A stretch of 43,075 nucleotides of DNA. It comes from a virus. This document shows, one piece after another, positions 1-43,075 of this stretch (position 1 is the stretch's first letter; each line of letters begins with the position of its first letter). The DNA is taken from positions 1-43,075 of the IMG/VR virus record IMGVR_UViG_3300002461_000205; one strand, written 5' to 3'. The notes under the pieces are model-generated. The model worked only from the letters and a program-made list of their open reading frames with translations, ran no database searches and was not told the origin of the DNA. The translations under genes were made by a program, and so were the position numbers.

Positions 1-94
1 ACGCTGGGAATGTGTTGACTGCGGCGCGTCGCACGATCGCGACCACAACGCAGCAAAGCTAATTCTGGCGTCGGGGCGGAATGTCGCCCTCCAG
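1..94. repeat. Terminal direct repeat, copy 1. Identical to 42982..43075, so the contig ends overlap and the genome is circular or circularly permuted (unique length 42,981 bp).
   Basis: Compared base by base: 'acgctgggaatgtgttgactgcggcgcgtcgcacgatcgcgaccacaacgcagcaaagctaattctggcgtcggggcggaatgtcgccctccag' occurs at both ends. An ORF continues in frame across the join. Confidence 0.95.
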
Positions 95-121
95 CAAACG
101 GAAGTACGCAAAGCCGCGTAG
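1..121 (+). CDS. tnpB: 3' end of the TnpB-like ORF (partial). It continues 42023..43075 across the circular junction; codon phase starts at base 2 and the stop TAG is at 119..121.
   Basis: Translation from base 2 gives RWECVDCGASHDRDHNAAKLILASGRNVALQQTEVRKAA*. This contains the second CxxC of the zinc finger and the RuvC-III-type 'DRDHNAA' motif. Confidence 0.9.
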   Translation, partial: RWECVDCGASHDRDHNAAKLILASGRNVALQQTEVRKAA

Positions 122-148
122 GACATTAAACAACCACGGGAATAGGAA

Positions 149-727
149 ATGGCGCGTAAGAAAACCAAGCAAGCAGAGGCACCGCAAGATCGGCGCTCTA
201 TAGACGCGCTCGCCGCATTACAGGCAGTACCAGTCGAGATAGAAAACCCTCACGATTTAGATAGAGGAAAGATCATTGTTCTTGCCTCTACCCGTGATGA
301 TATTTTGCGGAGGCTATTGGCCAGCAAGGGTATTGATGAGGCGCAATTCGCGGCAGGAAGGGCGTGGGAAGAGGATTGGCAGCGGGCTCAGTTGGGCCAC
401 ACATCTTCTGGAGGTCAGTGGCAAGAGCGAGTTCAATCCAGCGGCATCTCTGGAGAGATTATCACAGATGCTGTTAGGCGTGCAGTAAAAAATCTCGCAG
501 AGGCTGATAAAGAATTGGGCGTTCAGGGTTCAAATCTCGTTCGAGATATTTTAGGTAGGGGTTTAACGACACAAACGGTTGCGATAAAATATCTGAGTGC
601 TGCGACTGAGCGAAATACTTCGTACATTACGAAGCGCTTTGGCGAGTGCTTAGAGACATTGGTTGTTGTTTATCAGTTGGGGGGGGCGCGAAGTGAGCGA
701 GAAAATTCCGCTAGTTGGAGGTTCTAA
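149..727 (+). CDS. Hypothetical DNA-binding/regulatory protein (DUF6456-like from memory). Candidate late-gene regulator.
   Basis: 192-aa ORF with an ATG start. The segment 'ILRRLLASKGIDEAQFAAGRAWEEDWQRAQL' resembles DUF6456-type proteins, and the C-terminus ('GLTTQTVAIKYLS') looks like an HTH. It lies immediately upstream of the putative late promoter. Confidence 0.45.
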   Translation: MARKKTKQAEAPQDRRSIDALAALQAVPVEIENPHDLDRGKIIVLASTRDDILRRLLASKGIDEAQFAAGRAWEEDWQRAQLGHTSSGGQWQERVQSSGISGEIITDAVRRAVKNLAEADKELGVQGSNLVRDILGRGLTTQTVAIKYLSAATERNTSYITKRFGECLETLVVVYQLGGARSERENSASWRF

Positions 728-905
728 TAGTGGGCACTTGGTGTCGGTGCGCGGCCAAACCCTCTTGATCCCGGCAAAGATGAGAATGCCGACGAAGGGG
801 GCGACCGTTGAGGCCAATCCGGGGATTACTTATGACGAATATAAATTGCTAGGCGAACAGGGGCAGCAGCGGTACGAATATGTGGGCACCACAGATAGCG
901 TATAG
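693..905 (+). CDS. Hypothetical 70-aa protein. It could instead be the C-terminal part of the 149.. gene if the G8 tract is really one base shorter.
   Basis: A GTG at 693 is preceded by the G8 run (679-686), which can act as a Shine-Dalgarno sequence. The frame is open from 663 to 905. Confidence 0.4.
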   Translation: MSEKIPLVGGSNSGHLVSVRGQTLLIPAKMRMPTKGATVEANPGITYDEYKLLGEQGQQRYEYVGTTDSV

Positions 906-955
906 TTGACTCAGTCAAACAATTACTTGACATTGCCCGTCGGCCATGCTAGGCA
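906..955 (+). promoter_or_regulatory. Candidate late promoter region: palindrome TTGAC-TCA-GTCAA (906-918), -35-like TTGACA (927-932) and, 17 nt later, -10-like TAGGCA (950-955).
   Basis: Motifs read directly from the sequence. The -10 match is weak. The region is intergenic and followed by an intrinsic terminator. Confidence 0.35.
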
Positions 956-987
956 ATTTTCATATCGTTTCTAATTGCGCCTTGAAG

Positions 988-1013
988 CCGCTCCCTCGCC
1001 GGGGCGGTTTTTT
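988..1013 (+). terminator. Rho-independent terminator.
   Basis: Stem CCGC(t)CCC / GGGGCGG, loop tcgcc, followed by T6 (1008-1013). Confidence 0.75.
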
Positions 1014-1037
1014 GTTTGACCAAACCAAAGGTGACCG

Positions 1038-1565
1038 ATGCTAATTGAGTTTATGACAATTACGGGTTGGGCCTTTTGGGGTGCAACCGCAATTCTGACG
1101 CTGTTTATCGGCGCGATCCTGACGAATGAGGGCGAGTTTGAAAGAGGCTGGGCCACGTTTCTGGCCTGCGCGGCAATCGCTTTCATCGCACTGTTCACGG
1201 ACGCTTTTGCAGGTGCACGTCTATTCTGGCTTGTGGTGGTCGCGGCTGGGTATCTCGTGGCGGGTTGTCTTTGGTCGCTTAAGAAATGGTATTCGTATGT
1301 TGTCTCTGAGAAGGGACGCCAAAAGCTAATTTATGAGCGCGACGTAAACAAAGAGGCTAAGGGCAATCAGACTTGGGAGGAATACTCTCAGCGCGTTCGC
1401 CCATCGGCCGCAAAGAGCAAACAGCTAATCCTTTCGTGGATTATTCTTTGGCCTCTGTCCGTGTTGTGGTGGGTTCTTGCATGGCCCCGCAAGGCGGCGG
1501 TTTGGGCTTACGATAAGCTCAGCACGACTTTTGACAAGATCAGCGAAAGAATCTTCGCGTCTTGA
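1038..1565 (+). CDS. Hypothetical integral membrane protein.
   Basis: 175-aa ORF with several hydrophobic helices ('GWAFWGATAILTLFIGAIL', 'FLACAAIAFIALF', 'LFWLVVVAAGYLVAGCLW', 'LILSWIILWPLSVLWWVLAW'). Confidence 0.6.
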   Translation: MLIEFMTITGWAFWGATAILTLFIGAILTNEGEFERGWATFLACAAIAFIALFTDAFAGARLFWLVVVAAGYLVAGCLWSLKKWYSYVVSEKGRQKLIYERDVNKEAKGNQTWEEYSQRVRPSAAKSKQLILSWIILWPLSVLWWVLAWPRKAAVWAYDKLSTTFDKISERIFAS

Positions 1566-1568
1566 GAC

Positions 1569-1586
1569 TTTGCGCTTAGGCGCAAA
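1569..1586. terminator. Perfect hairpin TTTGCGC-ttag-GCGCAAA between convergent genes. It could be a terminator or a protein-binding palindrome.
   Basis: 7-bp perfect inverted repeat starting 4 nt after the stop at 1565. There is no U-tract. A near-copy sits at 36095-36112. Confidence 0.3.
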
Positions 1587-1682
1587 TCGAATCTCGTCGT
1601 CATTGCCAAGCCCAATCATTCTAGTCAGCAAAGCTGAACATAGGGGCGTGAGAGCTTTTGGCGGCGAGACTAAATCAGCGGA

Positions 1683-1892
1683 CTAACCTTCTAGGTGTTT
1701 AAACTCTAGGGGAACTAGGCCGCACTCAATAGTCGTTTGCTTGATGATGCGGTAAACGCGCTTTTCTTCGATGCCGTGAATGCCAGCCAACTCTAGCGTC
1801 TTCGCGAGAGGATCATAAGGCTTCCCCTTGGCGTCTTTCATGGCACCAAATACGTTTCTCATGTGTTCGGCAATTAATGCTTCCGCGCTCAT
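1683..1892 (-). CDS. Hypothetical small protein (69 aa), possibly DNA-binding.
   Basis: The internal ATG at 1892 has a GGAGA RBS 8 nt upstream ('ttattGGAGActattgccATG'). The protein begins MSAEALIAEHMRNVFG. The track start at 1943 would overlap the terS start. Confidence 0.55.
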   Translation of the reverse strand: MSAEALIAEHMRNVFGAMKDAKGKPYDPLAKTLELAGIHGIEEKRVYRIIKQTTIECGLVPLEFKHLEG

Positions 1893-1936
1893 GGCAATAG
1901 TCTCCAATAAACAATTCCAAGAGCTTAGCACTTCAA

Positions 1937-2230
1937 ATGGCAAATCCTAGAGGCCAGCAGCGCGATAAGCCGTTTAGAGACGCGCTTCGTATGGAAATGA
2001 AGTTGGCCGAGGACGGAATCCCGACGCCAGCACCGAAAGGATCGCTACGCTGGGCCGCCCGCCAGTTAATTGAACGCGCGGGCGAAGACACGCAAGCCGT
2101 TAAAGAGCTGGCCGATCGCTTGGACGGCAAGGTGCCCCAGGCGCTTGTTGGTGGCGACGAAGAAGACGGCCCGATCAAGCTGTTCACGAAAATAGAGCGG
2201 GTGATTATTGACCCAAAGCCTAAGGATTGA
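1937..2230 (+). CDS. Putative terminase small subunit.
   Basis: 97-aa ORF immediately upstream of, and overlapping, the large terminase. The charged 'ELADRLDGKVPQAL' segment is typical of small terminases from alphaproteobacterial phages (from memory). Confidence 0.55.
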   Translation: MANPRGQQRDKPFRDALRMEMKLAEDGIPTPAPKGSLRWAARQLIERAGEDTQAVKELADRLDGKVPQALVGGDEEDGPIKLFTKIERVIIDPKPKD

Positions 2231-3593
2231 AACGCCTAGGGCCTTTGTTCCGTTTCTCTACCCATCTCGCTACAAGGCGGCCCATGGCGGCCGTGGTGGC
2301 GGCAAGTCTCATCTGTTCGCCGAGTTACTTGTTGAGCGCTGCATACAACAATCTACTCGCGCGGTTTGTATTCGCGAGGTTCAGCTTTCGCTGAAAGAAT
2401 CTGTACGCCAGTTAATCGTGGACAAGATTGCGAAGTTTGGCGCACAACGAGATTTTGAGGTTCTGGAATCGGAAATCAGGTGTCCTCACGGCGGCCTGAT
2501 AATTTTCCGAGGAATGCAAAGCTATAACGCAGAGTCGATCAAGTCTCTAGAGGCTTACGACATTGCTTGGGTTGAAGAGGCGCAAACACTAAGCGAACGC
2601 TCGCTCAAGATGCTCCGTCCTACGATCCGCAAGCCTAACTCCGAAATCTGGTTTAGCTGGAACCCGCGACACGAATCCGACCCGGTTGATTTATTCTTTC
2701 GTGGGGCGTCTCCACCAAAGAACGCGGTCATTCAGCGGGTGGGTTGGCAGGATAATCCGTGGTTTCCGGATGTTCTCCGCGAGGAGATGGAACACGACCG
2801 CGCTAAAGATTCTGAGAGCGCCGCCCACGTATGGGATGGCGGCTACGAGATAATCTCTGAAGGCTCTTACTTCGGCGCGCTCATCGCGAAGGCTGAAAGC
2901 GATGGCCGTATTGGCCTATTCCCGTATGACCCGTCCATTGCAGTTAAAACTGCGTGGGACATTGGTATCGACGACTATACGGCAATCTGGTTTCTGCAAG
3001 AGAACCGCAGCCAGGTGCGGGTAATTGATTACTACGAGGCAAGCGGCATCGGTGCTGAGCAGATCGTAACCGAGGCGATGCCGGAACTACTGCGTAACGC
3101 GGATAAACGAACAGACGCGCTCAGGGCACTAACTCGCAAGCAATACAATTTTGCAGAACACTATCTGCCTCACGACGCGAAGGTCCGCGAATGGGGCGGG
3201 GGCGCGAAAGAGCGAGTACAGGCGCTAGCTGAAATCGGAATACCGTTAGGCAAGATGCGGGTTGGCGTGGCCGCCAATCCTGCCGACCGAATTGAAGCGG
3301 TCCGGCGTCTATTGCCGTTCGTTCAGTTTGATCGTGGGCCCATGCCGGGTGTCGGCGTCAATCTTGGCCTGAGCAGACTTAGAAAATACAGCAGGCGCTT
3401 CAATGAAAGCCTTGGGGTTTTCGTGGGGCCGAAGCACGACGAGAACTCCCACGGCTGCGACGCCTTCGGGGAGTTTGCAATCAACTGTCACCTATCAAAG
3501 CCGACCAAGACCGAAGTGCCAAGGCCTTCGCCATTGGACGACTATATCGAGATTGACCCAGATAATGATGACGACGAATGGAAATCCCTCTGA
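2208..3593 (+). CDS. terL: Terminase large subunit.
   Basis: 461 aa with Walker A 'AHGGRGGGKSH' and a Walker B-like 'YDIAWVEEAQ'. It has the PBSX/Terminase_3-type layout and is followed by the portal gene. Confidence 0.9.
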   Translation: MTQSLRIETPRAFVPFLYPSRYKAAHGGRGGGKSHLFAELLVERCIQQSTRAVCIREVQLSLKESVRQLIVDKIAKFGAQRDFEVLESEIRCPHGGLIIFRGMQSYNAESIKSLEAYDIAWVEEAQTLSERSLKMLRPTIRKPNSEIWFSWNPRHESDPVDLFFRGASPPKNAVIQRVGWQDNPWFPDVLREEMEHDRAKDSESAAHVWDGGYEIISEGSYFGALIAKAESDGRIGLFPYDPSIAVKTAWDIGIDDYTAIWFLQENRSQVRVIDYYEASGIGAEQIVTEAMPELLRNADKRTDALRALTRKQYNFAEHYLPHDAKVREWGGGAKERVQALAEIGIPLGKMRVGVAANPADRIEAVRRLLPFVQFDRGPMPGVGVNLGLSRLRKYSRRFNESLGVFVGPKHDENSHGCDAFGEFAINCHLSKPTKTEVPRPSPLDDYIEIDPDNDDDEWKSL

Positions 3594-5541
3594 GCAGCCG
3601 GTGAAGGTCGCCGCGCCAGAGGAATATCTGGACGTTGCTACCCTCAAGCGCCGCTTTATGGATTACCGTTCCAGCAAGCGCGAAGAAGTAGAAGAACAGC
3701 GCGAGGCTCGTCATTACTACCACGGCGATCAGTGGACGGATGCCCAGCGAAAGATTCTCAAGAAACGCAAGCAGCCTATCGTTACCTACAATGCAATCTC
3801 CAGAAAGATCGACGGCGTTGTCGGGCTGGTTGAGCGATTAAGGCAAGACCCGAAAGCATTTCCTCGCACCCCCGAACACCAGGAAGGCTCGGACATTGCT
3901 GGGGCCTCCCTTCGTTATGCCCTCGACTCCGCAGACTGGCCCGCGATTTCGTCTGAGTGTTCACGAACAGCAAGCATTAACGGCTTGGCCGGTGTTGAGT
4001 TTGATCTGGAGTCTGGCGACAACGGCGACAACGAACCCAAGCTGTTCGAGGTCGATCCAGACACGTTTTTCTACGATGCACGATCCTATAAGCACGACTT
4101 CAGCGATGCACGCGACCTTGGCGTGTCCAAGTGGACCGACCTTGACGTTGCGAAAGAAATGTTCCCCGACAGGGCGGATGAACTTGACGGGCTAATCAGT
4201 GGCGGCGGTGATCTTGACGGATATGCCCAGCAGGACCGCGAGCGCAAGTGGATTGATAGCGATAAGAAGCGCCTGTTCATCGTTGAGCATTGGTACATCA
4301 ACAAAGGTAAGTGGTGCTATTGCTTCTATACGTCCAACGTCACGTTGAAAGAGGGTGTCTCACCGTTTCTGGATGAGAAGAAGAAGTCCGTACACAAATA
4401 TGAAATGTTCTCTGCTGGCGTTGACCATGACGGGGATCGTTATGGCTTCGTTCGAAATCTAAAATCCGCGCAGGACGAAAAGAACCATCGTCGATCAAAG
4501 GCGCTGCACGGGCTAAACAGCCGCAGGATCATTGCGCGCAACGGCGCATTGGCAAGCCCCGAAAAGACCAGAGCAGAGGCAGCTCGTCCTGATGGAATTA
4601 TTCTCTGGGACGTAGAGAAGCCCGAGTTCGACGATCAGCGTCAGATGGCCGACATGACCGGCCAGATGGAGTTTGCAAAAGACGCCTCAACCGAGATTGA
4701 GAACTTCGGTCCTAACCCCGCGATTCTTGGTCAGGGCGTGGAGAATCAGTCCGGTCGCGCAATTCAGTTGCTGCAGCAGGCGGGCATTGCGGAGCTTGGG
4801 CCGTTCATTATTGCACTTAAGAACTGGAAGATGCGCGTTTATCGCCGTATGTGGAACATGATTCAGCAAAACTGGACTGCTGAGCGATGGATTCGAGTTA
4901 CCGATAACGACGGGCTTGCTCAGTTCATTCAGGTGAACGGGCTGACGGGACAAGAGGGCATTCCTCAAGTCATCAACAGCCTTGGCTCGCTTGATGTGGA
5001 TATTATTCTCGATGAAGGCCCGGATAATATAAATGCTCAACAGGACGCGCTTGATATTCTGATGCAGGGCTTGGGACAGAATGGTGTTCCGATCCCGCCG
5101 AAAATCCTGATTAAGCTCTCCCAACTTCCTGGCGATGTGAAGAAGGAAGTTCTAGACGAGTTCGAGCAGGCTGGACAAAAGCCCGATCCGAAAGTTGCTG
5201 AAGGTCAAGCCAAGCTGCAATTCGAGCAGGCCAAGGCTCAGCAAGACGCGCAAGTGCAAATGGCTACTGCTCAGGCCGAAATACAATTAGCCCAGCAGAA
5301 GGCGACGATTGATGCCGAGCAGGCGCAACAGAAAGCATTGCTTGACGCACAGATTGCCCGTCAAAAAGCACAAGATGAAATCGAACTGAAGCGCATGATC
5401 GCTCAGGCAGATATTGAACTGGAGCGCGAGAAAGCCGCCGCTCAGATTCAGATCGAACAAATGAAGGCCAATGCCGGCATCGCGATTAACCGCGAAACAG
5501 CACAGGCCAAGGTTGCTCAAGGTGCAACGCAGGAATCGTAG
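3565..5541 (+). CDS. Portal protein with a P22-like C-terminal coiled-coil barrel.
   Basis: ATG-ATG at 3565. The track start at 3403 is an in-frame extension lying inside terL. The motif 'REARHYYHGDQWT' is present, and the last ~100 aa are Q/A/E/K heptad-like ('QAKLQFEQAKAQQDAQVQMATAQAEIQLAQQKA'). The gene sits between terL and the scaffold gene. Confidence 0.8.
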   Translation: MMTTNGNPSEQPVKVAAPEEYLDVATLKRRFMDYRSSKREEVEEQREARHYYHGDQWTDAQRKILKKRKQPIVTYNAISRKIDGVVGLVERLRQDPKAFPRTPEHQEGSDIAGASLRYALDSADWPAISSECSRTASINGLAGVEFDLESGDNGDNEPKLFEVDPDTFFYDARSYKHDFSDARDLGVSKWTDLDVAKEMFPDRADELDGLISGGGDLDGYAQQDRERKWIDSDKKRLFIVEHWYINKGKWCYCFYTSNVTLKEGVSPFLDEKKKSVHKYEMFSAGVDHDGDRYGFVRNLKSAQDEKNHRRSKALHGLNSRRIIARNGALASPEKTRAEAARPDGIILWDVEKPEFDDQRQMADMTGQMEFAKDASTEIENFGPNPAILGQGVENQSGRAIQLLQQAGIAELGPFIIALKNWKMRVYRRMWNMIQQNWTAERWIRVTDNDGLAQFIQVNGLTGQEGIPQVINSLGSLDVDIILDEGPDNINAQQDALDILMQGLGQNGVPIPPKILIKLSQLPGDVKKEVLDEFEQAGQKPDPKVAEGQAKLQFEQAKAQQDAQVQMATAQAEIQLAQQKATIDAEQAQQKALLDAQIARQKAQDEIELKRMIAQADIELEREKAAAQIQIEQMKANAGIAINRETAQAKVAQGATQES

Positions 5542-5655
5542 GCTCACGATACGAGCCGAGTAGCGAACGACTCTGACAGTTCGATCCCGCCGCTTCGGGG
5601 CGCACCCGATGAACCTACGTCTAATCACGACGAAACAGTGAGGAACGGTAAGGCA

Positions 5656-6573
5656 ATGCCTGACACCGAACAGGAATTATTTGACTCCGCGATGAGTGAC
5701 GACGCTCCGGTCCAAGTTGTAAGACTTGAGGAGCATCCCGAGCCTGAAAGGGTTGAGGCCGACACTCAAAAGCAAGCTGATGCCAAGCGTGACGAAAAGG
5801 GCAGGTTCGCTCCGGTTAAAACGGAAGAAGCTAGGCCCGAAGTCAAAGCAGAGGAAGCCCCGCAAGAAACTCAGAAGGCTGAAAAGTCTGATGAGCGATC
5901 CGAGCGCGGTGAAATCCCTGCGTGGCGGCTTCGTGAAGAAGCAGAAGCCAAGCGCGAAGCGATTGCTAGGGCCGATAAGGCCCAGCAGGAAGCCGAACAA
6001 GGCAGGCGAGAACTAGCTGCGTTACAGCAGCGTCTGGCCCATTTTGAGCGGCAGCAAGCGGAAACAAAGAATCCCCCGCCAGATCGGTATGCGGACCCGG
6101 ATGGGTACGACGCCTATCAGCAGCAGCAGTGGCAAAAACAACGCCGCGCTGACATGGCTGCGAACAACTTAGAGTTGGCTCGCATTAAGTTCGGAGATGA
6201 GTTGGTAGATAAGGCCGACGCGGAAATCTCGCAGTACCTGCGACTTAACCCGCACGACCCAATTCTCCAGGTTATCGAAAATTCTCCACGACCCGCCTTT
6301 GAGGTCGTTAAGTGGTTCAAGCAGCAAGAAGCAAACAAGCGCCTTGCGGGCAAATCCATTGACGATCTTCTGAAGGAGGAGCGTGAGAATGCTCTGAACG
6401 ATCCTGCGTTTTTAGCGCAGGCAATCGAACGAGCGAAGGCAACGGCCAAGCCGGTCCAGAACCAAGCGAACACAAACATACCCTCGCTTAACAGGACCAC
6501 GGCTGCGGCAAGCGACAGCGTAGCGGACGAAGAGTCCGACGCCTCGATATTCAAGTCTGCATTAACCCGATGA
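5656..6573 (+). CDS. Putative scaffolding protein.
   Basis: The ATG at 5656 follows 'gaggaacggtaaggca'. The protein is highly charged, E/K/A/Q-rich and coiled-coil-like, and the gene lies between the portal and major capsid genes. Confidence 0.6.
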   Translation: MPDTEQELFDSAMSDDAPVQVVRLEEHPEPERVEADTQKQADAKRDEKGRFAPVKTEEARPEVKAEEAPQETQKAEKSDERSERGEIPAWRLREEAEAKREAIARADKAQQEAEQGRRELAALQQRLAHFERQQAETKNPPPDRYADPDGYDAYQQQQWQKQRRADMAANNLELARIKFGDELVDKADAEISQYLRLNPHDPILQVIENSPRPAFEVVKWFKQQEANKRLAGKSIDDLLKEERENALNDPAFLAQAIERAKATAKPVQNQANTNIPSLNRTTAAASDSVADEESDASIFKSALTR

Positions 6574-6608
6574 TCTAAGCGCGGGTCCGAATAAGGATCG
6601 GACCTACT

Positions 6609-7781
6609 ATGGCTATTTCTTCCATTCAATCCAACAACAAGCTCGTACAGTATCGCAAGGAAATCATCCGCGAATACGTACGTGAGAATATGTTCTCGCC
6701 CTACATGGGCGACAGCATGACCTCCATTATTCGGACGATTTACGATCCGAAGAAGGGCGGCGAGCAGATCAACATTCCGCTCGTGACCAAACTCACTAAC
6801 GCTCCAGCCGGTGCCGCCGATACTCTCGTCGGCGCGGAAGAGGCGATCGACAACTACGGTATGCGTGTCTGGGTTGACTGGGCGCGTCAGGCTGTTGCTA
6901 CGAACGATGCCGAGGAGCAGAAAGACTCGGCTGACATTTTTGGCGAAGCCAAGCCGTTGCTGTCTGACTGGGGCAAGGAACTCCAGCGAGACGAACTGAT
7001 TGCCGCTCTCATGGCGCTTCCCTCGGAGTCGGCCCCGGCCAATCTTGGTGCTGCTTCTGGCGGCCAGCGCGTCAACGGCGTTCTGTTCGAAGCCTCGACG
7101 ACCGCTCAGATCAACGCGTGGTGTGCGTCGAACTCTGATCGCATTCTGTTCGGCAACAACGTCGCCCATTTTACCGGCGACTGGTCTGCCGACATTGTGA
7201 AGGTTGAGCCGGGTACGGATAAGTTCACGAAGGGTTCCGCATCGCTGATGAAGCGCCGCGCGTCTCTCGCGAACTCGAAAATCCGCCCCTACAAGACCAA
7301 GGACGGCTACGAGTATTTTGTGTACTTCCACGGCTCGGGCACGTTCCGCGACTTGAAGGCTTCGCTTTCTACCGACAACCAGCAGGCGCAGAACCGTGGC
7401 AAGGACAATCCTCTCTTCCAGGATGGCGACTTGCTCTGGGATGGCGGCATTCACCGCGAAATTCCGGAAATCGACACCTTCGTCGATACCATCTGGACCG
7501 ACGCAAACGCCGATCACGAGGGTTTCCTCGCAACGGCTGGCGCTACGTCTTCGCGTGTTGCTCCGGTGTTCCTGTGTGGCCAATCGGCTGCTGCGCTCGC
7601 TTGGGCGCAAATGCCGACCCCAACGTTCCGCGATACGACTGACTATCAGTTTATCAAGGGCGCTGGCGTGAAGATGGCCTACGGCGCTGCGAAAATCTTC
7701 AACAAGAGCGGCTCGGACCTCAAGCAGTGGGGTGTAATGACCGGCTTCTTCTCGTCGGTTGCTGACACCGTTGTGACGTAA
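6609..7781 (+). CDS. Major capsid protein (N4-gp56-family-like).
   Basis: 390 aa. The N-terminus 'EYVRENMFSPYMGDSMTSIIRTIYDPKKGGEQINIPLV...GAADTLVGAEEAIDNY' matches the N4-gp56-type MCP pattern from memory. Position and strong codon bias fit. Confidence 0.8.
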   Translation: MAISSIQSNNKLVQYRKEIIREYVRENMFSPYMGDSMTSIIRTIYDPKKGGEQINIPLVTKLTNAPAGAADTLVGAEEAIDNYGMRVWVDWARQAVATNDAEEQKDSADIFGEAKPLLSDWGKELQRDELIAALMALPSESAPANLGAASGGQRVNGVLFEASTTAQINAWCASNSDRILFGNNVAHFTGDWSADIVKVEPGTDKFTKGSASLMKRRASLANSKIRPYKTKDGYEYFVYFHGSGTFRDLKASLSTDNQQAQNRGKDNPLFQDGDLLWDGGIHREIPEIDTFVDTIWTDANADHEGFLATAGATSSRVAPVFLCGQSAAALAWAQMPTPTFRDTTDYQFIKGAGVKMAYGAAKIFNKSGSDLKQWGVMTGFFSSVADTVVT

Positions 7782-7795
7782 GGGAGAAACTAGAA

Positions 7796-8356
7796 ATGGT
7801 ATCCCTCCCAAACAGAACGACTCCGACTTATGACGTACTCGTGGCTCGGGGCGGTATCACTACCGCTCCGACGCTCACGATGGAAACGCGTCATAAAAAC
7901 TGGCAGGCAGTAGCTGCAACGTCTGGCACGGATACGACTCCGGCGTCCGGCACGCAGTTTGTTTCGAGCATCTTTGTCCCCGCGAACTTCACCGCAACCG
8001 GCGTTGGCTATTTGATCGGTTCGGTAGGTGGCACGGATCGAGTTTATGCCGTGCTTTACGATGCGGCAGGCGCGGTTGTTGCCAACTCCACGCTTGCGAG
8101 TGCCGGCACGACCGTTGGGACTGCTGCCAACTCGCAGGAACTCGCCTTTACCTCGACAGTAGAGGTTAAGGGTCCTGCGCGTTACTTCATCGGCATCAGC
8201 ATGAACGGTAACACCGCGCGGCTTCGCACGGTGCCCGCGTTTACGCCGGGCGGTCTTCTGACCGACGCCGTGTCCCAGACGCACGCTACTGTTGCTGCGA
8301 TTACTCCTCCGACCACGTTCACCGCGAACGAAGGCCCGGTGGTTTACATCTACTGA
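7796..8356 (+). CDS. Hypothetical virion protein (possible capsid accessory or decoration protein).
   Basis: 186-aa T/A/G-rich ORF directly after the MCP gene and followed by a terminator. Confidence 0.5.
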   Translation: MVSLPNRTTPTYDVLVARGGITTAPTLTMETRHKNWQAVAATSGTDTTPASGTQFVSSIFVPANFTATGVGYLIGSVGGTDRVYAVLYDAAGAVVANSTLASAGTTVGTAANSQELAFTSTVEVKGPARYFIGISMNGNTARLRTVPAFTPGGLLTDAVSQTHATVAAITPPTTFTANEGPVVYIY

Positions 8357-8361
8357 CAACT

Positions 8362-8400
8362 GGCGGCTCGCGCTTAACGGTGCGGGCCGCCTTTACTTTA
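8362..8400 (+). terminator. Intrinsic terminator-like hairpin.
   Basis: GGCGGCTCGCGC-ttaacg-GTGCGGGCCGCC: a 12-bp stem with 2 mismatches, then 'tttacttta'. Confidence 0.5.
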
Positions 8401-8407
8401 TGGAGGG

Positions 8408-9052
8408 GTGATGCGGCTTGTGGTGGCGATCTGTTCCGCAAGGGACTGGAAACCGCAATTCGGATTATCTCTGGCTGGTCTTATCGCTCATATATGCCGT
8501 CAGGGTATTAAGCGCATTAAGGTCGAGTCATTCGATCTTCGTGTTTACTCGAACGTCTCAAGCATTGCGAACGGGAGGCAGACCGCCCTGAATGAAGCGA
8601 TGCTTCGCGGGTTCACCCACATATTGTTTCTTGACGACGACATGACGTTTCCTGCCGACATGATGAACAGCTTGGTCAAGCATAAGGCTGATCTGGTTGG
8701 CGTGAATTATTCCCATAAGTCGAAGACGACTACCGGGATGCTTCTAGGCAAGGACGGGAAATACGTCAAAGAGCGGTCTGGCTCTGTTGAAGCACTTAGG
8801 TGCGGCTTTGGGGCAATGCTGGTTGATCTAACTGTACCGCGAAGAATCAAGCCTCCTCATTTTGCAATGCCGTGGTCAGAGCATCACCAGAAAGTTCTTG
8901 GTGAAGACTATTTCTTTTGTGACCGGGTAGCGAAAGAGGGCGGCAAGATGATTTGCGATCTGGACGTAAAGATCGGCCACGTTGGGGATTATGAATATAT
9001 GCTTGACGATCCGAACTTTATGAAAGCGACCGATGCCCAACACAGCAAATGA
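8408..9052 (+). CDS. GT-A fold (family-2-like) glycosyltransferase.
   Basis: 214 aa with a DxD motif in 'HILFLDDDMTF' and 'LGEDYFFCDR', typical of GT2-type enzymes. GGAGGGG RBS, with start at GTG 8408 or ATG 8411. Confidence 0.65.
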   Translation: MMRLVVAICSARDWKPQFGLSLAGLIAHICRQGIKRIKVESFDLRVYSNVSSIANGRQTALNEAMLRGFTHILFLDDDMTFPADMMNSLVKHKADLVGVNYSHKSKTTTGMLLGKDGKYVKERSGSVEALRCGFGAMLVDLTVPRRIKPPHFAMPWSEHHQKVLGEDYFFCDRVAKEGGKMICDLDVKIGHVGDYEYMLDDPNFMKATDAQHSK

Positions 9053-9386
9053 TCTTGCCCGAGCGGTTGGTATCAAAATTGGTATCATCGACGCCGTTAG
9101 CGAACTTAGCGCGGACGAGCTTAACGACCTCAAGAACTATTCCCGGTCCAAGCACGCGGAATTGCGCGTCAGCCACGTTTGTTTCTGGGATGAAGACGAC
9201 ATTCCTGACGAGGTTTATGAACCGCTGAAGTCTTATTTCGCCGCCTGTTTTGGTGAGGATTTCGGAAAGACGATACGAGACGAGCCGCTTTCGGTCGCGC
9301 AAACGCAAGAGGCGAGGTTGGCCAAACTTATTCGGGCCTCTGTACCAAGATACACCGGATCGGTTGCTACGACGGAATATATCTAA
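9033..9386 (+). CDS. P22 gp4-like head-completion/tail accessory protein.
   Basis: 117 aa. The N-terminus 'ANDLARAVGIKIGIIDAVSELSADELNDL' resembles the P22 gp4 N-terminus (from memory). It lies directly upstream of the gp10-like gene. Confidence 0.45.
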   Translation: MPNTANDLARAVGIKIGIIDAVSELSADELNDLKNYSRSKHAELRVSHVCFWDEDDIPDEVYEPLKSYFAACFGEDFGKTIRDEPLSVAQTQEARLAKLIRASVPRYTGSVATTEYI

Positions 9387-10799
9387 GTGGTCGCAATTCC
9401 TCTCGCGTCCAAGTCCGACCCGGCCAAGAGAGAAGTTGTTACCTCCGAAAGACTTGTCAATCTATACGCGATTAAAGCACCGGAAACTGCAAGAGCATCG
9501 TTCTATCTAAACCGCACCCCTGGGATGACGACTGCGGTTAGTTACTCATCGGATTTAAGTCGCGGGCTGTTTAATGCAGACACGGAAGCGCTGGATATTC
9601 GAGGGAGCGTTCTATTTTCGATCAATTCAAATCTTGGCCCGACTTCAATCTCCGGGACTATTGCAGGGACAAGAGATTGCCGGTTCTCGCAGAACAACGC
9701 TGCTAATCGTGAAACCGTAATTGCTACTGGCTCGACTGCATACCAGTTCACGAACAGCGCACTCTCGGTAATTGGTGGCGATCTAGCCTCGCTCGATATT
9801 GTCGATACGATCTGCATCAACGGTATTTCGATTTGCTTTGAAGAAGACGGAAACTCGCTTTATTCCCCCGTCAACGACGCCAATAGCTATAGTTCTCTGA
9901 ACTTCTTTACCGTTCCCGGAACCGGGGCCTTTAAGGCCGCGCAGGTTTTAGGAAACCAATTCATCTGCTGGCGCGAAAGCGGGATGACGGTCTTCCGTCA
10001 CGTAGCCGACGACGCAGACGAGCCGTTTCAATTAGTCCAAGGTGCAGATAAGCCATTTGGGTGCCTTAACACCTTTGCAAATGCAAACGGTGATGGACAG
10101 ATATATTTTGTCGATCAATTTGGAATGCCTCGCGTTATTTCGCAGGGCTACAATCCGGTGGCAATTGGCAATGAGGGCGTGTGCGGAGATATCCGCGATC
10201 TGGTCGATAAGGAAGACTTGCGCCTCTGGTACTACAACGCCGGGGAACGCGGGTTTCTTGTCGTTTACTCAAGTGAGTTTACTTGGGTCTTCGATATTAA
10301 AGAACAGCGCTGGCACAATCGTCAGAGCTACCAGCGAGTAACCTGGCAAGCCAAGCACTACATGAGATTTGCCAATAAAGATTTGGTTGCCCCGGATCAA
10401 TCGGGTGATTTGTTCTATTTGGATGACACCTCATTCTCCGAGGGCGGAGAACATCTTATCTGGGAATTTACAATTCCTCCGGTGACGAACTTCCCAAACG
10501 GCGGAGATATTCACTCGCTGAACTTCGATATTGAAGTAGGCACTGCTTTAGGCCCTGACGCAGCGGACGAGGATCAGGAACCCCGGTTCACGGTGTTCAT
10601 CTCGCGCGACGCGGGGAAGACTTACGGCATCGGTCGGCAGATTTCACTTGGTACGCGCGGGCAGTGGCGCAAACGACTTTCGTTAAATCGCTGCGGAGAC
10701 TTTGGCCGTGAGGGCTTCATTATCCGCGCTTCAGGGGCGGGCAAAACACCCAACGCAATTATGAATCTGGAAGGCGACATTAAGCCGAAGGCGGCGTGA
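9387..10799 (+). CDS. P22 gp10-like packaged-DNA stabilisation/tail hub protein.
   Basis: 470 aa (P22 gp10 is about 472 aa). The C-terminal pattern 'FISRDAGKTYG...GQWRKRLSLNRCGDFGREGFIIR' parallels the gp10 C-terminus from memory. GTG start. Confidence 0.55.
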   Translation: MVAIPLASKSDPAKREVVTSERLVNLYAIKAPETARASFYLNRTPGMTTAVSYSSDLSRGLFNADTEALDIRGSVLFSINSNLGPTSISGTIAGTRDCRFSQNNAANRETVIATGSTAYQFTNSALSVIGGDLASLDIVDTICINGISICFEEDGNSLYSPVNDANSYSSLNFFTVPGTGAFKAAQVLGNQFICWRESGMTVFRHVADDADEPFQLVQGADKPFGCLNTFANANGDGQIYFVDQFGMPRVISQGYNPVAIGNEGVCGDIRDLVDKEDLRLWYYNAGERGFLVVYSSEFTWVFDIKEQRWHNRQSYQRVTWQAKHYMRFANKDLVAPDQSGDLFYLDDTSFSEGGEHLIWEFTIPPVTNFPNGGDIHSLNFDIEVGTALGPDAADEDQEPRFTVFISRDAGKTYGIGRQISLGTRGQWRKRLSLNRCGDFGREGFIIRASGAGKTPNAIMNLEGDIKPKAA

Positions 10800-11251
10800 T
10801 GGCGCTAAAGAAATTGAAAATCCCCGACTCTGGAAGCTTAATTCCCGAGGCTCAGGCAACCCCGGAAATGATGGGGCTGCTGAATGATATTGGCGACTTT
10901 CAATCCAAAACAAAGGCGCTGTTAGAAGGAACGATAGTAGATTCCCGCGATTGGGAAATGCGCTTTGTCGAAGACGGCACATACTCTCTAGCGTTGAAAA
11001 CACCCTTCGGTATGACGATTTCCGAAGTCACGACGGATTGTGATTCAGGAACGTGTACCGCGAAACTTCAGATCAACGGCGTTGACTTAGGCGGTTCAGC
11101 TAACAGCGTTTCATCTACGGAAACGTCTCAGGCCCACACAACGGCGAATGTTGCAGCAGTTGGCACGAACGTAAATCTGATTATCTCGTCTAATTCAGCT
11201 TGCGAGAATATGCGGCTGTCATTTAAGTTTGCCAGGCCCCTTATTGTATGA
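10796..11251 (+). CDS. Hypothetical tail/virion protein.
   Basis: 151-aa ORF whose ATG overlaps the preceding stop (ATGA-type coupling), within the structural module. Confidence 0.55.
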   Translation: MMALKKLKIPDSGSLIPEAQATPEMMGLLNDIGDFQSKTKALLEGTIVDSRDWEMRFVEDGTYSLALKTPFGMTISEVTTDCDSGTCTAKLQINGVDLGGSANSVSSTETSQAHTTANVAAVGTNVNLIISSNSACENMRLSFKFARPLIV

Positions 11252-11895
11252 GCCGGGTAATTCTGGTTGAAAGTGGCGGTGTAAAGATTGATCCCCTCGG
11301 AGGGTATTTCTTTTACGACGGCTTTCCGCATACCTCGCACACGTTTACGGGCGTTGATTTAGGCCCGGCGTCGTCCTCTGGACTTCTAGTTCTGGGGGCG
11401 GGAGCAATCGGTGCGCTGAGTGCCGTTAGCTCAATCACTGTAAACGGTAACGCGGCCTCTCTGGTAATTAGCCAAGGCAGCGGGCGCAATGCTTCGTTCT
11501 ACCAAATTACCGGGGAAAGCGGAGTTGGCACTGTAGTCGTCAATTCAGCGAACGCAGCCGGGCAATTCTTTCTGGGCATCTGGAAACTTCGCGGGGTTCA
11601 AAACTTCACGGCAGCCGATACCGCAGGCTTTTCTGGCGGCGGCGCGGTTGGAACCCTCTCCGCGAATATCGACGTACCGAAACTCGGAGCCTGTCTTGGT
11701 TTCGTGGCCGCAGAAGGCGCTAGTTCGGGAACCGCTTGGACTAATCTAACGGAAGACTTTGAGGTCACGGACGGGAACACGGGCCGCGGCTCTGGCGCAA
11801 GCCTGAAATTCAATACAGCGCAAACAAATCTAGCAATCTCGGCAGTCCAAACGATTGCCGGGCAGGGACGCTTAGTCCTCGCAAGCTGGCGCTGA
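11248..11895 (+). CDS. Hypothetical tail/virion protein.
   Basis: 215-aa G/A/S-rich ORF, coupled to the upstream gene. Confidence 0.55.
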   Translation: MSRVILVESGGVKIDPLGGYFFYDGFPHTSHTFTGVDLGPASSSGLLVLGAGAIGALSAVSSITVNGNAASLVISQGSGRNASFYQITGESGVGTVVVNSANAAGQFFLGIWKLRGVQNFTAADTAGFSGGGAVGTLSANIDVPKLGACLGFVAAEGASSGTAWTNLTEDFEVTDGNTGRGSGASLKFNTAQTNLAISAVQTIAGQGRLVLASWR

Positions 11896-11950
11896 ACTAA
11901 CACAAACAATTTGAACTGAACAAACGCGCCTCGCGCGCGAAGGAATTGCT

Positions 11951-12601
11951 ATGAGCTTCCTCGACAATTTATTCGGCGTAACCAAAGCCAAGAACGCTGC
12001 GTCTAATGCTGCCGCACAAAACCGCGCCGTAGCTGACAATGCTTATGGTCAGGCTGAAAACCTCCAACGTCCATTCTATAATCAGGGCGTACAGGGCAAT
12101 GAGATGCTGGGTAATTTCCTCGGCATCAATGGTCAGGGTAATCAGCAGACCGCGTTTAATAATTACGTTGAAGGCCCGGACGTAGCGTTTCGCCGTCAGC
12201 AGGGCATTAACGCGATTGATAATTCCTCTGCCGCTCGATCCGGCGGTGTTCCTTCTGGGGGCCTGTTAAAGCGCCTCACTGAATTTGGAACTGGCTTGGC
12301 TACACGGGACTACGGAAACTATCTCCAGAGACTCGGTACTGTTGCAAACTCCGGCCAGAGCGCAGCGAACCAACTGACGAACGCTAATTATCAGTCAGCC
12401 GGGATTACCAGCGGAGCGAATACGGCGGAAGGCAATGCGATTGCAAACGCCTCGCTGGCTGGTGGAAATATTCTCGGAAATCTGGTTGGCGGCGCATTTA
12501 ATCTTGCCGGCAATATGGGCTTCAATCCATTCCGCTCAAACACTAGTGGCGGCTCTCAGCAAGGGACACTTAACACCGATCCTTGGCAGGGCTATCGCTA
12601 A
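11951..12601 (+). CDS. Putative ejection/internal virion protein 1.
   Basis: 216 aa, rich in N/Q/G/A ('GNILGNLVGGAFNLAGNMG'). It is the first of three consecutive genes in the position of P22 gp7/gp20/gp16. Confidence 0.45.
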   Translation: MSFLDNLFGVTKAKNAASNAAAQNRAVADNAYGQAENLQRPFYNQGVQGNEMLGNFLGINGQGNQQTAFNNYVEGPDVAFRRQQGINAIDNSSAARSGGVPSGGLLKRLTEFGTGLATRDYGNYLQRLGTVANSGQSAANQLTNANYQSAGITSGANTAEGNAIANASLAGGNILGNLVGGAFNLAGNMGFNPFRSNTSGGSQQGTLNTDPWQGYR

Positions 12602-13650
12602 TGGCGCAGCAAGGCATTCTCTGGAATCTGGTTTCCGGGATTAACCCGCTAGGCGAGTATTCGCGTGGGCTCCAGCAGCATCAACAGCAGCAGAATATCT
12701 TGCAGCAGTTGGCCGGGCAGGATCAGGACCGCGCGTTCCGCCGAGATGAGTCCACTCGGAACCAACAGAACACCGATCGCTCTTTTGGCTTTCAGGAGAC
12801 GGAAGCGCAGCGTAATCAAAGCAACTGGCAGCAGCAGTTTTTGCAAAACCAGAAAAACTCTGGTGCCTCTCAGTCGATTGCAATGGCGCAGCTTAGGCTC
12901 GCTCAAGATCAGTTTAAGCGCGGTGAGGTCCCCGCCGGGTTTGAGAACGACCCCAACACGCCGGGCGGACTTCGCCCGCGCCTCAACGGCCCCGCCGACC
13001 CCAATTATATCCGCGCGGTCAACGAAGAAAAAATCAGGCCGCAGAACCTTAGCGCTGGCGATATCACCAAACTAAGCGATGAGGGCGGCAAATTCCAGAA
13101 CCTCCGTGGGTTCGGCAACACATTTGAAGACCGCTTTGGCGGCCATACTTTCGGAACCGGCAATCTGCAAATGCAGGTTGGGCGCTATCTGCCTGAAAGC
13201 CTGGCGGGCAAAGATAGGGCAGACGCCTCGACTTGGTGGCAAGGTTATGATCGATACAAGAACCAAGTTCGCAACGACTTGTTTGGCTCTGCTCTTACGC
13301 GGCCCGAGCAGGAGGCTTTCGACAAGGCTGACATTGATCCGTCGATGAACCAGCAGCAGATTCGTCGCAACCTGAAAATCCAGACTGACATTATTGCGAG
13401 CGCGGTCCAGCGCAAAGCTGGAGCCTTGGTCGCTGGTGGTTACAATCCGGCACAGATCGCGGCGGCGTATGGTCTGCGGCCAAACGAACTTGGTGTTGAT
13501 CCCAGCCTCGCCCGCAGCCCAGTAGCGCAGAATATGCTTCGCGGGCCTCAGCAGCAAACACAGCAAATCCAAAACGGCACGTTTGCTGTAAACCCACAAA
13601 CGAAGCAGCGAATCCAATTCCTGAACGGTCAGTGGGTGCCCGCACAGTGA
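12601..13650 (+). CDS. Putative ejection/internal virion protein 2.
   Basis: The ATG at 12601 overlaps the upstream TAA (TAATG). The protein is Q/N-rich. The track start at 12583 is an extension. Confidence 0.45.
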   Translation: MAQQGILWNLVSGINPLGEYSRGLQQHQQQQNILQQLAGQDQDRAFRRDESTRNQQNTDRSFGFQETEAQRNQSNWQQQFLQNQKNSGASQSIAMAQLRLAQDQFKRGEVPAGFENDPNTPGGLRPRLNGPADPNYIRAVNEEKIRPQNLSAGDITKLSDEGGKFQNLRGFGNTFEDRFGGHTFGTGNLQMQVGRYLPESLAGKDRADASTWWQGYDRYKNQVRNDLFGSALTRPEQEAFDKADIDPSMNQQQIRRNLKIQTDIIASAVQRKAGALVAGGYNPAQIAAAYGLRPNELGVDPSLARSPVAQNMLRGPQQQTQQIQNGTFAVNPQTKQRIQFLNGQWVPAQ

Positions 13651-15707
13651 ATCTTCCTGAAGGTTTTGTTTTAGAGAACCAGCAGCAAGCGCCACAACAG
13701 GCAGCAAATCTGCCGCAGGGCTTCGTTCTCGAGCAGCAGCCGCAGAACATGAACGAGCTGTGGGGAAATACGCCTCGCGGCCCAGTTCAAGCGCAGAACA
13801 ATCGCAACACGCCGCTTGATGCAGAAGTCACGAACATCCTCGCGCGTGAAGCGCAGAACGCCGATCCGAAGTTAGCGAAGAATGCTCGTGTCGAACAACA
13901 CATTCGCCGCATTGAAGACAATGGCGGGAACGCAGCCGCAGACGTATTCACGCAAGGGCTAACCTATGGCCTCTCGGATGAGTTGGGAGCGGCGCTTCAG
14001 ACGCTTCGTGGTTCTGGTAACTACGCTGAACTACTCGATGCTGAGCGCGAACGACTGTCGCGAGTTAAGAAGGACAGTCCTGTTCTTTCGACAGCTACGG
14101 AGATCGCGGGCGCGATAGCAAATCCACTATCGCGCCTAGGATGGGCTGCTAGTGCCGCAGATCGTGGTCAGCGCTTTGTGCGCGGCGCAATCGAGGGCGG
14201 GGCGCTTGCTGGCCTTTATGGTTTCAACCAAGGAGAGGATGGCTTAGCGAACCGCGCGACTAATGCAGCCACTTCGCTGCTTGTTGCAGCACCGATCGGC
14301 GGCGCGATTAACGCCGCCCTTCCGGCGATTCGTGGTGCGGTCTCGCAAACCGCAGGTTCGCAAGTAGCAGAAGCGGGCGAGCGCCTTGGCGTAGCCCTTC
14401 CTCGCGCAGTTACTAGCGATAGCGCAGCAACTCAGCAAACAGCTAAGATTGCTGCCAATGTGCCGTGGGCCGGGCAGCCGCTTCGTCAGGCTTCAACGCA
14501 AGCAATCGAACAACTGGACGATGCCTCGCGTAACGTGGCGCAGGGATATGGAAATCCTGCAGCTAATGCAGCGACGGCCGGTCAAACACTTCGCAGCGGT
14601 ATTGAACAGTATATCGGGCCAACGACTAAGGGCCGCGTATCGAAACTTTACGATGAAGTAGATAATCTGGTTGATCCGACGCTCACCGGGCCGATGACCA
14701 ATACGCAGCAGGCGCTCTCAGCGATAAACGCGCGCCGTCAGTTATCCGCGCGCGGCGAAAGCCCGGCTGGGGAACTACTAGGTCCCGCATTATCGCGCCA
14801 TGGAATTACTTACGAGGGCCTTAAAGACCTTCGCACCGTGTTTGGGGAAAAGCTAAACCCGACATTGATTGCCAAGAACCTGGAGGAAGGCGAGCGCAAA
14901 GCACTGTATCGCGCTCTAACGCTCGATCTTCGTCACACGACGCTGCTTGCTGGTGGACAAGAGGCACTCAAGAAGTGGGAGCGCGCGAACACCTATAACA
15001 GCTTGGTTATGGATCGCCGCGAAAATCTAAACAGACTTCTCAAGGTGAATAGCGATGAACAATTATTTGATCGCGTGCTTGGTGCCGCACAGAATAAGGG
15101 TAGGGCAGACGTTCAATTACTGTCTCAGGCACGCAAAGCCTTGCCGGCCGATGAATGGAATGAAGTCGCGGCCGGTGTAATCAACCGCATGGGCCGAGAT
15201 GCTGAGGGAAATCTAACGCCGGATCGTTTTGTTACCGCGTATGGCCAACTAAGCCCTGCTGGTAAATCGCTTCTGTTCCGCTCAACTGGGCAGAGCAATC
15301 TTGCTGGTGCGCTTGACGACATTGCTCTCGTTTCTTCGCGCTTCAAACAGATGAACCAGTACGCGAACCCGTCTGGCACAGCGCAGTCGGTTATTGGTGG
15401 TGCTACGGGCTTTGGCGCGATTGCCGATCCCGTGACAACGCTTACGTCAATGATGACGGCTCGCGTAATGTCGGGTCTTTTGGCTAAACCACAATCAGCA
15501 CAATCAATCGCGAAGTGGTCGAACGCTTATTACAATGCTGTAGCAAAACCAACGCGCGCAACGCTTCAGGCATTGCAGAACGCAAATCGCAGTTTCGCAG
15601 ATGATATTGGAAGGCAGTTAGGTGTTCCGCAGCACGCGGAAGCGCTGTTTAGGCAACTGAACGCCGTAGTGAACGCAACCGCCGACGGCCAACCACAAGA
15701 ACGATAG
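13647..15707 (+). CDS. Putative ejection/internal virion protein 3 (large).
   Basis: The GTG at 13647 overlaps the upstream TGA (GTGA). 686 aa with the N-terminal repeat 'NLPEGFVLE...NLPQGFVLE'. It is the last gene before the fibre module. Confidence 0.45.
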   Translation: MNLPEGFVLENQQQAPQQAANLPQGFVLEQQPQNMNELWGNTPRGPVQAQNNRNTPLDAEVTNILAREAQNADPKLAKNARVEQHIRRIEDNGGNAAADVFTQGLTYGLSDELGAALQTLRGSGNYAELLDAERERLSRVKKDSPVLSTATEIAGAIANPLSRLGWAASAADRGQRFVRGAIEGGALAGLYGFNQGEDGLANRATNAATSLLVAAPIGGAINAALPAIRGAVSQTAGSQVAEAGERLGVALPRAVTSDSAATQQTAKIAANVPWAGQPLRQASTQAIEQLDDASRNVAQGYGNPAANAATAGQTLRSGIEQYIGPTTKGRVSKLYDEVDNLVDPTLTGPMTNTQQALSAINARRQLSARGESPAGELLGPALSRHGITYEGLKDLRTVFGEKLNPTLIAKNLEEGERKALYRALTLDLRHTTLLAGGQEALKKWERANTYNSLVMDRRENLNRLLKVNSDEQLFDRVLGAAQNKGRADVQLLSQARKALPADEWNEVAAGVINRMGRDAEGNLTPDRFVTAYGQLSPAGKSLLFRSTGQSNLAGALDDIALVSSRFKQMNQYANPSGTAQSVIGGATGFGAIADPVTTLTSMMTARVMSGLLAKPQSAQSIAKWSNAYYNAVAKPTRATLQALQNANRSFADDIGRQLGVPQHAEALFRQLNAVVNATADGQPQER

Positions 15708-15753
15708 CGGCCACGAGGCCAGCAGCCAAACACCAATAAAATAAATGAACAGG

Positions 15754-15783
15754 GCGGTCCTAACGGGCCGCTTTTCGCTTTTC
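15754..15783 (+). terminator. Rho-independent terminator.
   Basis: Stem GCGGTCC / GGGCCGC (one G-U pair), loop taac, then 'ttttcgctttt'. Confidence 0.7.
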
Positions 15784-15805
15784 AGCATCCCCAAGGATAG
15801 CAGAT

Positions 15806-16765
15806 TTGACCGCACAACTCCAATCCCCGTGGCTGACCTTCTACGACAGCAATGGGAATCCCTTAGTAGGGGCGAAAATCCGCATTTATGAGCCGGGGAC
15901 ATTAACGCCTCTCGACGCCTTCGATGATGAGGGCGCGGCTCCGGGCGATGTGGTTTCTCAGCCCTTCGTAACTAATGCGGCGGGAAGAATCCCGCGTTAC
16001 TTCGTGACCGAAAAATACCGCATGACCGTTCATACGTCAGCGGATGTTTTGGTTGATGACGTTGACGATCAAGACCCCGGCTTGCCATCGGGATTTGGTG
16101 TTTCGGCGACCGTGCAGATTGCACAGGGCGGGACCAGTTCTACGAATGCTCCTGCTGCACGAGCGGCACTTGGGGCGGCATCTCAAACAGCTCTTACCGC
16201 ATTACAGAACGACGTAACGGCACTTCAAACGGCAATCGCGCCAGGCCTTAACGGCGACGATGAATTAGGAACGATCGCGGCACTGGATGAAATCGCGCCT
16301 GCGGTGATGACGGATCAGGTCATCAAACTTCAGCGCGTTCTAAACACCACAATTCTAGACTCTACAATCACGAATACTGTTCCGCTTGATACTTCAATTC
16401 CTGGTATTGGCGAGGGCGACGGAGTTTTTTCAACTTCGTTCACGCCAAGAAGCGCAACGTCTCACGTCACTGTTCGCGTTTCGATGTTCGCGCAATCCAG
16501 CACGACCACGAATAGCTGGTCAGGCCATATTTTCAACGGCAACACTTGTATTGCCTCCCGCCTCATTACCTTCCCAAGCACTGGCACGAGTTACGGTGAA
16601 TTGGATATCGAGGTCACGTTCTCTCCCGGCTCCACTTCCACAATCACCATCTCGGTTCGCTCCGGTGTTTCGTCCGGCACGGCAACGCTTGGCGGCGTGG
16701 GTATCACGTTCGACGGAACGCTCAACTCCTTCATGGAAATTACCGAGTGGGAGGATGAGAACTGA
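15806..16765 (+). CDS. Tail fibre/tailspike protein with an N-terminal virion-attachment-type domain.
   Basis: TTG start with an AAGGA RBS. The N-terminus 'WLTFYDSNGNPLVGAKIRIYEPGTLTPLDAFDD' is the common phage fibre N-terminal motif. Confidence 0.7.
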   Translation: MTAQLQSPWLTFYDSNGNPLVGAKIRIYEPGTLTPLDAFDDEGAAPGDVVSQPFVTNAAGRIPRYFVTEKYRMTVHTSADVLVDDVDDQDPGLPSGFGVSATVQIAQGGTSSTNAPAARAALGAASQTALTALQNDVTALQTAIAPGLNGDDELGTIAALDEIAPAVMTDQVIKLQRVLNTTILDSTITNTVPLDTSIPGIGEGDGVFSTSFTPRSATSHVTVRVSMFAQSSTTTNSWSGHIFNGNTCIASRLITFPSTGTSYGELDIEVTFSPGSTSTITISVRSGVSSGTATLGGVGITFDGTLNSFMEITEWEDEN

Positions 16766-17100
16766 TGCCCATTCAAGAGGGTGGACTTTACGAAGTCGAG
16801 CTTACTTTCACCGATCGCGAAGACGATGACGCAACGATTGATTTGTCTTCCTCAGATTTGGCGATGGAGTGGTACGGGCCAAGCTGTTCGTCACCAATTA
16901 CGCTGACTGAAGGTAGCGGCATCGACGTTACCGATGCGGCTGATGGCGTTCTGATTATTTCTCTGTCTCCAGAGCAAACCTGCCAACTCGGTCAGGGCGA
17001 AGCCCGCTGCATTCTCTACCAAGATTACAACGATCCCGCGCGCAAGGCGTGGCTGCTCGAAGGCTCTGAGTCTGTCGAGGCGAAGAGGTTTGACGCATGA
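16765..17100 (+). CDS. Hypothetical small fibre-module protein.
   Basis: 111-aa ORF coupled at both ends (ATGA-type overlaps). The composition suggests a beta-rich fold. Confidence 0.5.
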   Translation: MPIQEGGLYEVELTFTDREDDDATIDLSSSDLAMEWYGPSCSSPITLTEGSGIDVTDAADGVLIISLSPEQTCQLGQGEARCILYQDYNDPARKAWLLEGSESVEAKRFDA

Positions 17101-18293
17101 TCTACACGACTAGGCCAACGCTTCGCGTTCGCGTTTCTCGCGGCATTCAGGGCGAGACGGGCGATGCGGCAACGATTGCTGTTGGCACCGTAACCACGCT
17201 TGCTCCGGGGGTGCCAGCTACTGTCGTTAACGCGGGCACACCCGGCGCGGCGGTTTTCAACTTCGGCATTCCTGAGGGTGAGCAGGGCGAGCAGGGCATC
17301 CAAGGTATTCAGGGCATCCAAGGCGTTCAGGGGCCGCAAGGCGACCCCGGCACGATGGGCGGCAGCCTTGGCGCGACTGACAATGTTGTCCCGCGAGCGA
17401 ATGGTACTGGCACCACTACGCTTCAGGCTGGCACGTTTACGAACGAAGACAACGGCGACGTTCATCCGAACGCGAACGATACCGGGGCTCTCGGAACGGC
17501 AACGCATAGTTGGTCAGATGCATTTCTGGCATCGGGCGGCGTAATCAATTTCAACAACGGCAACATCACTCTTACTCATGCTGCTGGCAACCTCACGCTT
17601 GCAGGCGGCACACTTACGTTACCGAACTCGGGCTTGCGGCTATTCGACACGAACGCCTCGCACGGCCTCATCATCGCGCCCGGCTCGAACATTACTGCGG
17701 ATCGCACTCTTACGATCACGACTGGAGACTCTAACCGAACAATTACGCTTGGCGCTGACGTAACGTTGACTGGCTCTCCGATTGAGCAGGGTAAACATAC
17801 GATTTGGATTCCTGCTGGCGCAATGATATCGCGCACAACTAACGGAGCTGCTGCGGGCACCGTCGAAATGTCCTCGAACAAGAATATGTTCAAGACGTTG
17901 GACTTCGACACTACGACGCAAGAGTTCGCGCAGTTCGACATTGCGATGCCGAAAAGCTGGAACCTTGGCACGGTCACCTTCCAGCCTGTTCTTTCGCACG
18001 CTTCTGGCTCCGGCAACGTGGTCTTTGGCTTGGCTGGTGTTGCTCGATCAGACGATGATGCTGGCGATGTTGCTTTCGGCACTCCGCAAACATCTGACAA
18101 AACCATTGGTACTGCGAACGATATTTATATCGGGCCGGAGTCTTCCGCGATTACGATCGCGGGCACCCCTGCCGCTGGCGACATCGTGCAGTTCCAAGTC
18201 AACCGAACTGTTGCATCGGATAATCTCGGCGTCGATGCGCGGCTGCACGGCATTAAACTTTACATCACGCTGAACGCAGCGACGGACGCTTGA
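17097..18293 (+). CDS. Collagen-like-repeat tail fibre protein.
   Basis: G-X-Y run 'GEQGEQGIQGIQGIQGVQGPQGDPG', followed by a T/G/N-rich beta-type domain. Confidence 0.75.
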   Translation: MIYTTRPTLRVRVSRGIQGETGDAATIAVGTVTTLAPGVPATVVNAGTPGAAVFNFGIPEGEQGEQGIQGIQGIQGVQGPQGDPGTMGGSLGATDNVVPRANGTGTTTLQAGTFTNEDNGDVHPNANDTGALGTATHSWSDAFLASGGVINFNNGNITLTHAAGNLTLAGGTLTLPNSGLRLFDTNASHGLIIAPGSNITADRTLTITTGDSNRTITLGADVTLTGSPIEQGKHTIWIPAGAMISRTTNGAAAGTVEMSSNKNMFKTLDFDTTTQEFAQFDIAMPKSWNLGTVTFQPVLSHASGSGNVVFGLAGVARSDDDAGDVAFGTPQTSDKTIGTANDIYIGPESSAITIAGTPAAGDIVQFQVNRTVASDNLGVDARLHGIKLYITLNAATDA

Positions 18294-18403
18294 TGAGACT
18301 TAAAACTCATCTGCTAAGCACTACTGCCAGCCCCGCATATTTGGCGTTAGTTGCTTACACCGCTTGGCTAAATAGTTTTCCAAACTACGGGGGCGGCGGC
18401 TAA
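18293..18403 (+). CDS. Possible 36-aa ORF between the two fibre genes.
   Basis: The ATG overlaps the upstream TGA (TGATG) and its TAA overlaps the next ATG (TAATG). Sequence: MRLKTHLLSTTASPAYLALVAYTAWLNSFPNYGGGG. It is below the ORF-track size cutoff. Confidence 0.3.
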   Translation: MRLKTHLLSTTASPAYLALVAYTAWLNSFPNYGGGG

Positions 18404-19218
18404 TGCTGATCCTGAACGCTTTGAACGGGTTTGGCGCTGGCGACAGCAATCCGATGCTGACTTCTACAGGCGGCACAATCACCGAAGAGGGCGGCTACAG
18501 GGTTCATCGCTTCACATCGAACGGCACGTTTACGCCGAGCGGAAGTGGAACGGTTGAAGTCTATGTCATCGGCGGTGGCGGTTCAGGATCGAACTACGGC
18601 GGCGGTGGTGCGGGTGGTGTTGATACAGACGCAGCTTACGCGGTCTCTGCTGGTGTTGGAGTAAGCGTAACTGTTGGCGCTGGTGGCACAGGCGCATCGA
18701 CTGGTAACAACGGCGCGAACTCTGTCTTCGGTACTCTTACTGGTAACGGCGGCGGCGCAGGCGGCACGAACGACGCATCGGGCGTAGGCGCAAACGGCGG
18801 ATCGGGCGGCGGAGGTATTTACGGCGCGCAAGCTGGCGGTACTGCAACGGAAACACTCGGCAACGCTGGTGGTGTTGGCCACTTAACAGTCGGCAGCCCT
18901 TTCTCTGCCGGTGGCGGCGGCGGCGCTGGGGCGGTTGGTCAAGCCGGTCAAGCCACCGTTGGTGGCAACGGCGGCGACGGTATCGCGATTTGGGGAAGCA
19001 ATTATGCCGGCGGTGGCGGCGGCGGCCACAACTCTGGCGCTGGTGGCAACGCTACAGGCGGCTTAGGCGGCGGTGGCGCTGGTGGCAAGAATAACGCGGG
19101 CAAGGGCAACGGTACTGCGAACACGGGCGGCGGCGGCGGCGGTGCTGGCGCTTCGGCTACGGCGGGCGGGTCAGGCGGCTCAGGTATTGTGATGGTGCGT
19201 TATCCGCTCGCGGCCTAA
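18403..19218 (+). CDS. Glycine-rich fibre/receptor-binding-type protein.
   Basis: 271 aa. The N-terminus 'YRVHRFTSNGTFTPSGSGTVEVYVIGGGGSG' and the ending 'GSGIVMVRYPL' are typical of the phage glycine-rich domain family (from memory). Confidence 0.7.
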   Translation: MLILNALNGFGAGDSNPMLTSTGGTITEEGGYRVHRFTSNGTFTPSGSGTVEVYVIGGGGSGSNYGGGGAGGVDTDAAYAVSAGVGVSVTVGAGGTGASTGNNGANSVFGTLTGNGGGAGGTNDASGVGANGGSGGGGIYGAQAGGTATETLGNAGGVGHLTVGSPFSAGGGGGAGAVGQAGQATVGGNGGDGIAIWGSNYAGGGGGGHNSGAGGNATGGLGGGGAGGKNNAGKGNGTANTGGGGGGAGASATAGGSGGSGIVMVRYPLAA

Positions 19219-19415
19219 CGCCAGAACAGCCACCACTTGCGCGGCACATAACCTAAAAGTTTAGCGTTCTCGATTGCTTCGAGTTTTGCAATTTCACGCG
19301 ATTCGTAACCAACAGCATAGAAACGATGAAAGCCATTTTCGTCACGCCAAGCGTGCGTATGGCTGTAGCCGCTGTTTGGACCTAGCGGCCCGATTGAATG
19401 ATCGAATGCGCTCAT
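19215..19415 (-). CDS. Hypothetical 66-aa protein on the opposite strand (moron-like).
   Basis: It is the only minus-strand ORF inside the late region, lying between the fibre and lysis modules. Sequence: MSAFDHSIGPLGPNSGYSHTHAWRDENGFHRFYAVGYESREIAKLEAIENAKLLGYVPRKWWLFWR. Confidence 0.45.
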   Translation of the reverse strand: MSAFDHSIGPLGPNSGYSHTHAWRDENGFHRFYAVGYESREIAKLEAIENAKLLGYVPRKWWLFWR

Positions 19416-19483
19416 GGGTAGATTCTAGCGCGGGATTTACCCCGCTGCAATGCCCACTAACTGGCTGAAAACAAACACCCCAA

Positions 19484-19505
19484 CCGCCCCCGTGGCGGTT
19501 TTTTG
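19484..19505 (+). terminator. Rho-independent terminator.
   Basis: CCGCC-cccgt-GGCGG followed by T6. Confidence 0.7.
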
Positions 19506-19522
19506 ATTCAAGGAGAATGAGA

Positions 19523-19633
19523 ATGGAAAAGGCTAAGAAGATTTGGGACTGGTACGAGGGCTGGTTTAAGGACTATCCGCGCGGTGCGGCTATTGCGTTC
19601 TTGTCTCTCCTAATTATGTCCGTGCTTACCTAA
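19523..19633 (+). CDS. 36-aa single-TM peptide, a candidate holin or antiholin-like lysis component.
   Basis: AAGGAG RBS 7 nt upstream. Sequence: MEKAKKIWDWYEGWFKDYPRGAAIAFLSLLIMSVLT. Its TAA overlaps the endolysin ATG (TAATG). It is below the ORF-track size cutoff. Confidence 0.5.
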   Translation: MEKAKKIWDWYEGWFKDYPRGAAIAFLSLLIMSVLT

Positions 19634-20433
19634 TGACGATCCGGATTGATGCGGCGCTGCTCAAGAAAATTGAGCCTTACGCCAACGCCGGGATTATCGC
19701 GCAGATCGCAGGACCACTTTCCCTGCACATGACGGCATATCAAATTGATACGCCACTTAGGGCCGCGCACTTCCTAGCTCAGGCCGGTCACGAGTCCGCG
19801 CATTTCCGCACGCTGCATGAATACGCCTCTGGTGCCGCGTATGAAGGCCGAAAAGACCTCGGCAATATCTACGCGGGCGACGGTGTAAAATATAAGGGAA
19901 GGGGCATCTTCCAGTTAACCGGGCGTGCCAACTACCGCGCCTATGGAAAGATTCTTGGTCTTGACCTTGAGAACAATCCAGAGATGGCGGCCAATCCAGA
20001 AATCTCTGTTCGCGTGGCCTGTGAATACTGGAAGGCCAAGGGCCTTAACGGCTGGGCTGACAGAGACGATATAAACGAAATCACGCGCAGAATTAACGGC
20101 GGCTATAACGGCCTTGCAGATCGCAAGGCGTGTCTTGCTAGAGCAAAGAAAGCCTTGCCGGGCAATTTCACCGCGAGCGTGCTTCCGTCTCTCCCGAACG
20201 AAACAATCCCCGATGCGCCGATCGCGGCTACGCCTCCAGAGCCTTGGTACAAGAATCCGTCCATTCAAATGACGGGCGGCACTTTCATCGCCTCGATCAT
20301 GGCGGCGGTCAGCAATCCTTACGCGTTAATAGCCTTTGGCCTGATCCTGATTGCAGGCGCAGCTGTTGGTGTTGCGTGGTGGAGAAAGAGCAAGCGTGAC
20401 GCAATCCAATATCCCACGGGACCCGTCCAGTGA
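19633..20433 (+). CDS. Glycoside hydrolase family 19 (chitinase-like) endolysin with a C-terminal hydrophobic anchor.
   Basis: 'AAHFLAQAGHESAHF', 'YEGRKDLGN', 'GDGVKYKGRGIFQLTGRANY' are GH19 signatures. The C-terminus 'GGTFIASIMAAVSNPYALIAFGLILIAGAAVGVAWWRKSKR' is hydrophobic. Confidence 0.85.
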   Translation: MTIRIDAALLKKIEPYANAGIIAQIAGPLSLHMTAYQIDTPLRAAHFLAQAGHESAHFRTLHEYASGAAYEGRKDLGNIYAGDGVKYKGRGIFQLTGRANYRAYGKILGLDLENNPEMAANPEISVRVACEYWKAKGLNGWADRDDINEITRRINGGYNGLADRKACLARAKKALPGNFTASVLPSLPNETIPDAPIAATPPEPWYKNPSIQMTGGTFIASIMAAVSNPYALIAFGLILIAGAAVGVAWWRKSKRDAIQYPTGPVQ

Positions 20434-20759
20434 GCATCCTGAACTGGATCGCCCCGTTCGTAAGCGCGGAGTGGCTGTATGGGAGCCTAGCTTTGCTTGG
20501 GCTAGGCGCGGTCATTTGGTACGCGCCATCAATCAAAATCAAACTGGTAGCGGGAGCGATTGCAATAGTGATCGTCTCGTTCCTCGCTGGAAATTTAGTT
20601 GGAGACCGAAATGGCTACGCAAGATGCAAGGGCGAGTGGAGTAGGGCGGAAGCCGCTGCGGTCAAACTCGGCGGCGATACTCGCTCTGCTGGCGAGCGCG
20701 ATGATGCTAGCGGGATGCGCGACCCAAACGACCGTCACAACCAAACAAACCCTCGCTAA
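20430..20759 (+). CDS. Membrane protein: an i-spanin-like or class II holin-like lysis component.
   Basis: 109 aa with two hydrophobic segments followed by a charged tail. The o-spanin-like lipoprotein gene starts inside it in another frame. Confidence 0.45.
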   Translation: MSILNWIAPFVSAEWLYGSLALLGLGAVIWYAPSIKIKLVAGAIAIVIVSFLAGNLVGDRNGYARCKGEWSRAEAAAVKLGGDTRSAGERDDASGMRDPNDRHNQTNPR

Positions 20760-20883
20760 TCCATTCCGCCAGATCGAGTACGATTCAGTGAATAAGCAGA
20801 GCGATTTCTACGCGGCACCAAAAGTCGTGAAGCAATTAAGACAGCACAACTTCACTTGCATACGGCTGGGCTGCAAGAAATGA
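20611..20883 (+). CDS. o-spanin-like outer-membrane lipoprotein.
   Basis: GGAG RBS, then ATG at 20611. Signal peptide with lipobox 'AMMLAGC'. The mature part is short and has C-terminal cysteines. The overlapped gene architecture is typical of spanin pairs. Confidence 0.65.
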   Translation: MATQDARASGVGRKPLRSNSAAILALLASAMMLAGCATQTTVTTKQTLANPFRQIEYDSVNKQSDFYAAPKVVKQLRQHNFTCIRLGCKK

Positions 20884-21149
20884 CAGCCCCCTCTACTGGC
20901 GAGCGCTTAATTCGTGTCGAAGTTATAATGGAAGAATTTCGCAAGGAAGTCCGCGAGGCATTCTCGCGCGTTGAACGCCACCAGGAAAAATTAGACGTTC
21001 GCTTAGCCAAGGCAGAAGAAACAATCTCCACGGCGAAGGTTGGCTGGAAAACACTCCTCTGGGTTGGAGGAGTGATTATGACCGTATCAGGAACCATCGG
21101 CGCTATCGTCGCGCAGTGGTTGCCGTTTATGGGCACGGCCCCGCGATAA
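20880..21149 (+). CDS. Coiled-coil protein with a C-terminal TM segment (DUF1515-like from memory), in the lysis region.
   Basis: The ATG at 20880 overlaps the upstream TGA (ATGA). 'EEFRKEVREAFSRVERHQEKLDVRLAKAEE' is followed by 'TLLWVGGVIMTVSGTIGAIVAQWL'. Confidence 0.5.
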   Translation: MTAPSTGERLIRVEVIMEEFRKEVREAFSRVERHQEKLDVRLAKAEETISTAKVGWKTLLWVGGVIMTVSGTIGAIVAQWLPFMGTAPR

Positions 21150-21162
21150 TTTAGGAAACACT

Positions 21163-21510
21163 ATGAAAAGATTTTTCGCCGCGCTGGCGATGGTCAGCGT
21201 GTTGATGATTGCTGAGTCACACGCTTGTGTAAATCCTGAGCCTATCGAGCAAGTCGAGCTTCGCTTTAAGTTCCTCAAGATCGAGACAATGCGCCTCAGC
21301 GGCGTGAAGGCTAGGGCGTATCTTGCAGTTATCAATGCAGAGCCCCCAGAAACGGATTTCAAAGCAGAGAACATCATCATTGCGACGGGAAACTGGCGTG
21401 TATCGGTTGCCGCCGTTGTCAATGGAAACGTCTGCATGATGGATTATCTCGTCTATACGCCAGAGCTGCACAAGCGCGGTCTGGTCGCGGCAGATCGGTC
21501 TAGCATCTAG
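21163..21510 (+). CDS. Hypothetical secreted protein.
   Basis: The N-terminal signal-peptide-like segment 'MKRFFAALAMVSVLMIAESHA' is followed by a 115-aa ORF. Confidence 0.55.
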   Translation: MKRFFAALAMVSVLMIAESHACVNPEPIEQVELRFKFLKIETMRLSGVKARAYLAVINAEPPETDFKAENIIIATGNWRVSVAAVVNGNVCMMDYLVYTPELHKRGLVAADRSSI

Positions 21511-21593
21511 TGACTACTGAAACCCTGTGGCGGTTGTTTGTTGCGGGCTTCTTACTCGCGTTCATTCTTACAGCAATTATAAATTATCTCTGA
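21510..21593 (+). CDS. Possible 27-aa TM peptide.
   Basis: The GTG overlaps the upstream TAG. Sequence: VTTETLWRLFVAGFLLAFILTAIINYL. There is no clear RBS, so this is speculative. Confidence 0.2.
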   Translation: MTTETLWRLFVAGFLLAFILTAIINYL

Positions 21594-21624
21594 CTACTCC
21601 CCGCAATAGCTCATAGGTGACGGA

Positions 21625-22743
21625 TTGGGTATCCCCCGAATCTCCGACGAACTGTGCATTGAAGCAGTAAACCTAGTAGCGAAGCACGGCGGCCATAGAA
21701 CCAAAGCCGCCGCCGAACTAAACATCCCAAGAACTACATTGGTAAGTCGTCTGGAGCGCGCAGCGAAGCGCGGACTAGATGGCTCGGTACCTAAGGCTCC
21801 GCCGCCTGGGATGCTCGTTAAGGGCACATCCACACTCTATGACAACGAGGGCAATCAAGTCCTTCAGTGGGTCAAGACGGCGAACGACCTAAGCCTAGAA
21901 GACATAACCGCAGCCGTTATGGCCGCGTTCGATGGCTACAAAGGTTACGCTAGGCCAATTCCTTCACCCAAGAACACTGACGCTGATTTGCTCAGCGTTT
22001 ATCCAATCGCTGACCAGCATCACGGCCTTCTGTCGTGGGGCAAGGAAACAGGAGAGAACTACGATCTTGAAATTGGCTCTAAGCGCCTTCGCGATTGTGC
22101 GGCTCGGCTAATCTCTCAATCGCCGCCAAGTAAACAAGCACTGATCCTGAACCTTGGCGACTGGACGCACCAAGACGACAACAAGAACATGACTCCTCGG
22201 TCGGGGAATATTCTCGACGTTGATGGGCGGTACTTCAAAGTTCTCACTACCGGCGTTCAGCTAATGATGGACGTTATCGAGCTTGCACTTCAGAAGCACG
22301 AAAGCGTTCTAGTCAGAAATCTCCCCGGTAATCACGACCCTCACGCCGCTATAGCTCTAACTGTGGCTCTCGCTTCATTCTACGCGAAGAACAAACGCGT
22401 CACGATTGACACTGATCCATCCGATTTCTTCTATCATCGCTTTGGCGAGACGCTGATCGGCGCGAACCACGGTCATAAGATGCGTGCCCCGCAGATGGCC
22501 ATGACCATGGCCGTTAATCGCCGCGAGGACTGGGGTAAGACCAGATACCACTGGTTCTTGTTTGGCCATATCCACCACGAAACGGTGAAAGAGATTGGCG
22601 ACGTTCGCGTTGAGTCTTTCCAGACGCTTGCCGCGAAGGACGCCCATGCAGCTTCCTGCGGCTACACCAGTGGCCAATCCATTCAATCCGTGACGCTGCA
22701 TCGTCAGCAAGGCGAGATTGGTCGGCACAGGGTGAACATCTGA
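21625..22743 (+). CDS. HTH-fused calcineurin-like metallophosphoesterase.
   Basis: N-terminal HTH 'KAAAELNIPRTTLVSRLERA'. Metallophosphatase motifs 'IADQHHG', 'LGDWTHQDD', 'PGNHD', 'ANHGHK', 'FGHIHH'. Confidence 0.75.
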   Translation: MGIPRISDELCIEAVNLVAKHGGHRTKAAAELNIPRTTLVSRLERAAKRGLDGSVPKAPPPGMLVKGTSTLYDNEGNQVLQWVKTANDLSLEDITAAVMAAFDGYKGYARPIPSPKNTDADLLSVYPIADQHHGLLSWGKETGENYDLEIGSKRLRDCAARLISQSPPSKQALILNLGDWTHQDDNKNMTPRSGNILDVDGRYFKVLTTGVQLMMDVIELALQKHESVLVRNLPGNHDPHAAIALTVALASFYAKNKRVTIDTDPSDFFYHRFGETLIGANHGHKMRAPQMAMTMAVNRREDWGKTRYHWFLFGHIHHETVKEIGDVRVESFQTLAAKDAHAASCGYTSGQSIQSVTLHRQQGEIGRHRVNI

Positions 22744-22997
22744 TGAGCGAGAAAACCTTCCGATACGTCCGCCACCACGACGCAATGCAATTCGTTCTCT
22801 TGGGCTGGATTCCCCGTCCAGAAATCCTAGAGGGCACCGTTCACGGGGAATACTCAGTTGTCATGGAGAACATATGTCCGCAGACCTGTCCCCTAAGCCA
22901 CTCAGCGCTGGAGAAATATCGTTCCGCACCAGTCAGCTCGTTAATGGGGATAGGGCACGACAACACGGAGACTTTGAGGCCACCTACGCACGGGTAG
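22743..22997 (+). CDS. Hypothetical small protein.
   Basis: The ATG overlaps the upstream TGA. 'YVRHHDAMQFVLLGWIPRPEILEGTVHGEYSVVME' resembles small prophage proteins from memory. The 3' part overlaps the next gene by 124 nt, so its functional end is uncertain. Confidence 0.4.
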   Translation: MSEKTFRYVRHHDAMQFVLLGWIPRPEILEGTVHGEYSVVMENICPQTCPLSHSALEKYRSAPVSSLMGIGHDNTETLRPPTHG

Positions 22998-23185
22998 CAA
23001 CGCTCTGGAATGCGTGGCTTCAGATCAGAGAAAACAGAGGCGCGCTAACAGCCCATGACGTTGTGATGATGCTAGGGCTGATGAAAGACGCCAGAACGCA
23101 GTCCGGCAATTACAACGTGGACGATTACATAGACAGCGCGGGGTACAGGGCGGGCGCGGGAGAGATTGCGGAGCGCAGCAAGTGA
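22874..23185 (+). CDS. DUF6378-like phage protein.
   Basis: 'NGDRARQHGDFEATYARVATLWNAWL...TAHDVVMMLGLMKDAR' matches the DUF6378-type pattern from memory. GGAGAA RBS. Confidence 0.55.
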   Translation: MSADLSPKPLSAGEISFRTSQLVNGDRARQHGDFEATYARVATLWNAWLQIRENRGALTAHDVVMMLGLMKDARTQSGNYNVDDYIDSAGYRAGAGEIAERSK

Positions 23186-23442
23186 ATCACTTAGATTTAA
23201 TCAGCGCCGCCATTGCGCTGGCCTTCGCAATCAGTAGCGGTCTTTCGGCGCTCAAGTGCCGTGAGTCTTCCGACAACGCAATCAACGTACACCAGTCAAG
23301 CATTTGGCTTCCTATCGCGGTCAACGCTTGGTTTGTTTATTTCTATGCAGCGGCGGGGTTTTATGTAGCGGCTTGTGCTGAAGTGGTGTGTGTGTCTGCC
23401 TACATTTGGTGGCTTGTTGAATACCGCCGGGTAGCGGCATGA
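23182..23442 (+). CDS. Hypothetical 3-TM membrane protein.
   Basis: 86 aa with three hydrophobic helices, coupled to both neighbouring genes. Confidence 0.55.
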   Translation: MNHLDLISAAIALAFAISSGLSALKCRESSDNAINVHQSSIWLPIAVNAWFVYFYAAAGFYVAACAEVVCVSAYIWWLVEYRRVAA

Positions 23443-23918
23443 CTACGATAGTAGTTAAGAGCGGCTATATGGCGTCCGACTCCGCGATTACCGACGAGAA
23501 CAACCGAAACATTGGCTCTATCGAAAAGATATTTAGACTAGAGCAAGGCCACCTATACGGATCGTGCGGTGACGGTGACGACAGAGAATTGCGCCGTCTC
23601 TTGCTTAATATGCATACGCCCGACGACATGCCGACGGCTTCTGCACTCAAGAAAATTGATGGCGACATAGAAGCTATTGTGTTATTTAAATCAGGCGCGT
23701 TGTGGGATGTTTGCACCGGGAAACACGCAAACGCATTTCCGATAGAAGACGCGCACTTTGCAATAGGTTCAGGGCGACAAATCGCAACAGGCGTACTGGA
23801 TGCCCTTGACCGCGTTCCATCGGACTGGTCGGCAGAGAAGAAAGTAAAGACTGCCGTTCTCGTTGCAATCGACAGGGATATATTTTCCTGCGGTCCTGTG
23901 AGACTTCACAAACTATAG
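23439..23918 (+). CDS. HslV/proteasome beta-subunit-like Ntn hydrolase.
   Basis: 'MTTIVVKSGYMASDS...IEKIFRL...GSCGDG...FAIGSGRQIA' parallels HslV 'TTIVSV..AGDGQ..VKKVRRL..GFAGG..IAIGSGG'. The nucleophile Thr directly follows the initiator Met. Confidence 0.65.
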   Translation: MTTIVVKSGYMASDSAITDENNRNIGSIEKIFRLEQGHLYGSCGDGDDRELRRLLLNMHTPDDMPTASALKKIDGDIEAIVLFKSGALWDVCTGKHANAFPIEDAHFAIGSGRQIATGVLDALDRVPSDWSAEKKVKTAVLVAIDRDIFSCGPVRLHKL

Positions 23919-23970
23919 CCCCGGCTCGCGCTAATCCGCGCCTATGCCAATCCTGAATTAACAGGAATGA

Positions 23971-23989
23971 CCTTGGGTCGCGCCCAAGG
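23971..23989. terminator. Perfect hairpin between convergent genes (possible bidirectional terminator).
   Basis: CCTTGGG-tcgcg-CCCAAGG. There is no clear U-tract. Confidence 0.35.
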
Positions 23990-23997
23990 CGGGGCAG

Positions 23998-24258
23998 TTA
24001 GTTAAAGTAAGTTTCCACTACCACGCCCTCGCAAACAACCTCTTCGATTCTCGCGTCGGGGTGATAAACTAAGCGGCGCTCAAACCGCAGCGCCACTTCT
24101 GGAATTGTTTTGCCGTCGTCCACATATCGCGGAACAACGTCGTAGAGCTTGGCAATGGGTAGCTTGATCGACTGCAAGTGCGCGTAGCTTCGTAAGCTGG
24201 GGCTGTATTTCCAGCGGTCCCAAACTTCTTTGATTAGTTTTTCGCGCGCTTTGTCCAT
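23998..24258 (-). CDS. Hypothetical protein.
   Basis: 86-aa ORF beginning MDKAREKLIKEVWDRWKYS, next to attP. Confidence 0.5.
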   Translation of the reverse strand: MDKAREKLIKEVWDRWKYSPSLRSYAHLQSIKLPIAKLYDVVPRYVDDGKTIPEVALRFERRLVYHPDARIEEVVCEGVVVETYFN

Positions 24259-24279
24259 CCCATCTCTCCTAAATAGATT

Positions 24280-24519
24280 CTACCATTCTTCTACTTCACG
24301 CCAACCAATAAGATCACTTGGAAAGAATGGGGCTTTAGAATCTCTCTCGCAAAATCCAAATAGTTTTGGTCTTCCGCCTCCACCCCAGAAACTCATCGGC
24401 GCTTCACCTGATCTCATATCCCACTTCACGCTTAGCTCTCTTCCGTCTCGATGCAGAACTAGGATCGTTCTGTTTTGCGGCGCGTCTTTCATCGGGAAAT
24501 AATCACCGCGCTTAAACAT
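24280..24519 (-). CDS. Hypothetical protein (DUF551-like from memory).
   Basis: 79-aa ORF containing 'MKDAPQNRTILVLHRDGRELSVKWD' and ending 'LIGWREVEEW'. Confidence 0.45.
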   Translation of the reverse strand: MFKRGDYFPMKDAPQNRTILVLHRDGRELSVKWDMRSGEAPMSFWGGGGRPKLFGFCERDSKAPFFPSDLIGWREVEEW

Positions 24520-24724
24520 GCTCGTAATGACTCAGAAACGGGGTCAGGAACGCGCAAATGGCGATCGGGGCAGAACTTCGCCGACACTTATATATAGCCA
24601 GCCCACGGGCCTTAGAACAAGCCGTGAACATTTGCCAGAACGGGTGGGCCCCGATATACCGATTTCCGACCGTGGATTGGCAGGGTCGTCAGAACGTTTA
24701 GTAATGATTCCAACGGGTTGACGT

Positions 24725-24750
24725 AGTTTCAAATCCTGCCGCTCCGACCA
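24725..24750 (+). other. attP core: a 3'-terminal fragment of a tRNA (tRNA-Pro-like T-loop, acceptor arm and CCA).
   Basis: '(ag)TTCAAATCCTGCCGCTCCGACCA' gives T-loop TTCAAAT, T-stem 3' half CCTGC, acceptor 3' strand CGCTCCG, discriminator A and CCA. The 5' parts of a tRNA are absent. The integrase gene is adjacent. Confidence 0.65.
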
Positions 24751-24776
24751 GCTTTCATATTGAAATCATTGAACGT

Positions 24777-24809
24777 CGTTCTGACTCCGTTCTGACGTCC
24801 CGTTCTGAC
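24777..24809 (+). repeat. Three direct CGTTCTGAC repeats (24777-85, 24788-96, 24801-09): candidate integrase arm-type binding sites.
   Basis: Read directly from the sequence. A degenerate fourth copy (CGTTCTAC) lies at 24812-19. Inverted copies lie left of the core: GTCAGAACG at 24688-96, and CAGAAC-containing sites in 'ccagaacgg', 'gcagaac' and 'gtcaggaacg'. Confidence 0.6.
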
Positions 24810-24815
24810 CGCGTT

Positions 24816-26087
24816 CTACTCGTTTTCCTTTCTGAATTTCGTCCTCGCCTGCGCCAGTGCAGATTTGCGCCGCGTGCTTTTGCTCCTGATGTAGCTCGCC
24901 GTCATTGCGGGCGTGGCGTGCGTCAGATGCTCCTGGATCGCTGCGATATCCGCCCCGGCTTCATCAGCCTCAGTGGCCCCGCCAGCTCTAGCGTCCATGT
25001 TCCAGACGTTATCCGGGATTTCCGCTTTCCGTGCGAGCTTGCGAAACTTCTTCTGAAATCTCCTGTCACCGATCGGCAAACCATCGTGGCCCAGCACCAT
25101 CGCGCCTTCGCGCTCGTGCATCGGTACGGATTCTAACAGCGGAAACAGCAGGGGGTAGTCCTGCAAATCAAAAACCGTAGCCGCTCGCGTCTTGCTGGTT
25201 TTTATCCTGAGCTTCCAGCCGGGAATGTTATCCCACCTGAAAACCCCCAACCACATTTTCCCCTTACCGTTATAGACCGCTTGCGGCGTGTTCAATTTCG
25301 CTTGCGTCCACTCCCCGATAATATCTTTCTGCCTGAGCATCAGCTCGAATTGTGCGGCGACGGCTATAGCCATGTCGCGCTCATTGTCTTCAAGGGCCAC
25401 GCGAACGAATGCCACGGCTTGCTGATAGGTTAGTTCTTCTGTGCGCGATCCGGGCCTCTCAAACCTAACGTTTGCAAGCATCCCGACGAAGCGGGCGCAC
25501 TCTTCATATCCGAGCGCAGCACCGAACCGGCAGATCATCCGCACCATCGCGATTGCGTCGTGCGCTCGCTTTATCCTGCGGGGCGACTCTTCCTTCGCGG
25601 GCTCGGCCCAATTCCGAAACCATCTCTTTGCATCAATAATTGAACACTTCCGCACCTGTCTTTGTGCTATTGTGCCTTCAATGATCTTGAGGCTATCGAC
25701 GTAGAAGTCCTGCGTGTTCTTCTTGACGGTTTGAAACGAGGATTCCGGGTGCGATTGAAACACGCGCGAGAGGCTGAGAAACGAGCCGTCGTAATTTGTT
25801 TTCAGAAGTTCGCCGGCATCACCCCTGCCGAGCCAAGCCATGAGACGGGCAGTGTGCCTGAGACAAAGCTCTACGATTTCCTCATCGTCGGAATCGTTCG
25901 GTAATTTGATGGTTTTGTCCGGGTAGTTTTTTGTGTCTCTAACTACGTTCGCCGCCACCCAATAATGAGCAGTTGAACCATCACCGCGAGGACGCGATTT
26001 GTAGCCGGGGCGGGTGCTTTTGAGGGGCATCGAAGGACTCGGGGCCGTCTTCTGCGTGAGGTCTAGCATCGTTCGACACTCCTTCAT
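24816..26087 (-). CDS. int: Tyrosine recombinase (phage integrase).
   Basis: 423-aa ORF. The C-terminal catalytic region 'WNMDARAGGATEA...IQEHLTHATPAMTASYIR' carries the R...H...Y pattern. It is adjacent to attP. The exact start is uncertain (26087, 26069 or 26030). Confidence 0.85.
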   Translation of the reverse strand: MKECRTMLDLTQKTAPSPSMPLKSTRPGYKSRPRGDGSTAHYWVAANVVRDTKNYPDKTIKLPNDSDDEEIVELCLRHTARLMAWLGRGDAGELLKTNYDGSFLSLSRVFQSHPESSFQTVKKNTQDFYVDSLKIIEGTIAQRQVRKCSIIDAKRWFRNWAEPAKEESPRRIKRAHDAIAMVRMICRFGAALGYEECARFVGMLANVRFERPGSRTEELTYQQAVAFVRVALEDNERDMAIAVAAQFELMLRQKDIIGEWTQAKLNTPQAVYNGKGKMWLGVFRWDNIPGWKLRIKTSKTRAATVFDLQDYPLLFPLLESVPMHEREGAMVLGHDGLPIGDRRFQKKFRKLARKAEIPDNVWNMDARAGGATEADEAGADIAAIQEHLTHATPAMTASYIRSKSTRRKSALAQARTKFRKENE

Positions 26088-26289
26088 GCGCGTCTAGCCA
26101 CGCTTTTACCGCAGGCCAATAACGCCCACGGAACAAGGGCTTAGGCTTGGGAAAACCCCGATCCTCCAGGACCCGAATACTTGCTCTGAACGCTTTCACG
26201 CCCATGTGCGGGGCCACACGCTGACGCAGTTCGTCATCGCCCAAATAAAGCGATGCCGGCCGATCAAGCTCTGTGAGCCCACGCCCCAT
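25981..26289 (-). CDS. Putative excisionase/small DNA-binding protein.
   Basis: 102-aa ORF immediately upstream of int and overlapping it. 'RGFPKPKPLFRGRYWPAVKAWLD' resembles prophage Xis/AlpA-like proteins (from memory). Confidence 0.45.
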   Translation of the reverse strand: MGRGLTELDRPASLYLGDDELRQRVAPHMGVKAFRASIRVLEDRGFPKPKPLFRGRYWPAVKAWLDAHEGVSNDARPHAEDGPESFDAPQKHPPRLQIASSR

Positions 26290-26292
26290 AAT

Positions 26293-26532
26293 TCACCCAG
26301 CCGCCTTGTTGGGGGACAGGACGGGAATATCTTTCAGTTTTTCTAGCGCTGCGCGCACTCTCCGAACGGGGTCCAGATCGCGTTCAAACTTCCGCATCAT
26401 GTGCGGGTAATCATTTCGGAAGGGGTATTCGTTTTGAAGGCTAATCTCTAAGTCTTCGGCGCACTCTTTTGCTGCTGCTATCAATTCTTGCAGGGGCTCT
26501 AGCGGGGCTGACCATTTTACAGGCCCGGTCAT
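26293..26532 (-). CDS. Hypothetical protein.
   Basis: 79-aa ORF. Its ATG overlaps the stop of the upstream micro-ORF (ATGA). Confidence 0.5.
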   Translation of the reverse strand: MTGPVKWSAPLEPLQELIAAAKECAEDLEISLQNEYPFRNDYPHMMRKFERDLDPVRRVRAALEKLKDIPVLSPNKAAG

Positions 26533-26660
26533 CGACGCACCAAAACAGACAAAACAAAAATACCAAAGATCGCGATAAAGAAAATGCAGCCGAGCAAAAT
26601 CACGCCGGTCATAGCTGCGAATGGGTCGTTGGAGAAAATTAGCTTCGTAAATGGGTCCAT
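26529..26660 (-). CDS. 43-aa TM peptide.
   Basis: Strong RBS 'GGAGGGGtagATG'. Sequence: MDPFTKLIFSNDPFAAMTGVILLGCIFFIAIFGIFVLSVLVRR. Below the ORF-track size cutoff. Confidence 0.55.
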   Translation of the reverse strand: MDPFTKLIFSNDPFAAMTGVILLGCIFFIAIFGIFVLSVLVRR

Positions 26661-26846
26661 CTACCCCTCCTTAATTGAGCTTGTGAGAGGGCGGGCGGTT
26701 AGTTGGCTCTCATGCTCCTCGGCTTCGTGTTCGGTAAAGCCGAAGTTGAAGCGCAGGCTGTTTATGAACTGGCGGTAGGTCAATTCACCGCTCAAAAATT
26801 CGGCCACAAGGTTTTCCAGATCGATTGCGTATTGATCTTCGGTCAT
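26661..26846 (-). CDS. Hypothetical 61-aa acidic protein.
   Basis: The internal ATG at 26846 overlaps the upstream stop (ATGA). Sequence begins MTEDQYAIDLENLVAEFLSGELTYRQFINSL. Confidence 0.5.
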   Translation of the reverse strand: MTEDQYAIDLENLVAEFLSGELTYRQFINSLRFNFGFTEHEAEEHESQLTARPLTSSIKEG

Positions 26847-26968
26847 GACCGCATCCAAGCAAAAATAATGAGGGGGGCGACGATCATTGCCTGCGTACCG
26901 ACAACCACGAGTGCCCAAGCAACCGGGTTATTGTCGTTGAGCCAAGGCGGTACCTTGCCGGGCGTCAT
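26843..26968 (-). CDS. 41-aa TM peptide.
   Basis: ATGA overlaps at both ends. Sequence: MTPGKVPPWLNDNNPVAWALVVVGTQAMIVAPLIIFAWMRS. Below the ORF-track size cutoff. Confidence 0.45.
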   Translation of the reverse strand: MTPGKVPPWLNDNNPVAWALVVVGTQAMIVAPLIIFAWMRS

Positions 26969-27114
26969 TGCCACCACCAGCCTTTTCGTTGCGGCCTGAT
27001 GGCTCTGTAGTAGCGGCTATGCTCGTTCGATGCGCGAGCAATAATGAATCCCGCTAAAGCCGCCGGCAGAAACAACACGATGTGAAGAAGAAGCTCAGCT
27101 ATTGTTGTGTTCAT
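26965..27114 (-). CDS. 49-aa TM peptide.
   Basis: ATGA overlaps at both ends. Sequence: MNTTIAELLLHIVLFLPAALAGFIIARASNEHSRYYRAIRPQRKGWWWQ. Below the ORF-track size cutoff. Confidence 0.45.
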   Translation of the reverse strand: MNTTIAELLLHIVLFLPAALAGFIIARASNEHSRYYRAIRPQRKGWWWQ

Positions 27115-27374
27115 ATTTGCCTCGTCTCAATTTGTTCGATGAGCGCGATAACAAATACAACGAAGAGGCAAGAGCCGCCGAGTGCGGCGCAGAAAAGCCA
27201 CCCGTTATGACTGCCTGCTGCAAGCACCATAATTGCAACGCCCACGACCATCGCGACGATTGCTAGGGCTCTAAGAAAGATGACCGCCGCAACTCGAAAT
27301 CGGTAAGCGAGGTAGTAGACCGTCAGAAAGATTGCCCCTGCGGGTATTGCGATGAACCACATGAAGTCGAACAT
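27111..27374 (-). CDS. 87-aa multi-TM membrane protein.
   Basis: Three hydrophobic helices. The ATG overlaps the upstream TAA (TAATG). Confidence 0.6.
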   Translation of the reverse strand: MFDFMWFIAIPAGAIFLTVYYLAYRFRVAAVIFLRALAIVAMVVGVAIMVLAAGSHNGWLFCAALGGSCLFVVFVIALIEQIETRQI

Positions 27375-28273
27375 TAAACTTTCTCCTGTTGCTTACCGCT
27401 GTCCTGTTGAGCGACGACGGGCTCTTCACGCACCAGCACGAGATGCCAGTTGACGCTCTTGTTCGCGTCGTCTCGCGCGTATTGATCGTAGAGTTTCTGG
27501 ATGCGCTCCGCCGCTTCGAGAAATGCGCCTGTCGTCGTGCGATTAGCCCGGCAAGTCGGCGTGATGATCGCATGGCCGGATTTCAGGCCGGGCAACGCTA
27601 CTGCGCGCGTTTCCGGTTGGCGGAGAAGACTTGCGACGGAAAAATCTACGAAGCGCGGATCGGAAAATTCAGGAAAGAGCAGCGTCCATGTGAGGCGACC
27701 ATGCGGGCGTACCGTTGCGGGTTGGCCGTTGTTTTTCAGCTTAGTTGCTTCTTCGACGCGCCTCAAAAGATGTTCTGGCTCGCAAGCACGATCAGTCCAC
27801 GGCACTGCGACAAGATCGAGGTCGCGCGTGAATGAGCCGTGCAACGTCAGCGCGTAGCCTTCCTGCCAAGCAATAATGCGAGCGAGCGTATAAACGCGAG
27901 CATAGTCCGGGTCGATTACGCCGAAAGGCAAATGTCGCGCATCAGGCAATTTCGCCTCTACCACATCTTCCGGTACTCTGCGCTCTAGTGATGGGGAAGG
28001 GGCGAGTATTTCTGAAAACTGTTTCGTCAGTAGCTTCTCAAAGTATTCACGCGGGTCGTCGTCAATGTCATGGTTCATTGTTGAGAACACCTGCTCGACA
28101 AGACGCTTTATAATCGCTTCTCGTCCTTCCCCCTGCGTGGCGGTGTTAGTGGGCGCAGGCAAACATTCTCCATGATAGGGGCCGTCACCATTTCCCATCG
28201 TGTACATTCCCGTCCGCAACGCGAAAGGCAGCGAACACTTTTTGCAAACCGGATTGATGGCTGTTCCGTTCAT
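27374..28273 (-). CDS. Hypothetical protein with an N-terminal Cys motif and a weak nucleotidyltransferase-like motif.
   Basis: 299 aa. N-terminal 'CKKC...HGEC'. The central 'GYALTLHGSFTRDLDLVAVPW' loosely resembles the Pol-beta NTase G-S...D-x-D signature, but the spacing is shorter than canonical. Confidence 0.4.
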   Translation of the reverse strand: MNGTAINPVCKKCSLPFALRTGMYTMGNGDGPYHGECLPAPTNTATQGEGREAIIKRLVEQVFSTMNHDIDDDPREYFEKLLTKQFSEILAPSPSLERRVPEDVVEAKLPDARHLPFGVIDPDYARVYTLARIIAWQEGYALTLHGSFTRDLDLVAVPWTDRACEPEHLLRRVEEATKLKNNGQPATVRPHGRLTWTLLFPEFSDPRFVDFSVASLLRQPETRAVALPGLKSGHAIITPTCRANRTTTGAFLEAAERIQKLYDQYARDDANKSVNWHLVLVREEPVVAQQDSGKQQEKV

Positions 28274-28310
28274 GTCAGCGCCTTCCTTGCTGTCTCAAGA
28301 GGGTGAGGGG

Positions 28311-28565
28311 TCATAGTGTTTCACCAATGGTTTTTAGATCGACGCCTTTGATTGTTGCTGCCGGGAAATATCGAATCTCACGACCGTAGCGATGCCCTCC
28401 GGTGAGCAACCCCTTGTCTTTCAATTTCCGGCAGCGTTTACGAAGCCAATCATCGCGATAGCGCAGGCTTACAGAGAAATACCCCTTGCGAATTGCAATC
28501 GCCAAAATACTATCAGGCGTTTCTCGCTCTCGCCGCGCAGCTTCATGACTGCGAGAATACGGCAT
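28311..28565 (-). CDS. Hypothetical basic small protein (possibly a winged helix).
   Basis: The internal ATG at 28565 has an AGGGAGAAG RBS. The track start at 28712 would overlap the upstream gene by 145 nt. Confidence 0.45.
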   Translation of the reverse strand: MPYSRSHEAARRERETPDSILAIAIRKGYFSVSLRYRDDWLRKRCRKLKDKGLLTGGHRYGREIRYFPAATIKGVDLKTIGETL

Positions 28566-28567
28566 CT

Positions 28568-29008
28568 CTACTTCTCCCTTGATGTAGGAAGGCGGGATTT
28601 GAAAATTGCGATGCAGAGCGCAGTAGCGCCGTTCTTGTGCAACGCTTGCCAAGGGCCAGCAGTGTCGCTGCTTACATGAGCGATCCAGTGCTTCTTGTGG
28701 CGCTCTAAGCAAACAAAATGATCGTCCTTCGCGAGCGTCATCGCTGCGTCGATGGAGGCGGTGTATGGTGTCTGACCAAGTAGCGTTGAAATGCTAATTG
28801 CTGCCGTTTCTTCATCATAACGAACACCATCTTCTGGATTTGCTCGCATTGTTAGCAGCCGAGGCGGCGTCTCGCGCATATCCCAGATCGACAATTTGTT
28901 TGTTGAGATAAGATAATGACCAAGCGCAAACTCAATTCGCGCGTCTAGAGTACGATCATGCCCCGTTGCTTTCTCAAGCCGTTCAATCAATTCCCCCAGC
29001 GCGCTCAT
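28568..29008 (-). CDS. Hypothetical phage protein.
   Basis: 146-aa ORF beginning MSALGELIERLEKATGHDRTLDARIEFALGH. Confidence 0.5.
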   Translation of the reverse strand: MSALGELIERLEKATGHDRTLDARIEFALGHYLISTNKLSIWDMRETPPRLLTMRANPEDGVRYDEETAAISISTLLGQTPYTASIDAAMTLAKDDHFVCLERHKKHWIAHVSSDTAGPWQALHKNGATALCIAIFKSRLPTSREK

Positions 29009-29033
29009 GGGCGGGCCTTGGGGGTGAGGGCTG

Positions 29034-29525
29034 TCACAGCAACGCCTCCTGTTTCGCGAGTTTTGGTTTCTCTATGAAGAAATCACCTTGCTTGATTGTC
29101 TCGGTAATGCGGCGGCAAGCGCCTTCAAAAAACTTTGGTTCTATTTCGATGCCGATGAATTTCCGCCCAAGCTTCACGGCGGCAACGCCAGTGGTTGCTG
29201 ACCCCATGAAGGGATCGCAAATTGTCTTTGCGTTCTGCGCGTAGGTAGTTAGAAACTTCTCGTATAGTGCGACGGGCTTGGGGCAAGGATGCGAGATAAA
29301 CTCGCCCTCCCACTTCTCGCGGCCAATTCCTTTGATGCCTGCTTTTGCAGGTTCAGGGTTGCAAGTCACAACATCGCTGGCATACTTCGATTGTGTTCCG
29401 GTAGCGTGGATGCCGTAGAGAAATATCGGCTCCCAATGCGGCAGCACGCAGCTGTTACCAACGCGCCAAGGCAACGGCGTATGCTTCCCTTCCATTTCCC
29501 TTGTTGTGTTGGAAGACGACTCCAT
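29034..29525 (-). CDS. Truncated DNA methyltransferase paralog: the AdoMet-binding half is present and the DPPY catalytic motif is missing.
   Basis: 'HPCPKPVALYEKFL...ICDPFMGSATTGVAAVKLGRKFIGIEIEPKFF...KQGDFFIEKPKLAKQEALL' aligns with the C-terminal half of the 38518..39168 methyltransferase. No D-P-P-Y is encoded in any frame of 29480-29760. Start chosen at ATG 29525 (GGAGAGAAG RBS). Confidence 0.6.
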   Translation of the reverse strand: MESSSNTTREMEGKHTPLPWRVGNSCVLPHWEPIFLYGIHATGTQSKYASDVVTCNPEPAKAGIKGIGREKWEGEFISHPCPKPVALYEKFLTTYAQNAKTICDPFMGSATTGVAAVKLGRKFIGIEIEPKFFEGACRRITETIKQGDFFIEKPKLAKQEALL

Positions 29526-29538
29526 CTTCTCTCCAGAC

Positions 29539-29754
29539 CTAGCTTCCATTGCGTTCTCCTGAAATTTCGCGGACTTTTCCTGTTCCATTGCAGCAGGAGC
29601 ATTTCGGAAAGTTGTTGTGATCGTAGCGGCCCGATCCACTGCAAGCAGAGCAAATGATGAGTTTGCGCCCCTTCACGAAGCGTTCGTAATGCTCTTTGCG
29701 TTGGGCCTTACGCTCTAGCCAGTCTTCGCCCATTCCGTTCTCAGGGAGAGTCAT
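29539..29754 (-). CDS. DnaJ-type zinc-finger small protein.
   Basis: Two CxxCxGxG units: 'CSACSGSGRY' and 'CSCCNGTGKV'. ATG at 29754, directly after the upstream stop. Confidence 0.6.
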   Translation of the reverse strand: MTLPENGMGEDWLERKAQRKEHYERFVKGRKLIICSACSGSGRYDHNNFPKCSCCNGTGKVREISGERNGS

Positions 29755-29755
29755 A

Positions 29756-30118
29756 TTATTCGTACCTTGCTGGAACGATTTCACCGTTGAACTTGCGGTA
29801 GCCCATCTTTCGCTTCTTCGATTTGATCCCTAGGTGATTTAACCGGCGCTCGTAGATCGCGCTTTTCTCAGCAACGTCCTCTGCGGTCTTTTGCTTGTGG
29901 TGTTTGGCCAGCAATGTTCTGAGGTTTTTTTCACGGTTCTCTCCACCATTAGCGATTGCGACCGTGTGATCTGTTTCCCACTTGTCACCAACGCGGATCA
30001 GTGTCGTACAACCGCACTGGCATCTGCCGCCGTCCCGATCGAATACGCGCAAGCGAACGCGAGGAGGGATTTGCGTGTCAGGGCTTGCGCCGCGCCATTC
30101 AACCACGCTCCTAGCCAT
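29756..30118 (-). CDS. HNH endonuclease.
   Basis: 'GGRCQCGC...WETDHTVAIANGGENREKNLRTLLAKHHKQKT' is a classical HNH motif with a Cys-rich finger. Start probably at ATG 30118 (MARSVVEW). Confidence 0.8.
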   Translation of the reverse strand: MARSVVEWRGASPDTQIPPRVRLRVFDRDGGRCQCGCTTLIRVGDKWETDHTVAIANGGENREKNLRTLLAKHHKQKTAEDVAEKSAIYERRLNHLGIKSKKRKMGYRKFNGEIVPARYE

Positions 30119-30698
30119 GTGAGATGGCCTCCGCATCGCTCTTGCCTGCGTCGAGTCGTCCAAGAATTGTTGCGTGCGGGATTCCAGTTATCACCGCCGC
30201 TTGAGCGACAGTGACCACCTCGCCGTGAACGCAAAGAAAACGATTGAATGAGCGGTTATTGTTCTGCTCTGCTGCCGTTGCCCATCGGCAATTGCCTGGC
30301 TCGTAATTTCCATTGCTGTCGATGCGATCTAACGAATGCGCTGGAGACGGCTTGCGACCTAGGTCGGAAATAAAGGCATCAAACGAGATCGCCCACGCAG
30401 CGCACATCGTGATCCCGCGTCCGCCATAAAGCGGGTACTTCCGGTTCTGTGGGTTGCGGCAGCGGCTGCGCGCATTATCCCACGCCTTGTATTCGGGAGT
30501 TCGCGACAGCCCGTGAGTTTTCTTGGCTCCCTTAACGCATCCGCACGCGACAGAGTCGCCTCTTTTTAGGTGGCCTGCATACTTGGTTGTCTTATTTCCA
30601 CAATCACAGATACACACCCAATAGAACCCGCGCCGTCCGTCGACGCGCACTTCGCGAACGAGGGTTAAGCGATTTATTTTCATCCCAGCGTACAACAT
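30111..30698 (-). CDS. HNH_3-like protein with a degenerate 'DRID' motif and an N-terminal Cys cluster.
   Basis: 'YWVCICDCG...VACGC' is followed by 'YGGRGITMCAAWAISFDAFISDLGRKPSPAHSLDRIDSNGNYEPGNCRWATAAEQNNN'. The ATG at 30698 overlaps the upstream TAA. A paralog is at 41351..41770. Confidence 0.55.
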   Translation of the reverse strand: MLYAGMKINRLTLVREVRVDGRRGFYWVCICDCGNKTTKYAGHLKRGDSVACGCVKGAKKTHGLSRTPEYKAWDNARSRCRNPQNRKYPLYGGRGITMCAAWAISFDAFISDLGRKPSPAHSLDRIDSNGNYEPGNCRWATAAEQNNNRSFNRFLCVHGEVVTVAQAAVITGIPHATILGRLDAGKSDAEAISHG

Positions 30699-31033
30699 TA
30701 GCGAACGCGCTCCGCAGCTCTGGCGTTGGCGTTTGTCGATCGCCACACCTCAATTATCATTTCAGCGGCGCGAACCCGTGCGCGGTGCCGCTCATGCTCA
30801 AATATCGCCTCAGATTCCGCGTCTTGCAGTTTCTTGTAGAGGTCGTGGCATTCAACGCTTGCTTCTCGATCCCTGACGGTGCCGCCGTTTGTGCCGCGAT
30901 ACAGCTCCGCAAACTTCGCCTTGCGCGCGTTCTCCGCGTCCGTGACCGCCTTACGGGCAACGGCCACGGGGTGAGGATCGTCCGCGAGGTATGCGAGCGC
31001 TTTAGAAACCGTATCGTCGGCAACAATGCTCAT
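30698..31033 (-). CDS. Hypothetical helical protein.
   Basis: 111-aa ORF, coupled at both ends. Confidence 0.5.
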   Translation of the reverse strand: MSIVADDTVSKALAYLADDPHPVAVARKAVTDAENARKAKFAELYRGTNGGTVRDREASVECHDLYKKLQDAESEAIFEHERHRARVRAAEMIIEVWRSTNANARAAERVR

Positions 31034-31326
31034 CAGAGTGCCGGGGCGAACGGAATATCGTCATCAAGCGCGGCTGCTCGCATGGGGGCGGGCGTACCGA
31101 GCGGAGACCTGCGCTGCGCCGGGGTGTCGTCCTTTTGCTCACGCGGCGGTTCGATCTTGAGCGACATGAACGTGCCGGCCTTGCCCTGCTTGAGCCAGCC
31201 AGCGATACGGACGGGCTGACTGCAATGCGGACAGCATCCATCGCCGCGATAGTCTGGTTGCTTGTCGTTCTCTTTCTTATTCTTGAAGAGAGAGCCGAAG
31301 CCGGGTTTCTGTACGAAGTCACTCAT
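31033..31326 (-). CDS. Short SSB-tail protein (putative ssDNA-binding or SSB-mimicking protein).
   Basis: ATG at 31326. 'GFGSLFKNKKENDKQPDYRGDG', a CxxC-containing insert 'CCPHCSQP', 'WLKQGKAGTFMSLKIEP', and the acidic tail 'LDDDIPF', which matches the bacterial SSB C-terminal tip. Confidence 0.5.
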   Translation of the reverse strand: MSDFVQKPGFGSLFKNKKENDKQPDYRGDGCCPHCSQPVRIAGWLKQGKAGTFMSLKIEPPREQKDDTPAQRRSPLGTPAPMRAAALDDDIPFAPAL

Positions 31327-31892
31327 GCTGCTTTTCCTTGTTGTGTTGATGCGGCTAGGGCCGCGCTTTTTAGTCCTGCGTGATGATCTGAAAGTTCGCC
31401 GCGTTCCTGGATTGAGCGATCGAGGTACCAAGCCTTGTAGGCATCGACGCCTTTGGCGGCTTCGGCGCGGGCTACATCCAACAGGGTGACTGGCAGTTCT
31501 GGGGGCGCAGACTTCTTGAAGTCGTCTGCCTCATCCTCGGAATAGGCGAGCCCGTGAATGCCGATTAGTTTGAGAACAACGCGATCTTTTGCGCGCTTCT
31601 CGGCCATTGCGAACGGATAAGCGTTCTTGTTGTTGGCGGGGGCAGCCTCACCAATGGACCACTCGCTTGCATCGCCCATGCGGCCAGTGACGCAGATGGC
31701 CGCGACCTTGTGCGCGCCGTCTGCTTCCAAAACCAGCGGGGCCTCAAACTTGATGCCGGCCTTCGCCGCGATCTGCTCAAGCACGCGGTGATAAATCACC
31801 CACGTTCCGTGACAGTCCCACGCGGCATCGGGGCCGAAGCCGTGCTTCTTGAGTGCCTCGACAACCTTGGGGTCGATCTGTTTCTTACTCAC
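31323..31892 (-). CDS. Putative single-strand annealing protein (Rad52/Sak-like).
   Basis: 'NAYPFAMAEKRAKDRVVLKLIGIHG' resembles the Rad52-type helix-hairpin motif (from memory). It sits between the exonuclease and the SSB-tail gene. Confidence 0.45.
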   Translation of the reverse strand: MSKKQIDPKVVEALKKHGFGPDAAWDCHGTWVIYHRVLEQIAAKAGIKFEAPLVLEADGAHKVAAICVTGRMGDASEWSIGEAAPANNKNAYPFAMAEKRAKDRVVLKLIGIHGLAYSEDEADDFKKSAPPELPVTLLDVARAEAAKGVDAYKAWYLDRSIQERGELSDHHAGLKSAALAASTQQGKAA

Positions 31893-32629
31893 GCCGCCAA
31901 CTCCCTCAATTTTTCACTTGCCGCTATGCTCCAGCGGAAATCATCGTCGTTCATCGGAAGCGACCGGATCGCTGCCTTCGGATCGGTATGGCTGTTTAAG
32001 AACGCTTGCAGGGACAGCGCGTCACGACGCATGGACTCAAGCGATGAAGCGCATAGTTCTTCCGAGATCGGGTAATGAGCGGATTTCTTCGCGGTCACGT
32101 AGAGAAGCGAGCCCGCACAATTCCTCCCCGCCATATAGAGCGCGACTTGTCTTGCGTGATCGGCCTTAGGTTCTGACGGGCAAGCCTTCGTGGTTTTCAG
32201 ATCGAAGATCGAGCCGTCTTCCAGAATGAAATCTATGAAGCCGATAACGGGGACTTCAACGTCTTGGAAAACGTGCTCGACTCTTGCCTGCGCTCCGAAG
32301 TAGGGGGCCGATAAATGCTCTGTGGCTTTAACCGCCATATCGAGCATGGGAGCAATGTTGGTTCGCTCTGCTTCCGTGCTATCATCGGCTAGGCCTTGGG
32401 CTTCTTTCTCGAAGGCCTCCAATGCAAGCGCGTAAGCCGCATCACCGTCTTTCTTGATGAACCAAGATTGCAAGCCCTTCTCGACCGCGTTCCCGCGCCA
32501 TGCCGCCGCGCCAGCTTGGTCAAAGAATTTCCCAAGGTAGCGAAGGCTCCACAGCCCCGGCGCATTGCGCCAGAGGTTGAGCGAAGATGGGGAAAGACGC
32601 TCGATACCAAATCGTTGAAATCCGTTCAT
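31889..32629 (-). CDS. PD-(D/E)XK (Cas4/RecB-like) exonuclease.
   Basis: 'VIGFIDFILEDGSIFDLKTTK...HARQVALY' gives the D...D/E-x-K...Q-x-x-x-Y pattern of phage recombination exonucleases. Confidence 0.65.
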   Translation of the reverse strand: MNGFQRFGIERLSPSSLNLWRNAPGLWSLRYLGKFFDQAGAAAWRGNAVEKGLQSWFIKKDGDAAYALALEAFEKEAQGLADDSTEAERTNIAPMLDMAVKATEHLSAPYFGAQARVEHVFQDVEVPVIGFIDFILEDGSIFDLKTTKACPSEPKADHARQVALYMAGRNCAGSLLYVTAKKSAHYPISEELCASSLESMRRDALSLQAFLNSHTDPKAAIRSLPMNDDDFRWSIAASEKLRELAA

Positions 32630-32877
32630 GCCGCAGCCTTCTGCTTATGCGCGGCAAGGAATTTACCGATCTTCGCCATTGCGATTTCAAGAACGAATAA
32701 TTCAACAGGACCAACAGTCAGATCGTTGTGAGCATCCAGTTGGAGGATTTCTTCGGCACCGTTGCAGATATCCAGCGTGGTGCGCTCGAACAAAACCTGT
32801 TGCTGCTCATCGAAGCGCATTGCTTCAAATTCGCTTTGACGGTCTTGTTCGATCTGGAATTGGTTGGATATGCTCAT
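32626..32877 (-). CDS. Hypothetical acidic protein.
   Basis: The internal ATG at 32877 overlaps the upstream stop (ATGA). Sequence begins MSISNQFQIEQDRQSEFEAMRF. Confidence 0.45.
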   Translation of the reverse strand: MSISNQFQIEQDRQSEFEAMRFDEQQQVLFERTTLDICNGAEEILQLDAHNDLTVGPVELFVLEIAMAKIGKFLAAHKQKAAA

Positions 32878-33332
32878 TTCATTTCTCCCAAAGCGAGCGG
32901 CCAATCTACTTTCCCTGTTTGCAGGAAATGCTTGGTGCAGGAGACGGCTTGATTGAGGGTGATATTTTTCCAAGAACCAATAAGCGCGACCGGACAAAAT
33001 AGTTCGCTCAAAGCATCCGATGCGCGCTGAACACCATATGACCAGCCCACAGGGAGAAGTTCAGAAAGTCGCCCGTCCTTGCGAGCCAGCAGGTCCATAG
33101 TTCCGGCGATGCACCCAACCGTTCCACACCACGGCGTGGCGCGATGTTCTAAGTCAGTGTATTCGTGCGGGTTATCGAAGGACGATTCACCGAGATAGGC
33201 GTCCATCGCGAACAGATGTTTCTCCGGCAGCTTTCCTTGCTCGCCTTCTGATACGAAACGAGAAAGATATTCGTGTTCAATTTCTCTAATGCCGAGTTCT
33301 TGCGCGGTCTTGTAAGGAGTTCTAGCGAGCAT
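32874..33332 (-). CDS. Hypothetical protein.
   Basis: 152-aa ORF containing 'TPWCGTVGCIAGT'. Confidence 0.5.
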   Translation of the reverse strand: MLARTPYKTAQELGIREIEHEYLSRFVSEGEQGKLPEKHLFAMDAYLGESSFDNPHEYTDLEHRATPWCGTVGCIAGTMDLLARKDGRLSELLPVGWSYGVQRASDALSELFCPVALIGSWKNITLNQAVSCTKHFLQTGKVDWPLALGEMK

Positions 33333-33654
33333 CTACATTCTCCCTGAAATTATCAGCGCGAGTATTTTCATCTGTAATGATGAGGGGATTGCCGGAGAGA
33401 ATGCTCTCGAATACGGCTATGGAGGTTTTGCGTTTGACGGCGGGCTTGAAGCGTTCAGATGCAAAAGCGTCATAGCCCGGCGCGGGACTTACCTCGCACA
33501 ATCGAAAAACGGGGTTGTCTGAGTGTGAGCCCTTCCACTTTCCGGTTACTTGGATGATTTCTGCGATGGTATAAACTGCGCCCTCGGTAAGGCGGTTCAC
33601 GCCCATTCCCGTACCATCAACGCAGACAATTTCCATTCCGACGCGCCAAATCAT
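33322..33654 (-). CDS. Hypothetical protein.
   Basis: 110-aa ORF in the coupled operon. Confidence 0.5.
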   Translation of the reverse strand: MIWRVGMEIVCVDGTGMGVNRLTEGAVYTIAEIIQVTGKWKGSHSDNPVFRLCEVSPAPGYDAFASERFKPAVKRKTSIAVFESILSGNPLIITDENTRADNFRENVDAR

Positions 33655-34028
33655 TCTGCGGCCTCCAGTAATTCCTGTTTGACAGGACGCTCAGCCCTCA
33701 TCACTTCATCTACAAAGATGGGGCTTTCAACATTACAGTTGAGATATTCTGTGAGAGTGATTGCTTCTCGATCACCGTAACCACGTTCGTCATGGTATTT
33801 TTCGGTTAGGCGGGCTTCTTCGATCTTCGTCCACTCGTATTCAAAGTCGTGCTTCGCGCAATAACCGCGAGGAACATCGAAGGCTGTACGCTCAATCAAC
33901 ATCACGTAGTTGATCGGGTCGTCTTTGTGCTGAGAGCAAATTTCCTTTGCAGCCTCGCTCACGCTTTTGAAAATGAGTAACGTGTCCTCATTATCTACTT
34001 GTAGCTTGATGATGATTTCGGGAGACAT
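33651..34028 (-). CDS. Hypothetical acidic protein.
   Basis: 125-aa ORF in the coupled operon. Confidence 0.5.
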   Translation of the reverse strand: MSPEIIIKLQVDNEDTLLIFKSVSEAAKEICSQHKDDPINYVMLIERTAFDVPRGYCAKHDFEYEWTKIEEARLTEKYHDERGYGDREAITLTEYLNCNVESPIFVDEVMRAERPVKQELLEAAE

Positions 34029-34940
34029 TTACGCGGCCTCCAGCGGAGCAAGTTCGAGCCACTTTGCTCCCGGTACTTTCATGTCGATCAGGATTTGCAC
34101 GACGCCTTCGGCAAAATCCGATAGGATTTTGTCGCGAGCCGCAGCCGCAGCCGCATCCGCAGCCGCATCCGCATACGCAGCCGCATCCGCAGCCGCATAC
34201 GCAGCCGCATCCGCAGCCGCATACGCAGCCGCATACGCATCCGCATACGCAGCCGCATCCGCATACGCAGCCGCATCCGCATACGCAGCCGCATACGCAT
34301 CCGCAGCCGCATACGCAGCCGCATCCGCAGCCGCATACGCAGCCGCATACGCAGCCGCATACGCAGCCGCATCCGCATACGCAGCCGCATCCGCAGCCGC
34401 AGCCGCATACGCAGCCGCATCCGCATACGCAGCCGCATCCGCAGCCGCAGCCGCATACGCAGCGTTTGCTACTTTTCGTGCCGCCAATGCGGCTTCGCGC
34501 GTTCCCTCTTTCTCGCAACGGTTGGCCGCTTCGCAAAGAGCGGCCTTGTGCTTTTCATCTTTCTGACAAGATGCTGCTGCACGAAGGGCGATAGGAACTG
34601 CCGTGGTAATCGAGAGTTTTGCTACGCGCTTTGCAAATTCGGTATCGTCAAGAGTGTCGCGCGACCCGAGTTGGATAAGGGCAAGACGGCGCAAACCTTT
34701 TGCTCGCGCTGCATCGCTTGACCAGCGAGAATCGTTCAGACGGATTTTTAGTTTGCGAAGGGCGCGTGAGACACATTGCGGGTCGTCGCCATGCGGAAGA
34801 CCGAGCGCGTAACAAACCGCCGCTTCAACACACATAAATCCCGGCTTAGGCTTACCCGCGCCGCGAACTAGCCCCGCATCGACAACCGAAAGAACCTTTT
34901 CGGCAATTTCCTTGGTGATCTCTTGCTGTCCGCTCGTCAT
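34029..34940 (-). CDS. Ala-(Ala/Tyr/Asp) repeat protein; first gene of the leftward early operon.
   Basis: ATG at 34940 with an AGGAGAGAA RBS. The N-terminal domain ('GFMCVEAAVCYALGLPHGDDPQCV...LNDSRWSS') is followed by 109 residues made only of A, Y and D, then a short C-terminal domain. Confidence 0.7.
   Translation of the reverse strand: MTSGQQEITKEIAEKVLSVVDAGLVRGAGKPKPGFMCVEAAVCYALGLPHGDDPQCVSRALRKLKIRLNDSRWSSDAARAKGLRRLALIQLGSRDTLDDTEFAKRVAKLSITTAVPIALRAAASCQKDEKHKAALCEAANRCEKEGTREAALAARKVANAAYAAAAADAAAYADAAAYAAAAADAAAYADAAAYAAAYAAAYAAADAAAYAAADAYAAAYADAAAYADAAAYADAYAAAYAAADAAAYAAADAAAYADAAADAAAAAARDKILSDFAEGVVQILIDMKVPGAKWLELAPLEAA
34137..34463. repeat. Hexanucleotide tandem array built from GCAGCC, GCATCC and GCATAC (on the + strand).
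   Basis: Read directly from the sequence. About 327 bp. All six frames are open here, which explains the cluster of overlapping track ORFs. Confidence 0.95.
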
Positions 34941-34972
34941 TCGTTCTCTCCTAATCTTGTAGGAGGAGACTA

Positions 34973-35020
34973 ATCCAGAAAACTTGGATAGGTCAAGCAC
35001 GAAATCCAACAAAGATGGAT
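34973..35020. promoter_or_regulatory. Two ATCCA-N7-TGGAT palindromes (34973-89 and 35004-20): candidate left operators overlapping the leftward early promoter.
   Basis: 'ATCCAgaaaactTGGAT' and 'ATCCAacaaagaTGGAT', with centres 31 bp apart. A TTGACC -35-like element on the minus strand lies between them. They sit immediately upstream of the first leftward gene. Confidence 0.6.
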
Positions 35021-35241
35021 TTATTTTGCGGCGGCTTTTAAGGGGCTTATCAGGGTAGGGGCCGGATTCTGCGGTGATCGCAGCGGTCCATTAACCGGGA
35101 TTCGTCACTTGGAACCTGCCTATCTGGCGGGCAGAGCCGTCCTGCGGCAGTATTAACCTAACATAAAAAGGGAACGGAGCAAGAACAAACTTGCTGAAAT
35201 AGGAATTTGTGCCTAGCGTGGTGACTTAAGGAGGGGACCCC

Positions 35242-35433
35242 ATGCCCACACCAGTGTCGCTTCAGCGTTACGCAATTCAGATTGTTTCAAAGCTGCCAGA
35301 GGGTGAGGACGCCCGGAAAATCCTGCTTCACGCCCTCGATATGGTGGACGCCTTATTGGAAGGCGAGCGCACGGAGCGGGCAGCCCGCCCGGCCCTAACC
35401 TTGGTCCGAACCGATCGGGTGGGGGATTCCTGA
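35242..35433 (+). CDS. Hypothetical 63-aa protein in the immunity region.
   Basis: Very strong RBS 'AAGGAGGggaccccATG'. Sequence begins MPTPVSLQRYAIQIVSKLPEGEDARKILLHALDMVDALLEGER. It is convergent with the repressor ORF and overlaps its 3' end by 106 nt. Confidence 0.55.
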   Translation: MPTPVSLQRYAIQIVSKLPEGEDARKILLHALDMVDALLEGERTERAARPALTLVRTDRVGDS

Positions 35434-35729
35434 CTACCGGCCTCTTTCTCGGCTCGCGCCAGATCGCGCTGCATAGCCACGGAGAGGCTGGATTTATCGC
35501 CTAGATAGAGAAAGTCGAGGGTAAGGCCCTCAAAGGTCTCTACGAGCCTGACGGCGTTATCTAGGCCGGGGCGGCCCTGTTTCTCGAAGTTGTTCCAGGT
35601 GGTGGGCTCTACACCGAGCCTTTTCGCGAAGTCTTTCGCGGGCTCCGGCTTGCCGGCCTGATCGCGCTCGCAAAAGGCGAGGCGGATAACCTTGACCCGC
35701 TGGCGGGCGTCTTCATCGCTGATCGGCAT
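35328..35729 (-). CDS. XRE/CI-type HTH repressor.
   Basis: 'DFAKRLGVEPTTWNNFEKQGRPGLDNAVRLVETFEGLTLDFLYLG' is an XRE-family HTH. It is divergent from the Cro-like gene, with operators between them. The C-terminal R/S-rich tail may be read-through into the shadow frame of the opposing ORF. Confidence 0.75.
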   Translation of the reverse strand: MPISDEDARQRVKVIRLAFCERDQAGKPEPAKDFAKRLGVEPTTWNNFEKQGRPGLDNAVRLVETFEGLTLDFLYLGDKSSLSVAMQRDLARAEKEAGSQESPTRSVRTKVRAGRAARSVRSPSNKASTISRA

Positions 35730-35762
35730 ATCGTTTCTTCACAAAATTTGGATTTTTTCGCC

Positions 35763-35803
35763 ATCCAAGAGAATTGGGCCTTGCAAATCCAAGAAAGATG
35801 GAT
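35763..35803. promoter_or_regulatory. Right operators: ATCCA-N7-TGGGC (35763-79, imperfect) and ATCCA-N7-TGGAT (35787-803), between the repressor and Cro-like genes.
   Basis: They use the same half-sites as the left operators. An extra TTGGAT half-site lies at 35748-53. Confidence 0.6.
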
Positions 35804-35819
35804 ATGCTCGGTTCTTGTG

Positions 35820-36056
35820 ATGACAAAAGTCCTAGAAACGACTGAAGCCGTAATCGATGCCGTAGGCGGGCCAGCCAAGGCAGCGGAGATTACTGGTCGT
35901 AAGTATTCGGCAGCGTGGAATTGGACGAAGGCCGAGACGTTCCCGGCTAACACTTACCTTCTGTTGAACGCGGCCATTTTAGAGAAGGGGTTCACGGCCC
36001 CGGCTCGTCTCTGGCGCATGGAAGAACCCGCTCTCGAAAACGAGGGCGGGCGATGA
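35820..36056 (+). CDS. Cro-like small DNA-binding protein.
   Basis: 78 aa starting at ATG 35820 (GTG 35817 is also possible). 'AVGGPAKAAEITGRKYSAAWNWTK' is HTH-like. It is the first rightward gene after the operators. The track start at 35748 would include the operators. Confidence 0.6.
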   Translation: MTKVLETTEAVIDAVGGPAKAAEITGRKYSAAWNWTKAETFPANTYLLLNAAILEKGFTAPARLWRMEEPALENEGGR

Positions 36057-36625
36057 TGGCCTCTATTTCTTTTGAACACGGAATTACGCGCGCATTTGCG
36101 CCTAAGCGCAACGAACGCGACTCTGCTTCGTTCCCTCATTCAATTCGCTGGCGCATTCCCGCCTCCCCACAAAGCGCCGCGATAGCTGGAGATGTGATCC
36201 CCCGCATCTCCAGCACTTATTTCAAGAATTGCAGCGGCACTTGCCCCACTGCGCGCGGCCCAGCCGATTTGGTGCTGATATTCCGTAGCGCGAGGAAGAA
36301 GAGCGTTCTCGATCAGGCGAGTGTGTGTACACCCGCGCTCCTGCAATCTCGTTTTCGCGATGGTCGCCAATCCCGGCATCTGCCAATCCGTCGCCAACTT
36401 GCTGGAAGTGATCTCGTTGTCATTTCCCGCATTTTTATTCGTGCGCGCGAACATTCGCTGCGCTTTCAATTTCCAGAGAACCCCAGAGCAGATCGCGCCA
36501 AGCAATCTTTGCGGATGGTAGGCGCGTCTGTCTGCAACTCCAGTCCTCATGTTGGGCATAACAACACAAGGACGAACGGCTGTGTGCAAATCCTCTTTTC
36601 CAAATGGGCAAACGAAAATGTCTGA
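36053..36625 (+). CDS. Ambiguous: an Arg/Ser-rich 190-aa ORF that exactly fills the gap between the Cro-like gene and the next gene. A competing minus-strand ORF lies at 36140..36721.
   Basis: In favour: an ATGA overlap with the Cro-like stop, an 8-nt overlap with the next start, and a GAGGG RBS. Against: odd composition, lower third-position GC than the opposite-strand frame (by hand count), and a perfect 10-bp hairpin inside it. Confidence 0.3.
   Translation: MMASISFEHGITRAFAPKRNERDSASFPHSIRWRIPASPQSAAIAGDVIPRISSTYFKNCSGTCPTARGPADLVLIFRSARKKSVLDQASVCTPALLQSRFRDGRQSRHLPIRRQLAGSDLVVISRIFIRAREHSLRFQFPENPRADRAKQSLRMVGASVCNSSPHVGHNNTRTNGCVQILFSKWANENV
36185..36214 (+). other. Perfect 10-bp stem hairpin GCTGGAGATG-(10 nt)-CATCTCCAGC, followed by 'acttatttc'.
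   Basis: Read directly from the sequence. It could be a terminator or an RNA regulatory element (tR1/nut-like position downstream of the Cro-like gene). Confidence 0.4.
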
Positions 36626-36968
36626 CGTTGCTTTCATAAACGAGGCGGCGACTTTGAGTAAGCGACTTACCCGAATGCGGGCCAGTGGTCCGGGGGAGGT
36701 CGAAAGAGCCATGCGCTCCATCGAGCGGGACTACGGCATTGATTACAGCTTTCAATGGTCGCTTCGTTACCGGGCTGATCGTTTGAAGTTTATCAGTGCG
36801 TCGATCTTCAACCGCATTCAGGCGGCGTATCGCGCCGAGTGCGCAAGGCAAATGCGGAGCCTCGCCCATGAATACCAAGAAACGAAAGAATCAACCGGGC
36901 TTGCCGATGATTTTATGGATTCGGTTGCGGCTTTGGTTGCTGAGACTAACGCGGAGGAAATGAAGTGA
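36618..36968 (+). CDS. Hypothetical early protein.
   Basis: ATG at 36618 (MSDVAFINEAATLSKRL...). 116 aa. Coupled to the next gene. Confidence 0.5.
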   Translation: MSDVAFINEAATLSKRLTRMRASGPGEVERAMRSIERDYGIDYSFQWSLRYRADRLKFISASIFNRIQAAYRAECARQMRSLAHEYQETKESTGLADDFMDSVAALVAETNAEEMK

Positions 36969-37147
36969 AGTTCGATTGCGGGTCGCGCGCAGCCGCCAAG
37001 AAGAAATGGCACCGCTGGTTTGCTTGGTATCCCGTGATGATTTCTGCGCGTGACTGTCGCTGGCTCGAAACTGTCGAGCGTAAAGGAGAGCACCATACAA
37101 CATTCATGGACGACTGGTGGTCATTCTCTTATCGCCCCGTGGATTGA
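36965..37147 (+). CDS. Hypothetical small Trp-rich protein.
   Basis: 'KKWHRWFAWYPVMISARDCRWLETVERK' resembles a widespread small prophage protein (from memory). Confidence 0.5.
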   Translation: MKFDCGSRAAAKKKWHRWFAWYPVMISARDCRWLETVERKGEHHTTFMDDWWSFSYRPVD

Positions 37148-37159
37148 GGAGGAGAGCAA

Positions 37160-37312
37160 GTGAAGCCGCAGAAAAAAGCTTGGGCAAAACTCGATAGGCG
37201 CGTCAAGGATTGGGAGAAAACAATTCTCGATCTGCGCTCACGCCCCGGCGTTTCTGAGGGCGCAATTCGCGGCTACCGCAAGCCCGGTAGCAGAAACCCG
37301 CACAAGTCCTAA
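37160..37312 (+). CDS. 50-aa basic protein.
   Basis: RBS 'GAGGAGGAGagcaaGTG'. Sequence: VKPQKKAWAKLDRRVKDWEKTILDLRSRPGVSEGAIRGYRKPGSRNPHKS. Below the ORF-track size cutoff. Confidence 0.55.
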   Translation: MKPQKKAWAKLDRRVKDWEKTILDLRSRPGVSEGAIRGYRKPGSRNPHKS

Positions 37313-37338
37313 CCCCACATCCATTACAGGGCTGGAAT

Positions 37339-37698
37339 ATGTCGAAGAAGATCATCTTCACCGATAAACAGCTTCGGGCCATGCGTGAACTACGCGAGGT
37401 CTTCAATTTGTCATGGGAAGAATTGGGCCGCAGATTCGGCGTTGCTCATTGCACGGCGCGTTGCGCTCTAGAGCCAGAATACGCGGAATATCTCCGACAG
37501 AAAGAATTAGCACGCAAGCCGCAGAAGTTTAGGAAAGCTGCTGACGTTGGCATTGATCGCACGAGCGTTCCTCAATGGGTCGAGAATAGACGCCAGGATT
37601 ATCTGAATGCGCCGTTCCGTTCGATGGCAGATGAATTGCTTGGCTGCCCGCCCATCGGATTTTCTGCATTAGATCGAAAGATGGGGGTAGGGGCTTGA
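37339..37698 (+). CDS. Hypothetical HTH-like protein.
   Basis: 119 aa, with 'LSWEELGRRFGVAHCTARCAL'. Confidence 0.5.
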   Translation: MSKKIIFTDKQLRAMRELREVFNLSWEELGRRFGVAHCTARCALEPEYAEYLRQKELARKPQKFRKAADVGIDRTSVPQWVENRRQDYLNAPFRSMADELLGCPPIGFSALDRKMGVGA

Positions 37699-38111
37699 GC
37701 AATACTGTTATCGAGATCGGTGAAAGTCAGACCAAGCGCGAGGGCTCTTATTGCCCTTGCTGCGGGTCGCTCGTCGACTCGCGTGACGTTTATCTTGATA
37801 CGCAGAGCGGCGCTATTTCTCTTGGAGAGAACAGCGCGGTCCTTAACAACCAACAAACGATTTTGTTTATTCAGATGTTAAGGGCGTGGCCTAGAGCAGT
37901 TACTACCGACACGCTCTTGATGGCGCTCTATGCAGAACGAGAAGAACCGGAAACCGCCCTGAAAGTGTTGCACAACGTTATTAAATTGATGCGTCCGCTT
38001 ATCGAACCACTGGGCTTGCGGGTAAATCACCGCAATGGTGTGGGGTACAAATTAAGCATCCCATCTCATGCGAGCGTGAGCAAGCTATCCGTAAATCGGA
38101 GGGCCGCATGA
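37695..38111 (+). CDS. Zn-ribbon plus OmpR/PhoB-type winged-helix DNA-binding protein.
   Basis: 'CPCCGS' is followed by 'QQTILFIQMLRAWPRAVTTDTLLMALY...LKVLHNVIKLMRPLIEPLGLRVNHRNGVGYKL', the Trans_reg_C pattern. Confidence 0.6.
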   Translation: MSNTVIEIGESQTKREGSYCPCCGSLVDSRDVYLDTQSGAISLGENSAVLNNQQTILFIQMLRAWPRAVTTDTLLMALYAEREEPETALKVLHNVIKLMRPLIEPLGLRVNHRNGVGYKLSIPSHASVSKLSVNRRAA

Positions 38112-38521
38112 GCCCTCGCATCAAGAAACCCCAGAATTTCGACACCGAGGCGGGCCTTCACCGCTTCACGCATCAGTTATTGAAACTGACTGGTTTCGCA
38201 AACATTCAATTCCTTCATATCCCGAACGGGCTTCAGCGCGCTCCAAGAGTCGCCGCGATGCTCAAGGGAATGGGCGCAAAGAATGGTGCGGCAGATTTCT
38301 TGGTGATCGTAAAAGGCAAAGCTAACTGGCTCGAACTAAAAAACGGAAAGAAGGGAAAGCTATCTCCCGATCAAATCAATTTCCGTGACGAGGCTTTAAG
38401 AGCCGGTGCAAATTATATCGTCGCATCAAATCCCATGGAAGTAAGAACCGCGCTTTATCTATGGGGTGCGATCAATGTTTTACATGACACCGTATCTGAT
38501 CCTGTAGCGGGGGCGGCGTGA
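38108..38521 (+). CDS. VRR-NUC domain nuclease.
   Basis: 'GAKNGAADFLVIVKGKANWLELKNGKKGKLSPDQINFRDEALRAGANYIV' gives the D...E-x-K pattern of VRR-NUC. Confidence 0.7.
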   Translation: MSPRIKKPQNFDTEAGLHRFTHQLLKLTGFANIQFLHIPNGLQRAPRVAAMLKGMGAKNGAADFLVIVKGKANWLELKNGKKGKLSPDQINFRDEALRAGANYIVASNPMEVRTALYLWGAINVLHDTVSDPVAGAA

Positions 38522-39168
38522 GAAAAGAAACCCTCGCAGAAGGCATTGAACTCTACAACGCGGACTGCCGTGAGGTATTGCCTACGCTTGGGAAGGTGGA
38601 TGCAGTGGTTACTGATCCGCCTTATGGGATTGGGATCAATAAATCGAACCGTCTGTCTGTTTCTCGAGGCCATGGCGGCGAGTCGTGGGACGATAGGCCC
38701 GCCGATATTTCGTGGCTCCCACCTATGAATGTGCCGTCGATTGTCTGGGGTGGTAACTATTTCGATCTCCCGCCGACTCGCGCGCCACTAGTCTGGGACA
38801 AGAACAACGCGGGCCGCGATTTCGCTGACTTTGAGTTGGCGTGGACTAACCTGGATATGGTCGCGCGCCGCATCATCATGCGCCCGATGAATATGGATGG
38901 CGGCAAGCTGCACCCGACGCAGAAGCCGATCGAGGTCATGCGCTGGTGTGTAGGGTACTTGCCCGGTGCAGGGATGACCATCCTTGATCCATTCATGGGG
39001 AGCGGCACGACGGGCGTAGCAGCGGCAATGCTAGGTCATAGATTTATTGGCATCGAAATCTCAGAAAAGTATTTCGACATAGCCTGCAAGCGTATTTCAG
39101 AAGCGCTTAAGCAGCCTGATTTTTTCGTAGATAAGCCCAAGCCTGCAAAGCAGGAGGCATTACTATGA
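38518..39168 (+). CDS. DNA methyltransferase (beta-class N6A/N4C type, DPPY).
   Basis: Motif IV 'VVTDPPYG', 'HPTQKPIEVM', and motif I 'ILDPFMGSGTTGVAAAMLGHRFIGIEI'. Confidence 0.85.
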   Translation: MRKETLAEGIELYNADCREVLPTLGKVDAVVTDPPYGIGINKSNRLSVSRGHGGESWDDRPADISWLPPMNVPSIVWGGNYFDLPPTRAPLVWDKNNAGRDFADFELAWTNLDMVARRIIMRPMNMDGGKLHPTQKPIEVMRWCVGYLPGAGMTILDPFMGSGTTGVAAAMLGHRFIGIEISEKYFDIACKRISEALKQPDFFVDKPKPAKQEALL

Positions 39169-39275
39169 CCGAACTCCTAGAAGCCCTCTCTGATAGAAAT
39201 ACAAAGCGTGCGCTTGGGTTTGCTTCTGGTTTCTCAGCGATTGGATTTCTATTTGCGTTAGCGTGGCTGTCATGA
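39165..39275 (+). CDS. 36-aa TM peptide.
   Basis: GGAGG RBS inside the methyltransferase 3' end. ATGA overlaps at both ends. Sequence: MTELLEALSDRNTKRALGFASGFSAIGFLFALAWLS. Confidence 0.45.
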   Translation: MTELLEALSDRNTKRALGFASGFSAIGFLFALAWLS

Positions 39276-39769
39276 ACTTGGCGATTCAACGCGAACACAT
39301 CAAATCCCCGCAGGATCAACTTGCCAGCAAGAAGCGACTGGATGCGCTTTTCCGTAAGCCCCCGGTGATTCCAAGGGCAGAAACCGCGCAGATTTATACG
39401 TTCCGGTATCGGATTAAGCCGGTGTTTGTGGTCGATCCGAATGCTCCGCGCAGTCCGTGGCCTCGCGCTGAAGTCGGCGTGACCGTGCATGATGTTGTGA
39501 TGGCCGTTTCATCATACCTGGGTGTTACACCCATTGAGATTAAATCAGCACGGAGAACTGCTGAGACGCTTCGCCCTCGTATGATTTGCTACTACCTCGC
39601 GAAAGAATTGACGTTAGCATCGTACCCACAAATAGGGCGCATACTAGGTGGCCGAGACCACACGACAATAATGGCCGGCTACGAGAAGGCGAAGAAGAGA
39701 TTCGCGGAGGATGGAGTATTCGCAGCGGACATAAACACCATCCGCGCAAGGCTGGAGGGTGGGAATTGA
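39272..39769 (+). CDS. DnaA C-terminal (domain IV)-like DNA-binding protein.
   Basis: 'RRTAETLRPRMICYYLAKELTLASYPQIGRILGGRDHTTIMAGYEKAKKRF' parallels DnaA domain IV 'R..ARQIAMYL.RELT..S...IG..FGGRDHTTV.HA..KI'. Confidence 0.7.
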   Translation: MNLAIQREHIKSPQDQLASKKRLDALFRKPPVIPRAETAQIYTFRYRIKPVFVVDPNAPRSPWPRAEVGVTVHDVVMAVSSYLGVTPIEIKSARRTAETLRPRMICYYLAKELTLASYPQIGRILGGRDHTTIMAGYEKAKKRFAEDGVFAADINTIRARLEGGN

Positions 39770-40458
39770 GCAAAGACGCTCTCAACGCCGTAGTATCTGA
39801 AATTGAAGCCTGCGGGCTTACTGCTCGCGTCGAACATGGAGGGAAACACGACCGCGTATATTTCCCCGCCAAAACAGGCGAGCAGTTCTATGTAGTTCCC
39901 GTCTCTGGGTCGTGCAGCCGCGCCCCACTCAACGCCCGCTCCGATGTGCGTCGTATGCTCCGCGAGTCCGGCTTCGAGCCGACTAACGTCATTGATCTGC
40001 CGCGAATTTCCATGGCCGGGGGCGAGCCTGTTTGTAATTCGGTTGATATAGCGCGCCACTTCGGCAAGGCCCACAAAGACGTTCTGCGGTCGATCGATGG
40101 TTTATTGGACCAATTAGAGGCTGGGTTTAATCGGCGCAATTTTACGCCGATTGATTACCGGGACGATAGGGGCCGTCAGCAGCGCTGCTTTGAGCTTACG
40201 CGAGACGCATTCTCGCTGCTTGTCATGGGCTTTACGGGCTCGGCCGCGCTCAAGTGGAAGCTGGCCTATATCAACGCCTTTAACCGCATGGAGGCCGAGC
40301 TGCGTAGGATCGCAGCGGCATCGCCGGAACTTTTGCCCCGGCTAGAGAAAGTCGAAGGCGAACTCGCGGCGCTTATTGATCTATATGTCGAGCCGAAGAC
40401 CGAGCCGGGCTACATCTTTATTCGTGGCCATGTTCGCAAGAGGCGGGGGGCTGCCTAA
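39766..40458 (+). CDS. Rha-family phage regulatory protein.
   Basis: The TTG at 39766 overlaps the upstream TGA. 'VCNSVDIARHFGKAHKDVLRSIDGLL...NFTPIDYRDDRGRQQRCFELTRDAFSLLVMGFTGSAALKWKLAYINAFNRME' is the Phage_pRha pattern. Confidence 0.7.
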   Translation: MSKDALNAVVSEIEACGLTARVEHGGKHDRVYFPAKTGEQFYVVPVSGSCSRAPLNARSDVRRMLRESGFEPTNVIDLPRISMAGGEPVCNSVDIARHFGKAHKDVLRSIDGLLDQLEAGFNRRNFTPIDYRDDRGRQQRCFELTRDAFSLLVMGFTGSAALKWKLAYINAFNRMEAELRRIAAASPELLPRLEKVEGELAALIDLYVEPKTEPGYIFIRGHVRKRRGAA

Positions 40459-41354
40459 TGGCGCGTATTCGCTCGATCAAGCCGCACTTCTTCCGCCACG
40501 AAGGACTGTACGAGTCCGAGCGGGAAACGGGTCTGCCGTTGCGATTAGCCTTTGCCGGCCTCTGGACCGCCGCAGATCGCGAGGGCCGCTTCATCTGGTC
40601 CGCGCGCAACCTAAAACTCGATGCGTTGCCTTATGACGATGATGTGGACTTCGCACGCGTGCTTGACGCGTTGTGGTCGCGTGGCTCGATCAAGAAGTAC
40701 GTGGTCGATGGCAAGGAATACGGCTTCATCCCAAGCTGGCTAGATCATCAAGTCATCAACAACCGCGAAGCACCCTCTAACCTCCCAGAACCCAATGAAA
40801 CCAATACGTTGACGCGTGAGGCACGCGACGATGACGCGTCGGTCACGCCACTTAAGTCTGCACAAGCGGAAGGGAAGGGAAGGGAAGGGGAAAGGAAGGG
40901 AACGGATAAAGGAACGCGTGACGCGCGTTCGTCCGAGGTTTTGTTTGAAGACTTCTGGAGGGCCTATCCGAAACGCAAGGGCGCAAACCCGAGAAAGACC
41001 GCTCTGGCGGCTTTCCTGAAGGCGCTAAAGGTCGGAGAAGACCCGCAAGCGATCATTGCCGGCGCGAAGCGATGCGCCGTGGCGGAATCTGAAAACATCA
41101 ACACCAAATATATCCCGCAGGCGGTCAAATGGCTGCACGACGAGCGCTGGAAAGATTACAACGCTGCCGCGATAGCCAGCCTTCCATCGCGGGAAGAGCA
41201 GGAAAGGGCGTGGCGCTTTGCCTTGGATTACAAGGAACGCAAGGGCTTCTGGGATTTACGATCGCCAGAGCCAGGGTCACGCGACTGTAAAATCCCCCCG
41301 GAATTTATTGAGCAATGGAAAGCCGAGCGCGCGAAGCAAGGAGCCACTCCATGA
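40458..41354 (+). CDS. Putative replication initiation/replisome organiser protein.
   Basis: '[17 protein letters not shown]...[17 protein letters not shown]' and the C-terminal '[15 protein letters not shown]...[17 protein letters not shown]' are common in prophage replication-module proteins (from memory). Confidence 0.5.
40868..40902 (+). repeat. 35-nt uninterrupted polypurine tract with GGGAA repeats.
   Basis: 'ggaagggaagggaagggaaggggaaaggaagggaa', read directly from the sequence. It is flanked by ACGCG(T) motifs within 40811-40930. Confidence 0.9.
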
Positions 41355-41770
41355 GCGATCGTAAGCGAAAGCTCATGAAAATTCGATGGGTTGGTATGAA
41401 AGACCGTTGCTACAATCCAAATTCAATACGCTGGGCCTCCTACGGAGCCAGGGGCATCAAGGTCTGCGAGCGATGGAAAGACTCATTTGAAAACTTCTTA
41501 GCCGACATGGGCTTTGCGCCGGATGGCAAAAGTATTGATCGCATAGACAACAATGGCGATTACGAGCCGGGGAATGTCCGTTGGGTATCGCCAGCAGGGC
41601 AGGCCCGCAACCGCAGCAACACCAAATTAGACCCAGACAAGGTTTTGGCAATCCGCCGCCGCCTTCGAGAAACTACTAACAAAACGCAGATCGCGAGGGA
41701 GTTTGGTGTGGGCCAAACGACCGTGACGAAGATCAGCAGGAATCTTACCTGGAAGGATATCCAGCCATGA
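41351..41770 (+). CDS. HNH_3-like 'DRID' protein with a C-terminal HTH. Paralog of 30111..30698.
   Basis: The ATG at 41351 overlaps the upstream TGA. '[57 protein letters not shown]' is followed by '[18 protein letters not shown]'. Confidence 0.6.
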
Positions 41771-41795
41771 TTTCCGCATCTGAGGAGGTCAAGTA

Positions 41796-42026
41796 ATGTT
41801 TGGCACTTATGGCGGCTGCGATATTCGATGCAGCGACTCAGCCTGTAGGCATGGCTGCAAGCGCTCTCAGATATTTGCGCCCGGAACCCATCCTCATCCC
41901 GGCGTAGCCCCCGGATATTTCCCTGATCAGCAATCTGTTGCGCTCAATCGTATCGCAGAAGCAATCGAGAAACTAGCAAAAGCTATTTCAACCCCACCCA
42001 ATGAACCGGAGGAGCGCGGTCGATGA
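41796..42026 (+). CDS. Hypothetical 76-aa protein with a Cys-rich N-terminus.
   Basis: GAGGAGG RBS. Sequence begins MFGTYGGCDIRCSDSACRHGCKR. Its stop overlaps the TnpB-like start (ATGA). Confidence 0.55.
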   Translation: MFGTYGGCDIRCSDSACRHGCKRSQIFAPGTHPHPGVAPGYFPDQQSVALNRIAEAIEKLAKAISTPPNEPEERGR

Positions 42027-43075
42027 GCGATTGCTACGTTACATATAAATTCCGTGTCAAGGATAGCAGTGCGAAGCGATGGCTGAAGCGCCATGCGATT
42101 GCGTGCAATCAGGTGTGGAATTTCTGTGTCGCCACGCAGCGCGAGGCGCAGAGGCGTTGGAATGGCGGTAAAACGGGCCGCTGGCCGTCCGCTTATGACC
42201 TTGGCCACCTTACCGCCGGATCGAGCGCAGAACTAGAAACGCTGGCCGACACGATAGAGCAGGTCTGCAAACAGTTCGTAGTTTCTAGAAACGCGCAAGG
42301 AAAGTGCCCGAAATTTCGCTCTAGCTTTGGCCGTAGACGCTCACTCGGCTGGGTGCCATTCCGATTTCAGAATGCGCGGGTTATGGGTGACGGCGTTAAA
42401 TATAGGGGCCGCGTTTATAAATTCTGGAAGTCGCGAGAGATCGTTGGTGAAATCAGGCGAGGAGCATTTGTTCAAGACGCACGCGGGCGTTGGTACGTTA
42501 CCTTCGTTTGCCGAGTTGAGGCGGTAGCGGGTCGCTCAACCAAAGAAGTCGGTATTGATTTGGGGCTCAAGTCTCTAGCCACCTGTAGTGATGGCGAAGA
42601 AATACCGGCTCTGCGCCTCTACCGCGCTCACGAGGCCGAGCTGGCCCGAGCCCAGAGAGCTAGAAATTATAAGCGCGTGCGTGCGATCAGCGCAAAGATA
42701 GCGAACGCCAGAGCGCACTACCTTCATAACGCCAGCACTAAGTTGGCGAATGAGAATAGTTTAATCGTCGTCGGCAATGTGAGCGCTTCCAGCCTTAAGC
42801 AAACGAGAATGGCAAAATCCGTCTCGGACGCCGGCTGGTCAATGTTCAGGAATATGCTGCGGTACAAATCTGCCAGGAGGCAGGCGGTATATATCGAAGC
42901 TGACGAACGATTTAGTTCCCAGACCTGTTCTGATTGCGGAAGCGTCAGCGGCCCGAAAGGACTGAAGGGTCTTGGAGTAAGACGCTGGGAATGTGTTGAC
43001 TGCGGCGCGTCGCACGATCGCGACCACAACGCAGCAAAGCTAATTCTGGCGTCGGGGCGGAATGTCGCCCTCCAG
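42023..43075 (+). CDS. tnpB: TnpB-like (IS200/IS605 OrfB family) RNA-guided nuclease homolog: the first 351 codons, continuing at 1..121 for 360 aa in total.
   Basis: Translated by hand with no stops. 'YKFRVKDSSAKRWLKRHAIACNQVWNFCV', RuvC-I 'EVGIDLGLKSLA', 'HNASTKLANENSLIVVGNVSASSLKQTRMAKSVSDAGWSMFRNMLRYK', and zinc finger 'SSQTCSDCG...RRWECVDCG'. It is absent from the ORF track because it has no stop inside the window. Confidence 0.9.
   Translation, partial: MSDCYVTYKFRVKDSSAKRWLKRHAIACNQVWNFCVATQREAQRRWNGGKTGRWPSAYDLGHLTAGSSAELETLADTIEQVCKQFVVSRNAQGKCPKFRSSFGRRRSLGWVPFRFQNARVMGDGVKYRGRVYKFWKSREIVGEIRRGAFVQDARGRWYVTFVCRVEAVAGRSTKEVGIDLGLKSLATCSDGEEIPALRLYRAHEAELARAQRARNYKRVRAISAKIANARAHYLHNASTKLANENSLIVVGNVSASSLKQTRMAKSVSDAGWSMFRNMLRYKSARRQAVYIEADERFSSQTCSDCGSVSGPKGLKGLGVRRWECVDCGASHDRDHNAAKLILASGRNVALQ
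42982..43075. repeat. Terminal direct repeat, copy 2 (identical to 1..94).
   Basis: Base-by-base identity with the window start. Confidence 0.95.

Follow-up and report, generated by a model that had tools for sequence, protein, structure and literature searches.

The stretch of DNA analysed here, referred to as the window (43,075 nt), is a virus record that IMG/VR classes as a complete virus genome carrying direct repeats at its termini. We found that its bases 1-94 are an exact copy of bases 42982-43075, i.e., a terminal overlap of 94 bases which holds codons 321-351 of a tnpB gene. Because of this exact end repeat and the class of the record, the window is a circular phage assembly that was opened inside tnpB. 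The gene lies on the plus strand, as do the RNA elements and the two flanking reading frames described below, and it crosses the circular junction: its first 351 codons occupy positions 42023-43075 (ORF list, Pfam) and its last 8 codons, together with the TAG stop (119-121), positions 95-121, so that translation across the junction yields a protein of 359 aa. The first hairpin of the original prediction, which was reported also for positions 43046-43075, does occur there, though as one locus read twice through the circular overlap and not as a second copy. A covariance model search detected no other copy of the scaffold in the window.

About 250 bp upstream of tnpB, we observed a gene encoding an HNH endonuclease with a C-terminal HTH (41315-41770); the two form a pair of adjoining nuclease genes, flanked by the replication module on one side and by packaging genes on the other. 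The start of tnpB is coupled (ATGA) to the stop of a preceding orphan ORF of 76 aa (41796-42026), and the operon is co-directional. Downstream, a spacer of 27 nt (122-148) separates the tnpB stop from the ATG at 149, as had been read from the sequence earlier, and the phage gene starting there (149-727) encodes a 192-aa protein with a weak match to DUF6456. The only match found for this protein (33% identity) is in a Bradyrhizobium phage, and it has no relatives in IMG/VR. No plus-strand terminator is located between tnpB and this gene, the first one downstream of tnpB being a strong intrinsic terminator at 984-1011 with an 11-bp stem and a T-run, and neither a promoter nor a plus-strand terminator consensus was found close to the scaffold. 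Since tnpB and the next gene are not parted by a terminator, an RNA derived from the 3' end of tnpB would need to be processed from a longer transcript. A blastn comparison of the region with 50,697 phage records returned short matches only, to the neighbouring HNH gene.

The original prediction spoke of a TnpB-like gene, and its product can be called TnpB based on two Pfam domains scoring above their cut-offs, OrfB_IS605 (49.6 bits, cut-off 30.5) and the zinc ribbon Cas12f1-like_TNB (77.4 bits, cut-off 26.3). Among solved structures, ISDra2 TnpB matches it best (E 2e-23). In the alignment of these two proteins, the position of the canonical RuvC-II glutamate is taken by Gly251, while a different glutamate, E295, is found six residues before the first CxxC; both G251 and E295 are invariant in 120 of 120 homologues. 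The same holds for D179, for the whole E295-x6-C302xxC305 motif, for C324xxC327 and for D334. The E-x6-CxxC motif defines the class of TnpB proteins with a rearranged RuvC-II glutamate (PMC10711439), for which DNA cleavage was shown in vitro in the case of TnpB2/TvTnpB (PMC10530073), and among the RIIr clades, especially RIIr-5, glycine replaces glutamate at the canonical site, as it does in the largest of them (PMC10691335). By these residues the phage protein fits the rearranged class with its predicted catalytic residues (D179, the relocated E295 and D334) and the four zinc-finger cysteines intact. It shares with TvTnpB and the RIIr proteins the glycine at the canonical site, the glutamate six residues before CxxC and, in its relatives, the association with IS605-type Y1 TnpA. 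Unlike them, the phage copy is solo, has no left end and resides in a phage. Among the approximately 4,900 detectable homologues none is closer to the phage TnpB than 66% identity. The sewage phage-like contig which carries the closest relative (L090) encodes a second TnpB (111-1223) and contains, on the minus strand at 65-216, a more distant match to our scaffold model (48.6 bits).

To define the RNA part of the element, loci of relatives were taken from viral, genome and metagenome collections, and 39 distinct 3' ends were aligned from the HDRD motif onward. The block shared by these ends stops abruptly after TTAA, or after TTAC or GTCAA in subgroups, and the flanks past TTAA, TTAC or TCAA are unrelated in every related locus. 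In the phage, the last bases of the right end are the TTAA at 126-129 (in the 39 ends, similarity stops after YTAA, TTAC or GTCAA). The elements of the scaffold follow one another in the order S1, S2, S3, pseudoknot 3' strand, AA and guide. S1 (74-89) is formed by positions 74-78 and 85-89 and closes a 6-nt loop (79-84), of which the last five bases, AAUGU (80-84), make up the 5' strand of the pseudoknot. The 3' strand, ACAUU (123-127), is placed past the stop codon within the conserved tail GACAUUAA (122-129). We recognize in this arrangement an H-type pseudoknot, in which the S1 loop pairs with five bases ending two bases before the guide. The stem and the pseudoknot are both perfect in the phage copy. 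S2 (90-102) is a mini-hairpin of positions 90-92 with 100-102, which has 3 bp and a 7-nt loop in the phage, whereas most relatives possess a 4-bp stem with a tetraloop (UCCU/AGGA, UCUU/AAGA, UCUC/GAGA or UCGC/GCGA). S3 (105-120) pairs 105-109 with 116-120 and ends on the first two stop-codon bases. In relatives it is the right-end hairpin of 8 bp, whose UUUAG loop usually contains the stop codon, in contrast to the phage copy with 5 bp and approximately 8 nt less. Further upstream, a tentative and weak hairpin spans the HDRD codons (28-43; 28-32 with 39-43) with 81% of cells paired; 3 of its 6 pairs show compensatory changes, one pair fails in 14 of the 34 sequences described below, and the signal is confounded by codons.

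Covariation was assessed with a covariance model built from the nested stems only, to which 34 distinct sequences, including the IS608-like subgroup, were re-aligned. The pseudoknot was left out of the model and added at counting, so its columns were not fitted to pairing. In this alignment the share of paired cells is 100% for S1 and 99.4% for the pseudoknot, each with 5 of 5 pairs changed on both sides; the values for S3 are 86.9% and 8 of 8 pairs, and for S2 87.5% and 2 of 4. The structure as a whole has 90.4% of its cells paired as compared with 74.4% in shuffles and 37-51% with the partners slid, and none of 500 shuffles reached the observed values. Compensatory changes were found in 23 of the 28 pairs. 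A MAFFT alignment of 25 distinct sequences gave the same picture for S1 and the pseudoknot (each 100% paired, each with 4 of 5 pairs changed on both sides). The phage copy carries the AAUGU/ACAUU version of the pseudoknot, and its relatives AACGU/ACGUU, AACAU/AUGUU, AACGC/GCGUU, AGUGC/GCAUU, AGCAU/AUGCU or GGCAU/AUGUC. RNAalifold, applied to positions -240 to -36 relative to the right end, returned no covariation except that of S1. When the entire window, its two ends and five canonical relatives were scanned against Rfam, the matches did not exceed chance level (glmS, L2 leader); a sub-threshold match to CRISPR-DR20 was recorded elsewhere in the sewage contig.

These data largely agree with the hairpins recognized by eye, whose motifs are all where they had been placed (CTGG 65-68, GGGCG 74-78, GAATGT 79-84, CGCCC 85-89, CCAG 91-94; TACGC 105-109, loop AAAGCC, GCGTA 116-120, with the TAG stop at 119-121). 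For the first hairpin, the core GGGCG/CGCCC is conserved and covaries; in turn, the outer CTGG/CCAG stem, paired in 56% of cells just as in shuffles, had to be rejected, and the bases on the CCAG side belong to the separate mini-hairpin S2 instead of extending the first hairpin. The second hairpin holds its place, being represented in relatives by the 8-bp stem with compensatory changes in every pair. In the folding and covariance analysis proposed at that time, the structure proved clearly conserved and covarying; the energy of a single sequence equals that of shuffles, and Rfam has no match. The pseudoknot 80-84/123-127, the most diagnostic feature of the element, had been missed.

The hairpins could also be by-products of the C-terminal coding sequence, as had been considered, or of chance. 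S1 does lie inside the coding sequence, and the fold of positions 60-150 as a single sequence is no more stable than shuffles (z = -0.09). The compensatory changes in most pairs and the failure of all shuffles to match them contradict both chance and codon constraint as the cause. Moreover, the structure extends beyond the stop codon, and the C-terminal peptide tails are wholly unrelated between subgroups in which the pairs persist. Depending on the subgroup, the ORF stops within S2, within the loop of S3 or at the terminal TAA, and the structure is kept throughout; in two loci tnpB reads through S3 and the pseudoknot strand, and the stop codon is the terminal TAA of the transposon end (L003:4078-4080 and L004:2119-2121). 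Given that the 3' strand of the pseudoknot is past the stop codon and that the ORF ends vary with the structure kept, the alignments indicate that the scaffold is not codon-driven, and we assign to chance or codon constraint the smallest probability of all readings considered.

The same architecture is found with entirely different letters in the IS608-like subgroup (L022, L054, L056, L057, L059, L061), where a 7-bp S2 contains the stop codon and the pseudoknot reads GGCAU/AUGUC. In a divergent subgroup (L046, L052, L053, L058, L069), the 3' ends are GGATAA, GGGTAA or GGCAA, and no complementarity between the S1 loop and the tail was seen in the same register; the guide RNA of these members probably folds differently. 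One locus (L023:3924-4082) has an insertion of about 27 nt in the S3 loop and a second TnpB-like gene approximately 2 kb downstream. In three others (L011, L012, L060) the HDRD motif is out of frame with the N-terminal match and the open frame counts only 240 codons, which suggests that their tnpB genes are frameshifted and the RNA scaffold is still kept.

As for the DNA of the transposon, insertion sequences of the IS608 type (IS200/IS605) are cleaved at TTAC on the left and at TCAA on the right and possess subterminal hairpins. The IS608-like subgroup of our relatives has just such ends, its left boundary reading TTAC and its right end GTCAA, and the main group follows the IS608 design with TCAT(C) and TTAA, its left and right hairpins being alike. 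One may ask if the conserved block is a DNA signal only, i.e., a right-end hairpin and a cleavage site for a Y1 transposase with no role as RNA. The resemblance of S3 to the left-end hairpin of relatives (GGAAA-CCCCGxC...GxCGGGG-AGGA) speaks for it, as does the end of the element at TTAA or TCAA, similar to the right end of IS608. Due to the former resemblance, S3 is very likely also the right-end DNA hairpin that TnpA would bind in mobile relatives. However, a DNA signal leaves unexplained S1 and the five covarying pairs between loop and tail, which are some 40 nt apart and reproduce the RNA pseudoknot of the ISDra2 structure (PMC10097598). Furthermore, it is the transposase-type S3 that has decayed in the phage copy, whereas S1 and the pseudoknot are still perfect. 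A role in DNA alone therefore seems very unlikely to us.

Unlike IS608, the phage copy keeps only its right end. We found no match to Y1_Tnp (TnpA) in the phage, while relatives carry a divergent Y1 TnpA (e.g., Y1_Tnp 137.9 bits in L020). Upstream of tnpB there is no similarity to relatives, an nhmmer profile of 11 left ends gave a best E value of 0.77 anywhere in the window, and no left-end hairpin was found at 41650-42100. With neither left end nor TnpA, the phage copy is unable to transpose. It shows signs of decay: S3 retains 5 of the 8 bp, S2 is down to 3 bp closing a 7-nt loop, and the left end and TnpA are gone. At the place expected for the left end lies the 76-aa orphan ORF, which in a search of 5.8 billion proteins matched nothing but itself; it may be either a recent or a spurious ORF on the site of the former left end of the element. 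This ORF has a strong ribosome site (GAGGAGG), and its codon-position GC is atypical, which is not decisive.

The similarity among relatives stops after the TTAA that ends at position 129, which sets the start of the guide at 130 (ACAACCACGGGAATAG, then GAAA). Taking as reference the guides of 16 nt in ISDra2 (PMC10097598) and 21 nt in TvTnpB (PMC10530073), we predict a guide of 16 nt (130-145), up to about 20 nt (130-149), which would cover the ribosome-binding region and the first base of the ATG of the downstream gene. This bears out the early expectation that any guide must lie in the spacer or over the start of the next gene. As in all TnpB elements, the predicted guide is the phage's own DNA flanking the element. 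The left-end boundaries of independent insertions in relatives read TCATC (TCATG once) and are followed by a hairpin resembling S3. For TvTnpB, the TAM and the motif bordering the left end are the same, and the RNA maps beside the right end (PMC10530073); since the TAM equals the left-flank motif under this rule, the TAM predicted for the TnpB clade studied here is TCAT(C). The predicted target would be TCAT joined to the guide sequence, i.e., the uninterrupted site, expected in related phages. In the phage itself the guide sequence is preceded by CATTAA, not TCAT.

We searched for such targets at several levels. In the whole window, the guide 20-mer has no match besides itself when up to 3 mismatches are allowed, and a 12-mer seed with up to 2 mismatches gave 3 matches against 2.35 expected, in accordance with the earlier view that spacer matches in the window are due to chance. 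Fifteen exact matches of the guide 16-mer in IMG/VR had unrelated flanks and no TCAT, so they were dismissed as chance. In 401 genomes of the bacterial class containing Shinella, 2 matches to the 20-mer with up to 2 mismatches were found as compared with 4 for the reversed control. Thus, the suggestion that a target is probably in the host finds no support, the guide being phage flank and the genome scan staying at chance level. Neither an empty-site allele nor a TAM-flanked target was present in the window, IMG/VR or the 401 bacterial genomes, and no sister phage with an empty site was found among 50,697 phage records or by searches with flanking proteins.

The position of the guide over the ribosome site and the start of gene 149-727, together with the replacement of the canonical RuvC-II glutamate by glycine, would also fit a nuclease-dead repressor of the TldR kind, exerting RNA-guided control of the downstream gene. 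Yet the alternative glutamate E295 is invariant, and the class to which it belongs cleaves DNA (PMC10530073); RuvC-III is intact, as is the zinc finger, and the protein shows neither the catalytic loss nor the C-terminal truncation by which TldR is recognized. Furthermore, the phage's own site is not preceded by the TCAT motif of the relatives' left-end boundaries. We therefore consider a repressor highly unlikely.

The closest described counterpart of the predicted RNA is that of ISDra2 from Deinococcus radiodurans (cryo-EM structures 8H1J and 8EXA), which likewise overlaps the 3' end of tnpB and stops at the right end. In ISDra2, positions -6 to -2 pair with the loop of stem 1; the resulting pseudoknot stacks on this stem, and a single unpaired A comes before the guide of 16 nt (PMC10097598). 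The phage element shares its order and geometry, in that the loop of the 5' stem pairs with 5 nt next to the guide; its loop consists of one base followed by the five pseudoknot bases, which run directly into the 3' strand of S1, and there are two unpaired A residues before the guide instead of one. The loop of the final stem ahead of the pseudoknot is UUUA in ISDra2 (PMC10097598) and UUUAG in the relatives of the phage element. A conserved pseudoknot beside the guide is known as well from the RNAs of IS607 TnpB and Fanzor2 (PMC10711439). The RNAs of ISDra2 and of the phage element share no sequence similarity, and in the latter a mini-hairpin (4 bp in relatives) takes the place of stems 2 and 3. 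The proteins differ in size, with 359 aa and a relocated RuvC-II glutamate in the phage as opposed to 408 aa in ISDra2, and so do the TAMs, predicted as TCAT(C) for the phage clade and TTGAT for ISDra2. The core supported by covariation counts 56 nt in the phage element and the ISDra2 scaffold 116 nt; for this reason, part of the functional RNA may have gone unrecognised.

Taken together, the covariation supports the notion that the phage element has a genuine omega-RNA scaffold and guide position, in a known class of TnpB and in an immobilised copy. The earlier proposal of an omega-RNA scaffold over the 3' end of tnpB is borne out by the 34 related elements, the RNA itself being predicted. 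We regard it as highly probable that positions 74-129 form the conserved omega (right-end) RNA core of an IS200/IS605-type TnpB element and that the guide runs from 130. The omega RNA would be excised from a tnpB transcript that continues into the next gene, and would bind the TnpB protein with its intact catalytic residues. The complex could then cleave DNA bearing the TAM TCAT(C) followed by ACAACCACGGGAATAG..., i.e., the site without the insertion, and spare the phage's own copy because CATTAA instead of TCAT precedes the guide sequence there. Such a nuclease could act in homing into, or exclusion of, related phages which lack the insert.

Whether the phage expresses the system in an active form is a separate matter, and we put the chances that it does only a little above even. 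The element may instead be a relic, carrying an omega RNA by descent and decaying without expression or without an active complex. The loss of the left end and TnpA, the shortening of S3 by approximately 8 nt, the weakened S2, the lack of close relatives of the phage copy and the lack of a detected target are all in line with such decay. Against it, the ORF of 359 codons is intact and has retained all invariant residues of the catalytic site and the zinc finger, S1 is perfect, as is the pseudoknot, and the start of tnpB is ATGA-coupled to the upstream ORF in a co-directional operon. On balance, a mere relic appears possible though rather unlikely.

A more far-reaching variant of the active TnpB system, which we put forward as doubtful, is that the immobilised element is kept as a homing or exclusion nuclease whose guide is hard-wired against the uninterrupted junction that precedes gene 149-727. 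Since the guide overlaps the ribosome site of this gene, maturation of the guide out of the polycistronic transcript or binding of TnpB to it would remove or mask this site, and loading of the nuclease would become coupled to expression of the downstream gene. A parallel is offered by the free-standing homing endonucleases of phages (T4 Seg/Mob, PMC13565253), which are also solo nuclease genes located between conserved phage modules; like them, the phage TnpB could cut relatives lacking the gene and then be copied in by repair. In contrast to Seg/Mob, specificity would come from an RNA guide and not from the protein, and homing is raised here as a possibility only. If the hard-wired reading is true, the 56-nt core would be among the smallest natural guide scaffolds of TnpB, and nuclease loading would be coupled to the expression of the next gene.

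Nothing found here is unexpected for TnpB, and the element can be viewed as an ordinary example of a known system. What had been a guess by eye is now a defined RNA: its stems, a pseudoknot and the boundary 129|130 are specified, and TCAT(C) is predicted as the TAM. The TnpB clade with the relocated glutamate is large, with approximately 4,900 homologues, and its guide RNA is absent from Rfam. Those who seek small editors may take an interest in a protein of 359 aa combined with a conserved RNA core of 56 nt. For phage biology, the element illustrates how the nuclease of a transposon can end up stranded in a phage genome and could there take on the behaviour of a homing endonuclease.

What the first reader, a model, noticed from the sequence alone, without database searches (positions are those of the whole stretch)
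34029..34940. First leftward early gene encodes a 109-residue array made only of Ala, Tyr and Asp
Bases 34137-34463 are a tandem array of the hexamers GCAGCC, GCATCC and GCATAC. In the coding (minus) frame this reads as (Ala-X)n with X = Ala, Tyr or Asp, for example 'AAYAAAAADAAAYADAAAYAAAAADAAAY...'. The dominant period is A-A-A-[Y/D].

The array sits between a Cys-containing N-terminal domain ('GFMCVEAAVCYALGLPHGDDPQCV') and a short C-terminal domain.

The gene is the first one transcribed from the operator-controlled leftward promoter. In other phages that position is often occupied by anti-restriction or host-takeover functions (T7 Ocr is the classic case).

An all-Ala helix decorated with regularly spaced Asp and Tyr could act as a nucleic-acid mimic or a protein-trap surface (speculative). 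At the DNA level the array is also expected to be unstable by slippage, and so length-variable between relatives.
Basis: partly seen in the sequence, partly recalled or inferred. Interest (0 to 1): 0.65.

Follow-up and report, generated by a model that had tools for sequence, protein, structure and literature searches.

The report
Hypervariable Ala-Tyr-Asp arm in phage protein
An early gene of a temperate phage belongs to a very large, unnamed phage protein family in which a highly conserved domain is interrupted by a fast-changing run of alanine, tyrosine and aspartate made by DNA slippage; its function is unknown.

Summary
The minus-strand gene 34029-34940 (303 aa) contains, at 34137-34463, a perfect array of 54 x (KMT-GCG) plus GCT. 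Only four codons are used, giving 80 Ala, 16 Tyr and 13 Asp.

It is not an oddity of this phage. The flanking N-domain (about 160 aa, basic, with conserved Cys/His/Asp) and C-tail (about 35 aa) define a family of at least 1,757 clusters at 50% identity. The family has no Pfam, PHROG, NCBIfam, PADLOC or PDB match. Its only cultured member found is Caulobacter phage Cr30 gp001.

Nearly every member carries an Ala-rich insert at the same site:
- Length runs from about 1 to 183 aa.
- Unit period and codon set differ between lineages.
- Each array is internally codon-homogeneous.
- Arrays differ in length even where the flanking DNA is 100% identical.
- 57 of 138 related contigs end inside the array.

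Composition is filtered: Tyr and Asp are almost universal and Pro almost absent.

Best reading: a slippage-generated alpha-helical hairpin arm projecting from a conserved early-gene effector domain. DNA mimicry of the Ocr type is not supported as a family-wide property. Function remains inferred.

The parts
34029..34940 (-). Complete gene, 303 aa plus stop. It is a member of a large unnamed phage protein family (Cr30 gp001-like).
   Evidence: ORF list and sequence. More than 1,545 homologues found, a capped count. 1,757 clusters at 50% identity with E<=1e-3.
34464..34940 (-). N-terminal conserved helical domain, residues 1-159. It is basic (pI 9.5, net +9). Near-invariant residues are C37, H50, D52, C56, C142, the motif KI.LND..WSS and the motif RA.GLRRLA.
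   Evidence: Alignments A1-A4. AlphaFold2 pLDDT is about 85-95. Charge.
34137..34463 (-). In-frame hexanucleotide array of 54 x (KMT-GCG) plus GCT, encoding (X-Ala)n with X = A, Y or D (109 aa). Predicted helical at low confidence.
   Evidence: The single-stranded DNA folds into long imperfect hairpins, z = -3.6.
34029..34136 (-). Conserved C-terminal tail (residues 269-303, RDKILSDFAEGVVQILIDMKVPGAKWLEL...) plus the stop codon. It is modelled with high confidence together with the N-domain.
   Evidence: Invariant D270, L273, E278, V281, L284, P290, G291 and L295. pLDDT 94-97.
34967..34996 (-). Candidate leftward promoter: -35 TTGACC (34996-34991), an 18-nt spacer, then -10 TAGTCT (34972-34967). 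The Shine-Dalgarno sequence AGGAGAG lies at 34952-34946.
   Evidence: Read directly from the sequence. Inference only: the consensus scan did not report it.
34973..34989 (.). Operator-like palindrome ATCCAGAAAACTTGGAT, lying in the promoter spacer.
   Evidence: Three perfect copies in the window against 0.81 expected at up to one mismatch.
35004..35020 (.). Second operator-like palindrome, ATCCAACAAAGATGGAT, just upstream of the -35 element.
35787..35803 (.). Third copy of the same palindrome, in the divergent region between the HTH gene and the rightward genes.
35328..35729 (-). 133-aa HTH protein, the candidate repressor that would act on the palindromes.
   Evidence: Weak PHROG match to a transcriptional regulator (phrog_8, E = 8e-4). 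No Pfam hit. The role is inferred from position.

Best explanation
The gene encodes a stand-alone early phage accessory protein of a large, uncharacterised family.

Its working part is probably a compact, basic, all-helical domain built from the N-terminal ~160 residues plus the C-terminal ~35 residues. This domain carries a near-invariant Cys/His/Asp/Cys/Cys cluster, which I take to be a metal site or active site (inferred).

Between the last N-domain helix and the first C-tail helix sits an expandable insert: an in-frame GCN-rich microsatellite. Replication slippage or unequal recombination keeps lengthening, shortening and rewriting it (shown by comparison with relatives).

Selection filters the product only by composition. 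The insert is Ala-rich, almost free of Pro and Gly, and almost always studded with Tyr and Asp (shown). It therefore remains a soluble alpha-helical hairpin arm of arbitrary length projecting from the domain (inferred from AlphaFold2 and composition).

The most likely role of the arm is a generic acidic/aromatic interaction or shielding element. It would work with, or mask, the basic domain while that domain engages a conserved host or phage target early in infection (inferred, unproven).
For: **Array anatomy and non-chance nature**
-.

**Family size and conservation of the flanks**
- N-domain 60-86% identical across hundreds of phages while the neighbouring genes are not conserved.

**Same insertion site, different inserts**
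- 68 in-frame arrays of 11-127 aa among 109 loci.
- The linker between the domains runs from 1 to 183 aa (median 57) in 188 representatives.

**Recent local amplification**
- Each array uses essentially one Ala codon, for example GCC 79/79 or GCT 62/63.
- 85% of non-Ala codons share the third base of that Ala codon.
- The dominant period differs between lineages: 2, 3, 4, 5, 6, 7 or 8 residues.

**Length change at zero flank divergence**
- L033 and L052 differ by 78 nt.
- L094 differs from L097-L102 by 96 nt.
- In both cases the N-domain DNA is 100% identical.

**Slipped-strand potential**
- Single-stranded DNA fold of -100.6 kcal/mol, z = -3.6.

**Selection on composition**
- One-step neighbours of Ala: D 383, S 162, V 66, T 59, G 30, E 21, P 4.
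- The two-step neighbour Tyr is the commonest non-Ala residue, at 439.
- Y is present in 67 of 71 arrays, D in 66 of 71 and P in 2 of 71.

**Structure**
- N-domain and C-tail are modelled confidently.
- In the short-array homologue P0036 (pLDDT 87.5, pTM 0.84) the array is the tip of a helix-loop-helix.
- In the window protein the array is helical but pLDDT is only 40-60.

**Charge**
- Window N-domain +9, array -13.
- Across the family the N-domain is positive in 89% of members and the array negative in 76%, with rho = -0.30.

**Early-gene setting**
-.
Against: - No function is demonstrated. There is no homologue with known activity and no fold match: best PDB Foldseek E = 0.36, and the PDB sequence profile found nothing.
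- The array region has low AlphaFold2 confidence, so the helical hairpin is not established. The strict Ala-X alternation here would equally suit a beta-strand face (parity moment 1.00).
- Some family members have almost no array or an ordinary non-repetitive linker, so the arm may be dispensable.
- Residue counts are inflated by unit amplification and are not independent events.
- The charge correlation is weak and not corrected for phylogeny.
- Length differences between contigs with identical flanks could partly be assembly collapse.
Confidence: 0.45

Rival explanations
1. Neutral expandable filler. A GCN microsatellite became established in a surface hairpin that tolerates insertions. Mutation pressure from slippage keeps it there, and selection only removes variants that break the helix, aggregate or shift the frame. 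The array itself has no function.
For: - Length runs from about 1 to 183 aa with no preferred value, and the period is not conserved.
- Some members have nearly no array or a non-repetitive linker.
- Arrays are completely rewritten between close relatives, for example L076 and L080 at 96% N-domain DNA identity.
- Y/D alternation is not conserved across the family.
Against: - Tyr needs two substitutions from Ala, yet it is the commonest non-Ala residue and is present in 67 of 71 independently built arrays. Asp is present in 66 of 71.
- The transition-derived neighbours Thr and Val are several-fold rarer than Asp, which needs a transversion.
- An Ala-rich insert is kept in about 92% of representatives: 169 of 184 linkers have at least 35% Ala.
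- In about 1 Mb of related phage DNA such arrays occur only in this family.
Confidence: 0.3
2. Nucleic-acid mimic or anti-restriction decoy. The Asp/Tyr-studded helices would imitate DNA and trap restriction, RecBCD-like or other DNA-binding defence proteins, as T7 Ocr, ArdA or lambda Gam do.
For: - Early-gene position next to recombination and nuclease genes.
- The array here is acidic (net -13, pI 4.05).
- 76% of family arrays are net negative.
- Aromatic plus acidic residues are typical of DNA mimics (general knowledge).
Against: - Charge density is low, at -0.12 per residue here.
- 48 of 188 family arrays have net charge of zero or above, and some are Arg-rich or lack acidic residues.
- No conserved spacing of the acidic residues.
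- No Pfam, PADLOC or PHROG hit and no fold match to Ocr, ArdA or Gam.
- The strongly conserved part is the basic domain, not the array.
Confidence: 0.08
3. Slippage-diversified binding surface. The array would be a rapidly evolving paratope-like surface built on a Tyr/Asp/Ser/Asn-on-Ala alphabet that tracks variable host targets or escapes host sensors. It would be a diversity generator without a reverse transcriptase.
For: - Extreme turnover between close relatives.
- The alphabet is dominated by Y, D, S and N. These residues suffice for synthetic binding sites (my own knowledge of minimal Tyr/Ser/Asp/Ala antibody libraries, not tested here).
Against: - The arrays are low in information and quasi-periodic rather than forming specific surfaces.
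- Identical arrays persist across five independent contigs, L097-L102.
- There is no evidence of target specificity.
Confidence: 0.1
4. Assembly artefact. The array or its length would have been created or distorted by the assembler.
For: - 57 of 138 related contigs terminate inside the array.
- Two loci, L010 and L016, are frameshifted within the array.
- Any collapse by 6 nt would keep the frame.
Against: - The same architecture occurs in hundreds of independent assemblies, in a finished Devosia chromosome (L008) and in the cultured phage Cr30.
- Here the array lies in the middle of the contig, in frame with a conserved C-tail.
- Its longest exact internal repeat is 66 nt, which ordinary reads can resolve.
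- At most the exact copy number is uncertain.
Confidence: 0.04

Closest known systems
Caulobacter phage Cr30 gp001 (YP_009098759.1, hypothetical protein, 236 aa)
   Same: Same family. tblastn identity to the window N-domain is 57%, and it is the top BFVD fold hit, A0A067XQQ9, at E = 6e-13. It has the same N-domain motifs, an Ala/Tyr/Asp(/Arg) array (AARAAADAAAADAAYAAADAAYAAYAAAD...) and the same C-tail.
   Different: It comes from a 156-kb virulent T4-like phage, not a temperate one. Its array is shorter, with a period of 3-4 and different codons. It is equally uncharacterised.
Ser-Asp dipeptide repeat (R/SD) regions of staphylococcal Clf/Sdr surface proteins, and other in-frame VNTR stalks
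   Same: A dipeptide repeat encoded by short in-frame DNA units, variable in length between strains through slippage or recombination, and tolerated as a spacer-like module (comparison from my own knowledge).
   Different: Those are extended, cell-wall-spanning stalks of secreted bacterial adhesins that link two separate domains. Here the repeat is Ala-based, predicted helical and cytoplasmic, and it is an excursion whose two ends return to one globular domain.
Type I (alanine-rich, alpha-helical) fish antifreeze proteins
   Same: About 60% Ala, helical, decorated with a few polar residues, and built by amplification of GCC-type Ala codons with strong codon homogeneity (own knowledge; relevant papers were listed but not read).
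   Different: Antifreeze proteins have an 11-residue Thr periodicity and are secreted eukaryotic proteins. Here the period is 2 or 4 and is not conserved across the family, Tyr and Asp take the place of Thr, and the array is an insert in a conserved domain.
T7 Ocr / ArdA / lambda Gam DNA-mimic early proteins
   Same: An early phage gene, with an acidic helical element in this particular phage.
   Different: No sequence or fold similarity. Charge density is much lower and is not conserved in the family.
Diversity-generating retroelement (DGR) variable proteins
   Same: A localised hypervariable stretch within an otherwise conserved phage protein.
   Different: There is no template copy of the array anywhere in the window. 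Variation is in length and unit order, not in adenine-specific substitutions at fixed length.
TolA domain II ('membrane protein involved in colicin uptake', the name JGI gives to homologue P0083)
   Same: Ala-rich helical low-complexity composition, which probably caused that automatic name.
   Different: The name is a composition-driven mislabel. There is no membrane anchor, no TolA domains and no Pfam hit.

Membership tests
Unnamed Cr30 gp001-like phage family | N-domain with G.G.P.PG.MCVEAAV..A.GLPHGD.P.CV ... KI.LND..WSS..ARA.GLRRLA..QLGS ... C-E | tested here: met
   The window protein is 63-86% identical to family members over this domain, and the invariant columns are listed.
Unnamed Cr30 gp001-like phage family | Conserved C-tail RD..L..FAE.VVQ.LI.M.APG..WL.L, in frame after the insert | tested here: met
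   Window residues 269-298 match. 68 of 70 loci that have both parts are in frame.
Unnamed Cr30 gp001-like phage family | Ala-rich low-complexity insert between the two conserved parts | tested here: met
   109 aa here. The insert is present in nearly all members: pooled composition is 58% Ala, and Y and D occur in more than 90% of arrays.
Ocr/ArdA-type DNA mimics | Sequence or fold homology to Ocr, ArdA or another known mimic | tested here: not met
   No hits in Pfam, PHROG or PADLOC. No significant PDB or BFVD fold match outside the family itself.
Ocr/ArdA-type DNA mimics | Dense surface of acidic residues, conserved and arranged like DNA phosphates | tested here: not met
   13 Asp in 109 residues here. 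48 of 188 family arrays have net charge of zero or above, and the spacing is not conserved.
Ocr/ArdA-type DNA mimics | Inhibition of restriction or DNA-binding enzymes | not testable with these tools
   This needs an expression or binding assay.
DGR variable protein | A template repeat near-identical to the variable region, plus a reverse transcriptase | tested here: not met
   The array motif occurs nowhere else in the 43-kb window. No reverse transcriptase was seen among the ORFs scanned. Not all ORFs were scanned.
Type I antifreeze-like Ala-rich helix | 11-residue periodicity of Thr (or another ice-binding residue) on one helix face | tested here: not met
   Autocorrelation peaks fall at 4, 6, 12 and 16 and are negative at 11. 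There is no Thr.
Canonical heptad coiled coil | Conserved 7-residue hydrophobic periodicity | tested here: not met
   Period 7 is dominant in only 11 of 61 arrays; the others have periods of 2-8.

The most novel reading that the evidence does not exclude
The family is a widespread, so far unrecognised class of early phage effectors. A conserved basic metal-binding domain would be paired with a self-renewing Tyr/Asp-on-Ala helical arm. The arm would act as a nucleic-acid-like decoy, either masking the protein's own basic surface until it meets its target or plugging a host defence or repair enzyme. Microsatellite slippage would supply continual length and sequence diversity without any dedicated diversification machinery.
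Probability: 0.12. Interest if true: 0.8.

Novelty: new variant of a known kind. Interest (0 to 1): 0.5.

Why it matters
- **An unannotated major family.** At least 1,757 clusters at 50% identity, spread over temperate and virulent phages, mostly of Alphaproteobacteria, have no name, no domain model and no structure. A family conserved at 60-86% identity while its neighbouring genes are not conserved probably performs something important early in infection.
- **A natural experiment in low-complexity evolution.** Dozens of independently generated arrays converge on Ala plus Tyr plus Asp and exclude Pro. This is unusually clean evidence for selection on composition rather than on sequence.
- **A practical assembly problem.** The array is a systematic break point: 41% of related contigs end inside it, and it opens all six reading frames, which invites spurious gene calls. 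This affects phage genome completeness, binning and gene calling.
- **An experimental route.** Cr30 and Caulobacter offer a tractable system for testing function.

Tried and rejected
**Searches that found nothing**
- Pfam, PHROGs, NCBIfam and PADLOC on the full protein and on the N-domain gave nothing real. The only hit was a composition-driven one to DNA polymerase III tau.
- Pfam on 118 diverse family members gave nothing consistent.
- PDB sequence searches with a single sequence and with a profile gave nothing.
- Foldseek against PDB with the full model and with a compact short-array model gave only generic helical bundles, with vinculin tail as best hit at E = 0.36. BFVD returned only family members.
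- blastn of the region against cultured phages gave no match. tblastn against plasmids gave no match.
- A protein search with the array alone returned nothing, because low-complexity filtering removed it.
- Rfam found no RNA family in the window.
- Literature searches found nothing relevant.
- Exact-sequence look-up of the window protein, and exact 26-mer scans for near-identical genomes, found none. Micro-heterogeneity of this particular array therefore could not be examined.
- Cluster look-up gave no names or accessions.

**Ideas tested and dropped**
- DGR: rejected, because there is no template copy.
- A conserved partner gene: rejected, because neighbours are not conserved.
- Possible distant kinship of the N-domain with neighbouring small C..G...ND..W proteins (window 32874-33332 and an ORF in L094): hhalign was not significant.
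- Y/D alternation as a family rule: not conserved.

Full report
**1. The observation**

The minus-strand ORF 34029-34940 starts at ATG 34940, five bases after AGGAGAG, and encodes 303 residues. Residues 160-268 (window 34137-34463) contain only Ala (80), Tyr (16) and Asp (13).

It is 54 consecutive hexamers of the form KMT-GCG followed by GCT. Only four codons are used (GCG 54, GCT 26, TAT 16, GAT 13), and every second codon is GCG. Outside the array the same gene uses all four Ala codons.

TRF scores the array at 391-461, with periods 12, 18 and 48. It is by far the strongest tandem repeat in the window. A three-unit pattern matches 52 times, all inside the array, against 0 in shuffles.

Non-Ala residues are spaced mostly by 4, and Y and D largely alternate. 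All six frames are open across the array. Only the minus frame that continues into conserved flanks is real.

**2. What the gene is**

The window is a temperate phage or prophage. It contains:
- an integrase at 24816-26087;
- a leftward operon with a PD-(D/E)XK nuclease and an HNH endonuclease;
- a DNA methylase and a Rha regulator on the rightward side;
- a large terminase most similar, at 42%, to that of a Bradyrhizobium phage.

A 17-bp palindrome, ATCCA-N7-TGGAT, occurs exactly three times. Two copies lie at 34973-35020, directly upstream of the array gene. One of them fills the spacer of a candidate TTGACC-18-TAGTCT promoter. The third lies at 35787-35803, in the divergent region beside a 133-aa HTH gene. 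The promoter itself remains an inference, because the consensus scan did not report it.

**3. The family**

The protein has no hit in Pfam, PHROGs, NCBIfam (apart from a composition artefact) or PADLOC. Yet it has a very large number of unnamed relatives:
- More than 1,545 hits in a capped search, many on contigs of about 40 kb.
- With an N-domain profile, 1,757 clusters at 50% identity at E<=1e-3, of which 718 are at E<=1e-30.
- 205 confirmed stretches in IMG/VR.
- 28 loci in reference genomes, mostly Alphaproteobacteria such as Bradyrhizobium, Afipia, Devosia, Hyphomicrobium, Reyranella and Pseudolabrys. Assignments from MAG bins are less reliable.
- None on plasmids.

The only cultured phage carrying it is the virulent T4-like Caulobacter phage Cr30 (gp001, annotated as hypothetical).

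All members share two conserved parts. The first is an N-domain with motifs such as PGxMCVEAAV..A.GLPHGDDP.CV and KIxLND..WSS..ARAxGLRRLA. The second is a C-tail, RDxxLxxFAExVVQxLIxMxAPGxxWLxL. Across 118 diverse members the near-invariant residues include C37, H50, D52, C56 and C142 in window numbering. I read these as a possible metal site or active site. That is an inference.

Neighbouring genes are not conserved. The gene always lies among early, regulatory or DNA-metabolism genes. It therefore behaves as a self-contained module.

**4. The array across the family**

Among 109 loci, 68 carry an in-frame insert of 11-127 aa at the same position. Among 188 representatives, the linker between the two conserved parts runs from 1 to 183 aa, with a median of 57. 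The inserts differ in unit and alphabet:
- (AX)n with X = S, Y or D, or X = N, Y or I;
- AAX, AAAX, AAAAY and AAAAAD units;
- heptad-like AARAASY/AASDAAS units;
- some Arg/Ser-rich or His-rich versions.

Each array is nevertheless internally codon-homogeneous, for example GCC 79/79. In addition, 85% of non-Ala codons keep the third base of the array's own Ala codon. This is the signature of recent local amplification followed by point changes.

Direct evidence of instability:
- L033 and L052 have 100% identical N-domain DNA but differ by 78 nt in the array.
- L094 and L097-L102 have 100% identical N-domain DNA but differ by 96 nt.
- L076 and L080, at 96% identity, have unrelated arrays.
- Conversely, five independently retrieved contigs (L097, L099-L102) share an identical array, so arrays are not chaotic.

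The single-stranded array DNA can form long imperfect hairpins (z = -3.6). This is consistent with slipped-strand mispairing, an inference from general repeat biology.

Technically, 57 of 138 related contigs end inside the array, and two are frameshifted there. The array is therefore a systematic assembly break point. Copy numbers from short-read assemblies, possibly including this one, are uncertain. Here the longest exact internal repeat is 66 nt, so the array is resolvable in principle.

**5. Selection on the array**

Pooled composition is A 58%, Y 9.8%, D 8.7%, S 4.7%, G 1.3% and P 0.4%.

Among the single-step mutational neighbours of Ala, the counts are D 383, S 162, V 66, T 59, G 30, E 21 and P 4. 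Tyr, which needs two steps, is the most frequent non-Ala residue at 439.

Counted per array, to avoid inflation by amplification, Y is present in 67 of 71 arrays, D in 66 of 71 and P in 2 of 71.

Mutation pressure alone does not predict this pattern. The product is filtered for helix compatibility and for Tyr and Asp. No spatial pattern is conserved. Dominant periods range from 2 to 8, and Y/D alternation is specific to some arrays, including this one. In about 1 Mb of related phage DNA, such arrays occur only in this family.

**6. Structure**

- AlphaFold2 on the window protein gives pLDDT 77.7 and pTM 0.72. The N-domain and C-tail are confident and all-helical. The array is helical, but its pLDDT is only 40-60.
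- In a short-array homologue (P0036; pLDDT 87.5, pTM 0.84) the array forms the tip of a helix-loop-helix between the last N-domain helix and the C-tail helix.
- Neither model matches any solved structure. BFVD returns only family members.
- I could not obtain coordinates, so the packing of the C-tail and the clustering of the Cys and His residues are not verified.

**7. Mechanism**

Shown:
- an in-frame microsatellite insert;
- rapid turnover by length change;
- compositional selection;
- a conserved, basic flanking domain (pI 9.5, net +9; positive in 89% of members);
- an acidic array (net -13 here; negative in 76% of members);
- a weak inverse relation between the two charges (rho = -0.30, not corrected for phylogeny).

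Inferred: the array is an alpha-helical hairpin arm of arbitrary length. It acts as a generic acidic/aromatic interaction or shielding element for a basic, possibly metal-binding effector domain that serves an early-infection function.

Rivals:
- A neutral filler tolerated in a permissive hairpin. This is supported by members that nearly lack the array.
- An Ocr-like DNA mimic. This is weakened by low and non-conserved charge, with 48 of 188 arrays at net charge of zero or above.
- A slippage-diversified binding surface.
- An assembly artefact. Only the copy number is at risk.

**8. Comparison and novelty**

The general phenomenon is known: slippage-generated in-frame low-complexity modules occur in staphylococcal SD repeats and type I antifreeze proteins. 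I found no description of this family or of its Ala/Tyr/Asp insert in the domain libraries, in the structure libraries or in three literature searches. I therefore file it as a new variant of a known kind, inside an uncharacterised and very large phage protein family. Function is the open question. Cr30 and Caulobacter offer a tractable test system.

Noticed in passing
L029-L146, many loci (for example L030, L034, L041, L044, L117-L139): 57 of 138 related contigs from viral, genome and metagenome collections stop within about 450 nt after the N-domain or start just before the C-tail. Assemblies systematically break in this array. Many phage contigs of about 40 kb have it at one end.
   Followed up: partly
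window 33967-34594, both strands: All six reading frames are open across the array, giving spurious ORFs of 199, 181, 176 and 122 aa. The antisense frame also reads as an Ala/Ser/Tyr array, so gene callers could pick the wrong strand or frame.
   Followed up: partly
window 35242-35433 (+): A 63-aa plus-strand ORF with a strong Shine-Dalgarno sequence (AAGGAGGGGA) lies between the array gene and the HTH gene. It converges on the 3' end of the 133-aa HTH ORF (35328-35729, minus strand) and overlaps it. One of the two annotations may be wrong at that end.
   Followed up: no
window 34973-34989, 35004-35020, 35787-35803: There are three perfect copies of ATCCA-N7-TGGAT, with weaker half-site copies at about 35744-35777. 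They are probably the operators of the immunity switch. The annotated TTG start at 35748 of the rightward ORF probably lies too far upstream, since an ATG at 35821 follows the operator.
   Followed up: partly
window 24777-24821: Four copies of an 11-nt tandem repeat (CGTTCTGACTC) lie at the 3' end of the integrase gene (24816-26087, minus strand). They may be arm-type or attP-associated sites.
   Followed up: no
window 40806-40914: GGAAG-rich short tandem repeats and a 22-nt direct repeat lie inside the 298-aa ORF 40458-41354, which has no family match.
   Followed up: no
L004 (about position 282, minus strand) and L103 (about position 2908, plus strand): A second copy of the family gene (C-tail plus Ala/Tyr array) lies within a few kb of the first, so some phages or prophages carry paralogues.
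   Followed up: no
L010 and L016: In these two MAG loci the array is frameshifted and reads as poly-Pro/Ser/Thr or poly-Leu, while the C-tail is in another frame. This is probably a sequencing or assembly indel error, but real inactivation was not excluded.
   Followed up: no
P0207, P0212, P0172, P0246 and other divergent family members: About 8% of representatives (15 of 184) have a linker with less than 35% Ala, and those examined are ordinary, non-repetitive sequences, some rich in aromatic residues. They may show the ancestral state from which the microsatellite arose.
   Followed up: partly
window 31889-32629 and 30111-30746 (minus strand); 38518-39168 and 39586-40458 (plus strand): Other annotated functions in the window are a PD-(D/E)XK nuclease and an HNH endonuclease in the leftward operon, and an N6/N4 DNA methylase and a Rha-family regulator in the rightward operon. 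Most other early ORFs have no family match.
   Followed up: partly

Follow-up and report, generated by a model that had tools for sequence, protein, structure and literature searches.

A tnpB gene spans the junction of a circular phage genome

The stretch of DNA analysed here (the window, 43,075 nucleotides from IMG/VR virus record IMGVR_UViG_3300002461_000205) represents a circle of 42,981 bp, with 94 nt repeated at the two ends of its linear form: when the sequence is compared within the window, positions 1..94 are identical to 42982..43075. An open reading frame, tnpB, starts at ATG 42023, runs off the linearised end at 43075 and is completed at 95..121, giving a product of 359 aa. The first-pass annotation, made from the sequence alone, had recognised that a TnpB-like gene with this start codon crosses the junction, but let it resume at position 2 instead of 95 and gave it 360 aa. 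As it also stated, the gene is missing from the program-made list of open reading frames because the frame runs off the window end and has no stop inside the window. The features of the locus are collected in Table 1.

Table 1. Features of the tnpB locus, in window coordinates
Feature	Position	Strand	Basis or remark
Upstream 76-codon ORF, gene status uncertain, where the left end would be	41796..42026	+	TGA overlaps the tnpB ATG
First 351 codons of tnpB, up to the end of the linear window	42023..43075	+	Translation; Pfam, NCBIfam, PDB sequence and Foldseek matches
RuvC-I aspartate D179 in GIDLG	42557..42559	+	120/120 relatives; end of strand 175-180 (AF2 model)
Gly251, canonical RuvC-II glutamate column	42773..42775	+	Aligned with E278 of ISDra2 TnpB; Gly in 120/120 relatives
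Glu295, putative relocated (alternative) RuvC-II glutamate, in A-D-E-R-F-S-S-Q-T-C	42905..42907	+	120/120 relatives; published rearrangement
C4 zinc finger C302/C305/C324/C327	42926..43003	+	Four Cys invariant in 40-sequence alignment A1
RuvC-III aspartate D334 in HDRDHNAA	43022..43024 (codon repeated at 41..43 in the overlap)	+	120/120 relatives; start of helix 333-349
tnpB coding sequence, last 8 codons and stop TAG 119-121	95..121	+	Terminal 94-nt identity, joined translation
IS right end, 3' module of the omega-RNA scaffold	60..129 (equals 43041..43075 + 95..129)	+	Covariance model, 47 relatives
Predicted omega-RNA guide, ACAACCACGGGAATAG...	130..145	+	Inferred from the scaffold/flank boundary; just upstream of ATG 149
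Phage gene downstream of tnpB; 192 aa, matches DUF6456 weakly	149..727	+	Conserved in related phages without tnpB

The gene has a strong Shine-Dalgarno sequence (GGAGGAG at 42008-42014), which lies inside the upstream ORF, and its start codon overlaps the stop of that ORF in an ATGA; both had been pointed out in the first-pass annotation and can be read directly in the sequence. The product of the upstream ORF is an ORFan that finds only itself among 5.8 billion proteins, and the frame has a weak codon and GC3 signal. We therefore rejected it as a conserved phage gene on the grounds of zero homologues, and any translational coupling would rest on an uncertain gene. On the other side of tnpB, the next gene follows 27 nt past the stop, as had been noted.

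The tnpB product is a TnpB with the rearranged RuvC-II pattern

The product clearly belongs to the TnpBs, the RNA-guided endonucleases of the IS200/IS605 family. Comparison with profile models, which the first-pass annotation had proposed as a check, gives matches above the cut-offs for PF07282 (77.4 bits, 9.6e-22; cut-off 26.3), PF01385 (49.5 bits, 5.9e-13; cut-off 30.5) and the NCBIfam model guided_TnpB (NF040570; 201.9 bits; cut-off 100). The top PDB match by sequence is ISDra2 TnpB (phmmer, chain 8bf8, 2e-23), and the best Foldseek matches are ISDra2 TnpB (8h1j, 7e-20) and ISFba1 TnpB (4e-18). In the AF2 model (pLDDT 81.7) the protein has the TnpB fold, with WED/REC and a split RuvC domain carrying a zinc-finger insertion. 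All the hallmarks read from the letters at first pass, namely GIDLG, the CxxC...CxxC zinc finger and HDRDHNAA, are present, and C302 of the zinc finger is invariant in the 120-sequence alignment as well.

The same reader had remarked that the canonical RuvC-II glutamate is missing, and this is indeed the case. In the phmmer alignment to 8bf8 the ISDra2 motif 'iigtEhl' pairs with 'livvGNv', which places Gly251 at the canonical RuvC-II column. Of the D-E-D triad, D179 and D334 thus stand at their canonical positions while the glutamate column is occupied by glycine, and the triad is complete only when Glu295 is counted. To see how these residues behave in the family we used 120 relatives with 57-66% identity to the phage protein. 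Neither Gly251 nor Glu295 varies in this set, whereas the nearby E292 is conserved in only 106 of the 120. The two invariant residues are 44 positions apart, and in the AF2 model E295 directly follows strand 289-294, beside the strands of D179 and G251.

This arrangement corresponds to one already described. In rearranged TnpBs and in Fanzors an alternative glutamate is found about 45 residues away (PMC10530073; PMC10691335), and in RIIr-5 TnpBs the change of Glu to Gly is offset by an alternative, RuvX-like glutamate in beta-5 (PMC10691335). Sequence conservation and the structural model thus support a move of the catalytic glutamate from beta-4 (Gly251) to the end of beta-5 (Glu295), which was one of three hypotheses put forward at first pass and the one that fits the published spacing. 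TvTnpB, which is of the rearranged type, cleaves DNA in a TAM-specific manner, and the E467A mutant of ApmFNuc is inactive (PMC10530073). By likeness to such members, for which cleavage has been demonstrated, the phage TnpB would be an active nuclease.

The protein is undecayed and the gene intact. All 44 family-invariant residues and 98 of 100 near-invariant ones are kept; the two deviations compare with a family median of 1 and a maximum of 5.

The right end of an IS element overlaps the 3' end of tnpB

We built a covariance model of the family's right end, R1, from 47 relatives, leaving the window out. Its sole significant match in the phage scores 27.8 bits (E 2e-6), covers the model at full length with all three helices and ends exactly at 129. 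The module consists of a hairpin GGGCG/CGCCC, a mini-hairpin, a terminal hairpin TACGC-AAAGCC-GCGTA around the stop codon and the tail GGACATTAA, which is also the motif at which homology between loci ends. Compensatory changes are found in relatives at 16 of the 23 pairs of the structure. Relatives outside the training set score 22-91 bits, typically about 75, against 27.8 here, and their terminal hairpin has 7-8 bp against 5 bp in the phage; the low score and the short hairpin suggest that the omega-RNA of the phage copy may be impaired. A search of Rfam at the locus returned no described RNA family, the sole match being a chance snoRNA below threshold.

With the scaffold placed at 60..129, the predicted guide begins at 130. 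Nowhere else in the phage does a site match it with 3 mismatches or fewer, the fetched loci contain no meaningful match, and the exact 21 nt of guide plus start codon are absent from JGI metagenome contigs. Judging from the relatives, the TAM is probably TTCAT-like. The module also explains the 27-nt gap after the tnpB stop, because in this family the omega-RNA and right end reach into the 3' part of tnpB; such close spacing past the stop is usual for it.

The left end and the transposase are missing from the phage copy

The corresponding model of the left end, R2, detects about 60 relatives out of 87, with scores between 20 and 64 bits. Within the 2.5 kb upstream of tnpB in the window its best score is 7.9 bits. 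An inverted-repeat scan, a whole-window hairpin scan and nhmmer searches with full and half left-end profiles were likewise negative. A segment at 41869-41910 resembles the consensus by eye; we rejected it as a left end, since it scores 4.9 bits with the covariance model and E = 18 with half-profile nhmmer. The left end also goes undetected in the phage-borne relatives L001, L002, L005, L007, L009 and L108. In agreement with the first-pass annotation, no Y1_Tnp or resolvase catalytic domain was found by Pfam in the 30 plausible ORFs, and the Y1 TnpA of the family itself, compared by tblastn with all six frames of the complete window, gave no match. Without TnpA and a recognisable left end, and with a shortened right-end hairpin, the phage copy is probably immobile.

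The relatives, on the other hand, are bona fide mobile IS200/IS605 elements. Acinetobacter thermotolerans carries four near-identical copies in one genome, with exact ends and a divergent Y1 TnpA, and the TnpB of these copies has the same Gly/Glu pattern. TnpA lies directly upstream of the TnpB match in 16 of about 105 fetched loci. Many relatives consist of TnpB alone, and several of these sit at unrelated positions in other phages. The tnpB gene is frameshifted in 4 of 13 IMG/VR relatives, so decay is common in phages. An ordinary IS, according to the first-pass annotation, would be recognised by a compensating glutamate, TAM-associated ends and several identical copies. All of these are found at the level of the family; the phage copy has the right end and lacks the left end and a second copy. 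Neither a second copy nor a TAM-flanked empty site was found for the phage element, and its arrival as a complete IS is accordingly inferred from its relatives.

tnpB is absent from related phages

Homologues of the downstream 192-aa gene with 72-82% identity are found in the syntenic phages L099, L101, L102 and L105, all of which are without tnpB; in IMG/VR this gene has no relatives. DNA homology with the syntenic phages ends at about 41173 and restarts at about 200, and owing to this gap the boundaries of the insertion cannot be read. A search of GenBank for close phage relatives gave just short matches of 69-73% to unrelated phages, none of them over the tnpB region. The nearest tnpB relatives sit in unrelated gene contexts in other phages, and the 15 IMG/VR loci have no neighbours in common. 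A scan around tnpB found no promoter-like site, and the two terminator-like sites there are no more than expected by chance.

The description of tnpB as wired into a phage operon rather than being a discrete IS was therefore overstated: the short gap is explained by the omega-RNA, the relatives are real IS elements and related phages do without the gene.

A TnpB probably left behind by an IS element

Taken together, the locus is best explained, and we consider this likely, as a TnpB of the 'rearranged RuvC-II' type (TnpB2/RIIr, most like RIIr-5) left in a temperate P22-like phage by an IS200/IS605-type element. The gene would have entered the phage inside such an element, in a hypervariable, accessory slot between replication/regulatory and packaging genes. 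The 3' end of tnpB and the next 8 nt (60..129) encode the 3' part of the omega-RNA scaffold, which is at the same time the element's right end, and the flanking DNA from 130 would serve as guide. Judged by characterised TnpBs, the complex of protein and RNA would cleave DNA in which a TAM is followed by a flank matching the guide. It would thus attack versions of the locus without the element, and such cleavage would favour retention or homing of the element. The phage copy would transpose no longer and be transcribed by read-through with the adjacent phage genes.

The main rival explanation is a relic en route to loss, in which the left end and the TnpA-binding hairpins are gone, the omega-RNA is non-functional and the intact reading frame is a recent, inactive leftover. 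The undetectable left end, far below the scores of relatives, the R1 score near the family minimum with its shortened terminal hairpin and the relatives already frameshifted all fit it. However, the frame is full length behind a strong Shine-Dalgarno sequence, every invariant residue is kept with few deviations at near-invariant columns, and the RNA module still matches its model from end to end with three helices. We consider such a relic unlikely. The decaying remnant proposed at first pass is accordingly correct for the ends, which are decayed or lost, and incorrect for the protein. A domesticated, immobilised TnpB could instead benefit the phage, either as a fixed-guide nuclease aimed at a host locus or at competing and co-infecting phages, or as a homing drive independent of transposition. 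In favour of this, the protein and RNA module have been kept despite the lost left end; tnpB runs in the same direction as the phage genes and close up against them, no site around it looks like a promoter or, convincingly, like a terminator, and the six phage-borne relatives named above also have no detectable left end. But neutral decay predicts loss of the left end equally well, position and neighbours are conserved in no relative, the closest syntenic phages have no tnpB and the guide is unmatched elsewhere in the phage, in the fetched loci or, exactly, in the metagenome contigs. Domestication of this kind strikes us as improbable, and we would give similarly little credit to its most specific form, a catalytically competent TnpB of the relocated-glutamate type, transcribed by read-through with the phage's genes, that the phage keeps as a fixed-guide device for homing or exclusion, acting without a transposase on related phages with a TAM-flanked target. 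If the phage does benefit, this would amount to a simple domestication of a TnpB that was not inactivated; the data do not require such a reading.

The remaining first-pass hypothesis, a nuclease-dead RNA-guided transcriptional repressor analogous to the TldRs, draws on the absent canonical glutamate, the lack of TnpA and the location in a phage, as for fliC-associated TldRs (PMC10705468). Only one canonical position is changed, though: the compensating Glu295 is invariant, and the zinc finger is intact, as are the aspartates D179 and D334. No conserved partner gene is seen in the 15 IMG/VR loci, the closest relatives or the syntenic phages, the guide finds no second match within the phage, and the alternate-glutamate pattern is one that the TldR authors themselves set aside as a source of spurious 'inactive' calls (PMC10705468). 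We regard a repressor as very improbable. With the relocated Glu295 belonging to a described subtype, and with an IS origin, the locus is therefore an ordinary find and not a new nuclease-dead regulator. It carries a caution all the same, namely that a TnpB without a glutamate at the canonical RuvC-II column need not be nuclease-dead.

Comparison with known systems

ISDra2 TnpB (8bf8, 8h1j, 8exa) and the phage protein have in common the fold, the domain order, the DRDxN-type RuvC-III motif and the zinc finger, as well as an omega-RNA overlapping the gene's 3' end and the right end. Their identity is about 20-23% over the Foldseek alignments. ISDra2 TnpB has the catalytic E278 in 'IIGTEHL' where the phage protein has Gly251, and a proline ('SPYF') where the phage protein has Glu295 ('DERF').

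TldRs (Wiegand et al., PMC10705468) are alike in their origin from TnpB, in the carriage of some by temperate phages, in the lack of an adjacent transposase and in a fixed guide downstream. They have lost at least two DED residues and/or the C-terminal ZnF/RuvC, which the phage TnpB has not (PMC10705468). They also have a stably associated partner gene (fliC, oppF), which the phage gene does not, and their guides match a promoter; no such match is seen for the phage guide within the phage or the fetched loci.

Fanzors (ApmFNuc and the mimivirus Fanzor2, 9b0l) have arrived at the same relocated-glutamate solution. The 9b0l chain matches TnpB residues 260-344 (2e-5), and by an ungapped and hence approximate offset E295 falls at about residue 467 of the 9b0l chain, the number reported for the alternative glutamate of ApmFNuc (PMC10530073). 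However, Fanzors belong to eukaryotes and giant viruses, are larger, have other transposon partners and are only distantly similar to the phage TnpB in sequence.

The closest likeness is to the rearranged TnpBs described as TnpB2 (Jiang et al., Sci Adv 2023, PMC10530073) and as the RIIr clades, above all RIIr-5 (Altae-Tran et al., PNAS 2023, PMC10691335), with glycine in the canonical column and a glutamate 44 residues on at the end of beta-5, intact RuvC-I, RuvC-III and C4 zinc finger, mobile relatives associated with a Y1 TnpA and an omega-RNA at the gene's 3' end. Among the RIIr branches the residue pattern makes it look most like RIIr-5. The phage copy differs in having no left end and no TnpA, in its co-oriented place in a row of phage genes and in its short right-end hairpin. 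These differences match what seems to be the common course for such elements in phages: the cis-acting ends decay and the nuclease gene persists. The locus thereby adds a further phage-borne example to a large mobile clade with glycine at the column and an invariant glutamate some 44 residues on, the rearranged RuvC-II clade, whose rearrangement has already been described and for other members of which cleavage has been shown.

A phage-borne TnpB with a conserved alternative to the RuvC-II glutamate

The virus record represents a 42,981-bp circle whose two ends, as written, overlap by 94 nt (1 to 94 repeats 42982 to 43075), and tnpB runs across its junction. The first-pass annotation had the start codon and the crossing right, but the frame resumes at 95, not at 2, and the product has 359 amino acids rather than 360. 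It also noted correctly that the gene is missing from the ORF list, from which it was omitted because its frame runs off the window end, and that its start overlaps an upstream stop codon (ATGA) behind a ribosome-binding site. The TnpB hallmarks it named, GIDLG, the CxxC...CxxC zinc finger and HDRDHNAA, are all present.

Coordinates of features in the window and in fetched relative loci (L numbers)
Feature	Sequence	Position	Strand	Remark
tnpB	window	42023 to window end, then 95-121		ATG 42023; TAG 119-121
GGAGGAG ribosome-binding site	window	42008-42014		
76-codon ORF	window	41796-42026	+	overlaps tnpB start; occupies expected left-end place
Right-end model match	window	60-129		stops exactly at ...GGACATTAA
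Start codon of next gene	window	149		
Tail/RuvC-III repeat sites	window	~43019-43030 and 121-129		columns 73-75 and 170-172 of alignment A2
DNA homology of syntenic phages	window	ends ~41173, restarts ~200		
Paralogous ORF	window	30111-30746	-	
Paralogous ORF	window	41315-41770	+	just upstream of tnpB region; weak helix-turn-helix match
12-nt repeat	window	34139-34463		within ORF 34029-35012 (-)
Terminase large-subunit gene and longest portal ORF	window	2208-3593 and 3403-5541		~190-nt overlap
Left junctions (examples)	L027, L024	2866-2912, 2719-2765		
Left and right hairpins	L088	2491-2510 and 4040-4062		near-identical
Second, solitary right-end module	L107	1562-1636		78.7 bits; upstream of tnpB
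tnpB	L096			between coat and portal genes
tnpB (two genes)	L106	1111-2223 and 5001-6071		~2.8 kb apart; among replication and recombination genes
tnpB	L107			near lysis genes
tnpB	L108			beside integrase

The protein matches Pfam Cas12f1-like_TNB and OrfB_IS605 and scores double the cut-off of NCBIfam's 'guided_TnpB' model. ISDra2 TnpB is its best solved relative both by sequence (2e-23) and by fold (Foldseek 7e-20 to 8h1j, using an AF2 model with pLDDT 81.7). In the sequence alignment, E278 of ISDra2 ('iigtEhl') falls on Gly251 ('livvGNv'), so the canonical RuvC-II glutamate, reported missing by the first reading, is truly absent. There are more than 4,800 homologues; we aligned the best 120 (57-66% identity). 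D179, Gly251 and D334 are each found in 120/120, and so is Glu295, within the motif A-D-E-R-[WYF]-[TS]-S-Q-x-C; its neighbour E292, part of the 'YIE' pointed out earlier, is kept in just 106. Glu295 lies 44 residues beyond Gly251 and, in the AF2 model, comes right after strand 289-294, the strand following that of Gly251. The window TnpB carries a conserved alternative catalytic triad, and the proposal of a relocated catalytic glutamate was right: judged by sequence, the Gly251/Glu295 pattern is the published RuvC-II rearrangement and not an inactivation.

The right end and a predicted guide

In all relatives, DNA conservation extends past the stop codon as far as ...GA(C/T)GT(C/T)AA, 10-20 nt on, and beyond that the loci are unrelated. 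Two hairpins and a mini-hairpin form in the last ~75 nt, with compensatory changes at 16 of the 23 predicted pairs; the loop of the terminal hairpin holds the tnpB stop codon. Trained on 47 relatives, with the window excluded, a covariance model finds a full-length match in the window (27.8 bits, E ~2e-6), the sole significant match in the phage. A recognisable omega-RNA 3' module is present in the window. Its score lies close to the lower limit for the family (relatives outside the training set: 22-91 bits), and its terminal hairpin has 5 bp (TACGC/GCGTA) versus 7-8 bp.

Given the extent of this match, the omega-RNA scaffold, and with it the right end of the element, finishes at 129 and the predicted guide would start at 130 (ACAACCACGGGAATAG...), 19 nt before the ATG of the next gene. 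Searches for the guide gave no second match in the phage and no meaningful one in the fetched loci. The predicted target in the window is preceded by ...CATTAA, which differs from the family's predicted TAM, T-T-C-A-T(-C), and self-cleavage is therefore not expected. The tail GA(C/T)GT(C/T)AA recurs ~95 nt upstream, within the R-D-V-N codons of RuvC-III. RNAalifold pairs three bases between the two sites, with one-sided changes only, a faint hint of a possible interaction within the omega-RNA, long-range or as a pseudoknot.

Origin in a mobile insertion sequence

With one genome scanned per species, relatives numbered at least 591; most of the best 80 are from Proteobacteria. Acinetobacter thermotolerans carries four near-identical copies, and aligning them places the left end after the flank ...TTTAT, beginning CCCTTTAGCCG..., with the hairpin CCTCGCCC-TTCA-GGGCGGGG, and the right end at ...GGAGAGGATGTCAA, followed by flank. 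Besides a divergent 147-aa Y1 TnpA, the element encodes a TnpB that shares the Gly/Glu pattern. This insertion-sequence family is genuine and mobile, and the window tnpB originates in it. TnpA adjoins TnpB in 16 of ~105 fetched loci, the others being TnpB-only; none is encoded in any frame of the window, in agreement with the first-pass annotation. Of 41 relatives whose left end could be detected, 31 have TTCAT(C), the predicted TAM, just 5' of the element.

Left junctions were inspected in relatives L004-L106. Among 27 junctions with TTCAT(C), 24 have a CAT that serves, on the opposite strand, to start an ORF whose N-terminus is plausible and whose length is 50 codons or more, as against 45% of control CAT sites. 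On that strand the left-end terminus reads GGAGCAAATCTG-ATG, which puts a Shine-Dalgarno sequence 8 nt ahead of the neighbouring ATG. From this pattern, the family seems to sit exactly before divergent gene starts, replacing their ribosome-binding site. The subterminal hairpins of the two ends are near-identical in relatives such as L088 (left CCCCGTCC-TTCA-GGGCGGGG, right CCCCGTCC-TTTA-GGGCGGGG).

Erosion and phage context

Of 87 relatives, ~60 are detected by a left-end hairpin model, with scores of 20-64 bits; the model also picks up the similar right-end hairpin. Its best score in the 2.5 kb upstream of the window tnpB is 7.9 bits, and whole-window hairpin scans and nhmmer profiles were likewise negative. 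In a set of 5.8 billion proteins, the 76-codon ORF found there matches nothing but itself. It has unusual codon-position GC, and the codon score of its own frame does not exceed that of the other frames; any translational coupling to a phage gene thus hangs on an uncertain gene. The left end is also undetected in phage-borne relatives L001, L002, L005, L007, L009 and L108, and 4 of 13 IMG/VR copies are frameshifted, so erosion in phages is common. Without left end and TnpA, the window copy is probably immobile. The suggestion of a decaying IS remnant holds for the transposon ends, one missing and one weak, but not for the protein, which retains 44/44 residues invariant across the other 119 sequences and departs at 2 of 100 near-invariant columns, ordinary for the family.

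The window is a temperate P22-like phage with recognisable genes for a tyrosine integrase, TerL, a P22-type portal, two DNA methyltransferases, Rha and a DnaA-C-like protein. tnpB had been described as wired into a phage operon, partly on the short downstream gap; the gap (27 nt) was measured correctly, but it is a family trait. Phages whose downstream gene is 72-82% identical have the same gene order without tnpB, its slot being filled by different small ORFs. The closest TnpB relatives occupy other positions in other phages, and the window's neighbours are common to none of 15 IMG/VR loci. tnpB is therefore accessory, inserted into a slot that is hypervariable, and no conserved part of the operon. 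Around it we found no promoter-like sites and two terminator-like sites, at chance level, which fits weakly with read-through transcription.

Elsewhere in the phage, two paralogous ORFs have in common the motif (I/L)DRIDxNGxYEPGNxRW and may be homing-endonuclease-like accessory genes. About 27 repeats of a 12-nt unit (84% matches) account for a long low-complexity, Ala-rich stretch, (A-A-A-Y/D)n, in a minus-strand ORF. The 712-aa portal start is probably too early, given the overlap with the terminase gene and the later start in the ENA copy (658 aa).

Comparison with rearranged TnpBs and TldRs

By analogy with characterised TnpBs, the protein would bind RNA processed from its own transcript, with the flank from 130 as guide, and would cut where a copy of that flank adjoins a TAM, as it does in genomes without the element, favouring the element's own retention. 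The RuvC-II rearrangement being already published, residual novelty would lie in retention of an immobilised nuclease for the phage's benefit, which we regard as very improbable.

A TldR-like regulator, the nuclease-impaired RNA-guided DNA-binding protein also proposed at first, finds no support: the TldR study warns that proteins with an alternate glutamate are spuriously called 'inactive' and therefore demanded two or more DED mutations (PMC10705468), and the tests that define TldRs come out negative for the window protein. The likeness is to the rearranged TnpBs. In large clades, RIIr-5 being the largest, glycine replaces the RuvC-II glutamate and an alternative glutamate compensates, as in RuvX with its catalytic Glu in beta-5 (Altae-Tran et al., PMC10691335). 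Every TnpB or Fanzor without the canonical Glu is reported to carry a conserved one 'approximately 45 residues away'; the rearranged TvTnpB performs TAM-specific DNA cleavage, and ApmFNuc no longer cleaves once its alternative Glu is mutated (Jiang et al., PMC10530073). By the tests available, the window protein is a member of this group and, by analogy, would work like them.
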